Shown: positions 1 to 64,000, numbered from the stretch's first letter. The stretch: DNA of 64,000 nt from Camelus dromedarius (GCF_036321535.1 NC_087466.1:1612001-1676000), one strand, 5' to 3'. Program-made: numbers and translations. Notes: a model not told the origin generated them from the sequence alone.

Positions 1-1447
1 GGAGGTGGGCAGGCTCTCTGGGGTGGGGTTGATTTCAATTTCCTGTTAAACTTTTTCCCTGCGTTTCACAAGTTCTCAATAGAGAACGTGTATTACTTTT
101 AAAGTCAGGGGGACAAACACTAAATTGCACTTGGGAAGTCAGAAACCAGGACCAGCAAGTGGAGGCCAGGCTGCCCGGAAGCAGTGCCAAGACTCCCTGA
201 GACCCCTGCTTAGGCCCCAGGGCCAGTGTAGGCCCCTCCAGAAGCCCCAGTGGGACACGTGTCCTCTCGCTGTCCTGCCTGAGCTGCCCACAGCCCCACA
301 GCCGGCAGCACATGAGTGGAAGAACACGTCTGCTCACGGAAGCCAGAAATAGGCCCGTCCACACAGGCCTTTTTTAAACACACTCTTGGCAGCCTGTGGT
401 GCCCACCCAGCCCAGCCTCCAGGTAGGGGCTTGCCTGCCCCCGTGGGCACCCAGTGTGGCCCCGCCACCTCCCACCCGCGCCCTCGCTGAGGCCCACTCC
501 TGCTCACCCCTGCCCCCGGCTCCCGCAGGCTGAGGGGTTGACCTGCCTCAGAACAAACGCCCCACTGGCTACAGGCCCCCAGGAGGGCCAGAGTGGTTGT
601 TGCTCTGGTCACTGGGCTGTGTCCCAACCTGGGCTGTGGACGGGGGTGGTGGCAGATCTGTGTGACTGAAGCCTAGGCCCCTGACCCCTCCCTGAGCCCT
701 AGGAGCCTGGGGCAGGGGGGCACGACCACAGAGAGGGAGCTGTGTCGTCAGCATCTGCTCTGGGCTGAAAGCCAGCCTGAGCCACAGGTGAAGCAGCTAA
801 GGCTGCCCAGCCGAGACCACCTGCCCTCGACCTCAAGTGTCCAGCACCCACCACAGCCGGTGTCCCTGGTGTGGCCTCACCTGGTCCCTCCAGCTGCGAC
901 CACTGAGCCTTCCTGAGAAGGAGGTCAAGGAAAAGCAGAGGGCACTGCCAGGCCAGCGTCGGCGGTGACTGTGGGGCAGGCACGTGGCAGGCGGGCCAGG
1001 CCACACCTACGTGGGAACAACTTGACTCTGGCCTGGGGCCGGGCAGCCGGGAGGGCACCCAAGAGCCACCCACCTTCATCACAAGGAGGGCTGGTGGCAG
1101 TGGCTCTGGGCAGCCTGTGGGGAGGGCAGGTCTGCAGCCACACCCTGGGCAGCCCCTGCACACACTCCCCTGCCTGGCCTGGCATCTCACACCCAGGGCC
1201 GGCCTGGCACACGCATGAGGTGCCCGCTGGACACCAGTGTCCTCACTCCCAGGACTCACCTGTCCCTGGCACCCCAGGATGGGCATGTGGCGACGTCAGC
1301 CTCGGCTTAGGGTGGGGGCTCTCATCGCCTCAGCCCCGGTGCCCACAACCCCTCCCAGCCTGCCAGCCCCGGCCGGTTCCTGCCAGGCTGTGTCCACCGC
1401 TGGACACAGCCCTGCCCCTTCTGGCCCCAGAGACGCGTCCAACTCAC

Positions 1448-1551
1448 GTGAACACGAAGAACAGGGTGCTGGAGCCAACCAGTAGCGCAGCCGCCGTGGC
1501 CACCGGGATGTACTTGGCGGGTTTGAGGCGCGTCCCGGGGCTGCGGGGCAT
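1448..1551 (-). CDS. ZDHHC8: Palmitoyltransferase ZDHHC8, coding exon 1 only (rest of gene lies beyond the window start)
   Basis: Minus strand ATG at 1551 reads MPRSPGTRLKPAKYIPVATAAALLVGSSTLFFVF(T), the ZDHHC8 N-terminus. It is 104 nt long and ends at the donor AC|GTGAGT (1447). It sits in a CpG island. Confidence 0.96.
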
Positions 1552-1850
1552 CCTGGGCGCCGCGCCGCCGCATCCCTCCCCGGGGCCGGGCGGGCGGGGC
1601 CGACTGGACAGGCAGGACCGGGCGGCAGCAGCGGCAGCGGAGGAAATCCCACCCCACGGGCGGTGGCGGCGACGGCGTGCTGATGTCAGTGCGCCCCTTA
1701 AGGTGGACCGGCGGCGGGGACCGTGGGGCCAGGCGGGGGCCCCTCGCGACTGCCGCCCATCCCGCCCCGCCGTCCCCAGTGCTCAGGGCGGAGCTGGCCC
1801 AGGACACCCGCCGGGGCAGGGCCTCGCCTCACAGCCCCAGCTAGCCAAGT
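1552..1850 (-). promoter_or_regulatory. ZDHHC8 5'UTR and CpG-island promoter
   Basis: CpG-dense sequence directly upstream of the ATG, with GC boxes and a CRE-like TGATGTCA at 1681-1688. The TSS is not determinable from sequence. Confidence 0.75.
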
Positions 1851-4297
1851 GCCAGGACCCTCTGAAGCCACTCAGCCACAGCACACCTGAGGCCTTGCCC
1901 CTTGGGTGGACACAGGGTGAACACCAGGCCCCGTCCCCAGTCCGCAGATCCTGGCACTTTGGCACGCAGGTCCTCTTCTGGGCTCTGCTTGCATAGAACT
2001 TTCCCTAAACACCTCAGAGTGGGTCCCTGGGGACAGGCTGACACCCTCGCCTGGGAGCTCTTTGAGCCCCCTGGCACAGTGACACTGCAGGGCGCCTTGG
2101 TTGTTTACCCCCTGCCCACTGGGCACTCAGCTGGACCAAGAGGCCAGCAGGCAACGTAAGGAGGGTGGGGGCCCAGGGTGCAGGCTTAGGAGGGTGAGGG
2201 TGGGAGCCTCAGCCTCCCAGGACAGGCTGGAGAGCCCTTCTGGAAGCGCCAGGCACCCTGCCTCTGCCTGGGATAGGCCCGCGGGCAGGCCCACCTCCTG
2301 CAGGAAATCCCACCCACCAGCGCCACCACTGCTGTCGCTTAAGGTGGACCAGTGAGCGGCCTCGCAGTGCTGGGCAGACGGCGGGCAGCCTGCTGGCCTC
2401 TATGCAGCAGTCGAGCCTCTGGGAGTTTGGGACCTGGGCATGTCGCAGCCTCCACAGTGAGGACACACCCCCAGGGCCCTCCGCTCTGAAACCAAGACCC
2501 ACCAGGGCATCCACCTGGGGCCCTCACCCTCCCTGGCCCTGGTGCTCCTTGGCCTGGAGGCCCCTCTTTGCCTGGACTTGGGCCTCTGAAGCCCCAGCCC
2601 AGCAGGCAGGGCCACGAGCTGTTAGAAACAGTGGTGGGCTCCCACTCCAGGAGGCCCAGGGCTGAGGTGAGCAGGGAGCAGACTCCACCTGGAGCAGACA
2701 CCTCCCACTCTGCCTCAGCCTCTGGGGGCCTTGGGGTATGACACATTGCAGCCCCACCCCAGGCCTGGCCCTTGCAGTCCCTGCCGACTGGGCAGAAGGG
2801 TCTCAGGTGGTGAGGAACGAGCGTGGCCATGGCCCAGGCGTCCTCTCCCAAGCACGGCAGAAAGCTTGCCCAAGCTACAGGCCAGAGGACTGACCTGGAA
2901 TGGAATGGCCATTCCCCCCACCATACCCATACCATCGCCCATGTGACCAGACGTCTGCCTGAACACATGTTGGCTGGGGGATCAGAGGGTCCCACGGTGT
3001 CCCCGTTCATCCTGGTTATCACCTTTTCATGCATCCTGGTCACAGCACAGCTGTCTCTTAGCCATCCTGAGGGGCCATCCCCACCCAGGGTTTCCCCCTT
3101 GGACACATGTCCTCACCCAAGAGAAGGGATCAGGTTCACTTCCCTTCTCTTTACAGCAGGTGGGATCTCACTAGTATTTGAGCCCAAAGCAGGCAGACAT
3201 TCAACATCCTTTCTGTGTCTGCAGGGGTGTCTGACTGCCCTTCCCTGGAGGACCAGACCCTGGACCAGCCTCTCCCATTGATGCACCGCGATGGGGTCCA
3301 ACTCTAGCTCCTAGGGATGGGGAGCTGGGAAAGCTTCAGCGTCCCTCCCTGGGTGGGAAGGACCACCACAGGCACCCAAAAGTGAGGAAGGGAGGCCTGG
3401 GGCTGCCAGGGCAGGGGCAAGTGAGGCCTGCAGTTTGGCTTTTAAAACAAGGGTGGTTTCCTATGGGGTGAGTCTGCCAGAGACCAAGGATGGGAGGTTT
3501 GAACTGGATGTGGCCGCAGGGAGGACAGGACAGGCCGGCCACAACGCACAGCCTCTGGGAGGTGCAATGGCAAAGCCACCAGGGAGGAACAGCCACTCCA
3601 GGGTCAGGTCCTGGCATGCTCTCCAACCCGTGGGGGCTCCTCCCAGCCTGGGATGTTCCCCAGACACAGGCCACCACAGGGATGACTGTGTATTTGGAGC
3701 CCACAGCACACTGAAAACCTCTCCTCTTAGGATGACCCACTTTACAAGGGAAACCTGAATGGCACTAACCCACTTGCGTTCTCGAAAACATTCCTTACTG
3801 AGAGCTACCACAGGTGTCCACAATTCCAGGGGGTGGGCCAGGAGCAAGAAGACAGGTGTCCAAAGACAGCAGTGGGGTATCCGAAGAAGTCTGTGGAGCC
3901 CAGTGACAGGCCAGGTGCGTATGCTGTGGGATTGGCTTTTCCCTCCATGGGGACTGAGGGCTGACCAAAGACAGCCTGGCTGGAGCCTGGAGACCCACGT
4001 GGCCTCCCCGTGCCACAGCCAAGGTGGTCTGGTGGGCTTCCCTTCTCTCCCTTGGCCAGGAAAAAGCCTGCCGGCTCCTGGCCACGGGGAAGGGCCAGGC
4101 TGTTTACGCCTCCAGAGGACAGCACTGGCCTCCCAGGCCCACCTGCCCCCCAGCACCGGCTCAGACACTGCGGCCCATGGCCGACAGCAGCCTGGAGGCC
4201 ATGGTAGAGCGAGCGACAGCAGAGCCAGCAGGAACCCACAGTCCCGGGACGGGGCCGGCGCACACACGCTCCTGCCTCCACGCAGGTTTCAAATGTG

Positions 4298-4303
4298 TTT
4301 ATT
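4298..4303 (-). terminator. RANBP1 polyadenylation signal
   Basis: AATAAA on the minus strand, about 275 nt after the RANBP1 stop, at the end of an AU-rich 3'UTR. Confidence 0.8.
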
Positions 4304-4577
4304 CACTACTTTTGATGACTATAAATAAGTGTTTCCACCATGGAAAAGAAAGTCAGCGCAGCACGTTCTCATGACCGGGGAATGAACTTTCTGAAGTCCT
4401 CAATAGGGCAAAAACTTAGGAAAAAAACAACCTGAATGTTGGAAGTCAGTTCTTTATATAAAGTCCCTTGTAAAAAACAAAACAGAATAAAAACGAACTG
4501 AAAAGAAGGGGTAGGGAAAAATTAAAAAAAGAAAGAGGGAAGAGATGCGGAGAAAGGAAACACAGAGCTCCTTGGAC

Positions 4578-9893
<5,316 letters not shown>

Positions 9894-10563
9894 GAGCGCG
9901 GCGGCGGCGGCGGCTCGTCTGGCTCGGTCGTCGCTGGCTCCGCGGCCTCTCGGCGGCTGGTCGCAGCTCCTTCCTCCGCGTCTGGCGCCGGCACCTCCCG
10001 CCCGCTCGCTCGCTCGCTCGCTCGCTCTTCCCTCCGCCCCGCGACCCGAACCCCGACCCCTGACCCCGGCGGCGGGAAACACGACGCGATTCAAAACCAG
10101 CGCAGCTTTATTGGCTCAGGAGGCGGACACTCTCATTGTCCAGCCCGCCCCGCGCTTCCCGCCAAAACGCCCGCGGCGCATGCCCGGCCCGCCTGGTAGT
10201 CGGGGGAGCGCGCACTCCCGGCGGCCCTCGCGCGCACTTCCGCTCCGCGGCCGCGCGCGCCCCTCGAGCTTGAGGACCGGGCTAGGGGTCGGAGCGGCGC
10301 GTGACGATTACGTCGCCGGAAGTCGGGACGATAGAGACGCGCCGCATGGGCTGCGCGCGCCGGCCGACAGCCGAGCTGCCGTCGAGGCGATCCGCGGGCC
10401 CGGTCCCCTGGCGGGCGGGCGGCGCAGCCCATGCCCGTGACCCCGCCTTAAACACCGAGGGTTCGAGTCCCGCCCCCGCCGTGCCAGAGGCCCTGCGGCC
10501 TTCCCGCTCTCCGCGCGTCCCCTGTGTGCCAGGCCCTGGACGAGGTGACGGACGGACCGGACG
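9894..10563. promoter_or_regulatory. RANBP1/TRMT2A (Htf9) bidirectional CpG-island promoter
   Basis: Two divergent ATGs lie 670 bp apart. Sites seen: E2F TTCCCGCCAAAA (10156-10167), a second E2F-like GGCGGGAAA (~10071), CCAAT (ATTGG 10110-10114), a GC box (~10143), NRF1-like GCGCATGC (~10176), and ETS sites CACTTCCG (~10234) and CCGGAAGT (~10316). Confidence 0.88.
10004..10027. repeat. (GCTC)6 tetranucleotide microsatellite in the RANBP1 5' region
   Basis: Six perfect GCTC units read directly. Confidence 0.9.
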
Positions 10564-13500
10564 ATGGATGACGAGCTCGACAGCGGAGTACGGAGAAGGG
10601 AGAACCTGGCGGAGCCGGGGGCGGGCGGTGAGACGGGAGCGGGAGGCTCGCGGCGAGGAGGGCAGAGAGCCGGGCGCGCAGGTCCCAGCCAGCCCGCCTG
10701 TCTGCCGTCTCCACCCAGGGCCGGGCGCACGTGCAGGGCCCCGACCAGGACGGCCCCGGCGCTCCGGGCAGCCCCGCGGCCCCAGGACCCCAGCAGGAGG
10801 AGGAGGAGCAGGACGCCGAGGCCGCGGGGCCTGGGGCTCCGCCTGGGCCCTACAGTTACATCCGGGCGGGCCTGTTCACTTCGGAGATCTTCAAGTTGGA
10901 GCTGCAGAACGTACCGCGCCACGCCAGCTTCAGCGACGTGCGGCGCTTCCTGGGCCGCTTTGGGCTGCAGCCCCACAAAACGAAACTCTTCGGGCAGCCT
11001 CCCTGCGCCTTCGTGACATTCCGCAACGCCGCCGAGCGCGACAAGGCCCTTCGAGTGCTGCATGGCGCCCTGTGGAAGGGCCGCCCTCTCAGCGTGCGTC
11101 TGGCCAGGCCCAAGGCTGATCCCATGGCCAGGAAGAGGCAGCGTGAGGATGAGGGTGAGCCGCCGGCCCCACTGGCCACGTGCATCGCTGATGTAGTCAC
11201 CCCTCTTTGGGCCGTGCCCTACCAGGAGCAGCTTGAGCGGAAGCGGATGGAGTGTGAGCAGGTGCTGCAGAAGCTGGCCAAGTGAGTGTGGGTGTGGGCA
11301 CCCCTGGCAGAGCTCCTGTCAGCTCCCTGCTCGCACAGCCCACCTTGTGCGTTGGACATTCTCTTGGGGAGCTAGCCACCAAGATCCCTGTTGTTAGCAC
11401 TCTGGACGTTGAGATCCCAAGTCGGGGAGAGTGGCCCGGGAGGGCAGGGGCAGCCGGCTGAGCACAGCCTCTGCCCTACCTTGCCCCACAGGGAAGTTGG
11501 GAGCACCAGCCGCGCCACGCTTCCTTGGCTGCCCTCACAGAGGCACAAGCACAACAAGGTCTGCTGCCCCCTGGAGGGGGTCAGGCCGTCACCCCAGCAG
11601 GTCAGGCTCCCTTCTGCTCTCATAGCTTTTCCTGGCCCCTCCCTGCTTTGCATTTGCGCCTGGTATTCCCCACGTGACAGGTGTTGTCAGCCTTGTCCCC
11701 TCGACCGTCAAGCCCTGTGGGGAACCGGGGCCTCGCTCAGCGCCATCTCTCACTGGCTGCGGTGCTCCCTCCAGGCAGGCGTGCAGGCCAGGCAGGCTAA
11801 GGGTGGGCATGTGTCCGTCCCCCTCCGGCTCTCCCCTACAGACCGAGTACCGCAACAAGTGTGAGTTTCTGGTCGGCATCGGGGTGGATGGGGAAGACAA
11901 CACAGTTGGCTGCCGACTGGGCAAGTACAAGGGCGGGACGTGTGCCGTGGCAGCCCCATACGACACCCTGCACATCCCCGGGGCCACCAAGCAGGTGGTG
12001 AAGGCCTTCCAGGAGTTCATCCGGTAGGACACATGGCTGGGTTGGTGGCTCCAGGACATTATGAGGCAGTCTGGGTCCTGCCTGGTGGGGTGGGGGGGTC
12101 CTGCGATTGTGGTCTGGTGGGTGTGGCCGGAGGAGGGCAGGGAGGCTGATCGTCCAATCCCGGTCAGCAGGTATTAGGCATTCAGGGCTGTCTGTGGCTC
12201 CCACAGGTCTACTCCATACTCGGCCTACGACCCCGAGACGTACTCGGGCCACTGGAAGCAGCTGACTGTGCGCACCAGCCGCCGTGGCCAAGCCATGGCC
12301 ATTGCCTACTTTCACCCCCAGGTCTCCAGCGGGTGGCCTGCTTGGGGAGGGATGTCCGGGCCGGAGTGGACTGTGAAACAGCCTTAACCAGTCTTCTCTA
12401 CTGCCTGCTCCAGAAACTGAGCCCTGAGGAGCTGGCGGCGCTGAAGGCCTCTCTGGCCCAGCACTTCATGGTGGGGCCAGGCAAGGCCAGTGGGGTGACC
12501 TGCCTCTACTTCGTGGAGGAGGGACAACGGTGAGTAGCCTGGGTGGTGTGGGGTGGGGCAGGGCAGGTTCCTGTGAGGACTGGTGATACTGACAGACCCA
12601 CCCTACTGCTCACAGAAAGGCTCCTAGTCAGGAGGGCCTGCCTCTGGAGCACGTGGCTGGGGACCGGTGTATCCACGAGGACCTGCTGGGATTGACCTTC
12701 CGGATCTCCCCTCATGCCTTCTTCCAGGTAGCCAGAGCCCCTGGGGGTCACAAGGATGCACGGACGGAGGCCTGGTATGATGTCAGGATAGGCGTGGGGT
12801 TGGCGGGCCAGAGCGGCAGTGAGGGGTTAGCCTGCCGTGGTCTGGGAGAGCACCCGGGCGGAGAGCCACAAAGGTGTAAGGTAGAGAAGGGTCACAAGCA
12901 GTTCCTTTGTCATTAGTTAGACCCTGGGGACAACCCAGCAGGTGGGTCATATATGGGGCGGGAGTCGGGATGACAGGGGCTTTGGTGGGGTCATCAGTGC
13001 TCACTGCAGGGCTGGTGCTCCCTCACATTCAGTACTCAGAAGAAAGCATGTTTGGGTGGGCGTTGGCACTGAGTTGTTTCCTAGAGCCCGGAGACTAGGC
13101 GTGGTGGATGGGGGGGCCCAGGCAGTTAGAGGGAGGGAAGGGGGTGAGAGAGCCGGGGTGCCCAAGCGGATGAGTGCTTGGGGATGCAGGCACTGGGGGC
13201 AGGCTGGCCTGGGCAGCAGGGCTGCTCTTCTGTCCTGGCCTGCACTCCAGGTGAACACCCCCGCGGCCGAGGTGCTCTATACAGTCATCCAGGACTGGGC
13301 CCAGCTGGACTCGGGGACCACAGTGCTGGACGTGTGCTGTGGCACCGGCACCATCGGCCTGGCCCTGGCCCGGGTGAGCCCTCCTGCCCTCCCCACACGT
13401 TGTCACCTGCTCTGTGACCCCTAGCCTATTCCAGATCTTCCTCACCCACCCTCATCCCCCTGCACAGGCCTCGGTGGGGTAGGGTGGGGTGCTATCGGTC

Positions 13501-14475
13501 TGCCCTGTCCTTGCTTCAGAAGGTGAAGAGAGTTGTGGGGATCGAGCTGTGCCAGGAGGCTGTGGAGGACGCCCGGGTGAATGCCTTGGACAACGGTGAG
13601 CCAGTGCTCTGTGGCAAGGGAGTCCACAACAGGAGGGCGGAGGGTGCAGGAGGTCCTACATGCAAATCTGTCATGTGCCCATGACACCTGGGGCTGCCCT
13701 ACGGGAAAGGTTTTCCTAAGGCACCTTCTGTGGGCTTCCGGACAGGCAGGCGGGGGGCCCATGGGGAGGGGGCCCGGGTCCCCTGGCAGGACTGCCGTGC
13801 TTATCTGCAGAGCTAAGCAACGTCGAGTTCCACTGTGGGAGGGCGGAGGACCTGGTGCCCACCCTGGTGAGCAGACTGGCTTCCCAGCAGCTCGTTGCTG
13901 TCCTGGATCCGCCCCGTGCCGGACTGCGTGAGTGGTCTCTGTCTGGGCGGGGGCAGCAGCACGTGGGTGGCTCAGGCCTCCATCTCCTCCTTGAGAGGGG
14001 CTCTGGAGGACTTTCTCTTGAGGGGTGTGCATCTCCCCAGATTCCAAGGTGATCCTGGCCATCCGCAGAGCCGAGAACCTCAAGCGGCTCCTGTACGTCT
14101 CCTGCAACCCCCGGGCAGCAATGGGCAATTTTGTGGAGTGAGTGAGGCCTGGGTGGACTGGGCCTGACATCCAGCCTCCCCCCACCCCCCCAGGAGTCCC
14201 TGCCAGACCCAAGTGGCTGACCATGGCACCCCTTTCTCTACAGCCTCTGTAGGGTTCCATCCAACCGCGTCAAGGGCACTCCGTTCCGGCCAGTCAAGGC
14301 TGTGGCCGTGGACCTGTTCCCGCAGACCCCGCACTGTGAGATGCTGGTCTTGTTTGAGAGGGTGGAGCACCCTCTCAGCACGGGGGCCCTGGAGCCCCGG
14401 GATCCTCCAGCCGAGCCCCCACCAGGGCTGCCAGATGACACCCCACAGGAAACCCAGGCCTCCCCGCCTTCTTAG
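10564..14475 (+). CDS. TRMT2A: tRNA (uracil-5-)-methyltransferase homolog A (621 aa, 12 coding exons)
   Basis: Exons 10564-10587 (MDDELDSG, strong Kozak ACGATGG), 10719-11281 (RRM: [27 protein letters not shown]..), 11492-11600, 11842-12023 (TEYRNKCEF..), 12207-12321, 12414-12529, 12616-12727 (ISPHAFFQ), 13251-13373 ([14 protein letters not shown] motif), 13520-13595, 13811-13927 (LDPPRAG), 14041-14137 (YVSCNP), 14244-14475 ([13 protein letters not shown]). Phases close, total 1866 nt. The exon 1/2 N-terminus is the least certain part. Confidence 0.97.
10880..11125 (-). CDS. RANBP1: Putative alternative first coding exon of RANBP1 (82 codons), antisense to TRMT2A exon 2
   Basis: ATG at 11125 reads [82 protein letters not shown], followed by the donor GAA|GTGAAC in phase 0, which is compatible with RANBP1 exon 2. 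It matches the N-terminus of the annotated 278-aa human isoform as recalled. Confidence 0.6.
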
Positions 14476-14679
14476 GACCCTGGGGCAGCAGAAACCAGCT
14501 TTTCCAGAACAGCACCTGGACTGCATCATGGGCAGAAGCCCAGGGGCTTCCAGGGCCCTTCCCCGCCCCAGGACACAGGCAGCAGCTACTGAAGACCAGA
14601 CCAACTGTCCCTGTAGGCTCTTGTGGCCGGCTATCCCTCACCCCCATCCTTCTCAGGCCAGCTGGGTCACAAGGGACAG

Positions 14680-14685
14680 AATAAA
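14680..14685 (+). terminator. TRMT2A proximal polyadenylation signal
   Basis: AATAAA about 205 nt after the stop, followed by a GT-rich downstream element (TGTTGATGTTTGTGG). Confidence 0.75.
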
Positions 14686-15185
14686 CAGGTGCCCAACTGT
14701 TGATGTTTGTGGTAAGAACCCAGAGCCTGACACACGAGGGCTCCTTCTGCCCCCCCTCCACAGGTGCAAAGGGCACCCCAAGAACTGGCCCAGTCAGAGC
14801 AGCTCCCCCAGCCCCTCTGTGCCATCAGGCGTCCCAGCAGAAGTTGCTGTTGATAGAATACCTAGTTTTATGTTTAACTCAGAGAAGCAGAGATGTGGGT
14901 CTTCTCGGGGTGGAGGGCACAGCACCAGCCCCGCTGACATTCCCCACTGCAGGCAGGCCCAGGGCTTAGCCGTTCCTGAGTCTCATCCTAGCCCCATCCC
15001 TGAAGTGAGGCTATTTCCTGGTGACACAGGAACTGGGTGGGGCTGGGACATTACTTGGCAGCAGTGGGAACTGTTGTGTCCAGCCAAATGCCCTGGCCTT
15101 CAAAGGGTCTGGCTACTTGAGGGTCCACAGCCGCCCCCCCCCCCCCCCTGTTAAAAGTAAGACAGACCATTTCCTTTTGGATAGA

Positions 15186-15191
15186 TTTAAT
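15186..15191 (-). terminator. Probable DGCR8 polyadenylation signal (ATTAAA)
   Basis: ATTAAA, overlapping a CATAAA, on the minus strand about 1.6 kb after the DGCR8 stop. I saw no minus-strand AATAAA closer to the stop. Confidence 0.55.
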
Positions 15192-16779
15192 TTATGCATT
15201 TGGACAATCAGGGCTCGTCCTTACAGCCATGGTCCAGCTGCCACGTGGGAAATATGTGGGGAGTGGTGCCCTCAACACAGGCTCTCGCTGCCCTCTGCCC
15301 CCGCAACGTGACTGTTCACATGGCACTGGCACCTGCACACAGGGCACAGAGGGAGGGGGACCCAGGAAGGCCGTGGCGAGGCTTGCCTGCCTCTAAGAAC
15401 ATGTGCACAAAGCTTTGGTTTGTGATGGTGCATCTGGCTGTTTTAAGGGCAAACAGTCCTGGTCAGGTGGTTATTCACAACTGCAGACAGGGCGAGAGAC
15501 ATGAAAGTGTAATTACAGCAACTTGCCTGTGGGCTCCGTCCTACAAGGGTCAGCATGGGAGCTGACCCCGGTCATGTCGGGGTGAGGAAGGGGTGCCACC
15601 GTGAGCACATGCGTCCTCAACAGGTGCTGGGGGGCAGGAGCCAATGGCTCACCACCACCAGCTCACATGGGGACATCCTAGGGCCCCAAGCTCAGCCATG
15701 TCCCCTGGGGCTCAGGGTAGGGACAGACTACCGCACACCCGTCCACAGGGGCCACCTGGAAAGCAGACTGCTGGTCACCAGACCAGGCCACACAGGGTGG
15801 CTGCTCTAGAAATCCTGCGCCATCACACAGGGCGCAGGACTCCCTCCACGTGTTCATGCCAGCCTGCAATTGAGAACTGGCTGCACTGAAGGTCCTTGTC
15901 TTCTCTAAATAAAGTCCACAAGCTAAAATGCATTAATTGTTCATATCTGCTACATGATTCCAAATCTATCTTCTACTCTCATCGAAAAAGTTTCTTCCCA
16001 AATGCTAAAATATCATAAAAGCTTTAAAAATTGATGGGTGGAGATGGACTTCACTGTGCAAAAATTTAGTAAAAAGTTGCCAGAGGCCAGTGAGGATGAG
16101 GGGCCTCAGTGTCTAAGAAGGCGTGTTTGGGGCATTAAGACTTGCTCAAAAAAACCGCATCCCAGCCTGGGGCCAGGAATGGCAGGCCAGGTAGGGCCAG
16201 GTGACTTCACCCACTGGCAATGCGTTTCAAGGTGAAGAATCATCCACCTTGATGGTTTGCCTGCAATCTCTGAAAAATAGTTCTGATGCTGAAGCTTATT
16301 TTAAACTAAAAAGGTCTAAAATACTCCTTCCTAACTATTGTAACTTTTTCAGAGAAGAAAACAAAACACCGGAGGCAGGGAAGGGGATGTGGGGTGCAGG
16401 CGCACACTTCTGACCAGGGCCCTGCGGTGCCCACGGGAGCTGCAGGCGCAGGGCTTTCTCATTTCATGTTATCCAACTATCACTGCTGGTCAGTGCACGT
16501 GATGTACTAAAATTCATGGAAACCTTCATAAAACGGGTCTGGAGCAAGTCCACACGAGCAGAGACCACAGCGACCTCCAAGCTCTTGGCTTCCACTAGTG
16601 CGGAGGCTGAGTTGATGCTGGAACACGTCCGCTCAGACCTGGGGGTGGCCCTGGCTGTCCCCATCTCAGATACGCAGCTGCAGGGGAGGACCTCAGACTG
16701 GAGCCCGAGGCTGCAGAGCAAGCAGCGTGGACTGTCCACAGCGGAGCAGGCGGCCCTGAGCCCGGTCCTGCCGCCTCCC

Positions 16780-19700
16780 TCACACGTCCACAGTGCACAG
16801 GGGCTCCCCACCAGGCTGCGCAGACGCCACGATGGACATCTTGGGCTTCTTCCGTGTCTCCTCCTGAAGGACAGCCAAGGTCAGGGATGTAGGCGATGTG
16901 GGAACACACAGCCCAACCTTGGGCAAGAGGCTCTAGGGGAGGGGGAGGGGGCGGGGTAAGCCCAGCAGACGGGCAGGAGGGCAGGCCCGAGGGGTGGGCT
17001 GCCAGGCAGGAGAGTCTCCCTGAACGCCATCATGTGCTAGTGTTCCCTCTGGACCAGGATGCACCCGGAAGCAAGAGATCAAGGTCACAGACACAAGGGA
17101 CCACATAGCTTCCCTGGCACGAGACCCACACTCCCTCACAGAACCCCTGAGGACCCCGGTGAGGGACCCACAGGGACCCCAGGTCAGCACACGGGAGGCC
17201 AGGGCTGCCAGGTCTCAAATTTAACCAAAGACCAAGTGCAGCCCAGAGGCAGGCAGGCCTGATGTGTGAGGACGGTGGGCCCCAGGCCTCACCCTCTCCT
17301 CCGCCAGCCTCCGCATCTCCTCTTGCAGCTTGCTCAGGATGTGCAGGTTTGGCTTGTTCTTCCGGGCAAACTGCTGCAACTCAATCACGCTCTTGTCCGA
17401 GGTCTCCTGGGGAGCAGGACCTTGCTGGCGGGACAGCCCGGGGCCCCAGGCACACCGGCCAGCCCACCCTCGACCCATATGCAGGCCAACACAGTCCCCG
17501 CTCCCTTGCTGACCATGTCACCCCCACATGGCCTCCTCCCTGCACAGAGCAGCCTCTGCTCCTGCCCTGGGCACAGCCCCTGACAGCCATCAACAGGGCA
17601 CTCTGTGCCCAGAGCCCTCAGACTGAAGTGACCAGAGCAGAATCTTGCCAGCAGGACAGCACTTGGGGCCAGTGTCGCCTCCCTCGCCTGCCCTGTCATG
17701 CCCAGAACAAGGAGCTCTGCAGGGACAGCCTCAGGGCCCACAGCATGGTCCTAGGGGTCACCACCTGCAGCCCCTACCCCCTACGCCCACCACTTACTGG
17801 GGTGCCAACGATCCAGACCACTCATGTTAACATCAGGGGGAAAAATCCAAGAACACAAACCTCACTTCCCTGTTCTCCACCCCAAAAGCACAAAAACCTA
17901 AGGATATTGGCTAAAATCTCGAGATCTTGGCAAAACAGCAGAAACAAAACAGGTGACACACAGGAGCTGCCCAAAGGCAAACTGGTGCCGGTTGCAGGGG
18001 GAGCCAGGGGAGCCGCCTGGGCGCGCCTGCTCACTCCCCTCCCTCACCCACACCTCCTGCCTCTGCCGGCACTCCAGCCCCCTCCCCACGCAGCCTCACC
18101 CAGCCAGACATGCCCCAGAGCCCAAGAGTCCACCCCTGACGGCAGGACCCCCGCTTACCTGTTTGACCATCTTGCTGCTTTCGCGGCCATACATGCGAAG
18201 CAAAGATCCCCAGTTCTTCACGTGCGGGTGCAGCAGCTGAAGGATTTTCTGGGAGGCTAACTGTTTCCCAACTCGCTTATTCTTACCTATGAGGAGACAG
18301 GAAGTCCAAACACTGGCCATCCCCAGGGCCACTTCACCCAGACAGGGAGGGGCGGCAGGTTCGGCCCCTGCACTGGGCGCCACACCTCAGCCCTGAGGCC
18401 AGGTTCTGGCCCTGCCCCGTTTTGCACAACAGCCCAGCAGAGGCTGTGGGAGGTCAGGATGTGTCCAAATCCACAGGGTAAGTGGCCTCCCTCCCACCAC
18501 CCTCCACCTGCGGACACACACACAAGGTGTCCTGCAGGGCTGGCATGGGGGTGGGGGCCGGGGGTGTGTCCAGAGGATATCATGTGCTACAGAGGTTTCC
18601 AGAGGGAGGTAAGGCAGGACCAGGGTCCAGAGTGGGTCTGGAGATACCTCTGGCCAGTGGGCCAAGGCCAAGCCTCCTCCCAGAGAGGGCCTCTGGCTCG
18701 GACAAGGGGTCACGGCGCCAGGACCCCTCCTCTGTCCCACGCCCTGTCCACCTGCTGGGGACTGGTCCCAGCAAGGACTGGTATCTGCTGGGGCACAGGG
18801 CACATCCAGGTCTGAATGGTTATTCAAATTCCCAGGACCTCTCTGTGCATTACCGTCTGACCTACCCAGCACTGGTCTTGTGTTTACAGGAGTTACACGA
18901 AGTTTCTTTTAAATAAGGTTATATCCAGAACCCAACTGAGGTGAGGAACACAGCCAGCGCCCCTGCTCCCTCCAACGACCGAGGGCTGGGCGGGGGCAGT
19001 GACTGCAGGAGGGAGCACACAGCCTCACCAACACGACCAGCCCAGGCTCAGGAGACGGACGCCCACAGCCACGCCTCAGGCTGGCTGTGTTTCAACATCA
19101 GCATGAGATGCTGGGCACAACTGCAGGCAGTTGGGACGCACAGCTGATACTGGGGCGATAGCAGGGCAGTGGTCCCAGGGCCACTGAAAGTGTGTTTGGG
19201 GGTGGGGACTTCTTACACCAGCCGCGCACTGTGTGCTTGCCACACGCCATGACGTATTCACTCTTCTGGTTTTTACCAGGAACCACTTCAAACTTGATGG
19301 AGGTGTCCCCCATTCCGTGGTTTCTGTGGGAGGAACAGCCGCTGACATCAGCTGAGCGGGAGGAAATGGCTCCTTCCAGAAAACCCTCCAAGGGCCCCAC
19401 AAGATGCCAGCTCTTCTCCCCAAACTGCTTCTCAGCTCGAGAGGAGGGGGTTCTGGATACACGCCCCCCAGCGGGGTGGACAGATGGGAGCGGTGGTGTG
19501 CGGGGCACCCGGGGGAGCCCGCCCCACCTTTTAAGGCACTCATGGAGGATCTGGTAGGGAGACAGCAACCCGGCCTTGCTGGTCAGCTCGTAGACCCGCG
19601 AGTCCTCGATGCTGATGTGGTTGAAGTACTACAAAAGAAAGCAGCCGGTTGTCATCCGGGACCGCAACCACAGCCCCATGGAGCTGCTCCCATGCGACGT

Positions 19701-22700
19701 GGTGGCCACGGCCCAGGCCGCCTGCCCGCCTGCCCGCCTGCCCAGGGAGCCTGCTCGGAGTCTGAGTCTGCTCAGACAGCTGGTCAGGAATCTCAAGATA
19801 CACAACCTTCAGGAAAAACATGGAAATCATTGTGAGGTTACAGGAGGGAAGCTGACCAGAGACAACAGAACAGGAAGGTTCCCAGGGTGACTAACCCAAC
19901 CAGTTTAAGAGAAAAAGGGAGTTCTGCGGAGCAGAGGCCAACATGGCCCACAGGTGGCTCTTGACCCCAGCGGCCCAGTGCCTCCCTGGCGGGGCTGTCT
20001 GTCTCGCACAGCAGCGGTAACAGAGAACCACAGCGCTGGAGGGGCTGAGAACAACAGCCCCGTATCCTCTGGCTCTGGAGGCTAGAGTCCGGGAGCCAGG
20101 TGTTGGCCAGCCCCGCTCCCTAGAAGCCTCTCAGGAGGACCCTTCCTGGACTCACCAGCCTCTGGAGCCCCCAGCATCCTCGGCTTGTGGCTGCATCACC
20201 GCACCCCACCGTAGTGGGTGAAGGCGGCACTGATCCCAGCAACCAGAAGCTGCCCTCTCTAAGCGCTGCCTCCCAACACCCACATGCCCACCAGACTGGG
20301 CTCCTCAGTGCACCCAACATGGTCTTCATGGGGGCCGCACACGGGCTCCACCGACCACACCACGCTACAGGTGAGTAACCCAGCCTCCCACATCGCCCCT
20401 CCCTGACCCTGGGAGAGGGGGAGGATGAGGCTAAAGCCCAGCCTCTAACTGCACGGGTGGGTCCCTGGCCGCCAGCACCCCCTCCCCCAGGGCCCCCCGG
20501 CATCACAGTGGGAACATATGCAGGTGCAGCTGGGGGACGCCAAACAGCAGGACATCCCTTCACCCTCAGCACCTGGAGCTACTACAGGAACTGGGGATAC
20601 AAACCAAACAGGTACCTCTCATTACATCACAGTATCACAAACATGCACGCGCCTCAACACCGCAATACATGCAGCAAAACTTGACTGGAGAGACAAGAGA
20701 AACTGGAGAAACAGAACCTGCTCGCAACAACGGACAGCCGACCCACAAGGACTGAGCACAGCAACACCACACCAGCTCCAGCCAGACATCTGGTTACTCT
20801 GCCCTTCACATGTGGCCACCACACAGGCCTTGATAAACTTACAAATGCCTTCTGAAATCACACCAACCACAGTGGACTTACACCAGACACCAGTAACTGG
20901 GGAAAACTTCGGAGATTAACAAACATGTGAAAAGCAGACACTCCTAAAATAGCCAGTCGTTCACAAAGGGAACCACCAGAAAGACTAGAAAAGTGCCTGA
21001 AGGTGGAATGAAAACAGAGACACAACACAGACTGAGGCAAAATCATGGGATGCAAAGTAGAACAGAAAAGAAAATTCATAGCTGTAAACTCTGTGTTTAT
21101 AAAGAACATCTCAAAGCAATACCCTAAGCTTAAGGAGCTAGAAAAAAGAACAAACTGAACCCAAGGTGGGCAGAAACAAGGAAATAATAAAGGCTAGAGT
21201 AGATGTAAGTAGAGAATAAAAGACCAACAGGAAAAATCAATAAAACCACAAGCTGGACCTTTGAAAAGATGAACAACAGTGACAAGACTTTAGTCAGACT
21301 GACCCTGGCCCAGTGGGGATTTCACGACCTCACTGAGACCAAGTGGGTCACAGGGGGCACAGTGAGTGTGCATCTAGGCCCAGATGTTTCCACTGGGAAT
21401 TCTATCAAATGCTGAAAAAAACACCAATCCTTCACAAACAATTCCACACAACGGAAGAGGCCAGTATTCCCCTGGTAACAACACCAGAGACATCACGAGG
21501 AAAGAAATACAAGCCTGTATCCCTTATAAATACAGCTGCAAAAACCCTTAACAAAATACTAGCAGGCCAAATCCAGCAACACATAAAAGTGACTATACAC
21601 CATGACCAGGTGGGATTTATCCCAGGAAGGTTTGTTTAACAGTAAGACGTCAACAAAACACACCCCCATATCAGTAAAGACAAAAAACACGTGATCACTT
21701 CAACAGAAGCAGAAAAAATAAAACCCAACATCCATTCCTGACAAAAACTCTCAGCAAACAAGGAGTGGAGAGAAGCCCTGTCAATCTGACAGGACCCACA
21801 GTTCACCCCAGCTCCGTGGAGGCCGGGAACAAAGGGCCACCAGCCGGCTGAGTCCCCCGAGAGTGGATGCCCAGAACCGGGAAATCCAGGGACAGAAAGG
21901 AGCATGGGGGTGGCCGGGGTGGAGGGCTGGGAACAGGGAGGGTGGGGGTGACTGCTAATGGGGCAGGGTTTCTTTTGGGGACGGCTGTACAACTCTCATT
22001 CAAAGTTACAAAAACCCACTGAACTGCACAGTTTAAAAGGGCAAAATTTATGGTATATAAATTACACACCAATAAAGGTGTTCTAAAAAGAATGCAATCT
22101 TTAGAGTGAGAAGCCCTTGCCACAAATAACCACAGTATCATTATTTCCCCCAAAAAGTTTATGAGTAGTTTTAAATGGTTTTCAATGTAAAGGACAATGT
22201 CGCCCCAAAGGTCCCCTCCCCCGAGGATCCTGACTCACTTCCCACACGTTTCCTGGCACTGGGAACTTCCACCGCCCACTGCGAGACGCGGGGACAAGCG
22301 TCTCTGACAGAAGCGACCTCTCGGCCTGCATGCGCAAAGACAGGCAGGCCTCCTCTCACGAACAGGAGGCAGGAGCACCTGGAGGCTGGACAGCCCGGCT
22401 GACGGGCGGGTGGCGGCACTCACCTCCAGCTCCTCGCTGTCCTTGGGCTTCTCCTCGGACGTCTGTTTAACAAAGTCAGGGATGAGGATTTCCAGCGTAG
22501 CCCGAGCTACGGAAAGAGAAACCCTGAGGGTGAGGGTGTGGGCGAGGGCATAGGCAAGGGCGAGGGCGAGGACAGCGGCCCTACGAGCCACACGGGGCCC
22601 CATGGTGGGCAGGCAGATGGATCTGCAGGACCTGGAGTAGGTAGGGCCCCAAAGGCCAGATACTCTGGGGAAGCATCCAGGGAGGGAGCACCGGGTGTCA

Positions 22701-25700
22701 GTGCCAGCAGACTGGGGCGCAGGCGTCCAGTGGGGAGCACACGGGGAGGAGGACATCCCCGCTGCCCGTGGCCCCCTCGCAGGTTTTGGCTGCAAAGCTC
22801 GGAACACCCCGTTTGTAGCGCTGGAAAAGGCCTTTGGGAGGTTCTCTCTAAAACGGAAGGGAGCCTGGGGCAAAGTGTGTGAGCCTAGCACGGCCGCCCG
22901 CAGCAGAGGACAGACAGGGACGCCGGATTCCAATCGTCTTTAACATTCGCCACCGAAGGAAAGCAACAGCCAGGGAACCCCTGAGCCCTGGGAGCGCAGA
23001 CACAGATCCCCCAAGACTCAGTCAGACTCTGGTGTGAGGTAACTGACCCGCTCCGCCCCCGGGAAGAGGCAGAAGCCCACAGGTGGGGGGCCTGGGCGCA
23101 CACAGCACCACCGGCCGTGAGGCTCGCTCCCCAGAGGAGGCCAACAACGCTGGTGCTGGGCCAGACAGCTTCTAGAAAAGACCTCCAACAACTACCAGTG
23201 CTGGGAAAAAGCAAGCGAGAGAACGCGGTCAGGAGGGGCGACAGTTTTAACCAGAGAGCCCTGGCATTCCCAGGCTGCGTCCAGGGGCAGCAGTCCACAC
23301 TCGGAGTCTGAATGACTCGGAACGGCCCTCGTCAATGTCAACTCCACTTGAGGGGGATGGTGGCGGCCCACTGCGGGTCTCAGCACGGCCACGCTGTGCT
23401 CAGTTTCAATACAGGAGGCCCAGGTGGGCTCCAGCAGCGCTGACCCCACCCAACACCTGTGAGCGTCAGGGACAGGGCAGGAGGCCCAGCCGTCCGAGAG
23501 AAGGACTATCTACTTTGACTTCTCACCTTCTACTTTTTCTATTTGACTCTTTCCTAATGAGCACACAGTTACAAAAAGTCAAAGCAAGTGATTACACAGG
23601 TAAGACAGGCCTGCCCCTCCCCGCCCGTCCCTAACCAAAGGTGGGGTCTCGACACCGAGTGGGTACGTTACCAGCTTTGTTCTTCGCTAGTTTTTTGCTG
23701 CTCGCAGTTCCAGATCCATAGGTCACACCATCAATGGTCACCGAGGCACCAAAAGGTTCACTTGGGTTCTCTTAAAATTAAAATTGCTATTTTAAAACAC
23801 ACTTGCCAAGACACCAAAAGCATACGTGCAAACACACAATCTGCTTACACTGACAGGCAAGGTGGGGGCAGGGCTGCTGTTGGAAGGCAGAGGTCTGGGG
23901 TTCCCAAGGCACTGAGCTGGGGCTAAGGGACAGTCAGCAGGCAGAGAGCAAACCAGGAAATGGACAAACAGGGGCCCTGTGGTAGTAAGCTGGAGGGGAG
24001 ACAGGAGGCCAGAGGCAGAGCCACCAGGGAAGGGATCAAGCTCTAAGAAAGACGGGCAGACGGAGGACTGTGAGAGGCGGGAACCAAAGACACAGGAGAA
24101 AGGAGTGACGCCGAGGTCCTGGCTTCCCAGGGGAGAAAACCCGGTCCTCCTGGAGGAGCAAGGAGGGTAGCCACAGGGGAGGCTGGTGGGAGGTGCAGGC
24201 CTGCAGCTCTTCATCCACCTAGGCCCTCGGGAGGCGCGGTGGCCAGGGAGGGACAAGAGGAAGGTGGGGAGGGGGTGTGGAGAGTAGGACGGTCACCCTT
24301 GGACAGGGCATGTCCCTCCTCGACCTCACCCTCATTTCTGTCCCAGCAGACAGTCAGCTCCTGCCTCCCCCGTGACCAAGGTGACAGGCTTGACTCTTCA
24401 GGACGAGACGAAAAGGCACTCACCACATTCAAAGAAGTTGTACACAGGGCGGACCTTGAGCACTCGCTGCATGTACTCGTGCAGAATGCAGACCTCGGAC
24501 TTCCCGTTGGGGTTAATGACAAACTCTGCAACAAGAGGGGCTGTCTCAGCTGCGGCATGTGACTGTGGCAAGCTAGCCCTCGGCCCCGCCACGCCCCGCT
24601 TCTGCGGGTGAGAACCTGGCGCACATGCAGGGCAGACGGGCTGTGAACAGACACAGCCCCCGCCAGGCACCAGTCCCAAGAATGTTGGGTGAAGAGAACG
24701 CCAGCAGGACCGGTCCGACTTGAGAATCCCCCAGCCCAGCTCACCTTTCTTCGTGGGTGCGTCCTGCACAGACAGAGTGATGAGCTTCTGGTTGGCCGGC
24801 AGGATGGGCCTCTCCGACTCGGCCTGTTTTCGCTTCATTTCTCGATTGAACTGCCGACGCTCAGCCCACGTCCTGAATTTCTTCACAGTAACTTGCTCGA
24901 AGTCAAAGCGTTTCTCTAGGTAGTTCCGAAATTCCTCGAGGTCTGCAGAGATTCACCAGAGACCAGAGTCACTGATTCCCAGCCTGAGAGTCTTGTCCTC
25001 TGCCCGGCAAGCAGGACTGGTCCTGGCTGCACGATGCCCCTGCCCTTTCCTCCCCAAGGAGGGAGGCCAGGAATCAGGCCCCTTCCCTCTGCCAGCTCAA
25101 ATGATCCAGGCAGGTCCCCACGGACAACTTTCTGGGACATCCTTTCATCTTATTCAAAGCAAGAACAAGAATACAAAAATAAGCAAGAAAAAAAGCTTAA
25201 AACAGCAGCAGAGGTGACAGCAGCCTCACAAACTATCCTCCCTCTGAAATGGGCACCGGACGCCCTGCAGCAGCCGAGGCACCGTAAGTCCCCAGTGCTC
25301 CCAGGCCCGGCCCCACCTCTCCCCACAGGCCTGGCTCGGCCCGGTCTCTGCCATGTCCCCTCCTCCTCACCCCATTCAGGGAGGACACAGGGTTCCCATC
25401 AGCTTCACCCAGGACCTGCCTGTGCCCCACCATGCCAGTGTGAGCCCTGCGGCGGCCCCACAAGCAACAGCGGAAGGGGGTGTGGCAATCAACGTGGGCC
25501 ACGTAACACACTTAAATATGAACCGAAACCACAAGCTTCTTTATCCATGAGTGCAGAGAAGCAAGTCTGGAAACAAGTGCACAAGGTGAGAGGTGAGAGG
25601 CAGGTGTTTCCAGAAAGACAGGAGCACCCTCAGTGTTCCGTGTGAGGAAGCACACTGCTCAGTGATCTCACAGGGAGGCCCCTCCCAGCTATGACAGCCC

Positions 25701-28700
25701 TCTCCTCAGGGGCCTCCTTCCACCCCTCAGGGGCCGACCTACCCTTCCTCACATACAAGAGTTACAAGACAGGCCAGGCAGCAGCCCAGACAACCGGGAA
25801 TCCTGAGGACACACAGCACTCCTGACAGAGGAGCAGCAGGTGGGCTGAGTCAGCGAGCCACCAGGAGGACATGCGGAGAGGGGACACCACACACCCAGAG
25901 CGTGGCCCTAGGTCTGGGAAGAAGGCAGCACCCACGCCACACAGCGCAGACCCGACGCTGAGCACGCCAGATGTAGCCCCAGAAAAGCAGGACTTCAAGA
26001 AAGATGGAGGCCGCGGCCAGAGGAAAAGGCCGTCTCCTCGGCAACACGGCCACGCAGGCCTGCAGGGCCAGACAGGCCACCGCCGTCCCGACGTTCACTC
26101 TGCAGACTTACCGACTGACTCATCTTTGCACACTTCCACCTTGGCCTTCACCTGCCCCAGGGCCCCAGGGGCGGCCTCGGCCCCCAGTGCGTCTTTCTCA
26201 TCTGGGGGCCCCGAGTCGGCCCCCAAGGAGTCGGGCTCCTCCGGCGGGGGCTCCAGCTCCGCAGACCGGCTCGGGGGCTTGGCCGGGGATACCTCCCCAC
26301 CAGACGCAAGCTCACTGCTCTGCTCCCTCTCCTCGTTGTCCTTCATTTTCTTGTAATGCAGGCAGGGGATGCTACTCAGAGGAGGGTCGTGTTTCTGTGG
26401 ACAGTGAAGTTGCAACACCCATCACAAGCCCGGCCCTGGTCTGCCCGTCCGACGTCTTTCACCTGCCTCTGCTGGGCTGCACCGCAGCGTGTGCAGGTGT
26501 GCACGCTCCTCCTGCAAACCTACGAGACTAAGTGCACAGCCGCTACGTCCCCTACCCGTATGCTTCCCGTTCCCAAGAAGTACGGCCTGGACCAGGTGAC
26601 CACCCGCGACTCTCGGTGCAGGTACACAGGGACTCCGGAGTTATGGAACGTCATGATCCACCCATCGGGCAACGGCTCTGTCGGGGGGCGGCCACGACCT
26701 GCACGAAGCACAGGAACACCAACCATCACCTGAACACTATCAGGAGGTTTTCTAAGTCATGACACGCGACAGACAGCAGCAGTGAGGTCGACCAAACGTT
26801 AAAAGAGGACCCCTAAGAGGCAGGAGTAGGGGAACACTGCGCCCTCCCCTGGGCAGAGCCCATCCCTGCCAAGCCTCCACGAGGCACCTCCCACGTGCAC
26901 AACTGTGCTGTCTGCCGTCTGTGTGTGACTTAGACTCTAGTCCCTCCTGCAGCAGGAAGCCGTCCGTCCTGCTCACTGCTGTACCCCCCGCCTAGAACAG
27001 GGCAGACACGCCAAGGAGCCCAGAACAGGGTTCTGCAAGGCACGGCCTCACCTTGGCTCTGCCTTCACAGCTGGCGAGGACCATGGCCACTGGGCCCCCT
27101 GCCTGCCCGCCTCGCCATGGTCAGAGGCACTGCAGGGGCTGGGGAGGCTTTGCTAATAACTGCATGTCAGTGGACCGCTGCTCCATGACCAGGTGGCAAC
27201 ACTTCCACCAGCGCACAAAGCACCACTTCAAATTCACCACCTTCTAAGTCAGTGTAAGACACCACTCTTGCCCTTTCCTGCTTCACAGTCATCAGACTCG
27301 TTATCCACCTGACATCCGCCACGGACAGGCTTGGCTGCTGGGAACAGCACATGGCAAAGATTTAACTAAAACTTAATTTTCTTACAGGTATCAGGAGCAA
27401 GTTAAAAATTTAGAAACAAAAGTGAAAAACCAAGTGAACTCTAAAAACATGTATTACATGGTGAAACAGCACCAGTGACTCTCGTGGAAAAGGGAGCGGC
27501 ACCCCAGTGCCAGGCCAACACCGGATGGACCTGGGTGTGGGGCGGCCCTGGGAGCTGTGCGAGATTGGACAGCCGCGGACTGCCAGACACTCTCCCCCGG
27601 TGGGGCCTGAAGCCACCTCAAACCTGCTCAATGCAAGGAGTCACAGTGTTGGCCCGGCCGCCAAAGAGCCTGTGTATGGCTTACACCGTAGGTGGGCGCA
27701 GTCCATGTGGCAGCTCCTGGGAGGATGACAGGGAAGGCAGGCGAGGCAGAGGCTGTGGGAAAGGCACCTGCAGGCCTGGCCAGGCATCCCGCTGACCTGG
27801 GCGCTGCTCAAGGCGGCTGTCTGCTCAGACAGCACTCCCAGAGTCCAAGGGACCAGACCCCACTTGGACAGAGCCCGGCCCAGCACTGCCAACATGTGTG
27901 GCCCCCAGGTTGCTCCTGTCACACTCGCCACCTTCTGAGCCAAGTCCCCATGTGTCTCCTCAGCCCCTTTCTATTGCCTGCCTGCCCACCTGATACGCCA
28001 CCTGGACACTCACCGGCGCCTCCAGGCCAAGACAGAAACCAACAAGGACCCTCTGACCTCATCGCATCAGTGGGGCCTGCAGGGCACGGTACCCCCTCAC
28101 CACCACCCGATCCCTCCACCTCTGTCCACGGAAGTGCACCACCTATGCTGTGCACTGGAGCCAGGCTTTCAGACACGTCTGCTTCCAGCGGCTCCCTGAC
28201 TCTCAGCACAGAAGCTAGCACCTGGACCACACCCACCCCTAGCCTTGGCCTCCATGCCCCTGGCTGCCTCCTCCCTGGCTCCTGGGTCCCTGACCCACCT
28301 TGGAAGGCCCCACTATGCTGCACGACCTCAGCCCCTCTAGTCTCCATAGCACTCATGCCACCTGCTGCTGGGCTGTCCTCCACCTGGACATGTGCTCATG
28401 TCTGGTCTGTCTTCCTTCAGCAGACCGGCCGACCCTGACCACTGCTTGGCACCCTGAGGGCTCTCAGGCCAGCACCCGCACCGCCGCAAACACTCCCCAC
28501 TCTCTGACCCCACTTACTTTTGAGCACTGTTTTGATTTTGGTCATCATGGGCTGCACACTCGTCTCTCCATCTGACGGATGGTCGCTGTCTGCCCCATAC
28601 CTCTCCTCCACCCGCCTCTTCTTGGGAGCGCAGAGGCCCTCTTCCAGTAGGGCGTCAACATCGTTGTCAAAGTCATCCTGCAAAACATGCTGCTCAGACC

Positions 28701-29829
28701 CCGGCCCCCACGCCCACGCTCCTGCCCCACAGGCAAGCGTCACAGGGAGACATCAGTGATGACACAGAACGGAAGTGCCCTGGGGGCCTAGGTGGGCCTC
28801 TATGGTGCGGGATCATCTGAAAAACAAATGGGGTGAAACCGACAGCTGAACCGCACTCAGGCGGTGCTCGCGCCACCGGGGAGCGCAGCCAGCAGCTCCT
28901 TCCAGCTCAGCTGGGACAAGGGCACGAGGCAGACCTGTCAGCCAGACTGTCATTAGCAAAGTTGGAAACCTGGACTCCTTACAGCTTTCTCTTCTCACAT
29001 GGGTGTTTTTTTTTTTCCTCTGCAACATTAGCTTTCAAAAGATACTGCGGGTCCCAAATACCTCTCTGGGTTTTGCTAAGAGGGCTCCAAAGCGGGGCCG
29101 CCAACATACCTCGTAGGAGAAATTCAAGGCCTCTTCGTCCACTCTGTCTCTNNNNNNNNNNNNNNNNNNNNNNNNNNNNNNNNNNNNNNNNNNNNNNNNN
29201 NNNNNNNNNNNNNNNNNNNNNNNNNNNNNNNNNNNNNNNNNNNNNNNNNNNNNNNNNNNNNNNNNNNNNNNNNNNNNNNNNNNNNNNNNNNNNNNNNNNN
29301 NNNNNNNNNNNNNNNNNNNNNNNCCGACACTCCCGCCAAAGGGACAAGCATGCACGTCTCCACTGACNNNNNNNNNNNNNNNNNNNNNNNNNNNNNNNNN
29401 NNNNNNNNNNNNNNNNNNNNNNNNNNNNNNNNNNNNNNNNNNNNNNNNNNNNNNNNNNNNNNNNNNNNNNNNNNNNNNNNNNNNNNNNNNNNNNNNNNNN
29501 NNNNNNNNNNNNNNNNNNNNNNNNNNNNNNNNNNNNNNNNNNNNNNNNNNNNNNNNNNNNNNNNNNNNNNNNNNNNNNNGGGCCTTAGAGAAGGATCCTC
29601 TGGAGAGAAGAGACGCTCCGTAGAAGTTGAGCGGGTCCTCGGCAGGGGGTTCGGCCTGTCCATCACCACCAGAGCCAACGTCCATTACCTCTGCATCACT
29701 GGACGTTTGCAGGGGAGGTGGTGGAGACTGTTCACGGGGCAGCACTTGGAGGGGGCAAGCTCGGTTCTCCATCACCGCTCCTCCTGCGGGCTCACGCGGG
29801 AGAGGAGAGGGACTCTCACATGTCTCCAT
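16780..29829 (-). CDS. DGCR8: Microprocessor complex subunit DGCR8 (773 codons, 13 coding exons; N gaps in first coding exon)
   Basis: Exons 29829-29110 ([10 protein letters not shown].., 720 nt including Ns), 28677-28518, 26698-26556 (WW: [20 protein letters not shown]), 26394-26112 (heme-binding IPCL), 24942-24745, 24525-24424 and 23770-23672 (dsRBD1), 22506-22424, 19628-19528, 19323-19217 and 18286-18159 (dsRBD2), 17406-17293, 16863-16780 (..PLCTVDV*). All junctions are GT-AG, total 2322 nt. Confidence 0.97.
20005..20200 (-). mobile_element. MaLR LTR fragment (MLT1C/D-like)
   Basis: Resembles the recalled MLT1 consensus: ..aacaacag..ctggaggctagagtcc..ccttcctgg..cagcctctgg..catcctcggcttgtggctgcatcac. 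Confidence 0.6.
20620..21800 (+). mobile_element. Old L1 ORF2 fragment (endonuclease to RT region), antisense to DGCR8
   Basis: A-rich strand. ORF 21343-21639 contains [41 protein letters not shown], homologous to the L1 RT motif [36 protein letters not shown]. Confidence 0.85.
21860..22095 (+). mobile_element. L1MB-type 3' end
   Basis: gacagaaag..gtgactgctaatgggg..tttctttt..ccactgaactgcacagtttaaaagggcaaaattt..aataaag matches the recalled L1MB/L1MA 3'UTR end. Confidence 0.75.
22525..22572. repeat. Degenerate hexamer array (YGAGGG)8
   Basis: TGAGGG TGAGGG TGTGGG CGAGGG CATAGG CAAGGG CGAGGG CGAGGA. Confidence 0.8.
29152..29323. other. N run (172 nt) in DGCR8 exon 2
   Basis: Seen directly. 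Confidence 0.99.
29368..29579. other. N run (212 nt) in DGCR8 exon 2
   Basis: Seen directly. Confidence 0.99.
29651..29735 (-). ncRNA. MIR1306: mir-1306 hairpin (DGCR8 mRNA hairpin B, inside the CDS)
   Basis: 5p arm CCACCTCCCCTGCAAACGTCCA (29721-29700) and 3p arm ACGTTGGCTCTGGTGGTG (29681-29664) match recalled miR-1306, and the arms base-pair. Confidence 0.93.
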
Positions 29830-29962
29830 AGTGAAAGTGGGTAAGACTACTTTAAAAGACCAGAGTTTTAAAAACCTTACATAAATCTACACAGCTAACA
29901 TGCACAAGTCCGCCGAGACCCAGGCGCCGTCCTGCCCGCGCTGCACACGCTGGCGGCTTAGT

Positions 29963-30050
29963 CAAGCTGGCCACATTGCTCTTTTCATTAATGTAGACAG
30001 CTTTTAGAACCACTGCCTCAATTATTGGAAATCACAATGCACTCAGCTTA
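29963..30050 (-). ncRNA. MIR3618: mir-3618 hairpin (DGCR8 5'UTR hairpin A)
   Basis: TAAGCTGAGTGCATTGTGATTTCCAATAATTGAGGCAGTGGTTCTAAAAGCTGTCTACATTAATGAAAAGAGCAATGTGGCCAGCTTG appears identical to the recalled human hairpin. It lies in exon 2, whose acceptor is at 30109. Confidence 0.92.
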
Positions 30051-31459
30051 AATGACTGACGACTAAGCGAGCCTGTCTTCGTGCCCGAGGGGCACCTGTC
30101 TTCCTCCACCTGCAAAGAGACGTAAAGACATCGTCACAAATGGCAGAATCTTCTGCTTCCCTGGTACCAGGAGTTGAGTGCTATTTACAGCAGATTTAAA
30201 AAACTTGAAATAATACTGCCTGAGAGAACCTTTCAGGTTTCAAAACAATCTAACTCTACTTTTTTCTTCAGAACCTAAATCATAATTTAAATCCAAAGTT
30301 AAATACGTTACTTGTCCACTATAACTCCAACTTCAGAAGCACAAAAACAGTACTACCTTTAGACTCAAAAAGGATTTAAGAAAAAAAAAAAACTGCACTA
30401 AGCTTCACCGCAGCACCCACTCAGTTTATTAGGTAGGCCAGCACGCAGTGCAAGGCCGCCCTTTCCAGAGCACACAGCTGGCGTGCGGCTTCCCTCCAGC
30501 CACCAGAGCGACACCGATCCACTCACCTGCTAGGGCCGGGTCAGTCAGAGGGCAAGCGTGGGGCCCTCGGCTCAGCTCTGTGGCACTAGGGCCTCAGAGG
30601 CAGGGCCAGGGGCTGTATTACCCCGGGACCCCAGGGCACAGGGACAGGGACAGTGATGCAGCGAGCTGGTTCAGTCCCAGGAGAGGAGGGGGCGGGGGCT
30701 GTAGGGAAGAGGGCCTGGCCAGGGTTGGGGGACTACGGGAGACAGCTGGGGCCACGGCACAAAGGAGTCCTGGGGCAACATGAAGTCACTGGGGTGAAGT
30801 GCCTCCCGTGCCACAGCTCAGTCCTCCCTATGGCTGCACCTGAGGCCAGAGGGCAGAGGGGTGAGAGAGGCTCTGGCAGCAGGCTGGCCCTCAAGAACAG
30901 CAGACACAGGACTGAGCGCACTGCTGACAGGTGGAGGCGGAGCAGGGACAAGAAAGAACAGAGGACAAGATTTCACCGCGGCTCCTACCCTCCCCCGTCC
31001 TCACCGCTGCCCCTTCTCCCCTGGGGGATGCGCTGCAGTATTCAGGCAGGAGCCTGCAGAGGAGCGTGGACGGAGCCTCTGGGCAGACCTGGCCCGGATA
31101 CAGACGGCCAGAACGCATCAACGACCGGGCCACAGGAGAGGGAACGCAGACCAAGAGGAAGGCTGAAGAGCCAACTCTGGGAAGTTCACTCCGGGGGAAG
31201 CATGACAAAAGGGGAGATGTGAGGCTGAGACGACAGGCCAGGGGCAGTCCAAACCCAGGTCTGCAGGAGGGCAAGGCATCAGAACGGAAGCACGTGCAGA
31301 CACGCAGGAACATGCCATGCACACAGTTGTGGACACACACGCATGCCCACACCTATTTGTTGCAGACGGAACAGGAAACACGTTGAAGTTTACAATGAAG
31401 GGACAGAGTGTCTGGTTACTTTCAAGGGGACACCACACAAAAATCAGAGACCTGTTTAC

Positions 31460-31570
31460 ATTTAGTTAATTAATCCAACAAATATTTGCAGACCACCTAC
31501 TCTGACAGGGGCATTACCATGAACAAGAGGACGACCACAGATCTGTCACTCTATTTCCTAGATTCTAAGG
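31460..31570 (-). mobile_element. L2 3' end fragment
   Basis: ttaatccaacaaatatttgcagaccacctactctg..catgaacaagagg.. resembles the reverse complement of the L2 3' end. Confidence 0.6.
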
Positions 31571-32244
31571 TGCCCTTCCATTTCTGAATTCGTGGGAATT
31601 TAGCACAATGCCTCCCTCACAGGTATGTGTCCCAGGGGTGTTCAGGATGAAGGAAACACGGCACACAGGTGATGACAGGCTCAGAGCCACAGTGGACACT
31701 GGGGAGGCGACAGCCAGCCAGACACGGCAAACACCAAGTGGAGTAAGGCCAGTCTCCTGGCAACCAAGAAAGATCACTTCAGAGGAGGTCAGATAAATCG
31801 GCATGCCCAGCACTACAGAACACACATACAACCAGAACTAAATCCCCCGGCACCGGACAGGTCTGCAAAGACCTGAGCAAGAGCCAGTCCGTGATTCTGG
31901 GGGCTGAAGAGGCTACACTGAAGATGTGAGGAGACGGGGGCATGGGAGCCATGCGGTGCAGGATGGGGACGCCTGCTACCATGTTCAGAGGCTAAGCAGC
32001 AGCCAGAGTCAAAGCAGGATGCCCAAGTGAAATGATAACTGATGAAGGGAGACCTTGAAGGGGTGCACAGAGCAGGGTCCCAGAGCTGTGGAGAGAAGGT
32101 CTCTGGAGCTGAGGGGAGCCTCCCCAGCCCCAGGGGAGCATCTCCCAGCTGAGGACTCCCGGTGGAAAGGGCTGCCCTGGGCAGGCTCCTTACCGCTCCT
32201 TTGTGGGCTTTCCCTCCTCATCAACGCCTTCCATGTGGTACACA

Positions 32245-33260
32245 CCACTCTACATGCTGAAGACACGAGAGAGACAAAATCCCTGGCCACAGAGCTCACA
32301 TTTTCACGGGAGAGATGGACAAGTAACAACTAAGAAAAGTTGAGACCCGTTCAAGAGGAAACAAAGCAAGGAAAGGGTGGGCAGTGAAGGCCTGGTGGTC
32401 AGCCTCCACCTGAGGGCAGAGGACAGGGCCAGGTGGGCAGTGGGGTTTGGTGGGGAGCATCCTAGGCAACACGAAGAGCAAAGGCCCCAGAGTAGGAGCA
32501 CAGGGTGGCAGGTGAGAGCACTATGCTGAGCAGGGAGAGGGGAGGCCAGGTCAGTGAGGGCGGGTGAGACCAGGACCCTGGCTCTTATCGTGATGGAGAT
32601 GGACCACTGGGCAGGAGGGTCCAGGCAGTGAGGCCACGTGATCCAAGGTCAGCAGTGGCAGCCAGCCCTCACCCAGGCCCTGTTCTCAGTGCTTTATGCA
32701 CTGTCACTCACCAGTTCTCACACAGCACTAAAAAAGGTTAAGCAACTTGCTCAAGGTCGAACAGCTGGAAAGCAGTGGGGATGCTTTACCCCTCAGGCAG
32801 GCTGGGTGCAGTCTGTACTGCCTTGGTTTTACAGTCTTGCAGTTTTAAAAAACCACTATGTGTCCAAAAAAACTATAGGTGGGTGGAAGGCAGGAGAGGC
32901 AAAGGCCAGAGCAAAGGAAAGGGGCTCACCAGGCAGCCTGGGCCAGCACATGAAGCTGGAGGTGGTGAGGAACTGTCCTGAGGGCTGCATGGAGACCTAC
33001 GAGAGGACGCAGGTGACTGCAGACTCAAGGACGGAATGGTCATGCGCCAAGGTGGTGAGGGCAGCACCAGGTGGGTGGATATAGGAGTCTAGGTTTGGGC
33101 AAGGCTACTTGGCATCAGAGTAACCATGGAGATGTGGGAGAGTCAGTGAGAACCAGGAGGCTGCAGCTCAGAAGGAAGGCCAGGGCTGGAGGTGCAAGTG
33201 CAGATGTCAAGGAGAGCGTGCATTAAAGCCAAGAGGCTGGACAAGATCCCCAAAGGCAGC
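32245..33260 (-). mobile_element. L2 fragment interrupted by a MIR
   Basis: ..gacaaaatccctggccacagagctcacattttc.. and ..gctcagaaggaaggccagggctggagg..ggacaagatcccc.. are L2-like purine-rich segments. Confidence 0.55.
32670..32830 (-). mobile_element. MIR SINE fragment
   Basis: aggttaagcaacttgctcaaggtcgaacagct is the MIR core. Confidence 0.7.
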
Positions 33261-34179
33261 TCCAACAAGAGGCCAAGATCGGGCAAACCAGTCAGGTCCA
33301 CTTCCCTAATCCCAAGGTCACAGTTTGATTATAGAACCCCCCGGGAGGTGCCCTGCAGATTGCCTGGCCATAAAGGGTTCAGAGGGTGGCTCTTCTGCCC
33401 TCGGTCTCACTACTGCTTCAGCTGACTGAACACAGGATGCAAACCTTGCTTGCCAAGTGGACCACAAGCCAGCAGCAGACTCGCAGCAGGCGCCCTGGAT
33501 CCCTGGCACAGAGTAAAACCCACATGGTTGGACAGCACCCTTCATTGAGGTCCGCTTGCTGGGTGGCTCGGAAGCGCCGTCTGTGATGGTCCAGTGCTGT
33601 GGCTGCTTGCTGCCTTTTGGACAAGCCTCTCGTGCTGCAGCCCCCCGCCCAACCCAGCGGCAGTATGACCTCATCCACTCCTTTTGTCATCCTCCGAAGG
33701 CCTCACATACTGCACTCACAGGCAGCACTGACGACTGGTGAGCGAACGCCTGCGGCAAGGTTTGGCCCCCTCTACCCGCAGCTCGTGACTGGGAGCCCAG
33801 GCTGCGGCTGGGGACAGGATCCCCGCCTAGTGGTTGGCCTGCCACGGTCACCAGCCTAGACTGGACTGCCGTGTACCAGGTAACAAGGAACATGCAAGCA
33901 TGCAGAACCACAAATTGTGTTCCTACCCTGAGCAACCCAAGTCCACCGGACGACACCTGACAGGTATCACTGTCAACAGGTTGCCACCTTCCATTTATTT
34001 CTGTTCCGGTCATTGTTAGACAAAACCACATCCAGACCATATAATGATGCTCAGTCGTGAGCATTTGGTGGAGAAGACTGGGGCCACTTCTCAGATTTCC
34101 CGAACTATGTTACTCTGGGCAGCACCGCCCCTGTCCGTCCCCTTCCCGCCTGAGAACCATCTACGGCTTCGGGCCCACG

Positions 34180-35200
34180 GGGCGAGGGGCCTGCTGACAC
34201 CTGGGTGTTCGCCCAAGCGGAGAGCCGCCAGCGCGGCGACCCACGGCCCCCGCCCCGCCCCCTGCGGGACCTCCGCCCCGCGCTCCGGGGCCCTCGGCCA
34301 TGATGCTTCACAAAGGCCGGGATTCCGCGTGGCCCGGCCCGCCCGCGCCCTCCCACCCGCCGTCCGGCCCGCGGCCTCGGCCCGGGAGGGAGGGAGGGGA
34401 AGGGCGCGCCTCCCGGAGGCCGCAGCGCTGCCCGCCCGCCCGCCCGGCCGCGGGGCGCCCCTCGCGCCCCGCACCTACCTCCGGCGCCCGCGGCCCGCCG
34501 AGCTGCCCGCAGCCCGACCGCGGCGGAGACCCTCAAGGCCCGGCCGCCGCCGCCATCCAGAAGGGCCGCGCGGGCGCTCTCCGGTCGGCGGGACCCGCCT
34601 GCCGCGCGGGGCGAGCGGAGGGTGGGCCTTGGCGCGCGCGGCCAATCCTGCGCGCGGCCGTCCCGCATTGGGGGAGCCACGGAGCGGGCTGCGGAGGCCG
34701 CCAATCGGCGGCGCGCGGCGCTCGCGGCCACGGCGCGCGGCCCAATGGAGAGGCCGCGCGGGCGGGACCAGGCGCTGAGGCCGCGGCCGCGCTAACGGTC
34801 GCCGCCGGGGCGGGGCTCGCCGCGCGGAGGGCGGCGGCCGCGGGGGACGCCGGGAACGGGGAGCGCGGAGGACGCCGGGAACGGGGAGCGCGGGGGAAGC
34901 CGGGACCCGGGGTCGGAGGGCCAGTCTACGGGGTGGGCGGTGCGGACGAGGCCGCGCACACACGGGCGTAACACATATTCCGTTTCAAAGCATTAAACAT
35001 AACCATTAGGGGAAAAAAGACGAACGCGCAACTGTCTGGCACTTTTCTGTTCGCTGATCCTGCGCGAGGAGCCTCCGCCAAGGGGCTGAGCAAGTGCGGA
35101 AGGGACGTCTCTGGGACCCAGCTCCGAGGAAAGACGGAAGCGAAAGTCTTCCGTCGGCGGCGGGCACAGGGCCTGCTGCAGACAGACGTCCCGGACGCTA
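34180..35200 (-). promoter_or_regulatory. DGCR8 CpG-island promoter and non-coding exon 1
   Basis: Exon 1 donor GAG|GTAGGT at 34479/34478. Four CCAAT boxes (34642, 34667 reverse, 34701, 34742) and GC boxes lie upstream. Confidence 0.85.
34839..34913. repeat. 25-bp minisatellite, 3 copies
   Basis: CGCGGGGGACGCCGGGAACGGGGAG / CGCGGAGGACGCCGGGAACGGGGAG / CGCGGGGGAAGCCGGGACCCGGGGT. Confidence 0.9.
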
Positions 35201-35269
35201 CGCAGAGCGGACAGAAAAGGAGAAACGGGCGGGGTTTTGTTAGTTTTGCAGTTTCTCCCTCAAGACACT

Positions 35270-35905
35270 AAGTGCAAAGGGAAGGTGGTTAACTCTGCAG
35301 GAAATAACCCGAGGGTAACCTTAACCAAGTGACCAAGGTCACCAGCAAAGGCGCACATATCCAAGCATCAGCTCGTACACTTCAAAGACGAATACTGCAT
35401 TGTGTGTCAGTGATACCTCCATAAAAATTAAGGAAAAAGGCGCCAGTAAAGGGACATGTCGAGGACCCTGAGGAGGACATTATCACTTGTGGGGACTAAA
35501 GCCCAAAAGGCAAAGTGTGAATCTAATCATGAAGGAAGACCAGGCACACCCACGTGAAAGCCCTTCTACCCACAAAAGTGTCAAGATCATTCAAGTCAAA
35601 GACAAAATGAGGAGCCATCTTGGACGGAAGGGGACACAACCAAGTGCCACCTGGCATCCAGACCCCAGACTGGGTTTGAGCTCAGACAAGGATGTTAGCG
35701 GGATAGTTGATGAAATTCAGAAAAGGTGTGAAGGTTAGTTACTAGTGTTGTGTCAATGCTAATTTCCTGATTGTAATCATTTTACTGTGGTTAGGTAAGG
35801 TTTTAAGGTTGGGAGGAACTGGGTGAAGGATATTTGATTCTTTGTTCCATTTTTCCAAGTTTGTAGCAAGTTGAAATCATTTCCCAATGAAAAGGTTAAA
35901 GAAAG
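35270..35905 (+). mobile_element. L1MC/L1MD-type 3' region
   Basis: ccttaaccaagtgaccaagg..gaatctaatcatgaagga..aaaagtgtcaagatcat..gtcaatgctaatttcctgatt..ggaactgggtgaagg matches recalled L1MC 3' consensus. Confidence 0.75.
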
Positions 35906-36819
35906 GCGGGGGAGGGGATGCTGCCTGTGGTGTAGGCGGAGGTATACCCAAGCCCTTCCCTCCTTGCCTGCCCTCTGCTTGCCAGGCTGCACCAGGAGTC
36001 AGCCCCAGGCACCCCACAGTGGTCATCGAGTCCTGTGAGGGTCCAGCTCCTAGACCCCACCAGCTGCTGGCCTTGCCCAATGCATGGAAACCCTGACACA
36101 AGACACTACAACCAGCTTCCACTTGGCTTGGCACCAACTGGGTGACGGACAAGGACTGTACCACGGGACCTCCCCACCGTCCCCACCTGGCTCCAGCCTC
36201 AGAGTTACAAAGATTGACACCTGGAAGCTGGAACTCCAGCCCAGGCTGGGGTAGGACCCCTCTAGACTGCTGTATTTCCACCTCAGCCTGGCTCACCTGT
36301 GAGCTAGGTCTCTGCTGAAGCCTGGATGATGCCACCTGCTAGCAGATGAGACCAGAGCCGGGTGTTGGCAGGGTCTCTGCAGACAGGCCAAGCTGAGGCC
36401 TGGCAGGACGAGACCTGAGGCCAGGCTGTATTCCTGGGCTGGTTGCGTGTACTCACAGACTTGGGTCTGTGTTAGTCAGCCCCACACCTTCAGCTTCCTT
36501 GCGGCCATCGTGGAGCCAGAGAGCAAAAGCAGCTCATCTGGGAAGGGGCAGAGTCCCCATCTGCCCAGGAGAAGAGACCCACATTAGGGAGTCAGGGATC
36601 AGATGCACCTGGTGACAAGCAGAGACCTTCCTGTGTGGCATGTCAAAGGCACTTTCAGAAATACCAGCTTCCCAGGGTCCCCAAACCTGCTAACAGCACA
36701 GGCCTCACTTCCAGGCATTGGCCTAAATAAATGGGGCTTGGGAAGGACCAGCACTGCCTTTCTTGGTCCAAACATCTACCTGGCCTAGGCATCAGCACAA
36801 GTCAGTAGGCAAGAGAGGA

Positions 36820-37170
36820 AAGGTCCTGACTTCCTGGAGCTCTTGTTTTGACAGAGGGACACACAAGAAGTAGTCAAAATGCACAGCGTTTATCAGTGCT
36901 CACTGCTACAGGGCAGAGCAGAGCAGGGACCAAGGCAGGGAAGGCTGCACCTCCAGGTAGGATGGCTCCCCCAGGACTTTAGCAAAGACCTGCAGGATGT
37001 GAGGGGGAGTGAGTACAGTTTGGGTGTCTGGGGGAGGAGCCCTTCAGGCAGAGGGGACAGCACGTGCAAAAGCCCTGGGGCAGCAGCTGGTCAGAAAGCA
37101 TGGCCATGAGCAGGGGCAAGTGAGGTGAAGGTGGGAGGGGGTCCAGGCAGCAGGGTGAACCCAGCATGGG
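36820..37170 (-). mobile_element. L2 fragment
   Basis: gacctgcaggatgtgagg..ttcaggcagaggggacagcacgtgcaaaagccctgggg is a typical L2 segment. Confidence 0.6.
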
Positions 37171-37315
37171 AGGACTCCGAGGTCTGCCTTGTCCTCATCC
37201 TGTTCCCTCCTGGCTTCAGGGCTCTGCCTCCCTGCCTGCCTGGGGACTGAGGTACACTGAGGTGTCTTCCTCAGCCTGAGTTTCCTAGTGTGTACAGAGG
37301 CCACAATTTTTTTTT

Positions 37316-37690
37316 TTATTTTGCTCGGGCTGCCCTAACAAAGTACCACAACTGAGGGGCTTAAACAAGGGAATTTATTCTCACAGTCTGGAGGCTGGAC
37401 ATCTGAGGTCAGGGTAACACAGGGTCCTGGAAGGATGTTCCCTGGGTTCTCTGCCAGCCAGGTGGTTCCCCAGCTCCAGTCTTCACGAAGTCCACCTGCA
37501 TGCCTGTCTGTCCCTGTGTCCAAATTTTCTTCTTTATAAGGACACCAGTCGTATTGGATTAGGATCCACTGTAATGATCCTATTTTATCCTGATTACCTA
37601 TGGAGAGACCCTAATGAGGTCACATTTTGAAGTACTGGGGGCTGGGATACAACGTATCTTTTGGAGAGGGGCACAACTCAACCCACAGCA
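37316..37690 (-). mobile_element. MaLR solo LTR (MLT1B-like)
   Basis: ttgctcgggctgccctaacaaagtaccac..ataaggacaccagtcgtattggattagg..cacattttgaagtactggggg..gcacaactcaacccacagca is a near full-length match to recalled MLT1B. Confidence 0.88.
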
Positions 37691-38589
37691 ACAGAACTAC
37701 ATCCTGGGCTGCCCCTTCTTCGTGGGGCCCAACCTGGGGGATGGGCGGGGGCAGAGAGGCCCATGACAAGTATGGAGAAGCTCTCCCTGGGCAGGCCAGG
37801 CCCTGGGGCAGAGGCAAACATCTGGAAGGCTCTTCAGGTGCACCCATCCCAGGGGTGCCCCCCGAGGGCAGACATGCCTGGCCAGGGTGGGTGCTGGTGT
37901 GGGGACCTGGTCTGTGACAGGAGTGGTCTGCTGAGGCAGATACAGGGAGTTGGCGGTGCTGGAGCTGGAAGCCTGGCTTGTCGTGGCTCAGCTGGACCTG
38001 TGGGGGCCCAGGGGCCTCGGCTGAAGCACACCAAGAGCCCCTGTCAAGCCTGGCTGTGCGCAAGCACTTTTCTTCTCAGTTCAAAGTAGCCCAAGGAGGG
38101 CGTTGGACGGGAGGAGGGGAGAGACCCAGGACCCCTAAATGCTCCACCCCAGCTGGGAACAGGAATGCCAGAGCGTCTGCCCTAAACCAGGGGGCAAGTG
38201 GTTTGCCCTCTTATCTTGACTTCCAGCCCTTCCTGCCATCCCCTGGCCTCGGGGCTCCACCGAGTGCAGGCTTGACCACACTGCTCCCTCGGGGGCCCCG
38301 GGTTTCCACCTGCACCCAGATGAAGTCCCGGCTCCTTGGCCCAGCTCAGGAGGCCCTGTAACCACCACCTACCATATCCCGTGCACCCTGGTCTCTGCCC
38401 AAAGACAGAAGAGGGACAGGCTGACAGACCCTCGGGCTTCCATCGTGGTACACAGGAGCCGTGAGCAAAATGAGGAGTGGAAAGAGCCTTGCACCAGGGT
38501 CTGCACCCTGGGAGTTCCCGCAGGCCAGGAGAGCAGCCCCCGAGCCCTTGCACAGCAGCCTGATCGTCCCGTCACCGTGGCCTCGGAGC

Positions 38590-38595
38590 TTTATT
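38590..38595 (-). terminator. TANGO2 polyadenylation signal
   Basis: AATAAA on the minus strand about 700 nt after the TANGO2 stop. Confidence 0.75.
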
Positions 38596-39292
38596 ATCGG
38601 TGCCTCACACTCATGCACAGATTGCGATGACGTTTGAGTCCCCAGGAGAAGGAAACAGCTGGGGCAGCTGTGTCCCCTCACTGAGGTGGCCTGCCCAGAA
38701 CCAGCAAGCCTGACAGGCAGGCAAACTAACCCAGCACGCACAGGACCCCCAGCACACGCAGAGCCTCTGGACCCACCAACCGAGCTGTGCTTCTGCTGTG
38801 GAGACTGTTTTCCTTCTTCCTCATTCCAGATGTGGCCTGTCTCCTCTCCAGGAGCAGGTCTGGCTGTCAGGAACTGGGCTACGCCCCAGAGACGAGAGGC
38901 CACTTTGAAACAGAAGTCCACCCTTACTCTTTTGATCATAGCAAGACTTACTGGCCAGAAGCACATGTGGGTGAGCACACACCTCTGCGCTGTGGCCCAC
39001 GTGGGTGTGTACATCCAGGAGTGTGTGCGTGTGTCCCCGTGTACCTGTAGGTGTGCCTGTGCGTGCACTTCTGTGTACAGGCCAGGGGGAAGCACAGCAC
39101 ACCTGGGCCTGCCCCAGACCTGCCCATGGGACTCTCACCCCCATGGGCAGAAGGGTGGACCAGAGCTAGACACGGGGACAGAGATACTTCACATCAGTCG
39201 GAGGGCGCTGGCCCTTGAGGGAAGCTGGCTGAGTCGCAGACAGTACACATGGCAGGGCCTTCCAGTAGTCCCTGGCCACACCTGGGGGCAGC

Positions 39293-52443
<13,151 letters not shown>

Positions 52444-54248
52444 TCACAAGGTCTGCAGGACAAAGAAACATGAGCTGATTAAGTGGAACTGCCTCCCAAG
52501 CCCACGAGGCTCCCTTGCCTGAACAGAACCGCCTCGCAACGCCTGGACCCTCACTGGATGAGGGACACCACATGCTGCACACCCCAAGCTCACCCATCTG
52601 CGTCAACACACCTGTCAGCACTGGCCAGACCTTCCCCCGAAGCCGGTGACCTTGCCGGCCCTGGACACACGTGTGAGGTGGCACGCGGGTGCTGGAGGGG
52701 TGGCAGCAGTGACACAAGCACCAGGAGTGCAGCCAGGGAGACCCCCTCACACAGGGGCCAGACAGCCGCACGGCCTGGTCCTTCCCTTGGCACAGCACCA
52801 GCTCCAGACCCCTGGCCAGGGCCCCAGCACCTCCAGGCAGGGTGGCACTACGTCCACCTCGCCTGGGGCCACCGCAGCACCTGCCTTCCATCCCCCATGG
52901 CCCAGGGGCGCTGGGGGCAGGAGGGGACTGTGCAGTGGGGACTTGGCGCCCCCTCCCCACACAGGCCCCACATCTGGGGGCCTTTTCCTACCGCTGAGGA
53001 TCCCACCCACCTGGACCAGGGGGCAGGAGGGCGAGCTTGGGCCACCGCTCCAGTGCAGAGCTGGCACTGCAGCCGGGACACAGGCAGCAAAGAGGCTGCG
53101 CAGGGACGGCAGGGGACAGACAGACGCCCGGGGAGCACGATGGGGTACGTTCAGCACACGGCCCTGATGCCTGTGTGTGACTTCTTGTGCAGAAGTTGGG
53201 GGTGGTCCCTGAGAACCCCAAGAGCGGAGCCAGGGCCACACCGGGGACCCGGGGGCTCCATTTGAAGGGCTCCCGCACTGGCAGTGCCCCTGGATGCTGG
53301 GCAAACCAGAGTTTTCACCTTCATCCCGGACTTCTGAGAAGTCTCACAATTAAATTCAAGGGCGAAGAGTCGGACAGTCAGAAAGGGCCACAAAATGAAA
53401 CAAAGCACCGCAAACAAGAACCTGCACGAGTCCCCAAGCATCCCATAACCCAGCCATACTCTGAGTGCAGGAACAAGGAACCCGGGAAGATCTGCAGGGA
53501 AGGGCCATGATAAAGAGAACCAGGACTTCCACCTAGCACCCGAAAGAACCTTTAGAAACAGAAAGCACAGTAAGCACGAACTAACACTCAGCAGAGGATT
53601 TAAGAGCAGATGAGACACAGGAGATGAGACAGGTCAGCAGAACCCTCCAGAGTGCAATGCAGGGAGACAGGGTGCAGGCTGGGTGTTGCAGGCCCAGCTG
53701 TCCCACTCCTGTCCAGCACAGGAGGCACAGGTCCCCCACTTCCAGGGGACTGGTCTCTCCCAGACACAAGAATGCTCTGGGCAAGGCTGACCAGTGCTGT
53801 CCGTGGCAACCAGGCTGCCGAGGTCAGTGGGAGAAGTCCTGCCAGCCCACCCCTGCTGAGACCCCACTCCCCCAGAGCCCCATCAGGACAGAAGGCTGCC
53901 CCACTGGGAACACGCCACTCTGGGCTGTCAGAGAAGGAGGCCACCGGGTCAGCCTAGACCTGCCACACCCCCAACCCCCAACCCAGGCTGCATGCCTGGC
54001 CGCTGGGTGAGGCCACTGGCCGGGGGCAGCTCTGGCCACTGCTGCTCACAGACCAGATGCAGAGCCCCCACTCAGCTGCAGGACCCCCCATCCTAGCTGA
54101 CTCTGGCGGGTGGCAGACCAGCCTTCCAGAAGGCGGTGGCAAGAAAGGCTCTGTGATGGGAAAGAAGGCCACCAAGGTCTCTGGGCAGCCTGCCGCCAGA
54201 GGTGTGGCTGCAGAGCCCCGGCTGTGGCCTCGACGAAGGTGCGGTCAT

Positions 54249-54329
54249 TGGGAGGGAAGGACCAGAGGAAAGCCAGCCCCTGGGGAGGGACCATCAGGAA
54301 CTGCCTTTCTCTCCAGTCCCTCGCCCCCT
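54249..54329 (-). ncRNA. MIR185: pre-miR-185, in TANGO2 intron 1
   Basis: 5p TGGAGAGAAAGGCAGTTCCTGA (54315-54294) and 3p AGGGGCTGGCTTTCCTCTGGTC (54281-54260) match the recalled mature sequences and pair in a hairpin. Confidence 0.96.
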
Positions 54330-57300
54330 ATTCGAGCCAGGCCCACTGCCCCCGGCCCTTCCTCTTCTCAGCTTCATATCCCACCATCCCGCACCCTCCT
54401 TCTCCCAGGGTGCCCCCAGCCCAGCAATGCTAGGGGGATGCCCTCCACCCCCGCCCCGCCAGAGGGCTAACGGGCACCACACACTGATCTGCCAGCTGCC
54501 CACCCAGAGCCACCCCTCCTGAGTACACTTGACGGGCCTGCCCTCCCCTCCTCCTGGCCCACTCGGCCTCTCATGCTGCTGCCCGCCTGGCCACTTGCTC
54601 CATCCGGCCCCTCTGTGCCCCAGCTCAAGTGCACGTCTCCTGCCACCACAAATGGCTGCTCCAGGGACCAGTGGCCCTTCTGTGGTGGTTCCCACTCTCA
54701 GGTCATCCAAGAGCATGCTCGCGCAGTTTCGGGTGGCTGCGTGCTTCCAGATCGTCCTTAGCAAAGCACGGGAGTGCTGTAGGGTTATCGCACGCGCAGG
54801 GCCCTGCTGCCCCTGTCAGGCTGTGCAGTCTGCCCTCCACACGCCAGGACAGCGTAGGGCCCCATCCAGGAGAAAGCATACCACTCAGTGCTTATCTGAG
54901 GTGAGGAATGAGCAAGACTTGTGTGTGGGGACAGAGCTCAGGGCGGGCCACCTGGTCCAGGGGACAAGGGGACCTGCAGGGAGACGCCTGGGGTCTGGTG
55001 TCCACACCCCCACACAGGAGGTACTTGCACCAGCCATGAAACCAGACACCTAAAACATGTGCCTTTCCAGTAGGCAAGGTTTACATCGGGAAAACCGAAC
55101 TGTCCATCCAGAAAAGAGAGGAGAAAGTGGACAGACCCTGCCCTTCTCCCCGCATGGCTTCGAGATGATCTTCTGCGCCAGGGAGGTGAGGCAGGAGAGG
55201 CCGGGAGAAGAGCCGTTCCCAGGAGACTGGTCAAGAACAGGCCCAGCCCTGGTCAAAGTTCCTCATGACAGGACAGAGCACATGAGATCTGCACAAGGAC
55301 CCACCCACTCAGGTGAGCACCAGGCCATGAGGTGGGGGCCTGCACCCCCAGAGTACTTCCTTTGCTGAAAAGGCAAACAGGGCACCTGGACCGAGGGAGG
55401 AGACACGCTGCTGGTCAGAGGCAGCAGGGAGGGCAGCGACACAGGTGAGTGAGTGGGAGCCCAGGGGCGGGGGCGATTGCCTCCTCCAGGCTGCTCCTCT
55501 GGCAGGCGGAGGGTGACTGAGCCCTGGAGACTGCACCCCACTCCTGTCTGGCCTTGGGCGGAGGAGCAGGCAGGCGCTCCACCCCGCGTCCCACCCGTGC
55601 TATCATTTGCCGGCTAGGCTGTTCGGGGCCTTGGCAGAGGACGCCTGGTGTCTGCCCCTTTGAGAGTAGCCAGCCCACCCTGAGGCTCCGCCCTCCTCCC
55701 CGTCCACGACTGAGGACGCAACAATCCCCACTTTGTCGGTTGGCTTGGTGGGTAAATGGCATTTCGCCACAGCAGGCTCTCTACAGTGATACTCCTTCCT
55801 GAGCTCTTGGAGATGTTTTAGGGGCACTAATTCAGCCTCACACCAGTGTCACTGTCCCTTCAGGGTTCAAAAGGGGAACACAAGTGAGGGGCTCTGGACG
55901 CACGGAGGTCCCACACCTCAGCCCCTCCTGGCAGGAACACAGCTTCCTCCCCGCCTCCCTCCACCACGGGGGGGGGGGGGGGGCTGTGTCTCAGATGGCC
56001 CCTGCGGCTCACGTGGTTCAGAGCAGGAAGGGGGCGTCCCCACAGCCCCTCAAGGCAGGTGGAAGCAAGCACTTATAGCTGGCGTGGTCCTGAAGGCCCA
56101 GCAGGGGCACCCTGAGCACCAGTGGACACTAGGAGGTAGGCACCGGCCTTTTTACTTTTAAGGGTATATCCGTTATTTCTGCAACCTAAGAAGAAAGCTG
56201 ACAGGTAAAAAAGCTGCATGGATAGTCTGAAAGGGGAACTCAGTGGTCTAGGGGCCACCTCATTCTCACAGAGCCCCTCACCAAACGCTGAGGTCCAGAC
56301 CAGCAAACTGTCCTCATGCGCTGGCTGACACGTTGCCAAAGCATAGACCCAGCTCTCACACATCTGGAGCGTCAGTGACAAGTGTGGCCCCACTTCCAGC
56401 AGCCCTGCGCCCCAGGTGCACTCAGAAGCAGCACCCACGGGCAGGCGAGCAGGCACCAGGAGGTGTCTTCGAGAGCAGCCACCAGCCCAGGAGTAAGTCC
56501 ACAAGACACTGTGTGTCATCACATCCAGGGTAAAACATGATCCAGTGATGGCGCACAAATACAGACGCAAAGAGTGAGGCAGCAGTAACAGCTCAGGGGC
56601 CGGGCAACAGGCCAGAGCTGCCAGCCAGCAGCCTGGTCTGAGGGGCTTGCGTTCTGTGGACACACCAGTAACACGAAGCCACAGGACTGAGGGACGCATG
56701 CTTTTGAAGCCAATGGTCAGGGGTCCAAGAGGGTGGGAGTACCAAAGCAACATGCTCCACCCACTGGGAGCCCTGGGAACCTGGGGAGAGGGGAACAGAG
56801 GCTCTGCTGTGTCCACCTGCCAACACAGCCACCCTCTCTGGCAGCCCCACCCCACCCAACAGGTCATCTGAGGCAGAAGGGCTCCTGGCAGAGGGGATCC
56901 GGAAGAAAGGGCCAGCTCTGGCTCTAAGTGACCTTGGGAACACCATCTGCTCCACAGACAGTCTTCTTCACTGATAACGATGTCTGGCCAACAAACACTT
57001 GCCACAAAAGTCTGCCCAGAGGATGAAAGAGCCAGTGGCAGAGAGCACTTCCCAAGAGCTACCAGCTGCAGGCGCCCCTCACAGCTGCCATCACTGCAGG
57101 GCTGCCTAGTGCAAACAGCTGCAGCAAAACACCAGCAGGCAGGTCCACCGCAGGACAGCAGGGAGGCCTGGCTGATCATGCGACATCCCTGGTGGAGGAC
57201 AGACTGGAGCCTGACGTTCAGGGACCGGTCCAAGGGCAGAAGGCCCACACCAAAGCTGTGGCCCAGAGGTAAGTGCGGGAGCTCCTGGGGTGGGAAAGGG

Positions 57301-57827
57301 TGTTAAAGCCCAGCGGCTCCAAGGCTTTGGCTTGGGTGCAGCCCTGCCCAGCCCCCTCTCCTGATGCCCTGGGAGTAGGTCTGACCACCTCAGCTACCCC
57401 AGGAAGGCCGTGTCCAGGCGCACAGATGACCTGGCACTTGCTGCACCCTGGGACAGACATCAGCTGTCGCCCGCAGCAGGGCGCACGGAGGGAGCAGCGT
57501 GACTCAGGGCTCCAGAGCCGACCTACCCGTATAGCCTACCGACCCTCGCCCTGCGGCGACCGCGCAGCTCCGGGCTCGCAGGGCTGCCCTCCGAGGGACA
57601 TCGGCCCTGCCTGCGGGGGCCCGCGCCCCACTCCATCGGGGACACTGGAAACACCTTTCAGGAACGCGAGGAACGCTTCCTCTGCTAGGGTGGGCTTAGT
57701 CTCGCCGGACCGGCCGCTGGACGTGTATTCCCCACTTCGAGAAGGGGATACTGAAGCAGGGCGGGAGACGCATCCGCTTCCCAAGTCCGAGCCCCGCGCC
57801 TGAGCCCCATGCCCGGAGTCCGCGCCC

Positions 57828-57866
57828 CGCACCCCGAGTTCGCACCCCGAGTCCGCACCCCGAGCC
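57828..57866. repeat. 13-bp minisatellite (3 near-perfect copies within a degenerate array spanning ~57787-57920)
   Basis: CGCACCCCGAGTT CGCACCCCGAGTC CGCACCCCGAGCC. Confidence 0.85.
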
Positions 57867-57953
57867 TTGAGTCTGAGCCCCGCTTCCAGAGTCCGCGCCC
57901 CAAGCGCCGAGCCCTGAGCCAGCCGAGAGCGCAGCCTGCCGAGAGCGCAGTCC

Positions 57954-58020
57954 GCCGCCCGCCGCCCGCCGCCCGCCGCCCGCCGCGAACTCACCGCCTC
58001 CGCCGCCGCCGCCGCCGCCG
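57954..58020. repeat. (GCCGCCC)4 and (CCG)7 repeats flanking the TANGO2 exon 1 donor
   Basis: Heptamer x4 at 57954-57981 and CCG x7 at 58000-58020. Confidence 0.88.
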
Positions 58021-58814
58021 ACTTCCGGGTGCCGCGCCCGCGCGCTGCTGCCACCGCCCATGCCCCGCCCCCCGCAGTCTGAGCGCTCGCCATTGGGCCG
58101 CGCGGAGGGGGGCGGGGCTGGGCGCCGCGAGCCAGGACTCTTTTGGCCGCTCGCGCCGTCGCTCGGGGCTGCACCTCCCTACGCTCCGCCCCCGGGGCTG
58201 CGCCAAGCTGCTGACTCCGCCGGGTGACCCCCAGCGGCCTTCTCAGCCTGCCCCGCCGACAGGGACGCCAGCCTCGGGCCCTGCCCTCGCAGAAACGTCA
58301 CCTGCCGGCCCAGAGACCCGCGCTGCACGGGGCCCTGCTGGAGGCTCTGCAGGGATACTCACGTCTGGACCCGCCTGCAGGTGGGGCCCTGCTCGCCCCT
58401 CCCTGTCCGCCCAGTCGGTGCTTCTGGACTGGCCATCTTCTTCATTGCAGCCCTGACCCCCGACATCCCTGCCGCGCTCATGGCAGACCCTGGACCTGCC
58501 ACCACAGCCTTTAACCCTCCTCGAGGCTGTTCTGCAGGTCTGGCCCCCAGCATGGAGGGCTGCCGGCCAGATCTGCACCGGGCTGCAAGTGAGCAGGAAG
58601 CCGGGAAGGAGCACTGACCTGGGCCCTTGCAACAGGGCAGGCATTCCCTGGGCTGTATCTGGGGCCTTGAGTGCAGGGAAAGTGGAGAGTCAGAGGCCCA
58701 GAGCTTGCTCCAAAGTGGGCCCTCAGTAGACCATGACAAGAATGACAGTTTCATTAAGGTTAATAACAAGGTGCTAAGGGCTCTAAACTCAGTGTTCCTG
58801 GACACAGCTCATTC

Positions 58815-58915
58815 GTCTCATTTTACAGATGCAAACACTGAGGCCCAGAACAGTTAGGTGTATCACTTGCTTGAAGTCAAAAAAAGGTGGCAAGTGGCAG
58901 TGGCTAGATTAGCTC
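58815..58915 (-). mobile_element. MIR SINE fragment
   Basis: ctcattttacagatgcaaacactgaggcccagaacagttagg..cacttgcttgaagtca..aagtggcagtggctagatt. Confidence 0.75.
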
Positions 58916-59574
58916 CACAGCCCTGCGTTGAGGACGTAGGTGCCCTGATCCTGACTTGGAGCACTGACACCCTGTGAAAACTGGGGCTTTGACAGAGCAA
59001 GGGCCTGGCTGGTAGTCAGCACAGGCAAGAGCCAAACTCAGATCTGTTTGACACCCCCAAAGGCCCATCCCACCCCACTCTTTCGCCACATCTCTGTGTT
59101 CCTCCCAGAACTCAACATAAGCCCTTTGCAGACACAGAAGTCAGGGACTCTCGATGCCCAAGGACTCAAGGACAACAGGCAGCAGACCCAGCAAGACACA
59201 CAGTCCTCCCTCTTGCTACCTGGCAACAGAGTCGTGCAGGGTGGGTGCCAGTGATTTCCCTCTGGGCGGCTGGACCATGCAGTCCAACCAAGAGGTGGTA
59301 GTGTTGGATAAGCAGGACCTGGGGCTAGAGGTGAGTGACCACATCCTGTGGTATGGGGCAGCAGCTGCAGAGTGGTCTGCCCCAAACCACTGGGCCACAT
59401 GCCTTAGAGAGGTGGAACACAGATTAGCCAAGCCCTTGAGAGCAGTCTTTTCCATTGCCTGCATGGGGGTGGGGGGGGTGCAGTCACACATGGCTTGGAT
59501 GGAGGTGTAAATCCCACTCTGCTATAGGTTACTGAGATGGGGCGGGGTGGGGTCTCAGGGCTGCATGGGGTTCA

Positions 59575-59720
59575 CTGCCACACCACCTCTAATTACATAC
59601 ATCCTTAGATGGAGAGCTCATTACCTTGTGCAGTCACCCTTTTGATTTCTGAGCATCTGCAACTGTTGGAAAGTTCTTTCTGACATCCAGGTGAAACCTT
59701 TTTCTCCCTGTGTCTTTACT
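59575..59720 (-). mobile_element. L3/CR1 3' fragment
   Basis: gagagctcattaccttgtgcagtcacc..ctgttggaaagttctttctgacatccaggtgaaacc resembles recalled L3. Confidence 0.5.
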
Positions 59721-61221
59721 TACATGCTTCAGACCCTACAGAGTTGGCCAGGAGCCAGGTGGAAGAGGTGCGAGAGAGGGAGGAGACCGGGCTACTGGTC
59801 CCTGCAGCAGTGGACTAGTGATAGAGGCCATCTCCCCTGCAATCTGACTCTTTCAACCCCCATTTGCAACCTGAGTCATGGTGGATCCACTGCCAGACAG
59901 AGGCCCTGAGTCCTCTTGGAACTGGCGTTGCCCACCCTGATCCTCCGAATGCACCTGGTAATCCAGCTTAACGGGTAGACAGGTGTCTGGGGCCCTGTCA
60001 GGAGAGGTGGGTTGAGAACAAGGGGGAGGGAGGCAGTCCTCAGCTGGGCCGATTCGGGTGCACAATTCTCTACCCCCTTTGCTCTCTCAGCAGAGGTATA
60101 TGCAGCCCCTCTTGCCACCATCAGCAAGTGTGTGGGGAAGGGGTGATGCTGGACCATAAGGTCATTGTGAGAGGAGGGGTTCAGGAGGACCAGGGCCCTT
60201 GGAAAGATCCACAGGGACCACTGGGCTAATTAAGTCTTCTTCTAAATATAGAAAAGAGAACCCCCACCCCAGTCCACATGGCAGCTGGGCCAGAAGGTCC
60301 CCTATGGTGCAGTTTCCGCAAGACAAGACCTAGAGAGCGACCCTTCATTCCACCCACCCAGAGCTTTGAGCAACATCTCTGTGCCAGGGTGCCAAATGGC
60401 TGTCACTTCCAGTGCTACTGACACCTCCAGTGCCAATTCCAGTCAGTTAGCTGTGGCTGCCTGGCACTGAACGACTGCTGGGGTTGATTTGCCACATATG
60501 CCAGGGCACAGGTGGTACCAGTGGTGAGTTCTGGCTGAAAATCATTTCCTTTTCTTTGTTCTGACCAAGCAACTACTGGGTGAACATACTGGACTCCTGA
60601 CATGGGTGGATAAAACATGCATATCTGGTCCCCTCTGTTAGCACTAATGTGGGTGGTATGGTTCTGGGGAAAACGATGAGCCAAGGATCATCTCCTGGTC
60701 AGGCAGGGCCAGGAAAGGCTGAGAACCGGGCATGAGCCAGGGTCCCTAGTCAGGGACCCCGAAACAAACCCCAATGGGCAGCAGCCCCACTGGTGGCCTC
60801 ACCCCCCTCAAAGTTTAGTGGAGCTGGCCTAGGTTTCTGGTCCCATTTGTGGTTATGGGTGTGCCCTGTATCATCACAGGGACCAAGTGGCTACTCTCCA
60901 CCCAGCAGGAAAATGCAAATTGTGCTGAATTCAACTTGGGTGGCTGAGCCTCACAGTGATCCCACACCCCCACAGGTAGGGTGGAGGAAGGGAACCCCAT
61001 GAATGGGGGGGGACAATGAATGCACAACCCCCCCCCAGGCCCAGATCTGTGGCCATGCCATGAGCCCTATGAAGGCCAGTCCCCTGGGCCCTGCAGAGGG
61101 TCTGCAGATTCAGGCCTGATGGGGGAGGAAAGCCGTTGGTCATGGAGGGGTCTCTTTCTACTCCTGGAAACACTGCTGACCCCCACCCACGTGGGCCTCC
61201 ACTGGGGAAACCCTGGGGCGA

Positions 61222-61370
61222 TGAGGGTAGAAGGGCTCCCAGGCTGGGGAGTCAGATGGACTGGGTTCGAGTCCCGGTGACCTAGAGCAAGCGAGAACCT
61301 CTCTGGGCCTCGGTTTCCCGTCTGTAAAATGGGAGAGCAGCAGAACACTCCGTATTGTGGGAAATAGCAT
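61222..61370 (+). mobile_element. MIR SINE fragment
   Basis: gtcagatggactgggttcgagtccc..aacctctctgggcctcggtttcccgtctgtaaaatggg. Confidence 0.8.
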
Positions 61371-62520
61371 TGATGTCGACGGGAGGGCGCGGCCAACAGC
61401 AGTCTCTGGAGGATACCTACGAACTGGGGGTGGTGATGGAGGGAACGCGGCCTGATCCCTCCCCGCCCGGGCCGGACAGTCCGGGGATGTCCTCGAAGGC
61501 GGCCCGTGGAGGGTGGCCCTCCCTGGCCGCCGCCGCCGCAGCGGTCCCGGCAGGTGCCGGGGCCTCCGCCACTCCACGAGGGGCCGTCTTCAGCCGAGAC
61601 GGACACTCCGAGGGCCCAATGGCAAGCCGGCGTCTCCTCGCACCCGTCCAATCGGCGCCGGTTGCCGGGTCTTCCGACCAATGGGAACACTGGTAGCGAT
61701 GGGGCGGGGCGAGGGTCGTGGTGCCGGCAGGCCCGCTTTGCGCACGGGCCGCGCGAGGGGCGGAGGGAGGGCTGGGGATGCGGAGGGTGAGGGCCCCGCA
61801 CCCGCGCGAGCGAGGTCCCCGGACGGCCACCGGCGCCCACCTGGGGACGCTGTGAGCCGAGGGACTCGGGGACGCCCGTCTGGGGCGGGAGCCGCGCTGC
61901 GGAGCCGCCCACGCCGCGCTCCAGGTAGGCTCGGGCTGGGGACCGGGGTCGGGATCCCGCCCGGGATCGGGACTGCAGGCCAGGCAGGGGCTGGAGGCGA
62001 GGTCTGGGCTGGGGTCGGGTCCCAGGGTCCTGCCTGGCCCTGCCCCACCCCCACCTTGCCCGCGTCGCGGTGCGCGGACCCAAGACTGGCGGGGGCGGGT
62101 CCCTTTGTGCGCGGCCTCGGGTCCTGTCCGACCGGTTGTGCGCCCCGCTCCGCGCACCCCTCCAGCCTCTGCCTGGCCGAAGTCGTGTCCGCCCGGCTCG
62201 ACCGGGCATCTCGAGCCAGGGCTGCGCAGCCACAGAAACTTTCCTTTGGCCAGAGGGGTCCCGGGCGGGGGAACTTTGCTGGGGCGACGCGCCGCCGGGA
62301 AGCGCGGGCCTGGCCCGGCCGAAGGGATGCCGCTGGGCTGCGCTGCTCCCACCGCCCAGGGGACAAGGGATGAGACGCTGCCCAGCGTCCCTGCCCGTAA
62401 CCTCAACCTGGGTATTTGTCCCCCGGAACCCCGTCGATGGGCCCCTGGCCGAGGTGCATCCCCACTACTTGGAGTGGAAATCGTCCCGGTGTCACCGCGG
62501 GCGGGCGGCTGGAGATCCCC
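61370..62520. promoter_or_regulatory. CpG island: probable ARVCF promoter (possibly bidirectional with an upstream TANGO2 TSS)
   Basis: CpG-dense, with three CCAAT boxes (61616, 61648, 61678) and GC boxes. The ARVCF assignment rests on synteny with human 22q11.2. Confidence 0.7.
61790..61924 (+). other. ARVCF: Probable non-coding exon 1 of ARVCF (start approximate)
   Basis: Strong donor CAG|GTAGGC at 61924/61925 downstream of the CCAAT cluster. No ARVCF coding sequence is in the window, so the identity is inferred from synteny only. Confidence 0.5.
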
Positions 62521-64000
62521 AGTTTCCATATTTTCATTTTAAATAATTAAATCTTGGGTTCTTACAATATGTCACCGTTTCTAACCTCTGCATAACGTGT
62601 CACAGTGAAAACGGAGCTCGAGGACTCCAGGCTTGTTCAGGAAGAAGGAAAGCAAAGAACTACCCTTCATTCTTTAAGATAGGTTTTTCATTTAAGCCAC
62701 CTCTCACACCACTTCCCCTTGTCACTTGAGTCACCGTGCAGGGCACATGCCAGGTCAGGATTTATAAACCCAGGGGGTTGGAATGATAAGCGACCTATAG
62801 GGCACTTTCTCCCATGAGGGAGCGTCGGAGAGTAACCCGGGGAGACAGCGGGTCAGCATTGGAAGCCTCCACCCACTGTGACTCCTTCTGCCTCTACTCC
62901 CAGATCCAGGCTGCCAGGGGTCTGCACATCCCCAGCAGGTCCCACCTGTCCTGTGCTCAGTGTATCTGGATCTGGGACAGTGTTGGACCCATGGCCAGTC
63001 AGTTCCGAGCAGTGTGTGGGGCTATAAATCTGGAACTTGTGCTTTCCCCCAGCCTTGCTCCGTCCCATCCAGAGTACCTTGTCTGTCCCCAGCCGCCCCA
63101 GGCCCTCTAGTCTCAGGCCCCCAGGCACCCAGCACAGGGCTAGGCACAGAGCTGTAGCCCTGGCCTGGGGAGTAGTTCACATGAGCACAGCCCAGCCAGC
63201 CCTGCCTGCTCTCCTTATGGGCTTTCCTACATGGACATGAGTGCCTGCTGACCAGGTACCAGCCCTCAGTCCTGCTAGGTTAGAGCTGCCCCCCAATCTG
63301 GGCTGCACACCTCCCCCCGGAGGTGGCCCCTCTGATCTCTTCTCAGTCCCAGGGGTCCCTCTGTACTTCCTAGTTTCTGTGAGGGTGAGGCTGTTTGTGC
63401 TGCACAGGGGTTCAGGGTGGGTTCACTGCATCCCCTTCACCCCAGGAGACAGGCCTGGGGACCACAGGTAGTGGGATCCTGCACCTCCAAGAGGAGCCAA
63501 GAACCGTAGCACAGCTGGGTGAGGACACCAGGAACGCCAGAGCCTCAGCCAGCCCCTCACATCTGCCCTGTGACCTGGGATGGCCTTGGCAGAGGGAGGG
63601 AGGGGGCAGAGCTGGGGTGGTGGTCCTGGGGGCAAGTGCTATGGGATGCCAGGGAGGCTGCGAGGGTTTTGGGACCTTCCCCAGCAGTGGCTCAGATCGG
63701 GGAGGGCATCTGTCCCTTTGCTACTAGCTTCTATCAAGACTAGGATGAAGTCTGGGCCCCTATGCAGGAGCCCTGGCATCAGAGAGTAACGGGGAGACAT
63801 GGGGTGAGGAATTCCTGGGCCTTTCTGACTGGGAGGGCTGCCCAGCTCAGCCTGTTTCACAGGTCAGTAAGAGGAGCCCAGAGCTGGTGGGCACTCACAT
63901 CACCCATGTGGATCCCCCTCCCCGCCCCCACCCAAGGGTGTGTGTGTGTCTGTGAAGCACAGCCCTTCTCACTGCCCCAGTGGACACTGAGGGGCCGGCA

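What the first reader, a model, noticed from the sequence alone, without database searches (positions are those of the whole stretch)
10880..11185. Both-strand coding: RANBP1 alternative first exon inside the TRMT2A RRM exon
Seen: an 82-codon minus-strand ORF from ATG 11125 (another in-frame ATG at 11185) ends at GAA|GTGAAC and can splice in phase to RANBP1 exon 2, giving a 283-aa protein. The peptide has no acidic residue until its last codon, is rich in R/A/L/S (like a mitochondrial presequence), and contains KRPRKRR (like a classical NLS), while RanBP1 normally carries an NES. Recalled: the human 278-aa isoform starts with a very similar peptide. Caveat from the sequence: the antisense frame shares third codon positions with TRMT2A, and stops could only arise at Y|TA or T|CA sense junctions. 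Its openness and similarity may therefore be a passive by-product of TRMT2A conservation. A minus-strand AATAAA (10112-10107, overlapping the CCAAT box) lies in what would be this isoform's first intron.
Basis: partly seen in the sequence, partly recalled or inferred. Interest (0 to 1): 0.72.

Follow-up and report, generated by a model that had tools for sequence, protein, structure and literature searches.

The report
Known RANBP1 upstream exon, mirror-image ORF
The antisense reading frame inside the TRMT2A exon is real and matches the already annotated long human RanBP1 isoform, but its openness, start codon, splice donor and basic "signal-like" peptide are by-products of TRMT2A's own coding sequence and are broken in several other mammals, so it is ordinary.

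Summary
Every sequence statement checks out. There is an 82-codon minus-strand ORF (11125-10880), an in-frame ATG at 11185, a GAA|GTGAAC donor, phase-0 joining to RANBP1 exon 2 (8854), a 283-aa product, KRPRKRR, and AATAAA at 10112-10107.

It is already annotated. The same exon and junction (LKISE|DTHEDHD) form human RefSeq NP_001265568.1, "ran-specific GTPase-activating protein isoform 1" (278 aa), and appear in models from other primates and bats.

The ORF is no more than chance gives. Stops in this antisense frame arise only opposite TRMT2A Tyr codons or T|CA junctions. Synonymous recoding of the same TRMT2A exon keeps an ATG-ORF of at least 82 codons in 25-45% of trials.

The ATG, the donor GT and KRPRKRR mirror conserved TRMT2A residues (DPM, LFTSE, RRFLGRF). 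The same 89-codon ORF exists in fish.

Of eight mammalian DNA sequences, four carry lesions:
- goat: ATG lost
- rhinoceros: ATG lost
- hyena: in-frame TGA
- fin whale: in-frame TGA

Synonymous divergence in the overlap (0.263) does not differ from other TRMT2A exons (0.305, p=0.30).

Verdict: a known minor alternative 5' exon; dual coding under selection is not supported.

The parts
10880..11125 (-). 82-codon coding part of the candidate alternative RANBP1 first exon (MGSALG...KRPRKRR...LKISE), antisense to the TRMT2A RRM exon and sharing third codon positions with it
   Evidence: translation; 88-96% identical to the N-termini of the annotated long isoforms P0025 and P0027
11126..11221 (-). 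In-frame upstream stretch: ATG 11185-11183 (shared only with hyena), closed by TAG 11221-11219, which lies opposite the TRMT2A CCC|TAC (Pro-Tyr) junction
10874..10882 (-). Weak 5' splice site GAA|GTGAAC (GT 10879-10878). It matches 5 of 9 consensus positions and has no G at -1 or +5. The GT is the complement of positions 1-2 of the Thr codon in TRMT2A LFTSE.
   Evidence: GT kept from fish to mammals; counted by eye against MAG|GTRAGT
10856..10879 (-). Read-through tail VNRPARM plus TAA (10858-10856, opposite TRMT2A AGT|TAC). Together with the 82 codons it makes the unspliced 89-codon ORF that Ensembl-derived entries list in many species.
10909..10911 (-). Second weak donor GGTAC|GTTCTG after ...AWRGT. 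This is the site used in the primate 86-aa, goat 96-aa and fin-whale models.
8718..8856 (-). RANBP1 exon 2 (8854-8718) with acceptor AG 8856-8855, phase 0, begins DTHEDHD.
9877..9893 (-). Canonical RANBP1 exon 1 coding part: ATG 9893, MAAAK, donor AAG|GT (GT 9878-9877). It lies inside the would-be first intron of the long form.
10731..11283 (+). TRMT2A RRM exon. The frame is open from 10731, the exon ends at 11281 (AA|GTGAGT), and the conserved core is 10842-11281. This is the older frame that dictates the antisense ORF.
   Evidence: weak Pfam RRM_1 match, E 0.0046; substitution ratio nonsyn/syn 0.05
10040..10200 (-). Canonical RANBP1 core promoter block with CCAAT (10114-10110) and AATAAA (10112-10107), 91-95% identical in six other mammals. 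An upstream-initiated transcript must read through it.

Best explanation
This is the local copy of an already annotated, minor alternative 5' exon of RANBP1 (human transcript variant 1 / isoform 1). It lies on the opposite strand of the TRMT2A RRM exon, upstream of the shared bidirectional promoter. Its reading frame is a mirror image of the TRMT2A coding sequence and is not a separately selected gene.

The antisense frame shares third codon positions with TRMT2A, so each antisense codon is fixed by the first two letters of a TRMT2A codon:
- Stops appear only opposite Tyr or T|CA junctions.
- The ATG is the complement of Pro(CCC)|Met in DPM.
- The donor GT is the complement of the Thr codon in LFTSE.
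- KRPRKRR is the mirror of RRFLGRF written with CGN and CTN codons.
- Acidic residues could arise only opposite TCN serine codons, and the three internal Ser codons are AGC.

In this species the ATG, frame and donor happen to be intact. A minus-strand transcript starting above 11125 that uses the weak GAA|GTGAAC donor would therefore encode a 283-aa RanBP1 with a very basic 82-residue tail. This step is inferred, not shown.

Most such upstream transcripts are expected to take other routes: reading through (89-codon ORF acting as an upstream ORF), using the other weak donor at 10911, or ending early. The long protein, if made, is a low-level by-product without conserved function.
For: - **Already annotated.** The cluster of P0025 (42 members) contains human NP_001265568.1 / F6WQW2 'isoform 1' (278 aa), tarsier XP_008057889.1, two bats and aye-aye. 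Gorilla G3QES4 sits in another cluster. All have ...LKISE|DTHEDHD.
- **Passive openness.** The ORF is bounded by the two Tyr-derived stops, and none of the seven CA-codon junctions is preceded by T. An ORF of at least 82 codons with an ATG is kept in 25-45% of synonymous recodings. A fully recoded antisense peptide is still 73% identical to the observed one.
- **Older than any function.** The same 89-codon ORF, with the same start and stop, occurs in Arapaima and Scleropages. Shorter database models beginning at the same Met come from Xenopus, tegu, platypus and birds; the basic motif is absent where that region can be read (fish, tegu, platypus).
- **Lesions.** ATG->AAG in goat (K also in Cervus P0039). 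ATG->ATA in rhinoceros, through a synonymous Pro change in TRMT2A. In-frame TGA in hyena (codon 51) and fin whale (codon 74), each through a synonymous TRMT2A change. That is 4 of 8 lineages, although the loci were ascertained through long-isoform annotations.
- **No extra constraint.** 4-fold divergence is 47/179 in the overlap against 182/597 in other TRMT2A exons, p=0.30. Among TRMT2A-synonymous changes, antisense-nonsynonymous ones number 15 observed against 20.2 expected, one-sided p=0.065. For comparison, the TRMT2A frame itself has a ratio of 0.05.
- **Heterogeneous models.** Public models from this exon include the unspliced 89 aa (pig, donkey, peccary, rodents) and other-donor tails (primates, goat, whale).
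Against:
- The antisense N/S ratio is below 1 (0.58-0.72), so weak constraint cannot be excluded with 78 substitutions.
- ORF, ATG and donor are intact here and in primates, bats, pig, peccary, donkey and several rodents.
- Under uniform codon choice, 'no acidic residue' (4%) and KRPRKRR (5%) are individually uncommon. Codon-family inertia and GC-rich Arg/Leu usage explain them.
- The human record is a curated NP_ accession, so at least one supporting human cDNA presumably exists.
Confidence: 0.72

Rival explanations
1. A genuinely functional, lineage-restricted long RanBP1 isoform. In lineages that keep the ATG and frame (this species, primates, bats, suids), the basic extension with KRPRKRR acts as a nuclear (or mitochondrial) targeting signal. 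It sends a fraction of RanBP1 to another compartment, as a young overprinted coding exon.
For: - ORF, strong Kozak-like context (GCCATGG), donor and phase are intact here.
- The long form is annotated in human RefSeq and several orders.
- The antisense N/S point estimate is 0.6-0.7.
- KRPRKRR fits the K-K/R-X-K/R monopartite pattern (established knowledge).
Against: - Independent start losses and stops occur in goat/deer, rhinoceros, hyena and fin whale.
- Every 'signal' feature is dictated by TRMT2A codons.
- There is no excess synonymous constraint.
- The donor is the weakest in the gene.
- No paper on such an isoform was found.
- From established knowledge, RanBP1 is kept cytoplasmic by its export signal, and nuclear accumulation is reported as harmful.
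Confidence: 0.1
2. The exon is not used at all in this species. There is no minus-strand start above 11125, and the ORF is only an antisense shadow of TRMT2A, so nothing is transcribed or spliced from it.
For: - No read evidence was obtained.
- No gene call with the 89-aa product is on record.
- The ORF is fully explained by chance.
- The donor is weak.
Against: Ensembl/NCBI-derived models starting at the same ATG exist in more than 20 vertebrate species, including the close relatives pig and peccary. This suggests that antisense transcription through this exon is widespread in CpG-island bidirectional promoters.
Confidence: 0.13
3. The upstream exon matters at the RNA level only. Upstream-initiated transcripts carry a long leader with the 89-codon upstream ORF and further AUGs. 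Alternatively they are cut at the conserved AATAAA just above the canonical start. Either way they would tune or insulate the shared TRMT2A/RANBP1 promoter rather than make protein.
For: - Many database models are unspliced 89-aa forms or short out-of-frame forms.
- CCAATAAA followed by a U/GU-rich stretch is invariant in 7 mammals.
- Several further ATGs lie between 10856 and 9893 on the minus strand.
Against: Conservation of the AATAAA is explained by the CCAAT box and neighbouring factor sites. No expression data were obtained here, and no regulation has been demonstrated in the literature searched.
Confidence: 0.05

Closest known systems
Human RANBP1 transcript variant 1 / isoform 1 (NM_001278639, NP_001265568.1, UniProt F6WQW2; 278 aa) and its predicted orthologues
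   Same: Same position (antisense in the TRMT2A RRM exon), same ATG, same 82 codons, same donor and same junction LKISE|DTHEDHD. The peptide is about 88-96% identical.
   Different: Here the product would be 283 aa because the C-terminal exons differ in length. Use of the exon in this species is not shown. A second in-frame ATG at 11185 is present here and in hyena only.
Chance antisense ORFs in GC-rich coding exons (the antisense frame that shares third codon positions is stop-poor)
   Same: Stops are possible only at Y|TA and T|CA. Stop density here is 1.9% of codons against 4.7% for random sequence. The ORF ends exactly at Tyr codons.
   Different: This one also sits upstream of a strong acceptor in the right phase, so it can be grafted onto a real protein. 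That is why annotation pipelines pick it up.
Overprinted / dual-coding mammalian exons under selection in both frames (e.g. GNAS XLas/ALEX, INK4a/ARF)
   Same: Two reading frames of one DNA stretch, both present in curated protein records.
   Different: Those show conserved open frames and reduced synonymous rates. Here the frame is broken in half of the sampled lineages and synonymous divergence is normal. The overlap here is also antisense, not same-strand.
Mouse Htf9-a (RanBP1) / Htf9-c (Trmt2a) bidirectional CpG-island promoter (Guarguaglini et al. 1997, cited in PMC6821191)
   Same: Head-to-head arrangement with a shared promoter. E2F-like, GC-box and CCAAT elements are conserved. The arrangement extends to fish.
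   Different: That literature describes the canonical start. No report of the upstream antisense exon was found.

Membership tests
Orthologue of annotated RANBP1 long isoform (human isoform 1) | First coding exon antisense within the TRMT2A RRM exon, starting MGSALG... | tested here: met
   the 82-aa peptide aligns end to end with residues 1-82 of P0025, P0027, P0030 and P0037.
Orthologue of annotated RANBP1 long isoform (human isoform 1) | GT donor right after ...LKISE and in-phase junction to exon 2 (DTHEDHD) | tested here: met
   The sequence permits it. The same junction appears in P0019 and P0027.
Orthologue of annotated RANBP1 long isoform (human isoform 1) | The junction is actually made in RNA of this species | not testable with these tools
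No exact gene call is on record.
Dual-coding exon under selection in both frames | Second frame stays open, with its start codon, across the clade | tested here: not met
   Goat ATG->AAG, rhinoceros ATG->ATA, hyena TGA, fin whale TGA: 4 of 8 lineages.
Dual-coding exon under selection in both frames | Excess synonymous constraint in the older frame over the overlap | tested here: not met
   4-fold divergence 0.263 against 0.305 in other TRMT2A exons and 0.319 in the rest of the same exon. Fisher p=0.30, four independent species pairs.
Dual-coding exon under selection in both frames | Purifying selection on the second frame among changes silent in the first | tested here: inconclusive
   15 antisense-nonsynonymous changes observed against 20.2 expected, z=-1.5, one-sided p=0.065. 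Only 78 substitutions were available.
Dual-coding exon under selection in both frames | Openness beyond what the first frame's protein and codon usage give | tested here: not met
   25-45% of synonymous recodings keep an ATG-ORF of at least 82 codons.
Classical monopartite NLS / mitochondrial presequence | Basic cluster K-K/R-X-K/R; or Arg-rich, acid-free N-terminus | tested here: met
   KRPRKRR is present, with K+R 20, D+E 1 and pI 12. This is a pattern match only. The motif is the mirror of TRMT2A RRFLGRF and is absent in fish, tegu and platypus.
Classical monopartite NLS / mitochondrial presequence | Demonstrated targeting activity or a dedicated predictor score | not testable with these tools
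   No TargetP, MitoFates or cNLS predictor is available, and no localisation data exist. Pfam finds no family in the peptide.

The most novel reading that the evidence does not exclude
In the lineages that keep it intact (including this species and primates), the mirror-born 82-residue basic extension is translated. It would work as a targeting signal that places a small pool of RanBP1 in the nucleus or mitochondria. That would be a young coding exon born by antisense overprinting of an RRM domain.
Probability: 0.08. Interest if true: 0.55.

Novelty: already known. Interest (0 to 1): 0.15.

Why it matters
If the long form were functional, it would be a rare mammalian case of antisense dual coding, and it would add a differently localised RanBP1 to Ran-cycle biology. 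The evidence points the other way.

The case is mainly a worked example of how a conserved domain on one strand can manufacture a conserved-looking ORF on the other strand. That ORF comes complete with a start codon, a splice donor and a signal-like motif, and annotation pipelines, curated ones included, then propagate it as a protein isoform. The practical use is as a caution for isoform catalogues and proteomics databases.

Tried and rejected
**Steps that failed or gave nothing**
- **Read laying** on window 8500-12500 with runs X5, X32, X26 and X24.
- Exon 2 was handled only by coordinates and in local scripts. Later database steps used the alternative-exon peptide, or other species' database proteins by id. 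These were a search with P0019 (a gorilla protein spanning the exon-2-homologous residues) scored on residues 1-82 only, and exact look-ups of full-length long-isoform proteins.
- **The look-up of encoding contigs** with the 89-aa read-through ORF: nothing on record. The tarsier locus returned no DNA. One look-up was not sent for lack of a free slot and was repeated.
- **The search of protein representatives** with the 82 aa found only short models of 50-104 aa. The long isoforms were reached only in two steps, via gorilla P0019.
- **Literature.** No paper on a long RanBP1 isoform or an upstream RANBP1 start was found. F6WQW2 appears only as a protein-group label and NM_001278639 only as a gene identifier.
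- **Earlier scan notes** added nothing.

**Considered and not run**
- Structure prediction of the peptide was not run. A shallow alignment would give an uninformative low-confidence model.

**Considered and rejected**
- 'No acidic residues' as evidence of a presequence. It depends on three Ser codons being AGC, a codon family that apparently also holds in the fish, whose antisense peptide is equally free of acidic residues.

Full report
**Locus.** The window holds a non-human mammalian TRMT2A (+ strand) / RANBP1 (- strand) head-to-head pair.
- RANBP1 coding exons on the minus strand are 9893-9879 (MAAAK, donor AAG|GT), 8854-8718, 7261-7104, 5876-5748, 5219-5154 and 4693-stop.
- The TRMT2A RRM exon runs on the plus strand to 11281 (AA|GTGAGT). 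It has a weak Pfam RRM_1 match.
- The region is a 69% GC CpG island.

**Observation.**
- The minus-strand ORF from ATG 11125 to GAA 10880 is 82 codons, and a further in-frame ATG lies at 11185.
- The donor is GAA|GTGAAC. Exon 2 begins at 8854 after ccacag, and both first exons end in phase 0.
- The joined CDS gives 283 aa.
- KRPRKRR is present, and the peptide has 20 K+R, one D/E (the last residue) and pI 12.0.
- AATAAA at 10112-10107 overlaps CCAAT.

**Already annotated.**
- A whole-library HMMER search with the 82 residues found nine short 'uncharacterized protein' entries of 50-104 aa. They come from goat, deer mouse, birds, platypus, tegu, a teleost and Xenopus. Nearly all start at the same Met, and their tails differ.
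- A word-indexed search found a 12-member cluster. It holds the unspliced 89-aa ORF of peccary, pig, donkey, Mus spicilegus, Chinese hamster and ground squirrels. It also holds primate 73/86-aa forms named 'RAN binding protein 1', and gorilla G3QES4 (237 aa) with the junction LKISE|DTHEDHD.
- Searching with residues 1-82 of that gorilla protein reached a 42-member cluster carrying Pfam Ran_BP1. Its members include human NP_001265568.1 / F6WQW2 'ran-specific GTPase-activating protein isoform 1' (278 aa), tarsier XP_008057889.1, two bats (286 aa), aye-aye, hyena, rhinoceros and deer.
- The exon and junction are therefore public annotation. NM_001278639.2 is even used as the human RanBP1 identifier in PMC11269297.
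- No paper studying the long form was found.

**More than chance?** No.
- The antisense frame shares third positions with TRMT2A. An antisense codon is comp(s2') comp(s1') comp(s3 of the preceding sense codon).
- Stops therefore need sense Y|TA or T|CA. The ORF is bounded exactly by CCC|TAC (11219) and AGT|TAC (10856). The seven His/Gln codons in between are all preceded by G- or C-ending codons.
- Keeping the TRMT2A protein and reshuffling or redrawing synonymous codons leaves an ATG-ORF of at least 82 codons in 25% and 45% of trials.
- Across eleven conserved TRMT2A coding blocks this antisense frame has 11 stops in 568 codons, which gives P about 0.20 for 82 open codons.
- Another antisense frame of the same exon is open for 251 codons.

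**Mirror origin of the 'signals'.**
- The ATG is the complement of C|AT in Pro(CCC)-Met of DPM.
- The donor GT is the complement of AC in the Thr codon of LFTSE.
- KRPRKRR mirrors RRFLGRF: Phe gives Lys, Arg (CGN) gives Arg, Gly gives Pro, and Leu (CTN) gives Arg/Ser.
- Asp/Glu can arise only opposite TCN serine codons. The three internal Ser codons are AGC.
- A completely recoded exon still yields a peptide 73% identical to the observed one, so cross-species similarity is uninformative.
- Arapaima and Scleropages have the same 89-codon ORF with the same start and stop but no basic motif. In Arapaima, trmt2a and ranbp1 are already head to head.

**Comparative DNA.** Loci of goat, two bats, hyena, black rhinoceros, fin whale, aye-aye and Arapaima were fetched and aligned without gaps over the 246 nt.
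- Goat has AAG for the ATG because TRMT2A Met became Leu. Cervus also shows K, and the muntjac entries are partial.
- Rhinoceros has ATA through a synonymous CCC->CCT change in TRMT2A. Neither goat nor rhinoceros has another in-frame ATG.
- Hyena has TGA at codon 51 (CCT|CAT in TRMT2A), and its database model skips five residues there.
- Fin whale has TGA at codon 74 (CTT|CAG), and its model uses another donor.
- Four of eight lineages are thus broken, although these loci were ascertained through long-isoform annotations. That matches the neutral expectation of 25-45% intact.
- The donor GT is kept everywhere, as the Thr codon requires.

**Constraint tests.** Both used four independent species pairs.
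- 4-fold site divergence is 47/179 (0.263) in the overlap, 30/94 in the rest of the exon and 182/597 (0.305) in other TRMT2A exons. Fisher p=0.30.
- Among TRMT2A-synonymous differences, antisense-nonsynonymous ones number 15 against 20.2 expected from opportunities stratified by transition and transversion (z=-1.5, one-sided p=0.065).
- The TRMT2A frame itself shows a nonsynonymous/synonymous rate ratio of 0.05.
- Weak constraint cannot be excluded, but none is demonstrated.

**Splicing and fate of upstream transcripts (inferred).**
- GAA|GTGAAC matches 5 of 9 consensus positions and lacks G at both -1 and +5. It is the weakest donor in the gene, the others matching 6-7 of 9 by my count.
- Public models show three fates: read-through (89 aa), a second weak donor GGTAC|GTTCTG at 10911 giving short unrelated tails (primates, goat, whale), and the exon-2 junction.
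- The would-be first intron contains the whole canonical promoter. That block (10040-10200) is 91-95% identical in six other mammals, including CCAATAAAG followed by a U/GU-rich stretch.

**What could not be done.**
- Sequencing runs that hold the exon were found.
Whether the exon is transcribed and spliced in this species therefore remains untested.
- I worked beside those places and sent none of their letters to search tools afterwards.

**Verdict.** The feature is the known long-isoform exon of RANBP1, and the dual-coding reading is not supported. The best explanation is a passive mirror ORF grafted onto RanBP1 by a minor upstream start and a weak donor (confidence about 0.7). Interest is low.

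Noticed in passing
window 10040-10200 (minus strand): The canonical RANBP1 core promoter is 91-95% identical across goat, two bats, hyena, rhinoceros and aye-aye, which is more conserved than the neighbouring coding exon. Invariant elements are GCATGCGC (NRF1-like), TTTTGGCGGGAA and TTTCCCGCC (E2F-like), a GC box and CCAATAAAG. The AATAAA is followed by a U/GU-rich run, so it could also end upstream-initiated transcripts.
   Followed up: partly
window 10909-10911 (minus strand): A second weak donor, GGTAC|GTTCTG, lies after ...AWRGT. It is the splice point implied by the primate 86-aa, goat 96-aa and fin-whale database models. The sequence is intact here.
   Followed up: partly
window 9199-9342 (minus strand, RANBP1 intron 1): The tail of the goat model P0001 (…LLSKSTDF…) matches the translation of this stretch. 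This suggests an occasionally used exon inside RANBP1 intron 1 that gives a truncated product.
   Followed up: no
window 10564-10740 (plus strand): The TRMT2A RRM-exon frame has no ATG before 11123. The likely start, ATG 10564 (MDDELDSG...), is in another frame. A short intron (a GTGAGA donor near 10634 and CAG acceptors near 10712-10735) or an assembly indel must join them. This was not resolved.
   Followed up: no
L008 555-11993 (Arapaima gigas): trmt2a and ranbp1 are head to head in a bony-tongue fish as well, so the gene pair arrangement is ancient. An independent genome annotation calls the 89-aa antisense ORF there a 'hypothetical protein'.
   Followed up: partly
window 10880-11125: The Ser in [10 protein letters not shown] is shared with pig, peccary, goat and fin whale, whereas other orders have Arg. 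Together with 92% identity to the whale over the RRM core, this suggests the window comes from a cetartiodactyl.
   Followed up: no
window 29152-29579, 42359-42506: Three runs of N (172, 212 and 148 bases).
   Followed up: no
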